Shown here in pieces: positions 1 through 64,000 of a stretch of DNA of 64,000 nucleotides (positions within the stretch are counted from its first letter, which is position 1; each line of letters begins with the position of its first letter). The translations under genes and the position numbers were made by a program. The notes beneath the pieces were generated by a model, which saw only the letters and a program-made list of their open reading frames with translations, was not told the origin of the DNA and did not search any database. The stretch is taken from NCBI GenBank assembly GCA_951406725.2, contig OX597827.1, positions 78,926,001 to 78,990,000 on the forward strand, in the 5' to 3' direction. The DNA comes from Octopus vulgaris (taxonomy: Eukaryota).

Positions 1-378
1 TAATAATGATAAAGGTAACTATTTTATCAAACCATTCCATCTTGAATATTTTCCAGATGAATTGAAACATACAGGTGTACTTCATTAAAAATATGGCTAT
101 GAAAGGGTTAGAAGGGTAAAAGAACCTACCTTTGTCCTGAATATCAAGCTTAATTTAATAATGAAGATTTCATTGATCAGTCAGTTTGCTGTAGAATTGT
201 TTTCTTGTTATACATCCGTCATTTTTAGTCGTTAGACAATCCATTTCCTTCCTGACAGTTTGGTCATGGTTTACTCGTAGTGTACACGTAGATATATTCG
301 CTAGTAGAATCTCCTTCATCCAAATGGAGGGCTGGTCGCCTATTACTGAGGCAAGCAGATTGCTGTAGCTATCACAAG

Positions 379-420
<42 letters not shown>

Positions 421-583
421 CAAACAACTCAAATACAAAATGGGAGTGTTGGCTACTTTCAGTATTTAGCTTAAATGGATTAAGTAGAATGAAGTGCCTT
501 GCCTAAGGGTACATTGGAATGTCATTAGTAAGTTTTCAACTGATGACATCTGTGTCTGTTGAACATAACAAAAAAACCTTCAT

Positions 584-626
<43 letters not shown>

Positions 627-1011
627 CTGAATGAGAAACTCTGTAATATGGAATAATTACTTAGGTCTCAGCATCAGTCCTGACAGTTGTTAGATCTTCG
701 TATTTGTCTATTTTGATCCAATAATAAGAACTAAAGAATTTCACGTGTTTCCAACTTGGTAGCGTAGAATCTCTTCTTTCTTTGGCTGTTTTCACAATCT
801 TTTAGAACTGTGTTCCTCAGTTTATTTCCATGGTTCCACTAGTCACCAATTTATGTAGCAAAAACACTTCTTCATTGTCAATTTTTGGTTGCAAATTTAT
901 ATAAATGTGGGGACATGAGTCAAAAGGGGAACATGTTTACTTTGTAGGGGAGGTGGGGCTCAGATCCTGGATATCTTTGAGTTGTGTCTGTATGTGTGTG
1001 TGTGTGTGTAA

Positions 1012-1049
<38 letters not shown>

Positions 1050-1071
1050 TCACATGTATGTATATTGTATA

Positions 1072-1233
1072 CCATATTTTTACGTGTATAAGGAACCCCC
1101 TAATTTTTGGGGGGCTTAAAATTTGGAAAAAGGTTTTGTAAGGGATTATGATACTATCCATGTATAAGAAATTTCCATTTTTTAAAACCTAATTTTTGAC
1201 AAAAAAAGGTTCTTTATACATGTTAAAGTACGG
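1072..1233. mobile_element. Tc1/mariner-superfamily (Tc2/pogo-like) MITE
   Basis: Termini TA|CCATATTT...AAAGTACGG|TA with TA target duplication. A second copy of the same ~162-bp sequence lies at 26534-26695. Confidence 0.75.
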
Positions 1234-1812
1234 TACATACATATGTATATGTGTGCATGTGTATATATAATTATATACATATACAGTATGTCTTGAGTCT
1301 TTTTAAAGCTAGTCAGGGCCATCTCTCTCCAGGTCTGAAGAAACTTATTTCTTGTAGAGAAAGAAAGAAAGAGGAGAAGAATTGATCCTCATACTAACTG
1401 GTATAATATTTATTGACCCTGAAAGGGTAAAAGCATAGTTGACCGTGGCAAGATTTGAACCCAGTGTACAGAGACCCAGATTGAATATCACAAAGCATTT
1501 GAGCTAAAGCTGTGTAATTACTGTCTTCTTGCCTTGTATGTATGTGTGTGTGTGTGTGTGTATGAATATATATTTGTGTGTGTTTACAAACCAGAAAAAG
1601 ATTATTCAATATATATATAGAGAGAGACATACACACAAAAAAATAAGAATTATTGTGTAACTGAAGACTGGGTTTTTGAATTACCCCCTCCAGCCCCTCT
1701 TCTAATTGTAGTGAGCTGTTGTAGGTTTCAAAGCCAGGTTGCTGGAACACAAAAGAAGACCTTACATGTGTCTTGTGTCAGCCGTACTTTTTGTTAATTC
1801 TTATAACATAAT

Positions 1813-2177
1813 TTGAAGAAGTTTGCTTCCCAACCACCTGGTCCTGGGTTCAGTCCCACTGCATGGCACCTTGGGCAAGTGTCATCTACTGTTTCAACTA
1901 CAGCCTCAGGCCAACCAAAGCCTTGTGAGTGGATTTGGGAGATGGAAACTAGAAGAAGCCCATTGTGTGTGTCTTTGTGTCTGTGTCTACCGCTTGACAA
2001 CTGGTGTTGGTGTGTTTATGCCCCTTTAACTTAGCTTCAGCAAAAGCAACTAATAGAATAAGTACAAGGTTTTACAAAACAATAATTAGTACTGGGGTTA
2101 ATTCATTCGACTAAAATTCTTCAAGCTGGTGCCCCAGCCTGGCCACAGACTGAAACAAATAAAGGATAAAAGATAAG
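1813..2177 (+). mobile_element. tRNA-headed SINE, family A (5' truncated)
   Basis: Shares GGTTCAGTCCCACTGC (B-box-like), ...GCCTTGTGAGTGGATTTGG..., internal (TG)n and GTAAAAG-type tail with many other copies in the window. Confidence 0.75.
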
Positions 2178-3424
2178 AATTAGTGGCACTGTGGCCAAAA
2201 TGTCATGTGGTATTTAGTTATTTTAAGTTCTGAGTTCAAATCCTGTTGGAATCCACTTTGTCGTTCACCTTTCTGGGGTTTATAAACTAAAATATCTTTA
2301 CTTTAATGTCTGTCAGAAATTAATTATTTATAAGAAATGGTTTGAAATTCCACTACTTTTGTCCATTTCCATCTGTAAAATCTGACTGGATTGTTCATTT
2401 AATTGTATTCTTGTATTCTTCCACCTTTCCTCTGCAGTGCTCCAGCATGGCAATTACTAGTATTGTTTTTATGAATCAGTGACCATATAGTGTACCTGGT
2501 TAATTAAATCATAAATATTGTTGAAAAAAAATCCAGGCTCCCCGCTCCCAACAGTAACAGTCTCCCCCCACCCCCTCCAAAATAAATGTGCTGACCAATC
2601 TTAGTGCTTGGATGTTGTGCTGTACATCTCTGTTCAAACAGAATTCTGTTAAGCCTTGTATTCAATGTTGTCATGGTGATGTAAATAAATAGCTTTCAAA
2701 ATGCACCAGTTTAATCAACTGACTCACTAGAAAAAAAAAACAGTGTTTTGTGCTTATTTTTTATTTTCCTTTTATTTGTTTCGTTTTATGCCAGCCAAGG
2801 CGAAGCAATTGTCTTGACAACCGGGTATCCTTCCTCTTGTTAATCATTTGACTGGAACCTGGTTTGACAGCCAGGTAGACTGAGGCATAGCTGTTGTTAT
2901 AAGGTTTGCACTTGGGATGACACTGTTGTTAACAGTCCACCACTTTAAGCTCACAACTGTTGGACCTCCAGGGTTACAGTTTGTTTGGATTTTTTTCTTT
3001 TCTACTTTACATTATAATTGGTGTTTTATAGTCATTTTCCAGGTGATATTTAGTCCTGTCCCCATCAGGGACTTTACAACCTCCTGGGTACTGGTGCACC
3101 AAAAGTACACCCAGAACACTCTGTAAAGAAGGTGGGAAATTAGCAGAGAAAGTGTAGGGTTGTGAGGTTCATTTGGTGCTGTCTTGCCAAGGATTTCACA
3201 AGCTTTCTAGTGCTGGTGTCCTGAGACAGTGCATTCAATGTGCTCTCTAAGGGGGCTGGTGATGTGAAGGGCATCCAGCTGGAGATGCCAAACCAAAAGG
3301 ATACGAGCATCATCAATCTGTGAGATCAATAGCTACCAAAATGACTGGGAAAGTGGATGTAAAAGGATAATGAAGCTGAGGAGGCTGATACAAGGTCTGA
3401 TGATCAAAAAGTATTGGGACTGTT

Positions 3425-3594
3425 GTGCAGGAATGGCTGTGTGGTAAGTAGCTTGCTTCCCAACCACATGGTTCTGGGTTCAGTCCCACTGCATGGTACC
3501 TTGGGCAAGTGTCTTCTACTATAGCCTTGGGCTGACCAAAGCCTTGTGAGTGGATTTGGTAGATGGAAACTGAAAGAAGCCCGTCGTATATATG

Positions 3595-3632
<38 letters not shown>

Positions 3633-3826
3633 AGTGTGTGTTTAACATCACTTGACAACTGATACTGGTGTGTTTACATCCCCCATAACTTAGCGGTTTG
3701 ACAAAAGAGAATGATAGAATAAGTACTAGGCTTACAAAGAATAAGTCCTGGGGTTGATTTACTCGACTGAAGGCGGTGCTCCAGCATGGCCACAGTCAAA
3801 TGACTGATACGAGTAAAAGAATAAAA
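3425..3826 (+). mobile_element. tRNA-headed SINE, family A (near full length)
   Basis: A-box-like TGGCTGTGTGGT, B-box-like GGTTCAGTCCC, central (TA)n/(TG)n, 3' GTAAAAGAATAAAAG tail. Confidence 0.85.
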
Positions 3827-4269
3827 GGGTTGCTATGGTAACGGAGCTAAAATACACAAAGTGAAACTGCTCGGCACAGATTCGCCTTGAACACTGTCCT
3901 GCATGCACGCTTAGTTCAAACATTCTCACTCACTCCTGTTGTTTATAGCAGTGGTTGAAAGTCGAGTGTGAAGGGTGGTTGTTCTCAAAATAAGATCAGG
4001 TTTCAGCTGTGCAGGATCTCCTTGACTGTGTCGAGGAAATGGTAATAATGGCTATGACCCTGAAAACAAACTTTGAAAGGGAAAAGATTTCATGACATCA
4101 AGGAAATCTAAAAGAATGCAACAAGACAGCTGCTCACCATCCCAAAAGAGTTCCAGGAATATTAGCCTCAATGGAAATGATGCTGGATAAAGTATGTGGC
4201 TTCAGAAATGGACCACTTAAAATGAGATTGAATTCTGAATTGATATGTGTTGACCTTGAACTCTGCTAT

Positions 4270-4950
4270 GCATGTGCACTAAGTTTTAACCTTCTAGCTC
4301 ATGTCCACTGTTTACAGCAGAGCTTGGAAGGAAGGTGTGTAGTATGTGATCGTCACATTGACCATGACAGAAAGTTGTCATGGCGATACCTGCTTAGAGG
4401 CTGATGCAAAGTTGCAGAAAGTGTATGAGAAGAGTTGTATGAACCGCACGTAAGTGTACAGGTGGTTCAGACGTTTCCAAGGTGGCTGAAAAAATGTCAA
4501 TATTGACAAACGTTCTGGGAGACCCACAACCAGCAGAACTGAGAAAAACATTGCAGATGTGCATGCGGCTGTGAAAAGAAAATCATTGAATCACCATCCG
4601 TGAGTTATCAGAGGATGTACAGATTAGTTAGAGTTCAGTTCAGTCCATTATCACTGAAGATTTGAGTATGAGACGTGTGTCTGCCAAGTTTGTGCCAAAA
4701 CTGCTTTCAGTTGACCAAAAATACACAAGGGTTTCAGTTGCACAAGATTACCTTGTGTCGAGAACAATGAAAACTTTGCGTAGGCCTCTGAGCAGGTCTT
4801 ACCAAGCTTTTGGCAAAATTTGATGCAGATTCTCTGCTCAACTTTCTTTGTCATGGTCAATGTGACAATCACACGCTACACACCTTCCTTCCAAGCACTG
4901 CTGTAAACAGCAGAAGTGAGCTAGAATTTTAAAACTCATAGTATATGCAC
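4270..4950. mobile_element. Two degenerate mariner transposase 5' fragments in inverted orientation
   Basis: Minus-strand ...EQRICIKFCQKLGKTCSEAY... (mariner HTH start). Plus-strand remnants ...VYRWFRRF...RSGRPTTS.... Segment 4272-4378 is the reverse complement of about 4840-4950. Confidence 0.75.
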
Positions 4951-6470
4951 AGCAAAGTGGGCCAATGATTTTAGCAAAAGTGTTATTTGACACCAAAAGT
5001 ATAGAAATATGTCTATGGCAAAAAGTTGATTTGTTTGAGCATATTAACAAAGAATAAAAGCACACTCGAACCATGTGAACCATAATAAGGTGTGATACAT
5101 AGTTATTCATCTTCCTCTCAGTATTTGCAGTGGTGACCCCTATTTTTTGAGATGTCCATGATTCGTTTGGGCATACTGGAAACCAATGATCTGTTTACAG
5201 ACCTCTATTCTTGCTGTGCAAGAGCTTTCAAGTATTCAATAATTGTTGGTTTTTCTCTGTCAACTCAGGTTTTAAGGATGGACCACAAATAGGATTTAAA
5301 TCTGGTGAATTCCCCAGCCAAAGCTCCAAAATTTCAATACCTTTATCTCCAAGATGCTTTTTAATCCTTTTAGCAGTGCGGCAAGGTGCTCCATCTTGTT
5401 GGGAAATGCAACTTACTTCATCAGACTGCTTCTCAATAGTTGGAAGGAGATGGTTTTCAAGGATATGTTGGTACCACGTGGAATTCACAGAAGTGTTTTT
5501 TGGCAAAACTGACAGTGATTCAATGTCCTTGGATGAAAAGCAACTTCACACATGAATGGTTTCTGGATGCTTGACAATGGGCACGATACAAGCCTCATCA
5601 TAGTGTTCACCTTGTCACCTTCTGACAAGCCTCTCTAGATGTTCTAGAAATTGAAAAGGTGATTCATCAGAAAAAATCACTTTGTCCCATTGTTCACTAG
5701 ACTAATTTTTATATTTTCTGCAAAAGGCAAGTCTGTTCTTCATGTTTTTCTTGGATAAAATAGGTTTCTATGCAGCACTTCGTGAAGCAAGGCCATTGTC
5801 AAGAAGTCAGCATCGAACAGTCTGAGCTGACACCAGCAGGTTCCCAGCCTTTAGCAAGCTGTTTGCTGCCGGCACTTCGATTCCTTAATGAATTTCTCAC
5901 CAAAGCTCTGTCTTGGCAGTCAGGGGCCAGACATCGATGACCAGGGGTATTCTTCACTGTCAGGGATCCTGTCTCTTTGAAAGGTTTTTATAATCCTTTC
6001 TTTCAGTTATTTCAGGTGCAATGCCTTCAGCAACAATTTCCTGTGTTTTTAGGCCATTTTGGTGGGAAGAAATTATTGACTGATATTTATCTTGTCCCGA
6101 TACCATCTCTGCAATAAAAGAAAAGAAAATTTGAAGCTTTTGTGAGGAAAAGAAGCATTCATTAATTAAAAATCAATCATAAAAGGCTCATGACATCATT
6201 CACTTTAATTACTGTTCTGGTTATTAATTATTAGTTTGCATGCGATTCCAACTTGAGATCATGAAGAGGAATTCCACTTGTAGGGAATATAACCGATTCC
6301 GTAAACTGATGATTATTAGCAACAGCTATTGGTTTTCGACAGTCTTTCATGCAAATCTTATTGGATAACAGACAACCTGTTCAAGTAATATTAAATCATT
6401 GACATTCACATGACATTTCACACAAAATAGCAAAAAAATGGAGTTTGCCAAAATCATTGTCCACGACTGT
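4950..6470 (-). mobile_element. Degenerate Tc1-family DNA transposon
   Basis: Right TIR reads TACAGTCGTGGACAATGATTTTGGC on the minus strand, with an imperfect match near 4950-4978. Minus-strand transposase motifs VIFSDES, QQDGAPC and WLGNSPDLNPI. Candidate start ATG at 6106. Confidence 0.85.
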
Positions 6471-6902
6471 ATATCGTCTAAGTTCTTTTACAGGAAACGT
6501 TTTTGTGTTTGCATATAAAAGCTCTTATTTAATTATGTCAGCCACAGCCAAAAGATACCAAACAGCAATAACAGTTGTACCGAGTTGTGCCGATATAATG
6601 TAGGATAAATCTTATAATAATGATAATAATCTATGGATGAAATTTGTAAACATTTCACTGCATCACTACACACATTTCCACAGGACACATGTTGCTTATG
6701 ATCATAGTCTGTATTCCTGAGATATAATTATAATGCAATCCATATTATCCATGGTCATTGGGTGCATCATAGTTCATGCAGTTTACTGGACTGTACTGTA
6801 ATCCTCTTTGGAATAGGGATTATGATCGGAAGAAACATGTGTAGAGATGCATCAAAATGTTTATAAATTCCATCTCTGGATTATTATTATTATTATTATT
6901 AT

Positions 6903-8450
6903 AGCTAAAACCAAAGTCGTAATAAGTAGGAAGGCAGGAAAACCACAAATCCCTTTGGGTAGATAGCCCTGCTCAATCTGTAGAAAAGGCATAGGTAGAA
7001 ACTCTCTAAGCTGTACCCAGTGTAAGCTATGGACACATAAGAGGTGCAGCAATATCAAAAGAAGGTTAACTGGGAAGATAGTTTTTGTATGTGGCAGATG
7101 CTCGGGAGCAATAAACACTGAAAATATGCAGAGAACAACTTCCACCACATTCCAGGGAGAAAAACTAGAAGTATTTGATAGCTTCTGTTACCTAGGTGAC
7201 CAAGTCAGTAGCAGGGGTGTGCCGATATAATGTAGGATAAATCTTATAATAATGATAATAATCTATGGATGAAATTTGTGTGCTGAAAGTGTAGCTTCTA
7301 GAATAAGAATAGCCTGGGCAAAGTTCAGAGAGCTCCTACCTCTGCTGGTGACAAAGGGCCTCTCACTCAGAGTAAAGGGTAGACTGCGTGGTGCATGTGT
7401 GTGAAACATGGGCCATGACTGCTGAGGCTATGTGTAAGCTCGCAAGGAATGAAGCCGGTATGCTCCGATGGATGTGTAATGTCAGTGTGCATACTCGACA
7501 GAGTGTAGGTACCTTGAGAGAAATGTTGGACCTAAGAAGCATCAGATGTGGTGTGCAAGAGAGACGACTGCGCTGACATGGTCATGTGGCGAGAATGAAT
7601 GAGGATAGCTGTGTGAAAAAGTGCCACACCCTAGCAGTTGAGGGAACCTGTGGAAGAGGTAGACCCAGGAAGACCTGGGATGAAGTGGTGAAGTACAACC
7701 TTCGAACTTTAGGCTTCACCAAGGAAATGACTAGTGACCGAGACTTTTGGAAATATGCTGTGCGTGAGAAGACTCGTCAAGCCAAGTGAGACCATAACCT
7801 GTGGCCTAAGCCAGGAATGTAACCAGCCCGCTTATGCATACCTTTTCCTTCTTTGGACACTAAAACTCTGCTTGCAAAGACCTGTTGAGGCAAGTGGAAT
7901 CAAAATCAAATTCGATGCCTGGTGTCCAGGCTAGCGGGGTGCAAAGAGCACCATACAAGTGTGATCATTGACAGAGTGGCTAACCGGCTTCCATGCCAGT
8001 GGCACATAAAAGGCACCATTTGAGTGTGATCGTTTCCAGCTTTGCCTTACTGGCACTCGAGCCCCGTGCTAGTAGGGTGTTAACAGCACCATCCAAGCGT
8101 GATCATTGCCAGAGCGGCTAACTGGCTTCCGTGCCAGTGGCACATAAAATGCACCATTCGAGCGCAATCATTACCAGCATCGCCTTATTGGCACCTGTGC
8201 CAGTGACTTGTGTAAAAGATTCGAGCGAGGTCGTTGCCAGTACCGCCTGACTGGCCCCGTGCTGGTGGCACGTAGAAGCACCCACTACACTCTTGGAGTG
8301 GTTGGCGTTAGGAAGGGCATTCAGCTGTAGAAACTCTGCCAGACCAAGATTGAAGCCTGGTGCAGCCATCTGGTTTGCCAGCCCTCAGTCAAATCGTCCA
8401 ACCCATGCTAGCATGGAAAGTGGACGTTAAACAATGATGATGATGATGAT
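6903..8450 (+). mobile_element. RTE-clade LINE 3' portion (degenerate ORF end plus 3' UTR with (GAT)n tail)
   Basis: Broken frames give KTKV..., PCSICRKG...CTQCKLWTHKRCS, FCYLGD, AWAKFRELLPLL, GRGRPRKTWDEVV. These are followed by GTGCCNGTGGCAC repeats and an ACGTTAAACAATGATGATG tail. Confidence 0.85.
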
Positions 8451-8511
<61 letters not shown>

Positions 8512-8573
8512 TATATATATATGTATATATGTATGTATATATATATATGTATATATATATATAGAGAGAGAGA

Positions 8574-9052
8574 GAGGTAAGGTATCAAGTTGTTGGATCA
8601 GGTAATGAAGGTCACGGAGAGGGTCATAGCCCAACTAATTAGGGAGAGAGTCAGTTTAGATGAGATGCAGGTTGGTTTTGTGCCAGGGAAAAGCACCACT
8701 GATGCTATATTCCTGGTAAGACAGCTGCAGGAGAAATACCTAGCTAAAGATAAACCTCTGTACCTGGCTTTTGTTGACTTGGAGAAAGCCTTTGACAGGG
8801 TCGCCCGATCTCTTATCTGGTGGTCAATGAGGAAACTAGGGATAGATGAATGGTTAGTGAGAGCTGTGCAAGTCATGTACAGGGACGCAGTCATTGAGGT
8901 GTGGGTTAGCAGAGTACAGTGAAGAATTCTGGGTAGAGGTAGGGGTCCACCAAGGCTCAGTCTTCAGCCCCCTCCTATTTATCATAGTCCTCTAGGCAAT
9001 AACAGAGGAATTCAAGACAGGATGCCCCTGGGAGCTCCTCTATGCTGACAAC
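8574..9052 (+). mobile_element. RTE-clade LINE reverse-transcriptase fragment
   Basis: GFVPGKSTTDAIF...LAFVDLEKAFDRV, GVHQGSV.SPLLF and LLYAD motifs, frameshifted. Confidence 0.9.
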
Positions 9053-9240
9053 CTCATTTTGTTAATGAGTGATGAAGCTCATTTTCATCTCAATGGAATG
9101 GTGAATCAAAAGAATTGTTGTTTTCAGGTTCTTGAAATCCAAGAGAACTGCATGAAAGACCATTGCACAACCCAAAAGTGATGGTCTGGTGGGCTGTTGG
9201 AAAAGCTGCCTTCATTGGTCCTTACTTTTTTGAAGACAGC
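9053..9240 (+). mobile_element. IS630/Tc1/mariner transposase catalytic fragment
   Basis: Translates to LMSDEAHFHLNG.VN...PLHNPKVMVW.AV...IGPYFFED. Confidence 0.75.
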
Positions 9241-9574
9241 TGTTTCTACCATCACCAATGCTATTTACATGGTACCATAGCCAATGCTTTTTTTCGTGTA
9301 TAGAATTGAAATTAATCTACAGGTGGTACTGAAAAGAATAAGGTAGAGCTAATGGAAAATTCATTTAAAAGTCAGTATTTGAAACAAACTCATGCCTTCA
9401 AATCTAACACTTCATATTCGAGACTCCAACGAAGTAATAAGGTTTTATTCAGATGCTCAACTATGTGTCCCCTACTCTTGTAGCAGAAACAACTGTAAGC
9501 TAATGAAGTTCATAAGGTAAACATTTATACCTTTGTCATCTCACTTTGTTTTTTATATATATATATATATATAA

Positions 9575-10307
9575 AGTACCTTGGATTGTAGGGCGACCTG
9601 CTGTGCTTGAGGAGACCTATTGAGTCAAGTACATCAACATCAATATCAAAATCTAATCAAATAGAAATTGTAGTTGTGAGCCCCGTGCCGGTAGCATATA
9701 AAAAGCACCATCTGAACGTGGCTGATGCCAGTGTCGCTTTGACTGGCTTCTGTGCTGGTGGCACGTAAAAAGCACCATCCGATCGTGGTTGATGCCAGCT
9801 CCTCTAGCCCTTGTGCCAGTGGCACGTAAAAAGCACCATCCGATCATGGTTGATGCCAGCTCCTCTGGCCCCTGTGCCGGTGGCACGTAAAAAGCACCAT
9901 CCGATCATGGTTGATGCCAGCTCCTCTGGCCCCTGTGCTGGTGGCACGTAAAAAGCACCATCCGATCATGGTTGATGCCAGCTCCTCTAGGCCCTGTGCC
10001 AGTGGCACGTAAAAAGCACCATCCGATCATGGTTGATGCCAGCTCCTCTGGCCCCTGTGCCGGTGGCACGTAAAAAGCACCATCCAATTGTGGTTGATGC
10101 CAGCTTTGCCTAGCACCTTTGCCGGTGGTACGTAAAAAGCACTTACTACACTCTTGAACTGGTTGGCATTAGGAAGGGCATCCAGCTGTAGAAACACTGC
10201 CAGATCAAATTGGACCCCGGAGCAGCCTCCTGGCTTCCCAGACCCCAGTCGAACCGGCTAACCCATGCCAGCATGGAAAACGGATGTTAAACAATGATGA
10301 TGATGAT
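9575..10307 (+). mobile_element. RTE-related 3'-end element with internal 61-bp tandem array and (GAT)n tail
   Basis: About 7 copies of GTGCCNGTGGCACGTAAAAAGCACCATCCGATCATGGTTGATGCCAGC..., then the conserved TTAGGAAGGGCATCCAGCTGTAGAAAC...CCCATGCCAGCATGGAAA..GATGATG end. Confidence 0.8.
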
Positions 10308-10565
10308 ATACGTAGATATATATATTTATGCTTGTATATCCATACATATATACACACACATACATACGCATCTTGAAAGTAAATAGAAACCCATTATCAT
10401 ATCATTTTATCTGCCCAGTTGGATTAAATCATTAAAAACTGCACAAGGCATCATGTCTGCTGAATGGTAAATCACTAGATTAAGTATTTAAAGGCATCAA
10501 ATGACATTATTTGGATTCTAGAAATAAAGCTTTCAAAAATGATTGTGTACTATCTACTGATGAGG

Positions 10566-10730
10566 TGTGTATGTGTGTGTGTGTGTTAGATAGATAGATA
10601 GATAGACAGGCAGACAGATAGATAGATAGATAGATAGATGGATGGATGGATGGATGGATGGATGGGTGGGTGGGTGGGTGGATGGATGGATGGGTGGATG
10701 GGTGGAGGGAGGGAGGGAGAGAGAGAGAGG
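10566..10730. repeat. Compound microsatellite (TG)n-(GATA)n-(GATG)n-(GGGT)n-(GA)n
   Basis: Directly visible. Confidence 0.95.
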
Positions 10731-12393
10731 GCAACATCATCTCCATCATCACCATTCTATGTCTGCTGTAGATGTGCAAACAGGAGAGAAAGTTCTCACT
10801 GCACAAAGCAACATTTATTCATTCAAATCTGACAATTCACTCAATCATTCCATAGAATCCCTCCCTAATGTGTATTTGTTCAGATAACAAGGAGAATAAT
10901 GAATAGTAAGTGTCAGGACCATGGGTCAATACACCACTTTTTCTCCATTCTTATCTGTTATTAAGGTCAATGTCAGGGTGACCCATATACAGAGAGAGTA
11001 ATGTAGATTTCTTTCTTCACTTGAAATGCTGAAGTTGCTGGTGTCTCATGCAGGAAATTGTAAGTGGACATTACACGAGGGAAAATTATCGTTGATTAGT
11101 TGATGTAATACAAGTGGCAATATGTTTACGTCATTTGTGCTTGAAAACACTATTTTGATAAATACTTATTCTTGTATCTGTATTAAGGCATTATTTCTTG
11201 CTTTTATTGAACATATTGGAAATTTATATCAAAATATTATATTTCTCAGTCAGCCACAAGATGCATGTTTTCAGTCCATGAAAGTATAGTGCTGCAGTCT
11301 CAGCTATGGTTCAAGTTATGGCTGTATACATCAAGCCCAATCTTTTTTAGTTTCCCAATGTAATCAGAAAGGGAAGTGGAATTATTTTATTCTGGGATTT
11401 GAAAGTTATGAGGTAAGAAGAACACAAATAAATAACATGATGTTAGAAAGTTAACATGTGATGGAAAAAGGATGAATATAAAAAACAACAATAACTATTG
11501 AAGAATGTGTACAATGAAAACAACTGTATATCCAATGTTTCAGGTCATACCATTTATTTATGAGAAGGAAAAGGAATGAGAGATGTATGAGAAAAAGAAA
11601 TAGAAATGGTACTAAATTTAGGGTGCCTGTTTGCACTTCAGGCTTGCTGTGTTTGTTTTGTATGTTTGTGTGTTTGTGTGTGTGTGTGTGTTTGTGTGCA
11701 GATGTGAGTACATAGTTACAAACAAGGTGCAGAAAATACTACTTGAATACGAACGGTAGAATAAATTTTAGTGTTGTATTGAAGCTGAAAAGCTACATAT
11801 GCATGTGCAAGCACACACACACACAGAGCATATATCAAAGGTGATTCCTGATACGCAAGCCTGAGTATTTAATTTTTAAAAAAATGAAACACTCAGTCAT
11901 TGAAAGAAGCTATTTATCTGATGTGTGTCTCCAATTCTTGTTCCCCGGCAAGAAGCATTTTAATTAGTTTCTTTAAAGTATTGCTGAGCAAATAATTTCT
12001 GCTTATTCAGAGTGAAACATGTTCAGCCTGCATTTATAAATTGCTTAAAATTAACAAATACTTGTAAATGGGTCACTGACTTTAGTAGGTGAGCAATTGT
12101 ACAGTACACAAGACACATCCAACATTTACAGAAAGCCATATTGAATTATCTTTTTGAAGTATTAGATATGGCATACAATGTAACTTATTAAATATTTCCT
12201 CTCAACCATTTGTAAATTTGATAAAAGTTCTGAGTTAAGTTTTCTTGTATATTCTTCATTTATTTTCATCAAGTTCAATGCTAAAATAAGTCTTTGTCTG
12301 TTGACATTTCTTTTCATTAAAAGAAACTCAGCTAGACATTGTTTCACTTAACTGGGAAAACCCCCAAAAAAACTTGACTGACACAGGGACAAA

Positions 12394-12770
12394 TGTGGCT
12401 GTGTGGTAAGAAGCTTGCTTCCCAACCACATGGTTCTAGGCTCAGTCCCGCTGCATGGCACCTTGGGCAAGTGTCTTCTACTTTTGCTTCAGACTAACCA
12501 AAGCATTCTGAGTGGATTTGGTATGGAAACTGTAAGAAGCCTGTCATCTATGTGTGTGTGTGTTTGTTTGTTCCCCACCACTTGACACCTGCTGTTGGTG
12601 TGTTTACATCCCTGTAACTTAACAGTTCAGCAAAAGATCCCAATAAAATAAGTACCAGGCTTAAAAGAGAAAAAGTGTTGAGTCAATTCATTTGACTAAA
12701 ATTCTTCAAGGCAGTGCCCCAGCATGGCCACAGCCCAGTGACTGAAACAAGTGGAAGATAAAAGATAAAG
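12394..12770 (+). mobile_element. tRNA-headed SINE, family A (diverged)
   Basis: Same head, body and GATAAAA-type tail as the 3425 copy. Confidence 0.8.
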
Positions 12771-12992
12771 CCATCTCAGAAAAGTAAAAGAACTGGGAAT
12801 AGATAGATAGATGGATAGACATACATACAGACTGACAGATAGATAGACAGATATAGCTTCCACTATGGGGCATTTCCTTAACCAACTATTGCTTAAAGAT
12901 CATAATTTTTGCACCTTCAAACATAATTCCTGTCAGTGGTGTCAAATACTATTGATACTACTGGAAAATATCCAAGTTCTTTTGGTCTACAT

Positions 12993-13515
12993 CAGGGGGA
13001 TCTCCAAAGTACAGCCCATGGGTTGGATCTGGCCTGTAAGGTCAGTTCATCCAGTCTGTCAATCCTCTGTACCTTTTGTGTAAGTAACTGCATTAGCCTC
13101 TGGTATGGCATCAGTGATTGGAACAATTTATGTCTGTGAGCAAACATTTTCAAAAATGAAGAATGTGAAGTCAGCACATTGAATGAGATTAACTGATGAA
13201 CCTTTGAAAGCAATTCTCTTGGCTGGATGCAGCAATTCCAAAGCAAATATTGCTGATATTGTAAAGCTAAACACCAGTTTCATAAATCTCACCAACCTTT
13301 TTTGCTGCTTAGTTTGTGAGATTCGGATGTGTGTGCACCGGGTGTGATAGAACTGCCTTATTACTAACGTTGCCTTCTTTGATAACTTCTTAGTAAATAA
13401 ATATTTTGGTTGTTTTTATTTTATTGTGCATTCACTGTATCGAACAAAATGGTTATGCAACCCTCACTCATCATTCTCTCAGTTTTCTGCCATGAAAAAT
13501 GTTTGGTGACCCCTG
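12993..13515. mobile_element. hAT (Charlie-like) internally deleted element
   Basis: Termini CAGGGGGATCTCCAAA...TTTGGTGACCCCTG flanked by 8-bp TSD GTCTACAT (12985-12992, 13516-13523). Confidence 0.8.
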
Positions 13516-13523
13516 GTCTACAT

Positions 13524-13611
13524 CAGTGTTTTTCAAACTTTTTTGTTGTGATCCATTTTATTTATCTTGTGACCCACTGAAGGGTCGGGACCCATAGTTT
13601 GAAAAACGCTG
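13524..13611. mobile_element. 88-bp hAT MITE
   Basis: TIRs CAGTGTTTTTCAAACT / AGTTTGAAAAACGCTG. 8-bp TSD GTCTACAT at 13516-13523 and 13612-13619. Confidence 0.85.
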
Positions 13612-13699
13612 GTCTACATGGTAGCACATTTCCCCCCTTTGTCGTCCATGCAGTCATCACCTCAAACTAGGAACAGTTCTAACCACCCTAACAACCGTT

Positions 13700-14320
13700 T
13701 TATTTTACGGAGGATTTGTTTCCCACTCTCGGCTGAGGAATTGCTCTCACACAGGCGTTTGCCATATCCAGGATGAAGTATTTTAGGATTCCTTCTCCAA
13801 TTCAAGAATCACCGTTCTGTGATGCTTCCTTTGTCTGTTGCAAGCTAGACAGTACATTGTGGGTCTAACTATGAGTCTACAATCTCTTGCACTCCTTCAA
13901 AACATCATGCATTGCCATTCTCAGGCTTCCCATGGTCTACTAAGCACTTCATATTCCAGACCCTTCCTTTCATATGCCCTTTCAATAAGAACTTTCTTTT
14001 TTATGAAATCAGACTCTGCCGAAATGTCAAGGTATAGTCTCATTATTACAATGTGGCGAGGGAACACGAGGTTCTCCTTCAAATTTCCCGACACTTGATA
14101 GTCATTGAAAAATTTTAACTTCACTTGGTTTCCATCTTTGAATTAACCTTTCTTGCTTGCTCTGTGGAGCATAATTTGGTGCAACTTTCTTGTTACATTG
14201 ATGCAACAGCATTGCAGTTTTAGAGCACCAGTCAAGACATTTAAGACTTGATCACGGTGAAAGGTATTCTCTACAAGAAATGATTCGCAGGCTGTTAGAC
14301 TCTGCCATTATTTGGTAAAC
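13700..14320 (-). mobile_element. Degenerate restriction-like-endonuclease (HERO/NeSL-type) non-LTR retrotransposon 3' fragment
   Basis: Minus-strand ..HRDQVL.. and LVFPRHIV.MRLYLDI...KKVLIE..ERK..EYE.L resemble the RHD and PD-(D/E)xK region of RLE elements. Confidence 0.55.
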
Positions 14321-14333
14321 TTTGTGTGTGTAG

Positions 14334-14364
<31 letters not shown>

Positions 14365-15436
14365 GGAGAGAAAAGAAATAGACATTAACGAAGGGAGGTA
14401 ATTAGAAATCGCCTGCAGTTTCTTTGATTATCTCCCTTGCTATCAGATATCGGGATTTTGGAATGTCTTCACCAGTCTTCTTTCTGTTGTTCTCTTTATC
14501 AACACAAACTCACAGCTTCACTTCTACGTAAGTACTCCAGCCTAATGTTTACTCACCTGTTGTCCTTTCTACTCTTATTAAGGCTCCTACTCCTTGTCTA
14601 GAACATCAACCCAGCACGGCTTCTCGTAAACCAACCCAATCCTTTCTCCTGCAATTCATATATACACATATACATATATGTGTGTGTGTGTGTGTGTTCA
14701 TTTATTTCCGACACTCTCTGTCTGTCCGACTCCCTTGGATCTTTCGAACATAAAATAACTAATTCGCTAATTCCAGCCAGAACCATTTTGTAAAACCTCT
14801 TCCCCACAGAAATCCCTTTTTTTTAAAAAAAATGCACACACACACACACACACAAGCATGATATAGGGACAGGCACACACGTATTTGGATGCATCAGTAT
14901 ATATACAGATATTGCACAGTTACACAAACACACTGACAAACAGACACACGCACAACATTAATACACGACCCACAGAGGTGGTGATGGTGGTGGTGGGGTT
15001 GTAAGTGGTTGTTCAAGCAGCTAGAAATAGCAGCCAAATCTCTTTAACAGGAAGTCCACATTGGGTAATGGAGTCTGTAAATATAGCATTTCCTAGAAAT
15101 AAAGCGAGATAGTCATGGTAGGAATATCGCTGATCATATGTCAAATCGATTAGAACAGGCCTGGGGTTGAACGACATCGGGGACACACACACACACACAA
15201 TTTGGATGCAATGATACACATCGGTACAGCTACACAAACTGTGACAGACTCATATACACACACACACACAGTGACAGATCGGCTCATGCACACATACATA
15301 CACACACACACATCCCTGTGTAGTTGGATCAAGGTAACCTGCACAGCAATACAAAAGGGACCGTACATTGATTCTCCCGTCTTCATTCTGACACTGCATT
15401 TATCATTAGACACCGTACAATGTGTGTGTGTGTGTG

Positions 15437-15467
<31 letters not shown>

Positions 15468-15660
15468 GTGGATGGATGGATGGATAAATATGTATGTATA
15501 TGTGTGTCTTTATGGAATTTAGAATTCATGAACGTTCGTGTTTACAAACGATAGAAAGAACTCGTTGCATAAAGTAGAATTTGTAAATTGCAACTGGAGG
15601 TTTTTGAATCGTAACTCTGTTTTTCTCCATCTCCCCACCTCTGTCTCTGTCTCTCTCTCC

Positions 15661-15720
<60 letters not shown>

Positions 15721-15811
15721 AGGGAGAGTTTACGAAAAAAAAAAAAGACGAAGACAGGTGTTGTACAAAACAAACAGATGTATTAGTATAACGCTCAGGA
15801 ATAGAAAAAGT

Positions 15812-15847
15812 CTTTTACGTTTCGAGCCTACGCTCTTCTACAGAAAG
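15812..15847 (-). ncRNA. Minimal hammerhead-ribozyme-like motif (A6U core variant), Penelope-type
   Basis: Minus strand CTTT-CTGTAGA-A-GAGC(GTAG)GCTC-GAAA-CG-TA-AAAG: stem I, stem II and palindromic ACGT stem III. A degenerate copy lies on + at about 27966-28000. Confidence 0.6.
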
Positions 15848-15903
15848 GGACACAGAAAAAACAAGGAGAGAAAAAACTGTATGTAGTGGCTATCGATCTA
15901 TCA

Positions 15904-15904
<1 letters not shown>

Positions 15905-15975
<71 letters not shown>

Positions 15976-16050
15976 AAGTGTATCATATATATGTATATAG
16001 ATATAGATAGATAGATAGACAGACAGGTAGATAGATAGATAGATTGATAG
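15905..16050. repeat. (TATC)n/(GATA)n microsatellite block
   Basis: Directly visible. Confidence 0.95.
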
Positions 16051-16238
16051 ATATGCGTTTGAGCGTGTGCGTGCAAATAAATCCGTGTGCATCTACCTAA
16101 ATCTTAATATGTGTTTGGCCGATTTATGTATACACATACTTCCGTCCATGCATCTATTTATACATATACACACGCATACGTAAATATATGCATGCAAACG
16201 TGTTTGTATGTATGTGTGAATGTCTATGAGTGTGTGTA

Positions 16239-16279
<41 letters not shown>

Positions 16280-16629
16280 CATCCCTTACTGTGTAGGTAA
16301 ATTGCACCCCAACAATTAATATCTCATGGTGTTTTAGTATACAGACATGGGGGAGATGATATACTCGTCTAAGGTCTGAGATATCTTGGTGGAATAAAGG
16401 ACACAAAGTGTTTTAACTACTGAATGGTTTACTTGAATTATAAGATACAAACACGCAGATAGATGGAAATGTAGGTTGTGTAGAAAGTGTGTGTGTGTGT
16501 GTGTGTAAGTATATGCTTATATGTCCAACCCATGCCAGCATAGAATATGGCTGTTAAGTGATGATGATATATATACACACACTCACACCTATATAATATA
16601 TATGTGTGTGTGTGTGTCTGTGTGTGTAT

Positions 16630-17200
16630 GAAAGCACATGGCTCAGTGGTTAGTGTCGGGCTTACAATCATGAGGTAGTTTGGACTGGGCTGTGTGTTAT
16701 GTTCTTGAGCAAGACACTTTATTTCACGTTGTTCCAGTTCACTCAGCTGTAGTAATGAGCTGCAATGTCACTGGTGCCAAGCTGTATCGGCCCCTTTGCC
16801 TTTCCCTTGGATAACATCAATGGTGTGGAGAGGGGAGGCATGGTATGCATGGGTGGCAGAAACATTAGCAAGCCGGGCGAAATGCTTAGCGGTATTTCAT
16901 CTGCCGCTACGTTCTGAGTTCAAATTCCGCCAAGGTCGACTTTGCCTTTCATCCTTTCGGGGTCGATAAATTAAGTACCACTTACGCACTGGGGTCGATG
17001 TAATCAACTTAATACCTATGTCTGTCCTTGTTTGTCCCCTCTGTGTTTAGCCCCTTGTGGGTAATAAGGAAATAGGTATGCATGGGTGACTGCTGGTCTT
17101 CCATAAAAACAATCTTGCCCGGACTTGTGCCTCGGAGGGGAACTTTCCAGGTGCAACCCCATGGTCATTCATGACCAAAAGGGGTTTTTACCCTTTACCC
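16630..17200 (+). mobile_element. tRNA-headed SINE family C, interrupted by a family B insertion
   Basis: TGGCTCAGTGGTTAG head, TTCTTGAGCAAGACACTT core and TTTACCC tail. The head is related to the 46883-47139 copy. Confidence 0.7.
16856..17074 (+). mobile_element. SINE family B nested in SINE C
   Basis: Core GGTCGACTTTGCCTTTCATCCTTTCGGGGTCGATAAATTAAGTACC. Flanked by duplicated GGTATGCATGGGTG (16842-16855, 17075-17088). Confidence 0.85.
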
Positions 17201-17224
17201 TATCTACATACATATATACAGTGC

Positions 17225-17824
17225 ATCCATGCTGCCAACAAAGCACGCGGAGTTCTGTTTTTGATTCGACGGTCATTCAGAATGCTCACAGCAGCCATAT
17301 TCCTACCGCTCTATGTCATACTGGTGAGACCCATATTGGAGTACGGGATTCAAGCCTCTTCTCCTTATCTCCTCAAAGACATACAGCATCTCGAAAGAGT
17401 CCAGAAGCTGGCTACTCGCATGGTTCTTGGTCTCAAGAATTTGTCTTATGAAGAAAGGCTGAAGACGCTCAACCTTTATTCTCTAGAAAAACGCCGCTGC
17501 CGTGGTGATCTCATTCTTGCTCACAACATCATAAGCGGAAAGTGTAACCTCTCGAAGGAGCTGTTCTTCACTCCTGCTCCAGAGCGTCGGCTGCGGGGTC
17601 ACTCCGAAAAGCTCTATCTGCGATGATTTCATCTCAATCGAAGGAGAGGGGCTTTCTCCGTCCGGGTTGCGGATCCGTGGAATAAGATGCCGACGACCAC
17701 TTGGTTCAAAGTCTCCCTTGACCACAAGTGGCCTGAACTCTTTACATGAACACCACCCTGTACATAACTCCATGTCCCCCTACATGGCCTTGCTTTTTGC
17801 TTTTTGAGCCAAAAATTAACTAAC
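17225..17824 (+). mobile_element. CR1-group LINE 3' end
   Basis: LYVILVRPILEYG...LERVQKLATRMV.GL..LSYEERL..LNLYSLEKRR.RGDLI is the typical CR1 ORF2 C-terminus. Short AACT-repeat tail. Confidence 0.9.
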
Positions 17825-17907
17825 ATATATATTATCTGAAATGTATAATATTAAATATCCATCACAGCTGGTCTTACCATTTGGTTTCACGTAAAGAATA
17901 CAATATA

Positions 17908-18430
17908 CGAGGGGCTACCCAAAAGTAACCGGAAACGTTTTCTGTGGGACCGGCCTGTTGTAGTTCAGGCTTCCGCTCCACTTGATGTGATCCTCAGGCA
18001 TCAGTCTGCCAACTGGTGCTGTCAGTTGAAGTCGTTCTGCCATGTGGTGCATCTTTGTTTTGCAGTGCTTCTCCCCAGTTTGTTGATTTTTGTGATGGCT
18101 GAAATGAAGGAACGGTGCACTTCTGTGAAATTCTGTTTTCTGCTGGGGAAACAGTTGTCATGCTTCAAACATTTTACAAGAACGCTGCCATGAGCAGAAC
18201 ATAAGTTTACAGATGGTTTTTCATGCTTTAAGAATGGTCACTTGTTGCTTGGAGACCAACCTCATTCAGGGCGACTGTCAACCTCCCAAACGAATGAAAA
18301 CATCATAAAAATTCATGAACTGATCTTGTGGGATCGTCTCTGAACAATTGACGAACTTGTTGGTACGACTGGTGGGTCCTAGAGCTCTTGCCAATAAATT
18401 TTGTGTGAGCAATTGCAAATGAAAAGAGCT
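17908..18430 (+). mobile_element. Mariner transposon 5' fragment
   Basis: TA|CGAGGGGCTACCCAAAAGT terminus. Degenerate ..SVKFCFLLGK..VYRWF..FKNG..PHSGRLSTS.. HTH region. Confidence 0.8.
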
Positions 18431-18926
18431 TCACAGTGTAGCAAGTCTGCAGCGTTGAATAACAGCTTCACCCACCCAACAAGGTTCAGCACAGTTTTTG
18501 TCTCTCCAATTTCACTCAATAATGACAATGATATCTATTTATACACACACACACACACATAATGACCATCATCAATGGGTTTTTATCCCTTTTTCCACAC
18601 TTGTATGGGTTGGATGGAGTTTATTTTGGCAGATTTTCTACAGCTGGATGCTCTTCCTGTCACCAACCTCCATTTGTTTCCAACCTGGATTATATTTCCC
18701 CCATGGTTACTCTTTTACTTGTTTCAGTCATTTGACTGCGGCCATGCTGGAGCACCACCTTTAGTCGAAGAAATCGACCCCAGGACTTATTCTTTGTAAG
18801 CCTAGTACTTAATCTATCAGTCTCTTTTGCCGAACTGCTAAGTTACGGTGACGTTTGGCAGAAGTCACAAAAGAAACAATGCTAACTGTTTAACAGTGAC
18901 ACTTATTTTAAAAACTGTGTGATGTC

Positions 18927-18964
<38 letters not shown>

Positions 18965-20546
18965 ACACATGCACACACACAACAGACTTTCAATTTCAAT
19001 CTGCCAAATTCTCTCTCAAGGCTTTGGTTGGCCTGGGGTTATAGTGGAAGACACTGATCCAAGGTGTGACACATATATAAAGTGAAGGGGGTGGGGTGGG
19101 GACAGAGACTAGAAAAGGATGCCAACAGGTTCCCTGTGAGACTGGCTTGATCTGCCACAAGTTTTACAGGAGTTGGCTGTAGGGTGCTATTGTAAAAACT
19201 CCGTCTACCTCATGATGTGATGGAATTCAGTAGATGCCACTGTTTGTGTGGCCAGATAATAAAGAAGGCAATGCAGTGTGAGTCATGGAAGGGACAGGGC
19301 CCTCTCTGAAAATGAAAGAGATCATGGGTACATTGCAGGATATATGGGCCTCACCGAAACAGACTTGGAACAAATGGATATCTTAGCAGAATGACAAAGG
19401 CAGGTCACATATTTGTGATCAAAGGAACTAATGATGTTGAGGACCAGGAGTGGGACGGAAGTAGTAATGCTGGGAAGGGCAGCGTGGAAGATGGATGTGG
19501 AATGGAAGCTAAAACAGAGCATGTTGTGGGGAACGGAAAGTTATTATAAGGTTGTGACTGTGAGACTCTGTATTACATTAGGGATAAACATGTCTGTGGA
19601 ATACTCTGCCACCTAGTAATTCAATGAGTTTAGTTGATTGGACAAGTGAGCCCTCAAGACTGGAAATTCCAACAGAGATCCATTTTACATACGAAAACCA
19701 GGCAGAGATTTACATATATGTGTTCACAAGATGGAAAAAAAGTGACTTTCTTTTTAGATTTTGTTGTAATTTTTTTTTTTTTGCTTTATATCTGTCTGTC
19801 ATGTCTTAAATTTATATTTACAGGAATAACAAGGAGTGTGAATCCGATATGATGGCCTTAAACAACAGAGAGAGAGATGTGTCAGAAATGTCACCAACGC
19901 TGATCCCGAAATAACATTTTCTGCTTTCTGGAAGAAATAATTTACAGTATCATCTTTTCGTCATTGAACCAGCTCCCTATCAAGTCCCTATTTCCACCGC
20001 TTCAATCTCTCCTTGTTTAACTTACAATAATATAGGCATCTGTTGTCTTTGACCCTTAATAATAACCAGTAACTTATGGTGCAGAGAAGTTCACAGTTTA
20101 TCTTCAAGGCATTTGTGTTAAATTTCTCTCCCTGTTCTTGTAGTTGCTTAATGAAACTGGTTTTCCTGAGGTGGGTTACCATGTCTTCGTTAAACATTTG
20201 ATTAAGCCAAGCAAACACAGTTTGAAACAGACTTGTAAACTAATGATTTTAGCAGCAGCTCCTTGGCCAAAATATTCTTCATAATTATAGCTTTATGATT
20301 AATTAACAGAGCATTATATTGAACTCCGTAATCATTTAGAGTCATGTTATAATTTAGTAATTTGAAAGCAAGCAGTACATTTATACAGAATTAATTAGGG
20401 ATGTTAGCTAGACAAGGATGATGATGTGTTTAAGAAATGAAGGACCAGCCTGAAGAAAATAGTTTGTTGCAAATTTAAAAGCCTAACGAGATACACAGCA
20501 GTATTAATTCTAGAGACGGCCTCATCGGTCAGCACCACCAGACATC

Positions 20547-21381
20547 ATGTACTCAATCCAACCCATGTATCCGATGGGTAACCAGTTTCAATTTGATATC
20601 CATAACCAAGCGTTTTACCAGTCCAGCCCTCACCATCGTCACCATCACCACCATCACACTGCAAGTAAAACACATTCTAAAAATATTGCAAACACACAGA
20701 ACCAACCGATTGACTCGGCGGAGCATCAAGTGTCAAACACGTCAACTAGTGTTGCCTACAGTGACAGTACCACTCCAATTGGTGGCGGCGGTGGTGGTGG
20801 TGGTATTGGTGGTGTTGGTGGTGGTGGTATCACTAGTGGTGTTGTTAGTGGTCTTACTAGTAGTATTAGTAGCAGCGGTAGCACTGGAACTAGTAGTTCA
20901 GATAAACCATTTAAATGTGATGTGTGTCGTAAGTCTTTCTCTCGGAAGGCAAACCTTAGCAACCATGAACATGCTGCAGCGGCAGCAGCAGCAGCAGCAA
21001 CCTCTGGCACCGGAGACGGACAGAACATCTCTGCTTCCGCTGCTCCTTTGAAGCATTTCACCTGCAGTTTTTGCATGAAAACCTTTTCTCAGAAAGTGTT
21101 CCTGAAAAACCACGAACTGACTCACACAGGGGTCCGACCCTTTCAGTGCCCTTCTTGTCCGAAAGCTTTTGCTCAAAAGGTCCACTTGAAAGTTCATTCG
21201 AGGATTCACTCGGGAGAAAAACCCTATCACTGCACTTACTGTTCAAAAGCATTTGCACAGCGGGACCACCTCAGCAACCACGAACGAGTGCACACAGGCG
21301 AGAGACCATTCCATTGCACATTCTGCTGCAAGGCATTTGCGCAACGTTCTCACTTACGCAACCACATCAGAACACACACAG
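20547..21381 (+). CDS. C2H2 zinc-finger transcription factor, coding exon 1
   Basis: His-, Gly-, Ser- and Ala-rich N-terminus, one broken finger and 4 intact CxxC-x12-HxxxH fingers with TGERP/SGEKP linkers. Phase-1 donor G|GTAAGT at 21381/21382. Confidence 0.93.
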
Positions 21382-22404
21382 GTAAGTAAACAGACCCTTT
21401 TCTGTCCCCATCCCAAGCAAATTGATAAGGGGCACCCAATTATTAGAGATTTATGCTTTATGTAAGACAAATCATCAGAGTTGTTAGGGTATTTGTTCTG
21501 ACTTATCCGGGTTCAAATCCTGCTGGGGTCAAGTTTGCCTTTTATTGTTTTGGGGCTGATAAAAGAGTATCGACCATGAAAGTAGATTGGTGGGACCCCT
21601 AAAGAGTTGGAGGTGCCTTGTGGTGTCTGTTCTGACCTTTTATGTTCTAACAGCATTGCCTGCAGTGACATTATTGTCAATCTGTATCAGCCCCAGTTGG
21701 TGGTCCTTTTCCTGGAGATAACATCTGTGGTAGTGATGATGATGGTGGTGGTGGTTGGGGTGGTGGGGTGTTGGAAGATAAACTTGATGCATGGGTGAGC
21801 AACTGTTCCTCAACAAATTCTTACCCTGGCCCCTATAAACGTGTAGATACATGATCCACATCCACTCGCAACAGGGGTTGGTATGTTTGTTTATTCAGCT
21901 GATATTTCATTTAGTCAAGTTGAGTCATTCTATTTCGGGGTTCAAATCCTTTTGAAGTCAGTTCCAAGGGCTTGACAAAATATTTACCAGGAATTGATCC
22001 AATGTATTGCTCTTCTTTCTCCATACATTTTTGTGTGTGTGTGTGAAATATCCTTTAATATCGGTTTTAAATTTTGGTCCAAGGCCTGCAATTTTGGGAT
22101 TGGAGGAAAGTCAATTATATCGACCCAGTGCATACTACATGTCTGTACTCTGGGTGTAACAGCTGGGAACTGATGGAGCCTACTGGCGCAAAAATTTTCA
22201 TGCATGCACATGAAGAGTGACATCACCTTCCACACAAATAATTTTGCCCATGTAGCCTTAGTTTTGGCAGGAAAAAACAAGTTGGCTATTTTTTTAATGC
22301 ACCTCATGTATATATATATATAAACAATTGCAGCGTGGAAGGTGTTTATAAGCCATTTTAGAAACACACAAAACCGTTAGATTCACTTCAACATTTAAAT
22401 TTAA

Positions 22405-22455
22405 TTTGTCAAAATATTTTCGTTGCTTCGAGACTGCAACCTGTTCACTGACAAA
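22405..22455 (-). ncRNA. Minimal hammerhead-ribozyme-like motif, G3-C8 variant
   Basis: Minus strand TTTGTCA-GTGAACA-G-GTTGC(AGTCTCGAA)GCAAC-GAAA-ATAT-TT-TGACAAA: perfect 7-bp stem I, 5-bp stem II, palindromic stem III. Confidence 0.6.
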
Positions 22456-22884
22456 GCTTCGTGCTGTGTTTCTTAAATTTGCTTATGAACACCTTCCACA
22501 CTGCAATTGTTTTCGTTCCAGCACACAATCTCAGATCAAGTCACTTGCTATGCAAGTACATCTCCGTAATATATATATATATATATGTAATCATCATCAC
22601 TATGCTTATCTTTTAATGTCTGTTGTCCATGGGTTGGACAGTGTTACCAGAGCTGACAAGCCAGGGTGCTGCACCAGACTCCAGTCTGATCTGGCATGGT
22701 TTCTATGGCTGGGTGCCCTTCCTAACACCAACCACTTTACAGGGTGTGCTGGGTGCTTTTATGTGGTACTGCCATGGGTGCTTTATGCAACCAGAAGGAT
22801 TAGTCTTAACACACACACACACACATATCTATGTATGAACTTTGTCATAATATTTATGAGTTTTCTTTCTCTTTCTTTCTGTAG

Positions 22885-23576
22885 GGGAGCGACCATATAC
22901 TTGTTTTACGTGCAACAAATCATTTTCACAGAGGAGCCATCTGAACAACCACCATCGTACACACACAGGAGAGAAAATCTACAGCTGTGACACATGCCAT
23001 AAATCCTTTGCCCAGAAGGCACATTTGACCATTCACCAAAGAACTCATTCTGGAGAGAAGCCGTTCATTTGTACAGTCTGTGGCAAAGGGTTTCCTCAGA
23101 GGGTGCACATGATAAAACATGAACGAAGCCATAGTAGCGAGGACTTACAGCGGTCGACGACGTTTCAACAGTCGAACACTTCGGCTAACAACCAGTGTCA
23201 GCGTTCGTCATCGTTGTCTGCGTGTTCTTCGTCTAACTGCATGCTTCCTTGCCAGGCTCCGTGCATGGCCTCACCATCTGTGGCGATTTGTCAGTGTCAG
23301 TGCTCACAGCTGTCCAACCAACCAATGTCCTCGAATCTATCGATGAATCCAGCCACTGGTCACGGTATGTGTCAGCGCGGCCCTCCGGAGAATGTGTCGT
23401 CTCGGTCGCAGAAAAACACTTGCATGAGCTCAAACATGGCTGGCAATATGTGTCCAGAACAAATACTGGATGACTGCCAGATGTGTACGAGAATGTACCC
23501 CAAATGGAATAGTAATGTCACCAATTGCTGTAATGGGGGAAAGCAAATGAAAAACATGAACCATTCCCAGACTTAG
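22885..23576 (+). CDS. C2H2 zinc-finger transcription factor, coding exon 2 (3 fingers plus Cys/Ser/Gln-rich tail)
   Basis: Polypyrimidine tract and TAG acceptor at 22882-22884. Splicing restores (T)GERPYTCFTC...H, YSCDTC...H, FICTVC...H in frame to TAG at 23574-23576. Confidence 0.93.
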
Positions 23577-24411
23577 CCATCTTCACTCTTTCCCTGTTCA
23601 CCATTCTTCATTCTTTCTTTTGCATTTCCAACGTAGACATGTTGTCTGTGAGGACATGGTACCAGCTTTCTAAGTCACTATCCCATCCAAAGGACATGTG
23701 GGACAGGTTTTTTATGTTGTTATTGTAGTTGTTGTTATTGGGTGACGGTTGTGTACCTTGAATTCTCCAGGGGTTAGGGTCAGAAATGTTAGAGAAAAGG
23801 GACAGTAGGCACTCGGATCCATGACACTATGATAACATGATCATTAAATCTTATAACGAGAATAGGCAGAAAAGGAGGAGGATAATTATAATGATAATGA
23901 AATTAAAGAAAATAACAAAATTAAACATCGGTTATTTGTAATTAAATTGCCTAATTTAATAATTATAACAACAGGATTCTCTGTAAAATTGTGCAAATTG
24001 TGCAGCTTTCATAAGACTTCACTGACCTTTACACTATGATGACCTCTCCATAGAAACCATCACTATGGTGACCTCAAGACTGGACCCATCACTGTCGTGA
24101 TCCCTACATGGAATGAGGAGAATCTGGACATTTCGTAATGGTGACTTATTTATTGGAGGTTATTCACATCCATTGGACATAGAAAATGTTCATTGATTTG
24201 TGTTAATTAATCTGTGTTTACTGACTTGTATGTTCATTGATCTGTGAACAAAGCATTGTTGATAGTTCACTGTTATTTTATAGATTGCCATTTTTGTTTG
24301 TTGCAGAAGGCACCGGTTGCATGTATCATACAATTATACACACTGTAACATGTATAGAGTATGTATTTATATGCATATATTTATCTATGTGTATGTACAC
24401 ACACGCACACA

Positions 24412-24448
<37 letters not shown>

Positions 24449-25190
24449 ACACACATGTGCACATGTGTGTGTGTGTGTATATATATATGTATTGAAAAAT
24501 AGTAAATACACTCTCTTATTACTCAAGTTATCAGAGTGTCACATACTTCACATGTATAACTGAAACTCTGAGTAACGACAGAGTGAATCCAGACTGTTTT
24601 TCAATAAATATATACTCTACTTTATGTATTGAGTACTCCTTCCATTTGTAAACATAACCATATATATATTACACACACACACACACACTCATACACATTT
24701 GCTCATTGATTACTCTAACACATAATTTTGATGTATACACCATAACCATTTGTTAATTTACATTTTATGTTGGTTGAGTGTATATATATATATACATACA
24801 TACACATCCTGTTCATTTGTTGATGTACAGTTAATTTTTTACATACCTGCCTTTGTGCATTGGTGAAACTATAAGACTGTAAGATATTTTTCTCTATCTG
24901 TCACATTCATTTATGAGTATCCAAACTATTTATTTATAAAAACACATTGTTGAAGGGAAGACATCTAAAAAATTTTCGGGGACATTTAGATTTCCTTCAT
25001 TGGTAAATATTAAAGCATATTCATTGCTGTATATATCCTATTTAAAAGTGAGTACATATCACGTGGCATATAGAATTTTTTTCCACAGTGACTGTATAAT
25101 TGACTTTTATTTCATAAACACTGCATTTATTGGCGAATGTTTTGAGCTGTTTCATCCATGTGACCTGTTCAGTAGAAACTGTATAAATCA

Positions 25191-25426
25191 AATAAGGTGG
25201 TGAGCTGGCAGAAACGTTAGCACACCGGGCGAAATGCGTAGCCGTATTTCGTCTGCCACTACGTTCTGAGTTCAAATTCCGCCGAGGTCGACTTTGCCTT
25301 TCATCCTTTCGGGGTTGATTAAATAAGTACCAGTTACACACTGGGGTCAATATAATCGACTTAATCCCTTTGTCTGTCCTTGTTTGTCCCCTCTGTGTGT
25401 AGCCCCTTGTGGGCAGTTAAGAAATA
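25191..25426 (+). mobile_element. SINE family B, full length
   Basis: GGTGGTGAGCTGGCAGAA head, GAGTTCAAATTCC B-box and conserved core. 17-bp TSD AGAAACTGTATAAATCA (25174-25190, 25427-25443). Confidence 0.9.
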
Positions 25427-25447
25427 AGAAACTGTATAAATCACTCT

Positions 25448-25481
<34 letters not shown>

Positions 25482-25539
25482 TGGTTGTCTACTCCTTCTG
25501 CAGAGTCTGACCACCTCTTGTGCTTACACCTGAGATCCA

Positions 25540-25760
25540 TCGTGGCTTTTTAAACCAGACAATGTATTGGAAAGACAGCCACATAGATTGCAAAACTGAT
25601 TTGGAAAACGAACCTCCACCAACCAACTACTCTACCTGTATTTACCTGTGCACACCTTTCAATGCCGTGTATGCCACAAAGTCTGTAAATCTAATGAAGG
25701 CCTCAAAAGACATTTTAAGACCCACAAAGATCAGAACTTCACTGCAGCTCTTGCTGGTCC
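25540..25760 (+). mobile_element. LINE (RTE-type) C-terminal C2H2 finger remnant
   Basis: FQCRVCHKVCKSNEGLKRHFKTH with no TGEKP linker or splice context. The C..C.K.C.S..GL..H pattern is typical of RTE ORF ends. Confidence 0.55.
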
Positions 25761-26533
25761 AAAGCAGATATGCAATCTATGTATGTGTATGTGTGTGTAT
25801 ACATACACACACACATACATGCATATACATTGTCATTTGTTTAATGTCCCCTTCCCTCTGCTCGCATGAGTTGGATTGAATTTTGTTGAGGCAGACTTTC
25901 TGCAGCCCGATGCCTTTCCTGTCACCAACACTAGTCTGTTTCTAGGTAAGGAGGCAGTAACACACACACACACACATATCTGTCTGTCTATTTGTCTGTC
26001 TTTCTCTCACCTTCTCTCTCCCTTTCCCTCACTCTGTTTCTCTCTCTCTCTCTCTTCACACATATATATGATGGGCTTCCTTCAGTTTCTATCTACCAGA
26101 TCAGCTGACAAGGCTGTAGTAGAAGACACTTGCCCAAGGTGCCACACAGTGGGACTGAACCTGGAACCTTGTTAGAAAGTAAACTTCTCATCACAAAGCC
26201 ACACCTGTATTGTTTGTGTGTGTGTGTGTGTGTGTGTGTCTGTATGAATATATATATGTATATATACACAAACATATATACATGCATATGTATGTGTGAT
26301 GAAAATAAGCAACAGGATATCAAGTAGTAATGCAGTACGACCTTTTCAAGTGGCTCCATTTAATTGAACAATGCAGTCATTACATCAATTTAAATGCAGT
26401 GCCATCTTCAGCTGCACAAATAAATAAATGGAATTTTAACAAGTAGGACACATTAATATAATTTTTCTTGAATATTTTAACAGAGCAAGTAGATGGAAGA
26501 AATTCATGTTGTCACTATTGTAACTAAGAAATA

Positions 26534-26695
26534 CCATATTTTAAAGTGTATAAGGAACCCCCTAACTTTTTGGGCTTAAAATTTTGAAAAAAGGTTTTGT
26601 AAGGGATTATAATACTATTCATGTATAAGAAACTCCCATATTTTTTTAACCTAATTTTTGACAAAAAAGGGTTCCTTATTCACGTTATAATATGG
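26534..26695. mobile_element. Tc2/pogo-like MITE, second copy
   Basis: TA|CCATATTT...TAATATGG|TA, homologous to 1072-1233. Confidence 0.75.
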
Positions 26696-27084
26696 TATAT
26701 CACCTGCTCTCTTGATCTGAGTCTCTAACTTACCTTCCTTTCTTTACCATGTCTCTACTCTACAGGGAGACACTTATCACTGCCCTTCTATACTTTTATT
26801 CTCTCATCAACTGGCACAAAGCTAAGCCCTTCAGTTCTGCTCCCCGCTCCCAGCTAAGGGGTGCCACATAAAAAGCACTGGGTCTGGTGCCATGTATAAA
26901 AAACACCCAGTACACTCTTGCGAAGTGGTTGCCTTTAGGAAGGGCATCCAGCAGTAGAAACCATGGCAAAACAGACAATGGAGTCTGGTGGAACTCCTGG
27001 CCTTGGTAGCTTCCATCAAAACCCAACCAACCCATGCCAGCATGGAAAATGGACATTAAATGATGACGGTCATTATATATCTCT

Positions 27085-27462
27085 CTTTTACTTGTTTCAG
27101 TCATTTGACTGCGGCCATGCTGGAGCACCGCCTTTGGTCGAGCAGATCGACCCCGGGACTTATTCTTTGTAAGCCCAGTACTTATTCTACCGGTCTCCTT
27201 TTGCCGAACCGCTAAGCATCGGTTGTCAAGCAATGTTGGGGGGACAAACACAGACACAAACACATACACGCACATACATATATATATATATATATATACA
27301 ACAGGCTTCTTTCAGTTTCCGTCTACCAAATCCACTCACAAGGCTTTGGTCGGCCCGAGGCTATAGCAGAGGACACTCGCCAAAGATGCCACGCAGTGGG
27401 ACTGAACCCGGAACCATGTGGTTGGTTAGTAAGCTACTTACCACACAGCCACTCCTGCGCCT
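27085..27462 (-). mobile_element. SINE family A
   Basis: Reverse complement of the family A consensus, with the head at 27462. Confidence 0.85.
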
Positions 27463-27829
27463 ATATGTATTGTTAAACCAAGGTAATTCCAAAGTAAGTT
27501 TAAGTGTAACACTGAAGCATTTATTGATGAGGTGATTCTTAAATAATTGTTTAAGATGTCTGGGACTTCATAACAAAAGTACACACACACATACACACAC
27601 ACACACATATATATATATATATGTGTGTAAATAAATAAACGTGTGTGTACGTATGTATATATGTGCATAGCATACACACATTCATGTCTACACAATGTTC
27701 ATATTTATCCTCTGTTCAATGGACACAAGCTGTACTTACAGTTCAATGTATCAACACTTCTTAACAGTTTCCGTTTATCAGTAATGGTTCATAAACAGCA
27801 CACACACACATACACACATCTCTCATTTC

Positions 27830-27897
<68 letters not shown>

Positions 27898-28190
27898 GTT
27901 TGACATGATAGATCGCTAGCCACTACACATTCTTTAATTTCTGTCCTTGTTTCCATCTGTGTTCTTCTCCGTGGAAAAGCGTAGGCTTGAAACGTTAAAG
28001 ACTTTTTCACTTCCTGAGCGTTAAACTAATACGTCTGTTTGTATGTGTATATATATGATTATTATTCAATCCAAGGAAAAAACACTTTCCTTCAATGGGA
28101 TGGAAAACATCCAATTTTCACTGGTTCTTCAGTTAAATACCACAAGATAGTAGCAAAAAAATCTGAACTTAAAATGGTATAATTTCAATA

Positions 28191-28674
28191 TATAAATATT
28201 AAAGGAAATAGAGAAATACAATTGACATAATAAAAATTTATTAACATTATTATATAATATAATTATAATATAAAAGGATATAATATAATATAAATAATTA
28301 AAACAAATATCAATCCTACAATTTGTTTTGATTCATATCCACTCGTGAATTTATAAAAATTCACTTTTAAGCATTTGAGTCTCATCAGGGTTAATATTTG
28401 TCTTAACATTTCATTCAAAGACTGTTGAATCATTTTATGATTTAGCAGTCCTTGCATGAAATTTTTGTCTTTTTTTAGACAAATATTAACCCTGACGAGA
28501 CTCAAATGCTTAAAAGTGAATTTTTATAAATTCACGAGTGGATATGAATTGAAACAAATTGTAGGATACATATTTGTTATACTATATCTTTTTATAGTAT
28601 AATCATATTATATTATAATGATAATAAATATATAATATGTCAATTGTATTTCTCTATTTCCTTTAATATTTATA
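28191..28674. mobile_element. Long inverted repeat, probable Penelope-like inverted pLTR pair carrying hammerhead motifs
   Basis: Arms 28191-28403 and 28477-28674 are reverse complements. The right arm contains CTGACGAG...GAAACAAATTGTA (28492-28563). Confidence 0.65.
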
Positions 28675-28679
28675 CATAC

Positions 28680-29141
28680 ATATATATGTGTGCGTGTGTG
28701 TAGATATGTAAATATACATGTACATATATATATGTATATATAATATGTATATATGTGTATATATATAATGTGTATGTATATATATGTATATATAATGTAT
28801 ATATATAATGTGTATGTATATATATATATGTATATATAATGTATATATACATATATATTGATAAATATATATAATGTATATATGTGTGTGTATATATATA
28901 TGTATGCACACACACACACATACATACAAATATGCACCCAGTACACACTGTAAAGTGGGGTGGCATTAAGAAGGGTATCCGTCTGCAGAAACCATTTTTA
29001 AAGCAGACAGTTGAGTTTGGTGCAGTCATCTGACTTGCCAGTTCCTGCCAAACCACCCAAACTATACCAGCCTCAGAAGTGGATATAGAATGATGATGAT
29101 GACAGTGCATACATAAACACAAATATATATATAAATATATC

Positions 29142-29215
<74 letters not shown>

Positions 29216-29302
29216 TATATATATATATGTATGTATATGTATACTTACATACAGATATGTGTGTGTATGTATATATATATGTGTCTGTGTACATATATTT
29301 AT

Positions 29303-29336
<34 letters not shown>

Positions 29337-29460
29337 TCATTAAATAAGGATAAAAATCACGCTAATGATAATTATCAGGTAGTCAGCATGGAAATAAGCA
29401 ATTTATACATTAAATTAGTAAATATATATATATATATATATAATATATAATTATTAACTT
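28680..29460. repeat. (TA)n/(CA)n low-complexity region with an embedded RTE-tail fragment (about 28930-29103)
   Basis: Directly visible. Confidence 0.85.
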
Positions 29461-30427
29461 AATATATATATGAATATATAATTATTAATATATATATCCT
29501 AAACACACACCCGCACACACATATATACATAAGCATAACCACACCTGTACACACACAACCACATATACACATTGATATCCATAGACATGCCATAGTGTTT
29601 AATGAAGAATCTCTTGAAAACTCTTCTCTGAATTCCTTTTTTTTTTTTCTCCTGTAATTCTTCACATTTGCCTTGAACTAAGCCACTGTTGTTGAGATGT
29701 GAGGTTGTATCTGTGAGCGAATCCCCTCTCGTATGTTGTTGCCTGTCTACCAAAACCTCCCGTTCTACCTCGTTTGGCACGAATGTGTCTGAAGGCTGAA
29801 TGCATAACAGTTTCTTTTTGTAACATGTTAACCATCTCATCTGCCACCCGTGGTTCACTGCAAACGTCACACAACTGCCGTACGCTCCACCAGGGGTACA
29901 TTTTCATTATTTGAGAAAATATTTTATTGTACGTCATTTTATAAACAAACTTTGGAATTGTCGAATGTGTTATTTCACAAACAAGAAAGTAAATTTCAAA
30001 CACAATATAACCGTAAGGACAGCAGAAAGTTAGGCTGTTTACCCTTGTAACTTTTTTCTGTCTTATAAGGGTAAATATTCAATCCTTCTACTGTTTTCAC
30101 AGCTATACTGCATTGAAAATTTACTTTGCAAAATATTTTGTTCTGTCTCTTTGACATGGTTTTGAAGATATTTAAACAGCATGAGTGCTAAATATTAAAG
30201 TTGTAAAAATGCCAGAAAATTACATTTCCTTGTAACTAATCAATATGTAGTATGAGCAGAGATATGTAGCATCACTGGTCAGGTCCAGTTATAGGCTGTG
30301 GTGGTTGACGTGTTCAATTTGTTCTTCCAGACTTGCATCAGTTTCACAAATACATATTGAAGAATAGTTTTACATCTTGATGCTCTTTTCTGCTGTTAAT
30401 CCTTGACTGTTTCTCAAACAGGAGTTT

Positions 30428-30685
30428 CTTTGGAGTAAAGATTGTTTGCCAACGTAACATGGCAGTCTTGGTTTAGGACGAATGTTGCTGTAATTTAGCC
30501 CCAAGAGACATCAACTCCAGCTGGCTATATGACACGATCTGTGTCCTTATATTTTCAAAAATATAAGGACACACATTGTGTTGTATAGCCAGCTGGAGTT
30601 GATGTCTTCTGGGGCTAAATTACAGCAACATTCGTCCTAAACCAGGACTGCCATGTTATGTTGGCAAACAATCTTTACTCCAAAG
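30428..30685. repeat. ~258-bp near-perfect palindrome (foldback/MITE-like)
   Basis: CTTTGGAGTAAAGATTGTTTGCCAAC... mirrors ...GTTGGCAAACAATCTTTACTCCAAAG, with its centre near 30557. Confidence 0.9.
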
Positions 30686-31369
30686 TATTGTTGCTGAATA
30701 TCTCTCATTGTGAGATTTACAGATAGTAATTTTCTAAGGAGTTTCTTTGTTGTTGCACTCTGCACTTCTTTGAAATCTCAGAGAGAGAGACAGGATGATT
30801 TATTGTTAAAGAAATTATGATGAAGAATACTAGAATCTTGTTGTTGCAATCACAAAACATAAATATTCTCATGGACTCATACACTCATATACATATATAC
30901 ATAGACACACACACATATTTGCATGTGTGCGTATGTGTGTTTTGTACAGTTTCTGTCTACCAAATTCATTCCCAAGGCCTTGGTGTACTCGGAGCGAATA
31001 GAAATCTTTTGCCTCAGTTGCTCTACAGCAGAACTGAACCTGAAACCTCATGGTTCTGAAGCAACCTCCTTAAACCACACGGCCACTCCTACTACTCCAC
31101 TATTTTGGGTCACTAATTTTTTAATGCACATGTTAATTTTCCTGAGTACACACCAGATTTTTGCGTGCACTGGTTACTAAATATAATGGGTGTGCCAAGT
31201 GAGACGAGTTCTTTTTGTTCTGACTGTAACCTCTGCAACAACACTAATGCCGAGTGGTAATGGCCCAAGTTGGTGGCCTTTCCTTTGGATAAACATCAGC
31301 ATCGTGATAAGGGGAGGAGGCTTGCATGCATGGGCAGTTGCTTGTCTTTCTCAAAAAAACAATCTGTGT

Positions 31370-31575
31370 CTTTATTGCCCACAAGGGGCTAAACATAGAG
31401 GGGACAAACTAGGACAGACAAAGGGATTAAGTTGATTACATCGACCCCAGTGCATAACTGGTACTTATTTGATCGACCCCGAAAGGATGAAAGGCAAAGT
31501 CAACTTCAGCAGAATTTGAACTCTGAACGTAATGGCAGATGAAATACTGCTAAGCATTTCACCCAGCATGCTAAC
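31370..31575 (-). mobile_element. SINE family B
   Basis: Reverse complement of the 25191 copy. Confidence 0.8.
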
Positions 31576-33529
31576 ACATATGTATAGATGCATGATTGAC
31601 AAGTGGCCCTTTATGTCTTACTGAGGAGGTCATAATAAGAGTGAAATATGTCAAGAGTCATTTTTTCTTGATAAAAGGTTTAAAACAATATTAGTCATTG
31701 ACTAACATTGTTCCTCATCACATTGTTATTTCTAATTAACACATTTAATGCTCCTTTCATTAAATGTGTTGACAGAAACTAAACTATACTATATAGAGTG
31801 TCCTTTGCTTTTTAGCTGTCAGAATGTAATTTGAGGAAGATTTGACTGCTTTTTCTAGCAGACTGAATGATTGTGTAATTGTTCCTTTGTTGGTTCATGA
31901 AAACATGTCGACTGATGTTGATTTTCAGCCTAATTGATGGCTTAGCTCAAACTTTGGCCTGAGACACTGATTACAGACTGTCGCTAAAAAAATCATTTGA
32001 CTAATATTACACATGTGGTGATGAGAAAAACAAACAAACAAATCATTACTATATTGATCAACTCTGGTCACAAAAGGGAAGGGAAGCAACTCAGGAATTT
32101 TTAATTAAAATGTGATAAAAAATAGAATGTGGACATTGTAGTGTAGAGTGAGTTTGATGCTGGCAGTAAGGTGAGACAACTCTGACATATTTCAACCTTA
32201 TTAGTCCTCATCAGTTATACCAACACTAACATGATTAACTGTGGCTAAGAATGAATGGCTTCTCATTTAATCAGTTAATGCATGCAGTTTTTAGCATGTG
32301 TGTGTGTGTGTATATAAATATGTATGTGGTTGTGTGTGTGAAAAATGAAGGGAGAGAGATGGTGACACACATCCACTCTATGCCAGTTTGGTAAAAACCA
32401 GACATAAGGTTATCAAGATGATAAATGCATGTGTGTGTGTGTGTCCATATGTATATGTGTATGTACCACCTTCAGTCTACATCAGCAACAAGGATGACAT
32501 TTGCTGAACAAATTCACTTGAATGTCAACAACAACAACAGCTGTAGCTATCAGAAAGCAAAGTAAGTCCTGGTGTCGACTGCTGGAATGAAAAAGTTTAT
32601 GAAAGGAAATCAAGTGACAAATTAGTTATTAATTTGCTGAACGTGGACAATAGGTTGCTGCTATTTAACCCGAGGTTGACCCCGATTGAGCAGACCTTTT
32701 ATCAAAGTTGTTCCAGCCATGACCGTCCCACCTTCTCTCCAAGTATCCCAGACTAGATTCTTTAATATGCCCTTTAGCATTTAATCAGTCCATTACTGGT
32801 GCCGTATATTCTCCCCGTTTTATGCTTAAACAAACCAGATCCAGCCTCTCACACCCATCCTACAATGTCATTCTAAACATTTACAAATCTCACCATTGAA
32901 ATCTTGAAGCTACAAAATAATCCATGATTAATTCAAAACAATGTGAAGAAATAAATACATTTGATGGAGGAAGCTGGCTGCCAAGGGATTAATACAGCCA
33001 ATCGTTTTTAAAGACACTAGGGTTTGATAAACTTTTTGTCTGTGTTATCTGAGTATCGTGGGTCTATAGCCAGAGTATACCTAAAACCTCTATAGAGGTT
33101 TTAGGGTTATATCCCTAAATTGGTTGCTTTCCACTTGTTATTTTATGCCAGACCCTGTCCTGGTATTTATTCTCTGAAGGGTTTGCTAGCCCGTGACCCT
33201 ATATAGGATTTGCTGGGTTTTTCTAGTGACCCTCCCCACCAAGTTAATTGGGGAGGATGGAGACTGGCTTGGTCGCCAGGCAACAGGTTATACTGGGGTA
33301 CATGCTGCACCCTCTTATTCCTCTCCCCATCGTTGCAGTGGATTGGCAGAATCGGTAGAGCATCAGACATGCCTTGCAGTATTTACTTGTGACTCAGAAG
33401 TCATCTTTGCCTTTCATCCCTCCAGGGTCAATAAAAGAAAGTACCAGTCATATACTGGGATCAGTGTAATCAGTTAGCCTCTCCTCTCAAAACTGCTAGC
33501 TTCTTTCTAATTTAGAAACCATTATTATT

Positions 33530-34085
33530 GAGTGAAAGAGCAGTGCTTGCCATCAAAGTGACACTGGGGTAAAATATACGAAGCCCAGTATACCCATCAT
33601 GACCACCCGTCTGATAAGGGTACCCAGGCACATGCATCACAACCATATGTGTGCAACATGGTGATCTTATATCAAGATAAACAACATGTGACCTTGCAGG
33701 TGGGGCCCAGTTAGAATTTTCTTCAAGTCAAGTAGCCCATCCCACTCAAAAGGTCCCCGAATAAGGGTTGTTTAAGGATGTTGAACAAAACACCCTTATT
33801 TCCAAAGGCGAATTATTCAAACCCCAAAGAATTACTCTCAACACATGGCTATGATGCTCCCCCACTACTTCTGCTTGTGATCAGAGATGCACTTATCGTC
33901 AGCCACTAAGGGACATGCTCAACTGGTTAAGGTCAAACAACTGACAAGCAAATCTGTGGTATTGAGCAGAATATTTGCTGTAGCCCATCTTTTATACCAA
34001 AACAAAACAATGTACATGATAACACTTCCAATCAGTTAAGATCAGAAGCCATGAGAGCCACTGCCTGGTACTGCATCAGGACATT
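33530..34085. repeat. Unclassified interspersed-repeat-like segment bounded by (TTA)n
   Basis: GC-richer block flanked by TTA repeats. Single copy in this window, so repeat status is only inferred. Confidence 0.35.
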
Positions 34086-34132
34086 TATTATTTATTATTA
34101 TTATTATTATTATTGTTATTATTATTATTATT

Positions 34133-34550
34133 AAGGTGGCGAGCTGACAGAACTGTTAGCGTGCTGGACAAAATACTTAGCAGTATTTCATCCATCTTTA
34201 TGCTCTGAGTTCAAATTCCACTGAAGTCTACTTTGCCTTTCATCTTTTTGAGGTTGATTAAATAAGTACCAGTTATGTACTGAGGTTGGTGTAATCGACT
34301 TAATCCCTCCCCCCAAATTTGAGACCTTTTGCTTCCAGTAGAAAGGATTATTATTATTATTATCATCATGATTATTATTATTATTATTATTAAGGTGGTG
34401 AGCTGGCAGAATCGTTAGTATGCTTAGCAGTATTTCATCTGCTACTACATTCTGAGTTTGATTTTGCCTTTCTTCGTTTTGGGGGTCAATAAATTAAGTA
34501 CCAGTCGAGTACTGGGGGTCAATGTAATCGACTATAACCCCTCCCCAAAT
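34133..34550 (+). mobile_element. Two tandem SINE family B copies separated by (ATT)n
   Basis: AAGGTGGCGAGCTG / AAGGTGGTGAGCTGG heads at about 34133 and 34392, each with the family B core. Confidence 0.8.
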
Positions 34551-34964
34551 TTCAGTGAAGTTCGAACCATTTACCATTTAACCTGTTTACCGAAATCGGA
34601 ATATAGAGGTTGCATCTTGTGTGAAGGTTGCCACTTGCAACATCACTGCACCGATCATCCACATATGCCAATTTTGAAATATCAATAAAATCAATAGAGA
34701 CACATTGCATAACTGCAGTGTGAACTGCACCAGTTGCAATCCTGAAATAACCCAGTTTTGCATGTCAACATGCAACAGTCTGACTTCCACAAACCACAAA
34801 CTGAAAATACTCTTTTCTTTTTCTGTCATGTTCTGCTTTTTATTTCTTTTTACTCGTTGCACAATAACACCACACAATTGTCGGCTCTTTTACTTACACT
34901 CAACCGACTGACAATATCAAAAGGATATTCATATACATACATGTGTGTGTATATATGTATATAC

Positions 34965-35280
34965 TCTTTTACTCTTTTACTTGTTTCAGTCATTTGACTG
35001 TGGCCATGCTGGAGCACCGCCTTTAGTCGAGCAAATCGACCCCGGGACTTATTCTTTGTAAGCCCAGTACTTATTCTATCGGTCTCTTTTGCCGAACCGC
35101 TAAGTGACGGGGACGTAAACACACCAGCATCGGTTGTCAAGCAATGCTGGGGGGACAAACACAGACACACAAACATATACACACACACTTATATATATAT
35201 ATACATATATACGACAGGCTTCTTTCAGTTTCCGTCTACCAAATCCACTCACAAGACATTGGCCGGCCCGGGGCTATAGC
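34965..35280 (-). mobile_element. SINE family A (head truncated)
   Basis: Matches the family A body and tail. Confidence 0.85.
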
Positions 35281-35342
35281 ATATGTATATATTTTTAAAT
35301 ATATATATACACACATATATATATATATACACACATATATAT

Positions 35343-35384
<42 letters not shown>

Positions 35385-35782
35385 ACAATTGAGGGTAAAA
35401 CTAATTAGTTATTAATCAATTTCACCAAAGTAGTGTTCAGTATGTAAAAGGACCATTTAAGGCGAATTCAAAATATTACATTATATAATTAGGGCTTAGT
35501 AAAATAAATTACTTTGCCACATACTGAGCTTTCTAGAAATAGCAGCCAAAAAGTTTTTTAGCCATTTCCACTACTTTAAGAAAATTTCTCTCAGATAATG
35601 TTTACTCAAAAATAACTCACGAAGATATGGAGGTAAAAACAGTAAAATATCACAAGTACAAAGATCATTTGAGAACGTCAACGATATATATATATATACA
35701 TACACATATATATATACATATATATATATGTATATATATATAAACATAAATATATATGTGTGTATATATATATTATTATATA

Positions 35783-36256
35783 AGCACCATCCGTTCGCGT
35801 CCGTTGCCAGCCTCGGCTGGCCCCCGTGCCGGTGACACGTAAAAGCACCGTCCGTTCGTGGCCGGTTGCCAGCTCTGTCTGGCTCCATGTCGGTGGCACG
35901 TAAAAGCACCATCCGTTCGTGTCCGTTGCCAGCATCGCCTGGCCCCGTGCCGGTGACACGTAAAAGCACCATCCGTTCGTGTCCGTTGCCAGCTCTGTCT
36001 GGCCCCGTGTCGGTGACACGTAAAAGCACCATCCGTTCGTGGCCGTTCGCCAGCTCTGTCTGGCACCTGTGCAGGTGGCACGTAAAAACACCCACTACAC
36101 TCGCGGAGTGGTTGGCGTTAGGAAGGGCATCCAGCCGTAGAAACACTGCCAGATCTGACTGGGCCTGACGAAGCCTTCCAGCTTCACAGACCCCAGTTGA
36201 CCCGTCCAACCCATGCTAGCATGGAAAGCGGACGCTAAACGATGATGATGATGATG
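35783..36256 (+). mobile_element. RTE-related 3'-end element with ~60-bp tandem array and (GAT)n tail
   Basis: About 5 units CCGTTCGTGTCCGTTGCCAGC...GTGCCGGTGACACGTAAAAGCACC. CpGs are retained, suggesting a young copy. Confidence 0.85.
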
Positions 36257-36360
36257 TAGAAAAATACAAACTGGGACAAGAACGTAAAACATTTAGAAGA
36301 CGATACAAAAAACACGGACGGGACATTCGAAGCCGTCAATCTTCAGTCATACACACATTC

Positions 36361-36396
<36 letters not shown>

Positions 36397-37311
36397 TTAC
36401 ATATAAGAGAACAAAGTGTACGTATGCCGCTATATATATATATATATATACAAAAAATTCAAAATGGGACAAGAACACAAAACATCCAGTTAGATGATAC
36501 AAAAAACACAGACGGGTCATTCGAAGCCTTTAATCTTCAGTCAAGAACCGGGTCATCCTCGAAATTTCAGCTGATTAATCTTGAGATTGCTCCAATCTGG
36601 CCAGCCCCAAGGAAAAACTAAGCTACGAGCAGTAGATTCCTTGGAAAACGGATCGAATGTATATGTGTATATGGGGAGGAGAGAGAGATGTACACACAAA
36701 CACACACACACATATATACATACACACATATATATACATACATACATACATACACACACATATATATACATATATACGCATACATACATATGTGTGTGTG
36801 TGTGTCTGTGTATGTTATCAAATTGTTTATTACTGTTTATTAGTAAATTGGTGTGTGTTACAGTACGTGCACACTCTCACGCACTTTCACACACACATAC
36901 ACATACATGCACACATACACACATGCACATTTTTTTGTTTCAGTTATTTGACCGCGGCCATACTGGAGCACCACCTTTAGTTGAACAAATCGAACCCAGG
37001 ATCTTATTCTTTGTTAGCCTAATACTTATTCTGTCGGTATCTATTCCCGAACTGCTAAGTTACGGGGACGTAAACCCACCAACATCAGTAGTTAAGCAAT
37101 GATAGGGAGACAAACACACACACACACACACAAACATATATATATACTAGCTGGTGTACCCAGTAATTCCCTGGGGTAAAGATGTTCTATTGAAACGCCT
37201 TATTACTTTGATATAAGAAATCAATTTCGTTATAACGGCCACAAAAGGTGTTTTTTCCATCATGAAAAAGTACAAAAAAACTGTCAGCTGGAGGAGGGAG
37301 ATATATATATC

Positions 37312-37655
37312 ATCATCATCATCATCATCATCGTTTAACGTCCGTTCTCCATGCTAGCATGGGTTGGACGGTTCGACCGGGGATCTGGGAAGTCAGAAGG
37401 CTGCACCAGGCTCCAGTCTTATCTGGCAATGTTTCTACAGCTGGATGCCCTTCCTAACACCAACCACTCCGTGAGTGTAGTGGGTGCTTTTTACATGCCA
37501 CCTGCACAGGTGCCAGGCTAGGCTGGCAACGGCCACGGTCAGATTGGTGCATTTTACGTGCCACCGGCACAGAAGCCAGTCGAGGCGGCACTGGCATCGG
37601 CCACGATTCGGATGGTGCTTTTTACATGCCACCGGCACGGAAGCCAGTCGAGGCA
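37312..37655 (-). mobile_element. RTE-related 3'-end element
   Basis: (CAT)n followed by the reverse complement of the conserved end. Confidence 0.8.
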
Positions 37656-38269
37656 CACTTTCAAGAAGTGTTCACCCATCTTAAGAGATTGGGTTTGTGC
37701 AAACAATGAATGACATAGTAATTTTAAGCAATCGGACACTGCAAGGAATATGGCTTAAACATGACAATCATCCTCATTCTAGCTACAGTTGACATCTTGA
37801 ACACCACTTTAGATTTTAAGATAAGAAGCATTCCCCTCTACATAAGCCTTATGAGGCAATCATATATATGCTTGTATATTAATATTAATTCCACTCACCC
37901 ACTGATAAGCATGGTTGGGAACTTTGGTGCTGCAATTAGTTGAAGAATCTCCAATTTATCCCTCAGATTAAGACATCTTTGATAAAGCCTAATTCCATTA
38001 CAACTGGTGTTAGTGTGGAATGGCTTAACCCTTTGCCATTCATGCAGGCCATATCTGACCCAAATGCTCCACCTATTTTATGTTCAGATCTGAACTCTCA
38101 CTCTTACCCTACAATGTCTTTCTAAAAAATAAACAATCACATCTTTGAAATCTCAAAGCTATGAGATAATGCATGGTTGATTCAAAACAATGTGAATGAA
38201 CATTACACCTCTCTGAGTAGTCTGAACACTAACGAGTTAAAGAAGGTCTCACCCCCCCCCCCCCCAAAA

Positions 38270-38345
38270 AAAAAGTCATTTAGGAAAAGGAAAATAACTT
38301 GGTTTAATCCTTCATGCAGCAAAATGTTTCTACAAATATGGTTCA
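38270..38345 (+). mobile_element. Penelope-like element ORF remnant
   Basis: RKRKITWFNPSCSK resembles the R.R.I.WFNPP.S motif between RT and GIY-YIG domains of Penelope-like elements. Confidence 0.55.
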
Positions 38346-39127
38346 TTAGTGATTGGGTGGTATATCTTTTTGAGAATGTGACCACCACTCAAACACACAC
38401 ACAAATTTGGCTTTCAAATCATGGAATTTCCCCCACTCTTCTTCTTAGAAAAAACCTTCAGTAGCTTTAAATAATTACACGAGATCTTTTGAACAATGCC
38501 CCGTCATAAAACATTTTAGCTGATAAACCAGAGAATCTCTATGAATCAAGGACTACAGCCCACAGTTGGTTTCTGTCTAACACCATTACTAAACTATACA
38601 GGAGAACTAATACACAACAATATATACAACGGTGCAAAGGAAATGGTCACTCGGTTAAAGGTTGGTGGCCACATAGATTGCTTCATCCCAAATTTAATTT
38701 TCTTTCCAATTCTAAATGCAGATTAATCAAATATCCTAAAAGTGAGATTATAGTAGCAAGTAAGTATATCTCTGACCCCATCAGTTCTGGTATGAGAAAG
38801 GATTCTTGACTTGTCCAGCAGAATTGCAGCATCACTGGAATCAGCTGGTCGCATGGCATTGGTTTCAATTTGGCCTTCATATTCAGTCAGTGGTGCTAGA
38901 TTATGAGTGGATGACCTGACCAGGCAACAGGTTGTACTGAATTCCATGTCACCAGAAACACTCATAAGAGAACTCATAAGTGACCTGACATAGACACACA
39001 TATGCATATATCCTCCTCCTCCTCCGCCTCCTCCACTACCACCTCCACCAACACCGCCGCCGCCGCCGCCACCACCAACACCGCCGCCGCCACCACCAAC
39101 ACTTAATGTCTGCCTTCCATGCTGGCA

Positions 39128-39527
39128 TACTCTTACTCTTTTTTACTCTTTTACTTGTTTCAGTCATATGACTGCGGCCATGCTGGAGCACCGCCTTTAG
39201 TCGAGCAAATCGACCCTGGGACTTATTCTTTGTAAGCCCAGTACTTATTCTATCGGTCTCTTTTTTGCCGAACTGCTAAGTGACGGGGACGTAAACACAC
39301 CAGCATCGGTTGTCAAGCAATGCTAGGGGGACAAACACAGACACACAAACACACACATATATACGACAGGCTTCTTTCAGTTTCCATCTACCAAATCCAC
39401 TCACAAGGCATTTGTCGGCCCGGGGCTATAGCAGAAGACATTTGCCCAAGATGCCACGCAGTGGGACTGAAACAGGAACCATGTGGTTGGTAAGCAAGCT
39501 ACTTACCACACAGCCACTCCTGCGCCT
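39128..39527 (-). mobile_element. SINE family A, full length
   Basis: Head AGGCGCAGGAGTGGCTGTGTGG on the minus strand, tail (GAGTAAAA)n. Confidence 0.88.
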
Positions 39528-39920
39528 ATGGTTGGAACGGTTTGACAAGAGCCGGCCAGGCAGACTTCTGTAACTGTTTTGGCAGGATTTTGCAGCTAGA
39601 TTCCCTTTCTAACACTGACCACTCAGCAAAGTGGACTTAATGCTTTTTACGTGGCACAAGCACAGGTAAGGTCAGTTTTGGCAAGATTTTTACAGCTGGA
39701 TGTCCTTCCAAATGTCAACCACTTTACAGTATAGACTGGGTACTTTTAAGTGACACCTGCACTGACAGGGTCACCAAGTACTTGCAAGACAAAAAAAAAA
39801 ACTCTTTTGGAGGGTGGGGCATCGGAGGAAGTGATCTTGTGTCGGATGATGGAAGGTTATAGTGTGGCAGAGTGACAGAAACAGGGGTCTTGCTGTAGAG
39901 GAAGTACAAGGTTACTTGGC

Positions 39921-39970
<50 letters not shown>

Positions 39971-40329
39971 TCAGGAATGAAAATAGAAACAGGTGCGCTG
40001 CCGCAGGTTGAAAGCTAGCGGAGAGCAATGATAGAGTGGCACAGGGCCAAGAGAACAGGATTGGGGAGTGAGAGGTAAGTCTAGTGCACGATGTGGTTTT
40101 CTTGTTACATGGGGGTGGGGCACACAGCGCTTCTAGAACTCAGTTTCATTGACGTGGGTGGGTCTTCTCAAGAACTTCATATCACCAGACATCTCGGTCC
40201 ATTGTCATTTCCTCCATGAGGCCCAACATCCTGAGATCATATGTATATACACATATATACACACATACACATATTACATAGTGGCTGCTTTCTCATATAC
40301 AAGCAAAGCTATTGCTACAAAGAATCACT

Positions 40330-40525
40330 GAAATGAGTCATTGATGATGCAGTAGAGGCCCTTATATGACTCTTGAACCCCACCAGAGATTTGCACATTT
40401 TATTGCATAATGCACAGTTGTGCTGGGTGGCAGAAGGAACTGGTGCTCCAGAATGAAGTCTTTTGATGTCTTTTTAATCCTCCAACTGAATGGCACACCT
40501 TTCCACAGGCTATACATGTTCTGCT
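40330..40525 (-). mobile_element. LINE (RTE-type) C-terminal double C2H2 remnant
   Basis: Minus strand TCIACGKVCHSVGGLKRHQK and NCALCNKMCKSLVGFKSHIR, in different frames. Confidence 0.55.
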
Positions 40526-40624
40526 GTCATATATATATACATATGTATATGTATATATTTACATTCTATTATACACACACACATGCATATCTATCTGTCT
40601 GTCTATCTATCTATCTTTTTATCA

Positions 40625-40656
<32 letters not shown>

Positions 40657-42479
40657 TATATATATGTGTGTGTGTGCGTGTGCATGCGCACTTTTGTGTG
40701 TGATGGGCTGTCTACCAAATCCACTCACAAGACTTTGGTAAGCTCAGGGCTATAGTTAAAGACACTTGCCCAAGGTGTACTTGGAACCATATGGTTGGGT
40801 GGGGAGCAGTGTGATTGTTGATCAGTGGGAACGATGCAGAAGGGTAGGACACTGAATAAATGTCACCATCTTTGAATGTTTTCAGTAAAGACATGCAATT
40901 CTTTATTCATGTTCTGGGCCTTTCTGTATTTGATGAGTTGTGGAAAGATAGAAAAAAGAAGCAAGTGTCTTGCTTTGCTGAGTTCCTTCCAAGAAGTGTA
41001 TCAGAAGCATTGACCTCAGTTGAAAGAGAACACACAGAGATCTGAAGATGGTGTGGTAGAGTTGATTAAATTGCCTTCAGTGTGGTGTCTGTTTAGTAAG
41101 TCCATGTGTGGAAATGCAAGACCTCACCTGACTCAGTAGGAAAAGAAATTTGAAACACTTTGGCATTCATCATCATTTAACATCAGTCTTCCATGCTGGC
41201 ATGGGTTGGATGGTTTGACAGGGGCTGGCAAGACTGGAGAGCTGCACCAGGCTTCACTGTCTGCTTTGGTATGGTTTCCATGGCTGGATGCCCTTCTCAA
41301 TGCCAACCACTTCACAGAGTGTAATTGGGTGCTTTTAATATAGCATCAGCTCTGGAGCTTTTTACATGGCACCAACACCAGTGGGGTTGTTAAGTAACTT
41401 GCAAGGCAAATCCCTCTCAGCTGGGAGATGCCTGAACAAAAGAATCATACAATCTGATTTCTTTCTGATGGAGAAACCTCTTGTTACCAACAAAGGTAGA
41501 AACTCTCTCAACTTTGCCCAGCCTGTTCTTATACTAGCAACTATGCTTTCAGAGCATCCTCCACCACTGCTAACTCAATCACCTAGTTAATGGAAGCTAC
41601 CTATTACTTTTAAGGGTCCCCACTGCAAACATTTGAAGAAGTCTATTTCCTGTATGTTCTTAGTGTCTATTGTACCTGCACACCTGCCACACACAAAGGC
41701 TACTTTCTCTATTAACCTTCCTGTGATACTGCTGCCCCTCTTACGTTTTCATAGCTTACATTGGATACACAGAATGGAATTTCTATCTTCACTTTCTCCA
41801 TGTTCACTTTGCATAATATGCAAATAGATCAGTTAAATCTTTTAAGCATGTGAAATGAATTCTTTTCCATATCGATTATTATTGTAGAAACTTTGGCAGA
41901 ACAGGAAACATATTTAAAATGTGCTGAACTAGTTTTTTACCTGCAACCATTACATTCTCTATGAGGGTATATATGTCTTTTCATTATGAAATCATGATGG
42001 AAGTTAACAACATCATTAGGACAACAAAAATAAAGTCTTTTAAACTTAACACAGTTAACCGCTGTTTAATTTAATGGTGTGCCCTCTTTCGGATGATGGC
42101 ACTGAACTTAAAAACTCAGAGATACCATCCGTATGAAAGACAACAGTTCAAACATATTTAGCGCAATTACTAACAACAATTTAATTGTAAATACTAACGC
42201 AGTTAGGAAATGACAACATTAAATACTGACTAATATTATTTTTATTATTCTGGAAAGAATGAAAGAAATAAAATAACGTTAGTCATTGATCTAATCTCTT
42301 TCTCTCATCATGTAATTATTTCTAACTAGATTTTTGATATTAAACGCATTGAAATGAGCGAGTCCAAACTGCTAGATAAGTATTTCTAATATAGGCACAA
42401 GGGAGTGGGGAATTAGTCAATACTCTCACTACCCGCAGGTACTTTATTTATCGACCCCGAAAGGACGAAAAACATAATT

Positions 42480-43560
42480 AATCTAGGCGGAAACGCCTTT
42501 TGAAAAAATGGACTAATTTTACAGGAGAAACTTTACACCGGTTTCCGACTGACGTCGGGATTTCAATGATGGCTGTTCGTTTCTGTAAATATTCTTCACA
42601 TCCTTGTTTGTTTTTGTTATCTTTGACGACCGATCGTTTTCTTAATTTCTGAATAGAATGACATTTTTACACAGCATATTGCCTTCAACACTTTGATCAA
42701 ACTGATCTCATTTTTGGTATGTCTATTTATTATTTATATTATTAAATGATTTATTATTAATTATTATAAGACGAGGAAAGCGGCGTAATTACAATTAGGA
42801 GCCTTAATTAGGAGAATTTTAAAATCTAATTTGGTTTTCCTGAATTCCCGAAACGGAAAAGTGAATCCTTCAATGTAGGTAAAACGTGTACCCTATACGT
42901 ATATACAGCCCTGTTACACACACATATATATATATAAATAAATAAATAAAATACACACACACACGATATATAATAGGTAAGAATTGTATTTTTGTAAATT
43001 GTATTTTCTCCAAATGACGTTTTATGTGTTGTCGATAAAAAAAGAGAAGCAGGGATAGAAAAAAAAAGTTTGATTTTAGCACAACCGGAATCTCTTCTTT
43101 TCAGTGTTTCAGTAATTCCAAGTTAGATTTTTTATATTCCCCGTTTTTGTCGGTTCCAGTTTTTTAAAATTTTCTGGGTTTTTGTTATTTAAACATTGTT
43201 TCCGACAGCAATTGTTAAACTCTGAGGAAATATATAAAATCTACTTGCTCTTAATAAACCATATTGATATTAAACAATTCTCTCCAACTTCTGACGAAAA
43301 TCTTAAAATATATTCAAGCAAAATCGAAAGCCAACAGAAGAGATCGAACTCGTTCCGCCAAATAAGTGGACGAGGATGTTTCTTTATTCTTCTCTTTGTA
43401 TTTATGTTTATCAAAGAATTGGAAAAGAAAAGAAAACAAACGAGCAGGATATATGCCGGAGTATTAATAAAATTCTAAACCGGTTAAAAGTCGGACAAAT
43501 TAGAATTGTTGCGAGAAAGTAAAAGTACAACTTTTTTCAGAGAAGAACCATTCTTCGGGG
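42480..43560. promoter_or_regulatory. CpG-enriched, repeat-poor putative promoter / first-exon region
   Basis: Local CpG excess, TGACGTC CRE-like site near 42550, CCGG/CGGAA ETS-like cores and a candidate donor TTG|GTATGT at 42716/42717. It lies upstream of the FEM-1-like exon, which has an acceptor just before its ATG. Confidence 0.5.
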
Positions 43561-44494
43561 GTTCAAGGCTTTATTAAGAAGTCGTCTTCTTCACAGACCA
43601 ATTTATTTTACTTTTGATCTTGTTTGTATTCACTTTAGTTTCCTCTCATCATATAATTTCCGTTTGTTATCCAGCAAAAATACTTCTGTTAAAGTGCGTA
43701 ATGATGATTGTATAGTTACTAATTTGGGTAACTGTAATTAAAGATGTTTTGTTAAGCAAAAAGTTATTGAAAACTTCTTTATGATATCAAGTCCAACAGG
43801 AAACGGTGTTACCTAGGGCTAAATAACAGTAGTATTCTTCCCTTTCATGGGACTGTCACATTAAGTTGACAACATGCTATCACTTTATCGTGCTGCTACG
43901 GCATAAATCTCTCTGAGAGATTTAGAAATATATTATTTCTATTTATGAGAATTCAGTAAGACCATCTCTAGAATATTGATGGCATAACTACACTTTAGGT
44001 CACCATCCAACTTTCTTTCCTCCGTATTTACTTCATCTACACATGTGTTCGAAAATGTAGATTATTATGACGATAAATTTTATTTAATTTTTCTTTGTAA
44101 TCAGAAAGAAAGAAGTGCACAGCTTTTTAACTCCAGTCCTTCCTGACATAAAAGCTGTTCGGACACAATAAGGCGCACCCCAATTTCAACAGCGCATATT
44201 CAGGAAAAAAGTTTGTAGTGCATTAAAGTATATAATATTTAAAGCAATCTCGCTGTAAATTACAAACCATTGTACAGTTTCGGTAAATCCAAGTTAGATT
44301 TTTACATTCACCATTATTGTCGGGGCCAGTTTTAAACAAAATTTTCACTTTCCAGGTTTTTGTTATTTTAACGTGGTTTCCGCTATGAATTGTTAAACAC
44401 TATGCAGTACTGAATTTGTACGATGGTCTGTAATTTACTGCAAGATTGTACAACTTCTTTTGCAGTACAAATAATAATAATAATAATATCAGAA

Positions 44495-44712
44495 AGCATC
44501 TAGAGGAATATCAAGGAAATTGGAAAAGAGTGTCCAGTGGAACTGTTACAAAACGTTTGCTTCCTTGGCACGGCCAGAATAATTAGGAAAGGATTAGGTA
44601 GTTGAAAAGAACGGGTAGGATGGTACCGTAGGCTGCAGGTAGGAAGCCCACTACGCATGCAAGACTTCAGGAGTTCCAACAAAACCTGTGATAAAAAGAA
44701 ATGATAATAATG
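44495..44712 (+). mobile_element. R4/Dong-like (RLE) non-LTR retrotransposon 3' end
   Basis: ELLQNVCFLGTARIIRKGL* matches the LQK..LLGTA.I.R C-terminal motif. TAA-type tail. Confidence 0.7.
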
Positions 44713-45165
44713 TTTAAGTAAACAGTGTTATTATAGAATAAGGCTAGGAGGAAGAGACCCTCCAAATCGGTGGCTCTCAACCCTCTTTTTATATCCTGGC
44801 CAGATCCAAGTTATTAATTTTTTTAGGAGGCCGCACCAAAAATAAAAAAAAGTAGAGCTCGAATCAAAGAACAATTTATTATATTTATAGAGGGTGGGGG
44901 AGAACATCAAGGGTCAGCTGGAAGGATGCCTGAGGGTCCATGCGGCCCTGGGAGCCGTGATGGAGAACTGCTGGTCTAGATTAAAATCAAGCCTATTAAT
45001 AGTGAATATCAGGGACAAAATTAGCTGACGAGAAATTCAACTTTGCATATAGGACCCAGGGCAATTTCTTGAGACTTCATTTTTGTAAAAAAAGTGTGTT
45101 GTGTATGTCGTTAAATATAATATTGAATTATTTTCTTGTGATTCTTGTTCAATGTAATGATATCC

Positions 45166-45325
45166 AGGAGTGGCTGTGTGGTAAGTAGCTTGTTTACCAA
45201 CCACATGGTTCCGGGTTCAGTCCCACTGCGTGGCACCTTGGGCAAGTGTCTTCTGCTATAGCCTCGGGCTGACCAAAGCCTTGTGAGTGGATTTGGTAGA
45301 CGGAAACTGAAAGAAGCCCGTCGTA

Positions 45326-45366
<41 letters not shown>

Positions 45367-45575
45367 GTGTGTGTTTGTGTGTCTGTGTTTGTCCCCCTAG
45401 CATTGCTTGACAACCAATGCTGGTGTGTTTATGTCCCCGTCACTTAGCGGTTCGGCAAAATAGACCGATAGAATAAGTACTGGGCTTACAAAGAATAAGT
45501 GCTGGGGTCGAGTTGCTCGATTAAAGGTGGTGCTCCAGCATGGCCGCAATCAAATGACTGAAACAAGTAAAAGAG
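45166..45575 (+). mobile_element. SINE family A, near full length
   Basis: Matches family consensus. Confidence 0.88.
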
Positions 45576-45639
45576 TCTATCAGATAAGAGGAAATGGGTA
45601 TGTTATAGGTTAATCATTCAAAATACTTTCCACCTTTAG

Positions 45640-45965
45640 TGTCGCCTTACTGGCACATGAAAAACAACATTCGAACGTGGTTGTTGCCAGTGCCGCCAGA
45701 CTGGCTCCTGTGCAGGTGGCATGTTACACCTTTTGAGCGTGGTCGTTGCCAGTACCACCTGACTGGCCCTCATGCCAGTGGCACTTAAAAAGCACCCTCT
45801 ACACTCTCAGAGTGGTTGTCGTTAGGAAGGGCATCCAGCTGTAGAAACTTTGCCAGATCAGATTGGAGCCTGGTGCAGCCTCCTGGCTCGCCAGTCCTCA
45901 GTCAAGCCGTCCAACCCATGCCTGCATGGAAAACGGACGTTAAACGATGATGATGATGATGATGA
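45640..45965 (+). mobile_element. RTE-related 3'-end element with (GAT)n tail
   Basis: Conserved end ...GGACGTTAAACGATGATGATG. Confidence 0.8.
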
Positions 45966-46882
45966 TTGTAGTAAGGTTACTCTGCAAAATACCAGCTCCA
46001 TTCTCAATATTAATGAAGTCTTTTGCTCTCCTCTCTCTTTAATAAAAGACACAATTGAGTTTGCATCAATTCTTTCTTTGCCAAGTTATCGGTCAAATTT
46101 AAAACCACCTTAATTTTATTAAACCTGGTAATTTGTGCTCCCCTTCCCCTTTGTAATCCTCACAGGCCCACAAAAGCGAGGGTACCCTTTAGGCTAGATC
46201 GTTCTGATACTGATTACTTTTAACTATATTGTACAATGCTAAACATAAAATAAGGAATATTTTCATCATGTCTTCCAGTTTCTTGTCGATGACAAATAAC
46301 TTTCAAATATAATGACATGGGTTTTTTTATGTTGTGCAATGATGATAAGCAAGTTATTGATTGAGTTAAAAAGGTTTGGGAAACATGTCTTTTATTTCTG
46401 AATAAAAGTAAGGTATTTAAATTTCGACCAGATAATCATAATTTACACCTTTGAAAATGTATCTCTGTAAATTCCATAAAAAATGTGTTTTGTTAAGAAA
46501 GATAGGAGGGAACAAAGTCAGTTGGGTAGGAGGTAGTAAAGCAGTTATGCCACATTCATCGGGTACCACTTGCATGTTTTACATGTTTACCATGTCATGT
46601 GACTCAGCCTAGTCATCAGGTGACTTTTACCATTTAAGATCAAAGGGTCTCTTACAACCATGACTTTGTTTTGTATAAACCCTTTGCAGTGGGACTACAT
46701 TACCAATCTCTGACCAACAGCATTAGCAGACATGTTACATTAGCTGTTGTAATACGTCTCCACTCCATTCATTTTCAGCTACAATGGGCCATGGTTGAGG
46801 AAATTGACTCAATATACTAAATGTATATTTTGAGCCGGCCACAACAGATGACAGCAGAAAAATAGTGATTCTATCTATATTA

Positions 46883-47139
46883 AAAAAAAAATAATAAATG
46901 CGCCCTTTTAAAGCCTAGCCAGGCTCATGGGCCCAGTTTCCCGGTTTCTATGGTGTGTGTGTTCTCCTGCTGGACGGGATGCCAGTCCACTGCAGTGTTA
47001 CTCATTTTTGCCAGCTGAGTGGACTGGAGCAACGTGAAATGAAGTTTTTTGCTCAAGAAAATAATGCGTCGCCCGGTCCAGGAATTGAAACCACAGTCAT
47101 ACGATCATGATGCTGACACCCTAACCACTAAGCCTCCAC
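46883..47139 (-). mobile_element. tRNA-headed SINE (family C-like) with TSD
   Basis: Minus-strand head GGCTTAGTGGTTAGGG...GGTTTCAATTCC. 13-bp TSD TCTATCTATATTA (46870-46882, 47140-47152). Confidence 0.85.
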
Positions 47140-47194
47140 TCTATCTATATTAGGCCGACAAATTTTGCATGCAGGTTAGAGTGCATTAGGGCTT

Positions 47195-47648
47195 AGTTGT
47201 CAGTTCCCTTCTATTTGTCATAATCCTCAACGCTGTCACAGAGAAGTTCAAGAGTTGCTGCCCGTGGAAACTCTTGTGCTGGTGACATTTTTACAGCTGT
47301 ATCTGTTGTAGAATTAAAAAAGAAATTCCAGGTGTGGAAGTAAAACCTGAAATCAAGAGGTCTTGAAGGAGTTAACTGAGCAACGTATTAGTGGGGAAAT
47401 TGATAGAACTCTGGTTCCATCAAGGAAATAGCCACTTGTTTAATATGTAACAATTCCATACAATGCACCCAGTGCAAACTATGGACACAAGAAATGTAGT
47501 GGAATCACTGGCAGGTTAAGAGAAAACAGACTTGATATATGGTCTCTGCCCAGGGGTTACAAACACTAAATGTGCACAGGAGATAGTTTCTCTCAAACAC
47601 TGAGTCGGTTCCCTTGAAGTGGTCAGTAGCTTCTGTTACTTGCGTGAG
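47195..47648 (+). mobile_element. Old RTE LINE fragment
   Basis: Similar to 6903-7200 and 8950-9050 (CTQCKLWT, LEVV.SFCYL). Confidence 0.7.
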
Positions 47649-47652
47649 TTAA

Positions 47653-47874
47653 CCCTTTCGATGCCAACCAGGCTGAGACCGCCTCTGGCTCTGTAGTAAA
47701 AATGTCTTGTTTTCAAAAGTTTTGAATTAAAACCTTCCACCAAACCTTAGTTACAGTTTATGTTCCTAACACCAGCTTAATGATAACAAAATTATTTCAC
47801 TAAATTCTTTGTTGTATTTAAGATTAATTGAAAGAAACACAGAGCATCTCGAAATAAATACGGTAACGAAAGAG
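47653..47874. mobile_element. piggyBac-type MITE
   Basis: TTAA|CCCTTTCG...CGAAAGAG|TTAA termini with TTAA duplication, inserted in the RTE remnant. Confidence 0.7.
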
Positions 47875-48829
47875 TTAATTAACAGTGGAGGTGAATGTTC
47901 CTGAAGTAGAGGAGCCAGAGTAAGAAAGGGTTGGGGAGTGGTTACCCCTTTTGCTAATAAAACGTTTCTCTCCCAAAGTGAGATGCAGATTGTATAATGC
48001 TTGTGTATGAACTGCAATGTTTTGGCCAAAAGTAACTGGGATGGCTCTAAGTATGTTTCTGCATCATTTTGCTATCTTTTGACACATCTTCTACGTGTCA
48101 TAGATGTTGTGGTTTAACTCCCAGTGTTGAGTGTGATGGCTGGTTCTTTTTGTTTTCTTGTGTTGCTGGCAAAAAAGGAGACTGGATTTGCCGGGAATTT
48201 TTCGGCTAAAATAGTTTTCAAGTTGTGTCTACAAAATGGTGGAGGACGTATGAGTTTTGTGGAAGTTGAAGGTGAATGGCTAAGATCTCTTTATGCTCTG
48301 TCAGGGTAATTGCTGGTTCAGGAAGTAAAAACACTATTAACAGTATGTTTGGCAAGCTGACGGGTAATCAGCTGGCTATTTTGTTTCCCTTTTTGTTTTT
48401 TAGAAGTGGATAATTAAGATACAAGCTAAGTTAATAAGGTCATTATACTTAAAAATCCTTTAGACTACAAATTTCATTGTAAAAGAAACTTACTGACTAA
48501 CTGATAATTAATTGGTCATTAAGAGTCTACATTCTAAATAGATCAGGATTATAGATGTTGATAGATTCATTTAATTACTGATGCCATCTGCTTGGGAACT
48601 CTGGCATAATCATACATTTAACTGTGGGGTTGTTTTTGATCAATATTTGCATAATTAGCATTTATTGAAGGTTAAGACTGTGATGTTGATTAGAAGAACC
48701 TAATTAGAAGACAATTAGCCACATGATAACATAAAGGAATTGTTATTTCCATTTGGTAATATAAAAGAACTATTATTTCTAACATCTCTCACTAATATTG
48801 TTATTATTTTTATTATTTTTTCAGGAAAG

Positions 48830-50461
48830 ATGTCACAACAACTTACAGGGGAGCAGATTATTTCCATATCAAACAAAGTGATGCGTTATGTGAGGAAATG
48901 TAACCTGGTTGGTGTGAAGTCCAAACTGGACCCTCTTAAAATGCCACATCGCAAACGTATTGCCAGCCGAAAGATCCAAGGATTCACTGCACTGTTTCTG
49001 GCCGTTTCCTACAACAACTTGGAACTTGTTCAGTATTTGTTACAGGAATGCAATGTTCCTGTCGATCAACCTGTGATATATAATGATGATGCTCAAGTGA
49101 CCCCTCTTTTAGTGGCTGCATCAGAACGCTGCAAGAATATGTTACAGATCCTTCTTGATTATGGAGCTGATATCAATGTCAAAGACCATTTGGGTAGCAC
49201 TGCTCTGAAAATGTCTGTTAAGGGTGGCAACGTGGACATTGTTAAGTTTCTTATTGAAAGAGGTTCTGATGTTAATTTTGCTGACCATAAAGGAGTGACT
49301 CCATTGATGGAATCGGTCTTTAACACGGAGTTAGTAGATCTCCTCTCTTCAAATGGTGCTAATTTATATGCAACTGATGCAAAGGGTGACACAGTCCTGC
49401 ATTTTGCAGCCTGTAAAGGTAGTTTAGAGGTGTTTAAGTTTCTCCTCCAGAAAGGCTTCAGTCCTTACACATGCAATGGCCTCGGTGAGAACTGTTTCCG
49501 GCTTGCTGCCACACACTGGCAATGGAGAATACTCATCTATTTACTGGTAACTTTTCCTTACCCACAACATTCTCCACAACAGTACTTTGACAGCACCACA
49601 ACACAGATATTTATTAAAGCTCTTGATGAAGCTGAACACAACATTGATGTCTTTGAATTTCCTGCACTAATGGTGACAGAAAAAGTATTAGGGGTTTGCT
49701 GTACGTCACTTGAGGCCTTAGGTTATGCAGCATGGCTGCAGTGCGACCTCGGCAATGTTTCACTAGCATGGGACATATATTGCCATTTACTTCGAGCCTG
49801 TCAAAGAATGAGGTGTGTAACGGGCCCTGATATTGTTACACTTGAGTTGGAGGTGTTTTGGAAAATATACAGTAAAGATCAACATTATTCGATGCCATTC
49901 AGGGAGGTCATAAATCTTGTGCGGCAGATTGCTAGTGATATCGTCATCAACTGGGAATCCCTCCAAAACAGCAACTGTGAAGAAAGATCTTTGAAAAGTT
50001 CTTACAAGGTGAATGCATGGGAAACGTTGTTACTGTTTGTGGTGAACTTGCTCAAAATTCTCATTCATTACCAACACAAATGGGATTCGGTAAGCTTTCA
50101 GAGGTTCTCCTGTTCTGTTCTTGATCGATACACCAAGGTTTTGTCTCAGACAGAACAGTCACATGCTGAACAGGAAGGCATCACGGATGGAAGTAAACCT
50201 GCAATCTCTTTAAGGCTTCATGGAAAATGGCAGCCGACAGACATTATTCTCCAAGCGTGTCATGAAACACAAAACCAGTTTCTGGGAAAATTTCTCAAAG
50301 AATCACCGTACATTGTCTTTGATGCTGCTAAACTTGTTCCTGTAAAAGAACCTCTTTCCCTGCAGTGTCTCACTGCCAGAGTTTTAAACCAAGCAAACAT
50401 TGAGTACCACAAATACTTACCTGGACGCTTGACCGACTTTGTCCTCCATCACCTCTCATGA
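48830..50461 (+). CDS. FEM-1-like ankyrin-repeat Cullin-RING ligase substrate receptor (543 aa, single coding exon)
   Basis: Acceptor TTTTTTCAG at 48824, then ATG at 48830. N-terminal ankyrin repeats (TALFLAV, TPLLVAA, TALKMS, TPLMES, TVLHFAA). C-terminal PLSLQCLTARVL...Y...LPGRLTDFVLHH resembles the FEM-1 BC/VHL-box terminus. Confidence 0.85.
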   Translation: MSQQLTGEQIISISNKVMRYVRKCNLVGVKSKLDPLKMPHRKRIASRKIQGFTALFLAVSYNNLELVQYLLQECNVPVDQPVIYNDDAQVTPLLVAASERCKNMLQILLDYGADINVKDHLGSTALKMSVKGGNVDIVKFLIERGSDVNFADHKGVTPLMESVFNTELVDLLSSNGANLYATDAKGDTVLHFAACKGSLEVFKFLLQKGFSPYTCNGLGENCFRLAATHWQWRILIYLLVTFPYPQHSPQQYFDSTTTQIFIKALDEAEHNIDVFEFPALMVTEKVLGVCCTSLEALGYAAWLQCDLGNVSLAWDIYCHLLRACQRMRCVTGPDIVTLELEVFWKIYSKDQHYSMPFREVINLVRQIASDIVINWESLQNSNCEERSLKSSYKVNAWETLLLFVVNLLKILIHYQHKWDSVSFQRFSCSVLDRYTKVLSQTEQSHAEQEGITDGSKPAISLRLHGKWQPTDIILQACHETQNQFLGKFLKESPYIVFDAAKLVPVKEPLSLQCLTARVLNQANIEYHKYLPGRLTDFVLHHLS

Positions 50462-52399
50462 TACCCAAACTCTAACAAACACAAACTTCCTCTTTTTTTT
50501 CTCATGTTTAATTTTTTGCTGTTTTACATTAATTTTTTTTCCATGTTTGCAGGATCAAAAAGTTTTTTTTTATATTGCTATTATTCCACAGCAGAATGAT
50601 GGTCCTTCCTATTGCTGACCACCCCACCATGGAGTAGGGGTGGCCCTTGGTTTTATATCAGTCAGGAAAATGGGAACAAAGAGAGCAGAGTTACTGTGCC
50701 CTGAGACCACAACGACTGTCAGTGACATTGGAGGAGAGACAGCAATAATGGTAGTACTAAGTGTTGATGTACTCAGTTTTGTAGTACTTTAATGTCACAG
50801 TCATTGTACTTCTTTTAATGAGAGACAAGTGGCTCCGGGCTGTGAGTATTTCCTCTGTTATGCATCGAGACTTGAACTCTACAAGAGATGCTCATTTGGA
50901 TGAAACACCAGTTTATTGATAACATTTCCGTATGATGGGATATTCTGAACTGATTCCTGACGGCTCAGTAACCTGCAGTCTTCCATTCGCATCTAGGAAT
51001 TGTTATAGGAATCGACCTGACTGAGTACTAAATCAACCTATTGTTAAAGACATTTAATTTGATTGCCAATGTGATAAAAAAAAAAGCCCCCAGAAAATTA
51101 TGCTTGTTTCTAAGAAAAGGGAGACATTACAAATCTCAGTTACTTATCTCAACTTATAACTTTTGAAATGATTTGATAGATTTTTAGACCCCCACCCCAC
51201 CCTCCATACTTTGTCTGGGTATGAAACTTGATAATTATACAGCTTAGACAACTTTGATGATGTTTCTGGGATTAACCTCACCATTAACTGTCCCCTCATT
51301 CAGTTTCTTTTCTTGACCATCAATCAGTACGTTACTGGGGCAGAACTGACAACTTCAGCTCCATGGAATGGTTATGTTCCTGAAATTTGGCTTCACAGAC
51401 TTGACCCTTCTCCAAACTGTACAGAGGGGCACTACAAGATAGACCTGCTTGAAGTAACAGCCAACATCTCTCTCAAATCATATCCTACTATCTTAAGAAA
51501 GGACACATTGAATAATGTTGTTCAAGATAAAACAGGATTGTCGTGGTTGGAATGCTGTTGATTATGGGTCTGCTCGATCAGGGCTGACCTAGGGCTAAAG
51601 AAGAGTCACAATAAGAGTGTTGCTACTGTTTACAACAGTGGATTGTTCCTACCTGTGGTACCTTTTTACAGTTAAGTAGACTGAGCCACTCGAGAGATAA
51701 GTGTCTTGGTCACAAACCCTTAGCTGTGCACTTGACCATCAGACATCTCTCTGAGCCAATTAACAAACCATTAATTATTTGTTGCATTCTTTAGGAGTTT
51801 AAAATTGTTGTTTCTGCTCAGATAATACTTTTTAACTGACATCTACTCCCCCCCTCTCTCCCTCTCTATTCCTCTCTCTCTCTCTACTCCCCTCTCTCTA
51901 CTCCCCCCTCTCTACTTCTCTCTCTCTCTATTCCTATCAATCCTCTCTGTCCTGTTGAGGCTAACAAACTATAGTTTTACTTTCCATCCTGTTGTTCTGC
52001 TTGTCACATCGTTGGGTAATATTTTGAGAGTTTTTCTTCTTAACAGTTCTGCAGACTTGGTCTTTGATCCTCTTCCACAATATTTGTTGGTTCCTTTCTA
52101 CACTTTAATTGGAGCTGGGACTTAGAATCGTAACTAATTAGCCAGAGAATGTGTGGTCATCCTTGTTGGCAGTGGTTGTCTCAGACTGAGTGGACAAATG
52201 CTTAGATTGAACTGGTTTTGGAGAAATATGAGAGGGGAAGGGTGGGGGGGGGAGAAGGATGTTGTATACCAGACACATCCATTCCATACCAGAATTGTTA
52301 ACCACACACACACACAATAAGTATATTATGCCTCACATCTGATTCCTCATATAGTTTGTCTCTCAGCTTATTTGTATTCCATCATACATGCAAACTAAC

Positions 52400-52990
52400 C
52401 ATAAACATCCGGTGAAGCATCCTTGCTTCATTTCTTTTTAGCCATTGCAAATCTTCTGCATTCAAGGTCCACATCTTTGCTACTGCACAACATCACACTT
52501 CATACAATCTGCCCCTTAGTTTGAAGAAAAATCCCTTGTTGTCAGCAGAGGTAGTACTTCCTTAAACTTTTCCACGCTGGTCTTGCTCTGACTACTGTGC
52601 TTACAGAATACCTATCACCTCTGCTAATTAAATCATTTAGGTAACAAAAGCTATCAACTACGTCAAGGGAGCCTGTGGCTATTTCATAGGCCCCACCACC
52701 TGCAATCTCTGAGTGCCTGTTGTCCCTGGCAATCTGATGCATGTGATGTCTGTCTCCTTGTTGGCCAGTCTCTGATCACACTACACTTCTTGAGCAGCTG
52801 TAGTTTTCACTGGTCATGCTTCATGGAATTCTTACCAAATTCTTCTCAGCATATGAAGCATAGTCATTTCCCTGATGGCAGCATGGTTGTACTTTCTCTC
52901 TGACTTAGTAATACTTGACCTAATGATCTCAAATGGTTTGATAGCTTTGGGGGTTTCATCATTAAAGTTTGCTCCTTGGCTTGTTACATA
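52400..52990 (-). mobile_element. Highly degenerate RTE LINE fragment
   Basis: SLDVVDSFCYLND...RPAWKS motif on the minus strand. Confidence 0.6.
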
Positions 52991-53262
52991 ACAAAACACA
53001 TCTGTGATAGGCTGTCTTCATTGTTGAAACTGAGTTTTAAACAATCTCAGTTATGTATGTATGTACATGTATATATATATTTAGAATGTGTGTGTGTTTG
53101 TGTACAACATATGTATATATATATATATAATTTGTCTGCTTTGTTAGCATTCAATGTAAACAGCCATGAAACCACTAAATTTGATCAAATGCTAGCATCT
53201 AGGGTCGTCCACAATGGCTCAAAACCACTAAATCTGACTAAATACTGGGGTCTAGCCTGATC

Positions 53263-53264
<2 letters not shown>

Positions 53265-53299
<35 letters not shown>

Positions 53300-53710
53300 T
53301 TAACGTCCGCTTTCCATGCTAGCATGGGTTGGATGATTGACTGAGGGCTGGCGAACCAGATGGCTGCACCAGGCCTCAATCTTGATCTGGTAGAGTTTCT
53401 ACAGCTGAATGCCCTTCCTAATGCCAACCACTCTGAGAGTGTAGTGGGTGGTTTTACATCTCACCGGCACGGGGCCAGTCAGGTGGTACTGGCAACAATC
53501 TCGCTCGAATCCTTTACACATGCCACTGGCACAGGTGCCAGTAAGGCGATGCTGGTAACGATCACGCTTGAATGGTATCTTTTACGTGCCACTGGCACAG
53601 AGGCCAGATAGCCGCTTTGGCAATGATCATGCTCGGATGGTGCTCTTAATACCCTACTAGCATGGGGCTTGAGTGCCAGTAAGGCGACGCTGGTAACGAT
53701 CCCGCTCGGC
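53265..53710 (-). mobile_element. RTE-related 3'-end element
   Basis: Long (CAT)n followed by the reverse complement of 8030-8450. Confidence 0.85.
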
Positions 53711-53914
53711 TACTTCTTAAAAGGCTTCTTGCAAGCTTTCTACTGTAAAGTGATGTGGCAATGTTCTTTCAATATTTCTGTAAATAAATATACACTGATG
53801 ATGTATTTATTGATGAGGATAATGACTGATTGGATGTGGGAAGACATAACAGAGAAAGATTAAAAGACCGACAGGTCAAAGCCATCTCTTTTTAAGTTTG
53901 GGCCCCAACAGGGT

Positions 53915-55106
53915 TTTGTGGTTACGAAGTTTGCTTTGCATCTGTGTGGTGTTTGGTTCAACCCCTCTGCACGGCACCTCATACAATTATCTTCCTACCA
54001 TAGAACTGGATTGGGCAAAGTTTTGTGAATGAAATTAATTGATGGAAATAATGTGGCATCCCATTGGAGAGACCATTCCTGTTATTCGGTGATAAATTTA
54101 ATCTGTTGCCTGGTTTAACCCCATTCACTGGCCCTAGGGTACCTTTAGTGTAGCCCACTATATTACAGGAATTCAGGGCAGGTCTATAATTTGAGGATAA
54201 ATATCCTCCCATCTGTCCCAGAGGTCAAGTCTTTTGCCTGCACATAATAAAATAAGTTTCATTATTTTTGTACATTTTTTTTTTGATTGTGACATCAGAA
54301 TCCCAGAAAGTTGGTCAAATTGTGATTACTGAGAGATTGGTTTCACTGTCTCATCTCACCCCTTACAAGTATAGTTGGCCTCCTCCGAGGAAGTTTTTTC
54401 TGGCTGCTTACTATAAAAGTGCCAGTGCTGTCCAACACAGGTTTTAACCCCTTCTGGATATGGTCAAACTGGACGAGTTGTAGGAAGTAATGTGATGATT
54501 GCTTTTACTCCACTCTGTTGTATTGTTTGGACACAGAGATTATAGCAACGAGTAGCTACTGGCTCCTGGAGCAAACTCATACTGGATTTGGTGGGAGAAG
54601 TTTGGTCAGTTGCAGTTCTGAACACTCTCTTTCATATTCTTCCCCGCTTCGCAGTGCCAGTGCTGTGTGGCAAAAAACAGGAAGTTTGGCAGAGGTAATC
54701 AGCTTACACATCCCATAAGAAACCCTTTTATGGTGCAGCTGAGCCCCTGCCCAGCTTTAGATTATTCTCTTGAATCTAAGCATAATTATGGGAATTTGAC
54801 TGTCATCAAAACCGTGTTTTCATTGCCCACCTAACAACAGTCGTTAGTGTTTGTTCTTGTTTAGTGTCCTATTTGTGGTTACGAAGTTTGCTTTGCATCT
54901 GTGTGGTGTTTGGTTCAATCCCTCTGCACGGCACCTCATACAAGTATCTTCCTACCATAGAACTGGATTGGGCAAAGTTTTGTGAATGAAATTAATTGAT
55001 GGAAATCATGTGGCATCCCATTGGAGAGACCATTCCTGTTATTCGGTGATAAATTTAATCTGTTGCCTGGTTTAACCCCATTCACTGGCCCTAGGGTACC
55101 TTTAGT
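53915..55106 (+). repeat. 235-bp near-identical direct repeats (53915-54149 and 54872-55106)
   Basis: Directly visible. Only a few substitutions separate the copies. Confidence 0.9.
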
Positions 55107-55179
55107 CACACTAGTGACGACCATTTTATTGGTAGAAACAAAAATAAGCAGACATAGAAACCCAGTTGTCATCTATAAA

Positions 55180-55860
55180 CTGCTGGGTGAAAGCTTCATC
55201 TTGTTGCTAGTTTTTTTTCAGACTCTCCATGTTTCTAATTGATGCTGGTCTTCTGCCATTGGTCCGTCTCTTTTATGGTTTCCTTCTTTATTTTTTCCTA
55301 TCCTTGATGATTTTTGTCCAATGGGTCACTGTCCAGCCAAGGTGCCTCATCACCACTTCCATTTCCTTTTTGTCTTCTACAGTGCTAACAGTATCATCTG
55401 CTTCCATCCATTCTTTTCCCTTTCACCTTGTGTCGGTATACGGCCAGTTTTCTCTGCATTTCTACTCTGTCTTCTCCAACTGTCAAAACCCCAAACATTT
55501 CATCTGTTTCTCTCAGCGTTTCCTTTGTATCCTACAGACTATCTGATATCTCTATGATATCAGCAAATCTGAGATAATGTAGGAGGTTTCCATTGACATT
55601 TATTCTTTGCTTCTCCCAGTCTAACAGTCTGAAAATGTTTTCTAATGTTGTGAACAGTTTGGGTGATGTGGTATCTCCTTGGCTCACACCTTTCTTTATC
55701 TGAATGTCATCACTCCCTCTGCCTTGTCTGTTGATATTCCTGCTACTATGGAGATTACTTTCTCGAGGTAAATGTAAATGTCTTTCACAACTTACTCTTC
55801 CAATCAGTTCAGTACAGTGACAAATTCTCCGCATTAGGTTCAGTCAGTTTGTTGATGCTG
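55180..55860 (-). mobile_element. Degenerate RTE/BovB-like RT fragment
   Basis: IKKGVSQGDTTSPKLF...INVNG..LHYLRFAD. Confidence 0.75.
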
Positions 55861-57808
55861 TGGAGGTTGTAGAAACCACTCCTGAAGCCTGCCGACTCCT
55901 CTGGCAATTTGTCTTCTCCATTATTTTCACTGGTCTCCAATTGACACATTTATTGGCTGATTGGGCTTCTTGGTCGTGGTTATCTCCCTTGTTTTACTTG
56001 CCTAATCCTTATTCTTTTTTTTTCTCTCTCCATTGTTCTGTTATTTTCGCATTGTTGACACAGACTGTGCTTTTTGGCCAAGGTGTCAGGTTATATTACT
56101 TGAAAACTTAGCCTTCTGTTTCCACTTTTGGCTTCAAATCCTTAACGATGTCAAATGGTTTCCTATTTTTCTGGTTTGTAATTAAAGTTTGTTATCAGCA
56201 ACGTCTGTGATGAGAAGTCTTGTCTTTCTTGTTTGAGCCAAGAGAAAATCTCATCATGTAGGGGTTTGTGTATATAGATGGATGTTTTTTTGGTGTGTGT
56301 GTGTCTGTGCATATGTATGTGTGTATGCAAATGTCATATATTAATCCTCTTGACAGTGTTGGCCCCACCCTGCAATTTGGAAACACCTGTATTTTCTTAC
56401 CGGCATATATAAAGCAAAAACGTCCAAAATAACTAATTCTTTAAAAACTTACAATGAATGACAGATTGGCAAAAAAAGAAATTTACATTAAAATGCCAAT
56501 AATTTGTGGTACAAATATTCGAATTAACAACAGTTAAGATGTTGGAAAATATTGTCTGTCGTTTTGAGAGAAACTCCTCTTCATATAAACTCTGTTCCAC
56601 TTGATGTGGTATTTTTTATAAGCCATTTCTAAGTTGTGTGTGAGAATATTGTTATTGTTGGGACAACAGAAATGTGTTGTGCCCTGCTGGAGCACAATTA
56701 TTAATTCAGAAATGAATTTGATCTTCTTGACTGGAGACATACAGACTGCCATGTTTGATATCTCAGTTAAATGTTTTACAATTGTACCCACTACAACCTT
56801 GTACCCAGCAGTGAAAGGGTACGGATGTAACTGTGCGGTTAAGAAGTTCACTTTCTGATTGCTTGGTTTTAGGTTCAATCCAATCATGGGATGTCTTAGT
56901 TGTGTTCTACCATAACTTTGGGTTGGCCAGAACCTTGTGAAGGAAATTTGGTGAATAGACACTGGTGGGTTGCCCTTAATGGGACCATTCCTATCCTTAG
57001 ATGGTAGAGTTCACATGTTGCTTAGTTTAACACTACCATCTGGTCCTTGGGTATCTTCAGGGACAGCCACTCTTTTTCATACAAACAAACCAAATCTAAG
57101 GTCTGTGGATACTTTCCTCCCTTCGCTCATTAGTTTCAGAGGTTCTCAAAAAGGTCGGCAAACATCCATTGTCCTCTGGTTAAACCATTAAAAATATCCT
57201 TTTCAAAATTGACAAACAGGACACTTATATCCACAGTACCTTCTTTGATCAATTTGTTTTTCATGTCACTGTACTGTGTGAAAGGTCACTGTACTGACCC
57301 AACATCTGATTGATTCATTGACCACATCTTTCTATATAAACAGCATGAGATCCAGTTGTGGTTTCCACTTATAAAATAAAGACAAGATTTATGTCTCACT
57401 TGGCTAAAATTGTAGCCACTACATTTCCAATATTTCACTGGTATCTAGAAGTGGGACACTGAATAGAATTGCTTATGAGCTTATGTTTTGCCAACCATAC
57501 AGCAACGGCTTCCTTCTTAATGTCAGCTGTCTGATTACACAATACTTTTGTATTGAATTCCTTCTTTATTGATAAAGAGTGTTTGAGTTTACTGATCTAC
57601 GGTATCTGTTTTATGGAAATACCTGGCTGACTCTCATGAACTGTCTTTGGAGCATAATACCCCTTCTGCTGTTGTTATAATACTTCTCTCACTATTAAAG
57701 ACATAACAATGTTGTTTATGATCCAACTTTCTTACAGTATATATATTTATATATATATATGGAAAAAAAGTCAAGATAGAAAATGCTAAAATAATTTTAT
57801 AAAAAACA

Positions 57809-57850
57809 TTTCAGTACCGGTTTCAGTCATTGAGACTTTTTCAACTGTAA
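57809..57850 (-). ncRNA. Minimal hammerhead-ribozyme-like motif, U3-A8 variant
   Basis: Minus strand TTACAG-TTGAAAA-AGTC(TCAAT)GACT-GAAA-CCGG-TA-CTGAAA, with palindromic ACCGGT stem III and a GUA site. Confidence 0.6.
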
Positions 57851-58562
57851 CAATTAAACAGTTAAATTTAGAAAAATTAAAAAAGAAAAGTTTTTTTAAA
57901 AGAATATTTGTATAGTGTTCAAATGTAAGTGGCATTTTCCTTATTTCTGTCTGTCTCTCTTGTTTACTCTTGGTGGGTTTGAGGTTGTTTTATTAATTTT
58001 GAATAGATGCCAATGTTGGTGAGACTGAATCTTTTTCTCTTTATCTTCATCTTTACATCAACACAACCAGTGTTCTGTCTACAACATCAATAAAAGATTT
58101 AGCAAATGCAAACTAAAGTTTTCATAAACTTTCCCTTCTGTTCACTGCAGAACTCACAAAGAAGACAATTATTTTTCTCTTCCAATGAAAATTTGTTATA
58201 AATTTTGTTTTCCATAAAAAAATTGTTTCTCAGAATTCCTTTGTCTTTTCCTTTGTTTTACATTTCATTTCTTGTTATTGTTTCATCATTTTCTCTGCAG
58301 TCAGCCAAGAACCCTCGATGGCTTCTGTTGCATGGGGTAGATAAGAGGGCCAGAGTAAAGAGGAATAGAAGAAGTCAAGGTAAGCTTTAGGAATGGGCAC
58401 GTGCAGAGGAAGAATAGCATTAGCTTTGGGACTTTATGATTTCCATCTACATTATGGATTAGGAAGAAGTGATGCAGGTTGATCACAGGAAAGTGATGAC
58501 AAAAAACTATCAGTAGTGATACATTTTATGAGAGGAGACCTGTTTAATACATGCATGGAGGA

Positions 58563-58910
58563 CATCATCATCATCCTCATCGTTTAATGTCCGCTTTCCA
58601 AGCTAGCATGGGTTGGACGATTTTGACTGAGGGCTGGCGAACCTGATGGCTGCACCAGGGCTCCAATCTTGATCTGGCAGAGTTTCTACAGCTGGATGCC
58701 CTTCCCAACGCCAACCACTCCGAGAGTGTAGTGGGAGCCTTTTACGTGCTACCGGCATGGGGGCCAATCAGGCGGTACTGGCAAAGACCTCGCTCGAATC
58801 TTTTCACACATGCCACCAGCACAGGTGCCAGTAAGGTGACATTGGTAACGATCACGCTCGAATGGTGTCCTTTTACGTGCCACCGGTATGGAAGCCAGTT
58901 GGCTGCTCTG
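58563..58910 (-). mobile_element. RTE-related 3'-end element
   Basis: (CAT)n plus conserved end. Confidence 0.8.
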
Positions 58911-59114
58911 AGATATATATTGATGATGATGATGAAATTTAACTCCAACAAATATGACTGAGGCTGTCAGGACCAAGGATTTCACATCATTTATTTACAA
59001 TTTTTTCTACACTAAACACATTCTTACATGTTGTTCAACCATTGCCTTCTTGATCTTCCTATTTCCCTTTTACTGGGGGCTGTAGAATGTACTGGCTTCT
59101 TTTTAATCTTTTGT

Positions 59115-59319
59115 ACTCTTTACTCTTTTACTTGTTTCAGACTGCGGCCATGCTGGAGCACCGCCTTTAATCAAGCAACTCGACCCCGGCACTTATTCTT
59201 TTGTAAGCCCAGTACTTATTCTATCGGTCTCTTTTGCCGAACTGCTAAGTAATGGTGACATAAACACACCAACATTGGTTGTCAAGCAATGTTAGGGGGA
59301 CAAACACAGACACAAACGC

Positions 59320-59350
<31 letters not shown>

Positions 59351-59516
59351 TACGATGGGCTTCTTTCAGTTTCCGTCTACCAAATCCACTCACAAAGCTT
59401 TGGTCGGCCCGAGGCTATAGTAGAAGACACTTTCCCAAGGTGCCACGCAGTGGGACTGAACCCGGAACGATGTGGTTGGAAAACAAGCTACTTACCACAG
59501 AGCCACTCCTACGCCT
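59115..59516 (-). mobile_element. SINE family A, full length
   Basis: Matches family consensus. Confidence 0.85.
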
Positions 59517-59810
59517 AGTACATTGCATTTTCTATAGAATTCTTCCCCAGCCAGTCCTGTTATTACAGGGGACCAAACTCATATGGTGACATGATGCACC
59601 TACAGTGTGCTAAACGTCAACCTTTTATACAAAACTGTGATGTTAAAAGACAGAGAAGTTTCTGTCCTGTATGACTAGTTGCTCCTATTCACTTCCTTCA
59701 AAGACAATACTTATTATTAAGCAGACGCATTCAAGGTAATCACAACTATCTCCAAATAATTTTTCAATTGGAAAAGAGAGAAAGAAAACAGGTAAAATTA
59801 GGAAAATCAG

Positions 59811-60155
59811 CATCATCATCATCATCGTTTAACGTCCGTTTTCCATGCTAGCATGGGTTGGATGGTTCAACCAGGGTCTGGGAAGTCAGAAGGCTGCACC
59901 AGGCTCCAGTCTGATCTGGCAGTGTTTCTACAGCTGAATGCCCTTCCTAACGCCAACCACTCCGTGAGTGTAGTGGGTGCTTTTTACGTGCCACCAGCAC
60001 AGGTGCCAGGTGAGGCTGGCAATGGCCACGATTGGATTTGTGCTTTTTACGTGCCACTGGCATGGAAGACAGTCAAGGCCGCGCTGGCATCGGCCACGTT
60101 CGGATGGTGCTTTTTACGTGCCACCAGCACAGAGATCACAACTACAATTTCCATT
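59811..60155 (-). mobile_element. RTE-related 3'-end element
   Basis: Highly similar to 37312-37655. Confidence 0.8.
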
Positions 60156-60386
60156 GATAAATATATTGAAGATATTAAAATAAGAATGTCTTGTTGCTTA
60201 ATGCCAAGGCAACAGTAACAAATCAACCATTTCATATACTACTGAGAATTATATTAAAGGCTTTTAAGTGAATAGTGTGATCTACCTGTGTTAGCAGTGT
60301 GGCTCAATGACTTTTTAAAGTCATCTCTACAGATATTCTATCGGAATTAGAGCCAACACTGAAAGTTAGGTTTCGTATATGAATGT

Positions 60387-60552
60387 AGGCGTAGGAGTAG
60401 CTGTGTGGTAAATAGCTTGCTTACCAACCACATGGTTTCAGGTTCAGTCCCACTGCATGGCACCTTGGGCAAGTATCTTCTACTATAGCCCCGGGCCAAG
60501 CAGAACCTTGTGAGTGGATTTGGTAGACGGAAACTGAAAGAAGCCCATCGTA

Positions 60553-60586
<34 letters not shown>

Positions 60587-60743
60587 CGGGTGTGTATGTT
60601 TGTGTGTCTGTATTTGTCCCCCAACATCGCTTGATAACTGATGCTGGTGTGTTTACGTCTCCGTAACTTAGCGGTTCGGCAAAAGAGACCGACAGAATAA
60701 GTACTGGGCTTACAAAGAATAAATTCTGGGGTTGATTTGCTCA
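60387..60743 (+). mobile_element. SINE family A (3' truncated)
   Basis: Matches family consensus. Confidence 0.85.
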
Positions 60744-61369
60744 AATTTATTTATACTTTATATTTATATCTATACATATTTACATATATTTTTATATATA
60801 TTTATATATTTATATATATCTTTAATACAATAAGTATTTTCACATGGGTATATCTTTATGATGAGTTTGGATACTAATTTCCTTATATTAATAATAATAG
60901 TATATTATTAAAAAATATATGTATATATATATATAGGTGCCAATTTGGGGGTGGGGTGATCTGCAAATTAAAGGGCAATAACTTTAGGTTACTTTTTAGT
61001 TTAGTTTGTGCTAGTGCTATTTCGTGTGTGATCTACGTGAGCAAATTTGCTTTCGTGCGTGATCCATGATCTTATTTTAATTATTATATTGTTTAGTCTT
61101 AGTTTCTTTATTTTCTAAGACAGAAATGAAACATGGTTTTATTATTATTAACATAATTTTATTGATGAATTGAGTAAATATCTACTACAAATGTGAGGAA
61201 AAGGTCTTCAGCACACTTTCTCAACTGTAGCCAACAGAAATAATCAAGGTGAGATTGGAAGGGCTGTGGATTGAAAAAAAAAAGGGGCAGGCTAACGCTA
61301 TTTCTATGTAGAAAAAAGAAATCACGAAACACTTGTAGCAGAGCTACATGTTACATAGTAATATGTAAA

Positions 61370-61953
61370 TCGAAATTAAAACCAAAATCAAAGTCAAATT
61401 CGATGACGGGCATGAGCACCATCCGAGCCCCATGCTAGTAGGGTGCTAAGAGCACCATCCGAGCGTGATCATTGACAGAGCGACTAACCGGCTTCCATGC
61501 CAGTGGCATATAAAAGGCACCATTCGAGTATGATCGTTACTAGCTTCGCCTTACTGACACTTGTGCCTCATGCTAGTAAGGTGCTAAGAGCACCATCCAA
61601 GTGTGATCGTTGCCAGAGTGGCTAACTGGCTTCCATGCCGGTGGCATGTAAGAGGCACCATTCGAGTGTGATCGTTACCAGCATCGCCTTACTGGCACCT
61701 GTGCCGGTGGCATGTGTAAAAAGATTCGAGCGAGGTCGTTACCAGTACTGGCTGACTGGCCCCCGTGCTGGTGGCACGTAAAAGCACCCACTACACTCTC
61801 AGAGTGGTTGGTGTTAGGAAGGGCATCCAGCTGTAGAAACTCTGCCAGATCAAGACCGGAGCCTGGTGCAGCCATCTGGTTCGCCAGCCCTCAGTCAAAC
61901 CGTCCAACCCATGCTAGCATGGAAAGCAGACATTAAACGATGATGATGATGAT
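61370..61953 (+). mobile_element. RTE 3' UTR element with (GAT)n tail
   Basis: Homologous to 7895-8450. Confidence 0.85.
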
Positions 61954-62039
61954 CTGCACAGCAGACGAACATATCAATGAGGCATCTAGCTTTGCTTTAA
62001 TACACTAGCCTCGTTTTGATACAGTAACCTTATTTTGAG

Positions 62040-62670
62040 ACATTAGTCTTGCTCTGAGCTACATGGTAGAAGTTCTCTGTTCCTGTCAGCTTTTGCTCAA
62101 AGACACATGTCTTCTCTGTAGCTCTCCCCACAATCTCCCACGTGCGACTTACATGTCTATTCACCTCGACACAAGATATATGGTTCATAAACGAAGATAT
62201 TTTATCTCACACATTCTCAAAATCACTGTTCTCATTACACACCTGCATACATACTATAATACAAATATTATGTCACTTCTTTCAGTGCAAAATCTCTAAA
62301 TCATCAGTTCCAAAAGACATTGATTCTTGGACCCATGTGTTTCTACGAAGTGATGCTGTGAAAACCCCTCTCACACCTCCATATACAGGACCCTATTGTG
62401 TCCTGTCGCACACAAACTATATACCATTGACATTAATGCTAAAAGAGAAACTGTCTTGATAGACAGGCTTAAGCAGGCATACACAGACTGATACAATACT
62501 ACTTCATACATCTCCCACATTCACAGTTCAATATAAAACAGATGCTCCTCCACTGCAACCACCCCCAACACTACCACACACACCGACCCCTCCTCCATAC
62601 GTCACTGAAACTTGTAGTGGTCGTCAGGTACACTGGCCCACCAAGCTGTCTAAAACTATATACATCTGAA
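62040..62670 (+). mobile_element. Degenerate Ty3/gypsy integrase C-terminus
   Basis: THVFLRSDAVKTPLTPPYTGPYCVL (GPY/F motif), then in shifted frames YTIDIN...IDRLK.AY and T.SGRQVHWP. Confidence 0.8.
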
Positions 62671-62695
62671 CTATAATGATCTATTTGTGAACGTT

Positions 62696-63321
62696 AATAC
62701 GTTTCGTCTTCATCGTTTCCGATTCGTTTTTTTTTAAGAACTTTCATTTCGTATTTTATTTCCTAGTTGGGTGGTTGCGATGGTAAAACGTCTGGTTATT
62801 AAAACACAAGAGAACTTCTTAAACAAAGTAAATACGTTTCGTCTTCATCGTTTCCGATTCGTCTTTTATATATTTTATAATTTTGTATTTTATTTCCTAG
62901 TTGGGTGGTTGCGATGGTAAAACGTCTGGTTATTAAAACACAAGAGAACTTCTTAAACAAAGTAAATACGTTTCGTCTTCATCGTTTCCGATTCGTCTTT
63001 TATATATTTTATAATTTTGTATTTCATTTCCTTGTTCGCAGCAATGAGCGATGGTAAAACGTCTGGTTATTAAAACACAAGAGAACTTCTTAAACAAAGT
63101 AAATACGTTTCGTCTTCATCGTTTCCGATTCGTCTTTTATATATTTTATAATTTTGTATTTTATTTCCTAGTTGGGTGGTTGCGATGGTAAAACGTCTGG
63201 TTATTAAAACACAAGAGAACTTCTTAAACAAAGTAAATACGTTTCGTCTTCATCGTTTCCGATTCGTCTTTTATATATTTTATAATTTTGTATTTCATTT
63301 CCTTGTTCGCAGCAATGAGCG
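62696..63321 (+). repeat. Tandem array of ~134-137-bp units (4.6 copies, variants A,A,B,A,B)
   Basis: AATACGTTTCGTCTTCATCG recurs at 62696, 62831, 62965, 63102 and 63236. Confidence 0.95.
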
Positions 63322-64000
63322 AGAGAAAGAGAAATCGTGAATACCAGAATAAACTTAATAAAGTAAGAAAAATATATTTGGAAGATGAAAAGAAGCAAGA
63401 AGATTTGGAAGAAGAAGCAGAGAGACATTTGCAAGAAAGATCTGAAGACTTTTTTTAATGCTGTTACCTATCTACCTGTTGATTATTATGCGAAAAGCTT
63501 TCCCGGAAAGGGAAAACGAAGCATCGCAGAAACTATTCAAACCGTCGTGGACTTTTTCGATGAAGAAAAAGCTAACGAGAAAGCCAGAAAAAATGTTGAA
63601 TCTGCTATGGACAAGTATATTGAAATGTATTTTCCTGGTGAGTGTAAAGGTTACAACGAACACCTGAACCGCCTTATTGAGAAAGCAGAAAGAATCGAAG
63701 AAATGAACTTCCCTATTTTAAGAGATATTTTGAAGCATATAAGCGATGATGATTCGTGGAAATTAGTTGCCAAACATCTAGGATCGGATGCAGAGGAAAT
63801 TGATATTAAAGCTCAAGAAACCCCACTGGATAAAAAATGCTATGTTTTTATTAACCTGGTGCCCCATAAAATGCACCTAAAGGATCTGTGCCCTAAGCTG
63901 TTATTTGCTCTCAGTGAATATTGTGAGTGTGAAGTTAATACCGAGAAAGTGGAGGCAGTTTTGGACAAGGCCATCGCTGACCAACAAGCTGAATATATTG
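63315..64000 (+). CDS. Unannotated ORF (partial, runs off window) with death-domain-like segment and one frameshift in a T7 run
   Basis: ATG at 63315 gives 47 aa to TAA at 63456-63458. Removing one T from 63450-63456 joins it to a frame open to 64000 (...ILKHISDDDSWKLVAKHLGSDAEEIDIKAQETPLDKKCYVFINL...LLFALSEY...). Confidence 0.65.

What the first reader, a model, noticed from the sequence alone, without database searches (positions are those of the whole stretch)
57809..57850. Second covariant hammerhead-like motif: U3-A8
Seen (minus strand): UUACAG-UUGAAAA-AGUC(UCAAU)GACU-GAAA-CCGG-UA-CUGAAA. Stem III is the palindrome ACCGGU and the site is GUA. Its stems are unrelated to those of the 22.4-kb motif, but the topology is the same and it uses a third Watson-Crick option at 3-8. 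With the C3-G8 examples at 28.5 and 32.2 kb, three alternative 3-8 pairs occur within 64 kb. Inference: a diverse, high-copy repertoire of variant minimal hammerheads spread by several Penelope-like families, probably under-annotated in this lineage.
Basis: partly seen in the sequence, partly recalled or inferred. Interest (0 to 1): 0.72.

Follow-up and report, generated by a model that had tools for sequence, protein, structure and literature searches.

The report
Orphan Penelope-type hammerhead relic in octopus
This 42-base stretch of octopus DNA has the layout of a small self-cutting "hammerhead" RNA with a core variant already described in other animals, and it is most likely a leftover, probably inactive, piece of a Penelope-like jumping gene.

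Summary
The minus strand at 57852-57807 holds a minimal type-I hammerhead layout: U3-A8 core, 4-bp helix II, palindromic helix III, and a helix I pairing at 7 of 8 positions. Chance gives such a match in about 0.3% of shuffled windows with a strict descriptor and 1-4% with a loose one.

It is not new. U3-A8 minimal hammerheads of Penelope-like elements (PLEs) are published (about 1,300 hits in Schistosoma; PMC4209133), and a shrimp PLE motif has the same helix II/III layout. The window is Octopus (the neighbouring gene clusters with Octopus proteins).

The copy is an orphan: no second copy in the window, no PLE reverse transcriptase or endonuclease among 300 ORFs, and no dimer partner. U3 is predicted to pair with A17, which would favour an inactive fold. 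"Covariant" and "high-copy" were not shown, since no genome or read data could be examined.

The parts
57845..57852 (-). Helix I, 5' arm
   Evidence: Pairs with 57807-57814 at 7 of 8 positions: one A.A mismatch, two G.U
57838..57844 (-). First core box N3-A9, with U3 (57844) and A8 (57839) in place of C3-G8
   Evidence: same core letters as a published S. mansoni PLE motif (PMC4209133 Fig. S3 text)
57825..57837 (-). Helix II: 4 bp with a 5-nt loop closed by A10.1-U11.1; alternatively a bulged A, a 3-bp stem closed by G-C and an extra U
   Evidence: Pair probabilities 0.95-0.97 in the isolated motif; 0.56-0.85 in two longer contexts and 0.01 in a third; the published descriptor allows an extra N10 and N11
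57821..57824 (-). Second core box G12-A13-A14-A15.1
57816..57821 (-). Palindromic helix III (A15.1 to U16.1), predicted to pair with a second copy
   Evidence: Self-duplex -8.3 kcal/mol; position
57815..57817 (-). Predicted cleavage triplet GUA; a cut would fall after A17 (57815)
   Evidence: By hammerhead numbering (established knowledge); cleavage not tested; U3:A17 pair probability 0.72 in the isolated motif
57807..57814 (-). Helix I, 3' arm
57739..57806 (-). AT-rich tail of about 45 nt ending in a (TA)n tract; possible insertion end
   Evidence: (TA)5+ tract 85 nt from N3; about 6% of window positions have one that close; inference
22405..22455 (-).
   Evidence: 7-bp helix I, bulge, G10.1-C11.1, palindromic helix III; flanked by a 48-bp inverted repeat; antisense in an intron of a C2H2 zinc-finger gene
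28290..28580 (.). Inverted pair of decayed C3-G8 hammerhead-like copies with a long helix II (context)
   Evidence: About 320-bp inverted repeat; helix I pairs 12 of 12 with one bulge in one copy and 10 of 12 in the other

Best explanation
The stretch has the layout of a minimal type-I hammerhead ribozyme with a U3-A8 core and is most likely an orphaned, probably inactive relic of the terminal repeat (pLTR) of a Penelope-like retroelement. Shown: the layout, its excess over chance, the absence of a PLE ORF among the ORFs tested and of a second copy in the window. Inferred from the published class: in the parent element two copies in a tandem transcript would pair through the 6-nt palindrome, form a dimeric hammerhead in which U3-A8 replaces C3-G8, and cut after A17 to free the element's RNA. 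Truncated reinsertion next to a (TA)n tract would have left this lone end. Predicted for the present copy: little or no cleavage, because it has no partner, helix I carries a mismatch and is outcompeted in longer RNA, U3 can pair with A17, and it may lie antisense to local transcription.
For: Chance rate 0.003 per window strict, 0.01-0.04 loose. Features the strict descriptor did not ask for also fit: helix I extends to 7 of 8, U-rich 5' and AU-rich 3' flanks as in the published consensus line, and a (TA)n tract 85 nt downstream (6% background). Published precedents, counted by eye in the 56-row alignment of PMC4209133: U3-A8 in 2 of 56, A10.1-U11.1 in 3 of 56, no bulge in 2 of 56, A17 in 6 of 56. 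The Marsupenaeus PLE row has the same 4-bp A-U-closed helix II, no bulge, 4-nt palindrome and A17. Most such motifs occur as single elements thought to be truncated PLEs. Other hammerhead relics lie in the same window. The lineage is Octopus, where PLEs expanded. A helix-swapped dimer in hammerhead topology scores -17.3 kcal/mol.
Against: No PLE RT or GIY-YIG among 300 of 411 ORFs of 55 aa or more scanned in Pfam; the one RT hit, at 8.6 kb, is far away and was not assigned to a PLE. No related copy in the window and no family in viral or metagenome contigs. It departs from the published consensus at several points at once, and none of the 3 U3 rows of the alignment has A17. Fold z-score -0.89, and helix I probability is 0.0 in all three longer contexts tested. 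Look-alikes arise by chance in large data: 9 of 89 distinct metagenome matches had a helix II of 4 or more pairs, 3 of them with A8. Three of the five other relics have no (TA)n tract within 400 nt (N3 positions there are off by 1-2 bases).
Confidence: 0.65

Rival explanations
1. A chance match in AT-rich non-coding DNA, with no ribozyme ancestry.
For: It sits at the descriptor's minimum for contiguous helices (3 and 4 bp). The loose null gives 0.01-0.04 per window, and a scan of many windows will collect such hits. No PLE ORF and no sister copy. Comparable chance matches were seen in metagenomes. PMC3088659 warns that allowing core variants raises false positives.
Against: Strict null 0.003 per window by two methods. 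The same window holds other well-formed relics, so the prior for a real one is high. The palindrome contains a CpG in a kilobase with only 5. Helix I extension and the (TA)n tract fit without being asked for.
Confidence: 0.2
2. A real hammerhead relic, but from a non-autonomous element (retrozyme-like repeat or SINE-like passenger) rather than a PLE pLTR.
For: No PLE coding sequence nearby. Type-I hammerheads occur in short non-coding tandem repeats of animals, molluscs included (PMC7229834 passages).
Against: No tandem unit of 200-400 bp around the motif. Retrozyme hammerheads are described as canonical type I in tandem, whereas minimal variants are tied to PLEs and Terminons.
Confidence: 0.1
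3. A co-opted, still active ribozyme that cuts a host transcript, as a homodimer or with a distant partner.
For: The core is fully intact while helix I has decayed only distally. The 1-kb stretch is held at 0.74-0.86 of 98 sampled words by 20 of 24 listed runs from 9 studies under three coded organism labels, so the locus is shared and unlikely to be an assembly artefact.
Against: Sharing among close relatives is expected without selection, and conservation of the motif against its flanks was not measured. Published minimal motifs showed no cleavage as monomers and low cleavage as dimers. Predicted U3:A17 trap and alternative folds. A T-over-A excess on the plus strand in 13 of 13 kilobase bins from 48 to 61 kb weakly suggests that the motif is antisense to local transcription (inference).
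Confidence: 0.05

Closest known systems
Minimal type-I hammerheads of Penelope-like element pLTRs, U3-A8 variant (S. mansoni Cercyon; Cervera and de la Pena 2014, PMC4209133)
   Same: U3-A8 core (same core letters as one S. mansoni row), short helix I, palindromic helix III implying dimer action, AU-rich flanks, occurrence as a single dispersed motif
   Different: 4-nt palindromic insert in helix III rather than none; short helix II; A17, which none of the 3 U3 rows has; no linked PLE ORF found
PLE hammerheads with a small palindromic helix III (Marsupenaeus japonicus, Drosophila willistoni, Aedes aegypti rows of the same paper)
   Same: The shrimp row has a 4-bp helix II closed by A-U, no bulge, a 4-nt palindrome and A17, as here
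   Different: Those rows keep C3-G8; I did not see U3-A8 combined with this layout among the 56 rows
Natural U3-A8 core variants (Perreault et al. 2011, PMC3088659)
   Same: Compensatory 3:8 change, reported in several natural examples and active in vitro
   Different: Many of that paper's new examples are predicted to carry tertiary or pseudoknot contacts; none is evident here
Non-LTR retrozymes of animals (PMC7229834)
   Same: Type-I hammerhead in low-GC non-coding animal DNA
   Different: No tandem 200-400-bp unit, no canonical 6-bp helix I with loop contacts

Membership tests
Hammerhead ribozyme (core) | Core N3-U-G-A-N-N8-A ... GAAA ... U-H with a Watson-Crick 3:8 pair | tested here: met
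   all invariant positions present, U3-A8, A17
Hammerhead ribozyme (core) | Three helices closed next to the core (1.1-2.1, 10.1-11.1, 15.1-16.1) | tested here: met
   All three closing pairs are Watson-Crick; helix III is stable only as a dimer
Hammerhead ribozyme (core) | Site-specific self-cleavage after N17 | not testable with these tools
   Needs an in vitro assay
Hammerhead ribozyme (Rfam models) | Score against Rfam hammerhead covariance models | tested here: not met
   No hit at gathering threshold in the window or at E up to 10 locally; the well-formed 22.4 kb motif is missed too, so the models do not cover this class
PLE minimal hammerhead | Palindromic 15.2-16.2 and loop III | tested here: met
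   6-nt perfect palindrome, self-duplex -8.3 kcal/mol
PLE minimal hammerhead | Extra nucleotide between 9 and 10.1, and a G10.1-C11.1 pair | tested here: inconclusive
PLE minimal hammerhead | Belongs to a multi-copy genomic family with covariation | not testable with these tools
   No genome held; no read data obtained; no sister copy in 64 kb
Penelope-like element | RT plus GIY-YIG ORF flanked by pLTRs | tested here: not met
   No such domain near the motif in 300 of 411 ORFs scanned; the 67-aa frame across the motif has no homologue. Expected for a truncated relic, so membership remains inferred
Penelope-like element | Tandem or inverted arrangement, insertion at microsatellites | tested here: inconclusive
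   (TA)n tract 85 nt downstream; only a weak 23-nt, 78% AT-rich inverted repeat flanks the motif
Non-LTR retrozyme | Hammerhead inside a 200-400-bp tandem repeat | tested here: not met

The most novel reading that the evidence does not exclude
Octopus genomes carry several Penelope-like families whose minimal hammerheads use three of the four Watson-Crick options at 3:8 (C-G, U-A and a natural G-C that I did not find in print), giving a natural mutagenesis series in which positions 3, 8 and 17 can be tested for joint constraint.
Probability: 0.3. Interest if true: 0.45.

Novelty: new member of a known kind. Interest (0 to 1): 0.2.

Why it matters
On its own, little: it is one more probable relic of a published ribozyme class. 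It would matter modestly if it marks an unannotated octopus PLE family, because no cephalopod row appears in the 56-row published alignment and standard C3-G8 descriptors and Rfam miss these motifs. With the G3-C8 motif at 22.4 kb, it would let one test with natural sequences whether the 3:8 pair is freely exchangeable and whether N17 avoids pairing with N3.

Tried and rejected
Whole genome: none held, so the genome-wide descriptor search could not be run.

Read or contig laying on the locus gave no data, so copy number, exon structure, strand and RNA ends are open. Sequencing-run search: no RNA holder listed; not used for or against expression.

Rfam: nothing. Pfam on 300 of 411 ORFs (the 310 that passed low-complexity filtering, longest 300): no PLE domain. 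Protein searches with the 67-aa frame across the motif and with a 41-aa frame ending in the 22.4 kb motif, stop read as X: no homologue; both are weak tests.

Pattern scans: viral contigs 0 and 2 matches. Metagenomes 120 loci of about 210 estimated. Among 89 distinct matches (116 parsed from 122 loci, viral ones included) N8 was A 30, G 28, C 21, T 10, with no enrichment among the 9 with a 4-bp helix II: chance background, no family.

The 42.5 kb site with the same palindrome was rejected as a partner: U9, G17, poor helix I, CpG-rich setting. A splice acceptor at the helix I 5' arm, as in D. virilis Penelope, ranks only 350 of 3,921 by a recalled frequency table; inconclusive. A minus-strand last exon upstream of the motif was considered; no support beyond a short open frame.

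Earlier-findings look-ups by sequence, by place and with two word sets returned nothing. Lunse et al. 2017 is not held.

Full report
Observation. In hammerhead numbering: U3 at 57844, A8 at 57839, a 4-bp helix II with a 5-nt loop (57837-57825), the GAAA box (57824-57821), the palindrome ACCGGU (57821-57816) and A17 at 57815. Helix I has three contiguous pairs next to the core, one A.A mismatch and four more pairs, two of them G.U (7 of 8).

Chance. A descriptor with N3 and N8 free, helix I of at least 3 pairs, helix II of at least 4 and an optional bulge found 2 hits in the window: this one and 22448(-). In 3,368 windows shuffled in 500-base blocks it found 487 hits with any helix III (135 with a Watson-Crick 3:8 pair) and 33 with a palindromic one (9 with the pair). 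An order-5 Markov null gave 27 and 6 in 1,858 windows. A mismatch-tolerant score listed 4 hits at 5 or more (1.06 expected per window; hits in one short interval were not listed). This motif scored 10, reached by 110 hits in 2,621 shuffles, 32 with the pair. The motif is therefore unlikely but not impossible by chance, 0.3% to 4% per window, and the descriptors were written after seeing it. Folding energy is not significant (z -0.89). Rfam finds nothing here or at 22.4 kb.

Lineage and setting. The ankyrin-repeat ORF at 48830-50458(+) is in one 90% cluster with proteins named for Octopus bimaculoides and O. sinensis, and its next relative is from Argonauta, so the window is octopus DNA. The kilobase around the motif is held by 20 of 24 listed runs from 9 studies under three coded organism labels, at 0.74-0.86 of 98 words. 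One of these may be the window's own source, and none was laid, so this shows that the locus is real but not whether the motif is conserved. The motif has no related copy in the window, no tandem unit and no PLE protein domain among 300 of 411 ORFs scanned. It is followed after about 45 AT-rich bases by a (TA)n tract, 85 bases from N3; about 6% of positions have one so close. The 22.4 kb motif has one at 126 bases; the 28 kb and 32 kb relics do not (231 to over 3,000; N3 positions in that call are off by 1-2 bases). Insertion bias toward microsatellites is reported for N-terminal-endonuclease PLEs, which lack hammerheads (10.1101/2021.04.23.441226, passages); extending it to this family is my inference. 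A plus-strand T-over-A excess in 13 of 13 kilobase bins from 48 to 61 kb weakly suggests plus-strand transcription, which would make the motif antisense.

22448(-) is well formed: G3-C8, 7-bp helix I, a bulge, G10.1-C11.1, palindromic helix III, U17. It lies antisense in an intron of a C2H2 zinc-finger gene, between 48-bp inverted repeats. 28492(+) and 28388(-) are the two arms of an inverted repeat of about 320 bp. Both are C3-G8 with a long helix II whose base pairs at 5 of 6 positions and a helix I of 10-12 of 12 pairs with one bulge; one has lost G12. 32214(-) and 31621(+) keep the core boxes but not the helix I pair beside the core. So three 3:8 pairs do occur, in sequences unrelated to each other. 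That is diversity among families, not covariation within one. The unbiased test is small: 2 of 2 strict hits against 28% background (p about 0.08) and 2 of 4 loose hits.

Outside the window. Pattern scans for U3 cores with this palindrome gave 0 and 2 viral matches and 120 metagenome loci of about 210. Among 89 distinct matches N8 was A in 30, and in 3 of the 9 with a helix II of 4 or more pairs: background, and a reminder that look-alikes arise by chance.

How it would work. Shown by computation: the palindrome forms a -8.3 kcal/mol self-duplex, and two copies can form a helix-swapped dimer in hammerhead topology (-17.3 kcal/mol). The best dimer (-19.5) and the monomer (probability 0.72) instead close U3 on A17, and helix I has probability 0.0 in three longer contexts. 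From the literature: PLE minimal hammerheads are inactive as monomers and weakly active as dimers, and are proposed to cut the element's precursor RNA (PMC4209133). An alternative 3:17 pair is proposed to trap part of the molecules in an inactive state (C3-G17; PMC3884650, passages); carrying that over to U3:A17 is my inference. The likely history is a pLTR ribozyme that processed tandem PLE transcripts, reinserted as a truncated end, and now sits alone and probably silent.

Comparison with what is known. PMC4209133 (main text parts 1-2 of 4; supplement PDF text in full; figures seen only as extracted letters) reports U3-A8 in S. mansoni PLEs with about 1,300 hits, mostly single motifs. In its 56-row alignment, counted by eye: U3-A8 in 2, U3-G8 in 1, G3 in 0, A10.1-U11.1 in 3, no bulge in 2, A17 in 6 (all with C3), and no cephalopod. 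The shrimp row shares this motif's helix II/III layout, and one S. mansoni row shares its core letters. The extracted letters of Fig. S2 suggest a small U3-A8 family with a purine at 17, but that reading is uncertain. PMC3088659 (passages) reported natural U3-A8 earlier. A review (PMC6765202, passages) describes PLE hammerheads with palindromic short helix III acting as dimers and cites Lunse et al. 2017, which I could not read and which may cover octopus or other core variants. PMC7229834 (passages) describes retrozymes. PMC13282606 (passages) lists 31 recently active Penelope-like families in O. vulgaris and a PLE expansion, and has 0 occurrences of 'hammerhead' or 'ribozyme'. PMC544870 (one passage) was not used.

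Not found in print, within a library that lacks most subscription papers: 'hammerhead ribozyme' with 'octopus' gave 5 papers, 4 listed, none about octopus hammerheads by title or abstract start. 'hammerhead' with 'G3-C8' gave 1 paper, on an engineered variant. 'U3-A8' gave only PMC4209133, and 'C3U' with 'G8A' none. Supplements other than that of PMC4209133 were not read.

Verdict. A real-looking new member of a published class, most likely a dead PLE relic (0.65); chance 0.2, another mobile element 0.1, co-opted 0.05. Interest 0.2. The more rewarding follow-up is the G3-C8 motif at 22.4 kb and a genome-wide count in octopus assemblies.

Noticed in passing
window 22405-22455 (-): Well-formed minimal hammerhead with a G3-C8 core and U17; G3 is absent from the 56 published PLE rows and my one search found only an engineered G3-C8. 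The core's UGA is also the stop of an upstream frame, which had no protein homologue.
   Followed up: partly
window 28280-28600: Inverted repeat of about 320 bp whose arms each carry a C3-G8 hammerhead-like relic with a long helix II containing an inner hairpin and a 10-12-bp helix I.
   Followed up: partly
window 31620-31660 (+) and 32179-32215 (-): Inverted pair of related, decayed C3-G8 relics about 550 bp apart; helix I is not closed.
   Followed up: partly
window 42530-42570 (-): Second site with the same GAAA-plus-palindrome and a U3/A8-like box, but U9, G17 and poor helix I; in a CpG-rich stretch with CRE-like and ETS-like words (recalled motifs), so perhaps a promoter.
   Followed up: partly
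window 62643-64000 (+): Five to six tandem units of 134-137 bp followed by an open 211-aa frame with no Pfam match that runs off the window; looks like a foreign or mobile segment.
   Followed up: no
window 48719-50461 (+): Single-ORF ankyrin-repeat gene (543-aa protein) whose C-terminal half matched only 2 proteins at E 1e-10 or better, both octopod.
   Followed up: partly
window 53915-54140 and 54875-55100: Direct duplication of about 225 bp, 960 bp apart, seen by eye, with a weak third piece at 57016-57060.
   Followed up: no
window 58302-58385 (+): Possible short plus-strand exon: pyrimidine-rich acceptor by eye and a strong donor at 58380; no known protein assigned.
   Followed up: partly
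window 6967-7227 (+), 8581-8919 (+), 25600-25866 (+): PHD-finger exon, LINE-like reverse transcriptase fragment and a further C2H2 finger exon.
   Followed up: no
window 30428-30685: Near-perfect 128-bp hairpin (94% complementary arms, 2-nt spacer), MITE-like.
   Followed up: no

Follow-up and report, generated by a model that had tools for sequence, protein, structure and literature searches.

The locus and its surroundings

The window, by which we mean the whole 64,000-nucleotide stretch of Octopus vulgaris DNA that was analyzed, is animal DNA in which both microsatellites and interspersed repeats are abundant. Toward its right end, several features follow one another on the forward strand: an interspersed repeat (61427 to 61953) with many copies in the window as seen by self-BLAST, which we take to be SINE-like; a broken remnant (62070 to 62670) that looks like the C-terminal part of an integrase from an LTR retrotransposon; a tandem array (62696 to 63322); and a protein-coding gene that begins with the ATG at 63315, runs to the last position of the window (64000), and ends a few bases beyond it. 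The array is real and consists of four to five copies of a 134-base tandem unit placed directly before an uncharacterized octopus gene.

Elsewhere in the window, a long single-exon coding stretch (48830 to 50461) encodes four ankyrin repeats (Pfam E values of about 1e-30); just before it, at about 48825, are a pyrimidine tract and an AG, and its C-terminus may be a SOCS/VHL-box end, which it resembles. The segment from 42001 to 44000 is AT-rich (32% G+C), has a CpG observed/expected ratio of 1.09 and no long ORF, and is possibly the start region of a neighboring gene. By eye, a segment of about 235 nt is seen to recur in direct orientation, at approximately 53915 to 54150 and 54875 to 55105, the two copies being about 960 nt apart. 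An interspersed family with internal tandem units of 60 to 68 nt and many copies in the window is represented at 9679 to 10142, 35782 to 36092, 37483 to 37654, and 61427 to 61715.

Structure of the tandem array

A sequence-only reading of this DNA had described the array as a series of tandem units, and both TRF and self-comparison place units of 134 to 137 nt at 62696 to 63322. TRF reports a period of 134 nt with 4.5 copies (93%) and a period of 271 nt with 2.3 copies. The units start at 62696, 62831, 62965, 63102, and 63236; the first four are 135, 134, 137, and 134 nt long, and the last is partial. Their ends come in two variants, A and B; as assembled, an A-like unit 1 is followed by A, B, A, and B. 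The first 32 nt of unit 1 (62696 to 62830) are the same as in the other units; its middle is diverged, and the upstream donor-like motif of the other units is absent from it: that position reads GTTAAT.

The 271-nt period reflects an exact duplication spanning 62777 to 63322: positions 62777 to 63051 are identical to 63048 to 63322 over 275 letters, with GCGA at either border. In the assembly, this duplication gives the internal B copy, which carries the first bases of the downstream ORF (ATGAGCGA); both this copy and the GCGA microhomology, pointed out in the sequence-only reading, are present in the window.

Copy number and assembly of the array

Four of the 24 listed sequencing runs (X1, X3, X9, and X17) were compared as assembled contigs over positions 63140 to 64000, that is, about one unit plus the ORF. 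X1 and X9 are DNA runs, and X3 and X17, two of 11 presumed-RNA runs, are RNA by guess. The array was found under two organism labels, with the unit differing at no more than one letter. X1 may be the source of the window assembly itself.

In each of the four runs, the unit appears as a single contig of 164 nt, of which 156 letters are aligned. This is the length expected of a 134-nt cycle with 30 nt of overlap, suggesting that the unit closes on itself. In the DNA run X1, the depth of the unit is 153.4 vs 50.6 for the main ORF contig, a ratio of 3.03, and in X9 it is 324.1 vs 93.9, a ratio of 3.45 that spans 2.8 to 5.1 when other reference contigs are used; with two DNA runs only, ratios of 3.0 and 3.45 are indistinguishable. 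The predicted ratio is 3.46 for the array as assembled and 1.84 if the 271-nt period is removed. As the observed ratios are close to the former and away from the latter, the array is not an assembly artifact.

The idea that assembly produced the whole array, or else just the exact 271-nt period and the internal B copy that goes with it, is nevertheless not without points on its side. An exact duplication of 275 letters is involved, and at 63450 the window is demonstrably wrong by one letter (see below). In addition, the assembly graph of the array as it stands in the window would break within the unit and at 63322, but none of these predicted breaks is seen in the contigs of any of the four runs, and even the edge leading into the array, which has to exist, is absent from the contigs of both DNA runs. 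Assemblers of the SPAdes type drop minority edges at a fraction of the neighboring depth. The Logan contigs are simplified by SPAdes-like heuristics, according to their description (10.1101/2024.07.30.605881). Removal of minority edges by the assembler would explain the missing breaks. Given the depth ratios and the self-closing 134+30-nt contig in both DNA runs, we consider an assembly artifact very improbable.

A T-to-A difference at 63224 is present at full depth in the collapsed unit contig of X9 and absent in X17, which has the same organism label. This difference hints at recent turnover of copies.

Splice-site look-alikes and their use

The proposal of the sequence-only reading was that each unit is an intron plus a mini-exon, making up an amplified multi-intron 5' leader. 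The motifs behind this proposal are all present. Donor-like AAA|GTAAAT is found at 62828, 62962, and 63233, as described, and a fourth copy, at 63099, had been overlooked. The acceptor-like end of variant A, TTTTATTTCCTAG, is found at 62766, 62900, and 63171 and corresponds to a predicted intron of 73 nt; that of variant B, which ends in GTTCGCAG, is found at 63041 and 63312 and corresponds to one of 80 nt. The putative exon that follows A is 61 nt long, and the last AG lies 2 nt upstream of the ATG at 63315. Both variants keep a pyrimidine tract and an AG, using different letters: the AG of B is absent from A, which has another AG 7 nt earlier. Thus, the units carry the spliceosomal signature of a GT donor, a pyrimidine tract, and an AG acceptor. 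By a crude donor-acceptor filter, tuned so that the array's own motifs pass, a passing pair arose by chance in 18 of 5,000 whole-unit shuffles and in 146 of 5,000 two-block shuffles (0.4 to 3%); outside the array, the window contains one passing pair on the forward strand and three on the reverse strand. The splice look-alike of the array is therefore mildly unusual relative to chance.

In the contigs of the four runs over 63140 to 64000, no splice joints were listed. Instead, the 164-nt contig of X3 and X17 crosses acceptor A unspliced (32 aligned letters before it and 124 after it) and crosses the donor unspliced with 63 letters beyond it, and the ORF contigs of the same runs, whose first position is 63266, pass unspliced through acceptor B with 47 letters before it; all three site crossings have more than 31 letters on either side. 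The predicted mini-exon of the last unit (63172 to 63232, 61 nt) is thus joined to both of its unspliced flanks in the 164-nt contig of all four runs, and predicted intron B (63233 to 63312, 80 nt) is kept in the presumed-RNA contigs and is likely promoter-proximal or 5' UTR sequence. Judging from the way assembly graphs are simplified, had splicing been the dominant path, the ORF contig would have been interrupted or diverted at 63313, and the path that was kept appears to be the unspliced one. As the main form of the transcript, the multi-intron leader is not supported by this comparison, because both presumed-RNA runs cross all site types unspliced; the intron-cassette reading fails its first test. 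It is also of note that a donor nearer to consensus, AAA|GTAAGA at 63363, lies inside the coding sequence of the ORF and is bridged unspliced in contigs: such motifs need not function at this locus.

Depth adds a hint of its own. The ratio of unit to ORF depth is 0.07 to 0.24 in X3 and X17, far below the 3.0 to 3.5 of the DNA runs, and in this respect X3 and X17 are unlike genomic DNA; contig depth cannot rank the parts of one gene, and the ratio is to be taken as a hint only. Three spliced exon copies predict a unit depth of at least 17 in X3 and at least 29 in X17, where 4.6 and 10.1 were observed, depth being a weak measure; for a single spliced exon copy, the predicted bound in X17 is 9.8, below the observed 10.1.

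A weaker version of the proposal is that the units serve as real introns and mini-exons only in certain tissues or in a minor share of the transcripts, the array then being an amplified multi-exon 5' leader. On the one hand, GT...AG look-alikes of 73 or 80 nt recur in every full unit, variant A has retained an AG in spite of lacking that of B, and the pair is rare in shuffles. Moreover, because true array edges are missing from the contigs of the DNA runs, a minor spliced form could disappear from contigs in the same way, and the donors of a human F7 minisatellite are reported to be capable of function even though they are normally silent (PMC1557585). On the other hand, the two presumed-RNA runs contain no joint and read unspliced through each of the three site types and through the better donor at 63363, and unit 1 has no donor at all. 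On balance, we find minor splicing unlikely.

The downstream gene

In the window, the frame that opens at ATG 63315 stops after 47 codons, whereas the database protein P0005, which starts at this ATG, and its relative P0004 read through. The apparent stop is due to a T run that is one letter too long at 63450, an assembly error that is absent in all four runs. Consequently, the gene model in the window is wrong at its 5' end: the database form P0003 (206 aa) carries a false N-terminus from the error at 63450, and the protein is the 229-residue P0005. A long N-terminal helix and a C-terminal death fold are predicted for it.

Relatives of this protein are very few: three clusters among 5.8 billion proteins (5,638 candidates scored) and two matches among 1.84 billion representatives. 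P0004 is 66% identical to P0005, and P0006 from Argonauta hians, the sole named relative of the ORF, is 42% identical; the N-terminal segment is common to both. No longer relatives were found among 8,000 candidates scored, which is weak evidence.

The model of the full-length protein is poor (pLDDT 59), and that of the C-terminal part is much better (pLDDT 88, pTM 0.82). Death-fold domains account for 17 of the 18 top structural matches of the C-terminal part; the best has an rmsd of 2.9 over 87 aligned residues and a Z score of 7.7, which is below the caution line of 8. An Atlas model matches a molluscan death domain with a TM score of 0.73. Other searches are less clear: the Pfam Death model falls below its curated cut-off for P0001 (12.9 bits vs 22.6, E 0.12) and gives no row for any of the three full-length members, Foldseek has no matches at E of 0.001 or less, and searches of PDB sequences with the ORF protein yielded nothing better than E 0.08. 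From the structural models, the C-terminus of the ORF is predicted to be a six-helix death-fold bundle.

Differences between the runs and the window in the ORF cluster at residues 49 to 71 and at residue 118, and most alter amino acids: three of three codons in X3, seven of eight in X9, and seven of nine in X17. The ORF reads as a fast-evolving host gene and not as an envelope gene. With its predicted death fold and mostly amino acid-changing variation, this unnamed octopod protein is a candidate for an adaptor in immunity or cell death. No publications on LOC115219138 were found; among the titles and abstract openings listed on octopus death domains and on promoters or tandem repeats, none dealt with the locus.

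The retroelement remnant

The remnant at 62070 to 62670 occupies two frames with stops, and its frame ends about 26 nt upstream of unit 1. We tentatively assign it to an integrase C-terminus on the basis of three motifs of LTR-retrotransposon integrases, which lie at 62382 to 62630 on the same strand as the array. Four stop-free stretches of the remnant had no Pfam match. Of eight pol motifs searched for, three, all of them integrase C-terminal, were located near the array, and the reverse transcriptase, RNase H, and integrase-core motifs in this set are absent from the window. The region between the end of the remnant and the ORF (62660 to 63320) contains no purine run of 10 or more nucleotides.

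These integrase-like motifs so close to the array are what speaks for placing the array and ORF in a gypsy-type retroelement, with the ORF as an env-like accessory gene expressed from a subgenomic spliced RNA, an option that the sequence-only reading had raised by analogy with env. The remaining evidence points the other way: the pol piece is broken and lacks the purine run that was searched for, the ORF has only the three clusters of relatives described above, one of them the 42% identical Argonauta protein, a soluble death fold is predicted for its product, and no splice is seen in contigs. The subgenomic acceptor is not supported, the env model as a whole is largely refuted, and we would give it hardly any credence. 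The remnant is best read as a decayed neighbor of the array. A literature search for env of octopus gypsy or LTR retrotransposons returned no papers.

CpG content, upstream ORFs, and motifs

The CpG observed/expected ratio is 2.39 in the array vs 0.43 in the window. That of the unit (2.43) exceeds the value of each of 942 other stretches of 133 nt taken from the window; in plain numbers of CpG, 19 of the 942 have at least the 8 that the unit has. A high CpG observed/expected ratio fits an unmethylated gene start, and the CpG content of the array fits a promoter-like role.

The ATG within each unit opens a frame of appreciable length. The last of these upstream ORFs (63185 to 63340, forward strand, 51 codons) reads through the predicted intron and overlaps the main ATG out of frame; the others, starting at 62780, 62914, and 63051, have 46, 47, and 46 codons. 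A frame stayed open for 46 codons in 235 of 5,000 shuffles, and the upstream-ORF peptide had no Pfam match. Rfam had no matches over 60900 to 64000.

Such features would suit an array that works as a regulator: each unit would provide a weak start and an upstream ORF of 46 to 51 codons, transcripts starting upstream would be poorly translated, and the copy number would tune the output. In keeping with this, the presumed-RNA contigs span a whole unit, and the array is shared by two organism labels with a nearly invariant unit. A tandem minisatellite has also become a distal promoter of DDX3Y (PMC3039753). Against this stand the frequency of equally long frames in shuffles, the lack of a Pfam match for the peptide, and the unit ratios of the two DNA runs, which cannot be told apart given the spread in X9; furthermore, the low unit depth in the presumed-RNA runs could be due to precursor RNA or DNA carry-over. 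We find a regulatory array unlikely.

Core promoter motifs were looked for in unit B, where a TATA-like motif at 63272 and an initiator-like motif at 63295 are 25 nt apart. This pair was rejected as a TATA-initiator core promoter, for the spacing is short and the motif is common (13 of 255 initiator look-alikes). Likewise, derivation of the putative exon from the end of the retroelement was dismissed, as 828 of 2,000 shuffles scored equally.

The A and B ends can be aligned up to the ATG in each, and on this alignment A probably arose as a copy of the segment that precedes the ATG and has since diverged. A further resemblance, between the putative exon and the first 17 codons of the ORF, depends on how the two are placed. 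When the register is set by the two ATGs, six of 16 residues match; the shuffle p is 0.0012 (best segment), and two of 2,716 other ATGs equal this likeness. In free register, the likeness is weak, with 9, 18, and 132 of 400 shuffles reaching it for P0005, P0004, and P0006, respectively, and another diagonal scores equally for the exon vs the ORF start. As DNA, it is insignificant (288 of 2,000 and 470 of 2,000 shuffles). That the exon might be a decayed copy of the first 17 codons of the ORF is a lead only.

A proposed origin of the array

We favor the explanation that the array is a minisatellite of approximately 134-base units, formed by tandem amplification of the promoter or leader of the host gene, with splice look-alikes that are crossed unspliced in both presumed-RNA runs compared; we hold this to be probable, short of firmly established. 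The array is, in other words, likely an amplified promoter/leader segment of an ordinary kind and neither an intron cassette nor part of a retrovirus-like env gene.

The A and B ends would be diverged copies of the same 34 to 38 nt preceding an ATG. This old local homology, together with the GCGA microhomology, would allow unequal crossing-over or slippage to multiply the segment. Amplification, in one instance via GCGA, would have left the oldest sequence at the two extremes, in unit 1 and the final B, with identical copies between them. The majority of transcripts probably begin within or close to the last unit and run on to ATG 63315 without splicing, and the extra units would be spare promoter-proximal copies with little or at most a modest effect on expression. 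The pyrimidine tract and AG would then be incidental to a T-rich leader sequence.

A bolder combination of the ideas above makes the array a rheostat that acts through copy number on a death-fold gene, itself fast-evolving and restricted to octopods: each unit would contribute a start, an intron of optional use, and a long upstream ORF, and the number of units together with tissue-specific splicing would set the protein level. We consider such a rheostat quite unlikely; if it were true, the locus would offer, in compact form, a natural experiment on the way in which the number of repeats changes leader structure and translation. Under the favored amplified-leader explanation, tandem repeats at gene starts are of a known kind, and the array as found is of little consequence.

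Comparison with known systems

Several known systems resemble the octopus locus in part. The monomer promoters of mouse L1 retrotransposons are CpG-rich tandem monomers located directly before an ORF. The octopus array differs from them in that its ORF is a host gene with few relatives and not the ORF1 of a mobile element, and in that its promoter activity is putative. In errantivirus-type gypsy elements, env lies 3' of pol and is expressed by splicing. The octopus locus is similar to these elements in having an acceptor look-alike and an ORF 3' of pol-like sequence on the same strand; however, its pol piece is short and broken, no purine tract or splice was seen, and its ORF encodes a predicted death-fold protein with a relative in Argonauta.

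A counterpart among repeats at gene starts is MSY2 upstream of human DDX3Y, which likewise comprises a few near-identical tandem copies of about 100 nt before a protein-coding gene and is transcribed (PMC3039753). According to that source, MSY2 lies 885 nt before the ATG, the start was mapped by RACE, and a long leader is spliced downstream (PMC3039753), whereas the octopus array abuts its ATG and no splicing was seen. The minisatellite in intron 7 of F7 is similar in another respect: the repeat multiplies a splice consensus, and the extra copies are normally unused (PMC1557585). Its 37-bp unit, as described there, is associated with one authentic donor (PMC1557585), while the 134-nt octopus unit carries both donor and acceptor look-alikes.

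Finally, the protein encoded downstream of the array can be set beside the death-fold adaptors. It is unlike them in sequence, with identities of 9 to 17% and a Pfam score below the cut-off, and its N-terminal half belongs to no recognized family; in predicted structure, however, residues from about 122 to 226 resemble the death domains of RAIDD, FADD, and TNFR1, as this region is modeled as a helical bundle and death domains are the best matches to it.
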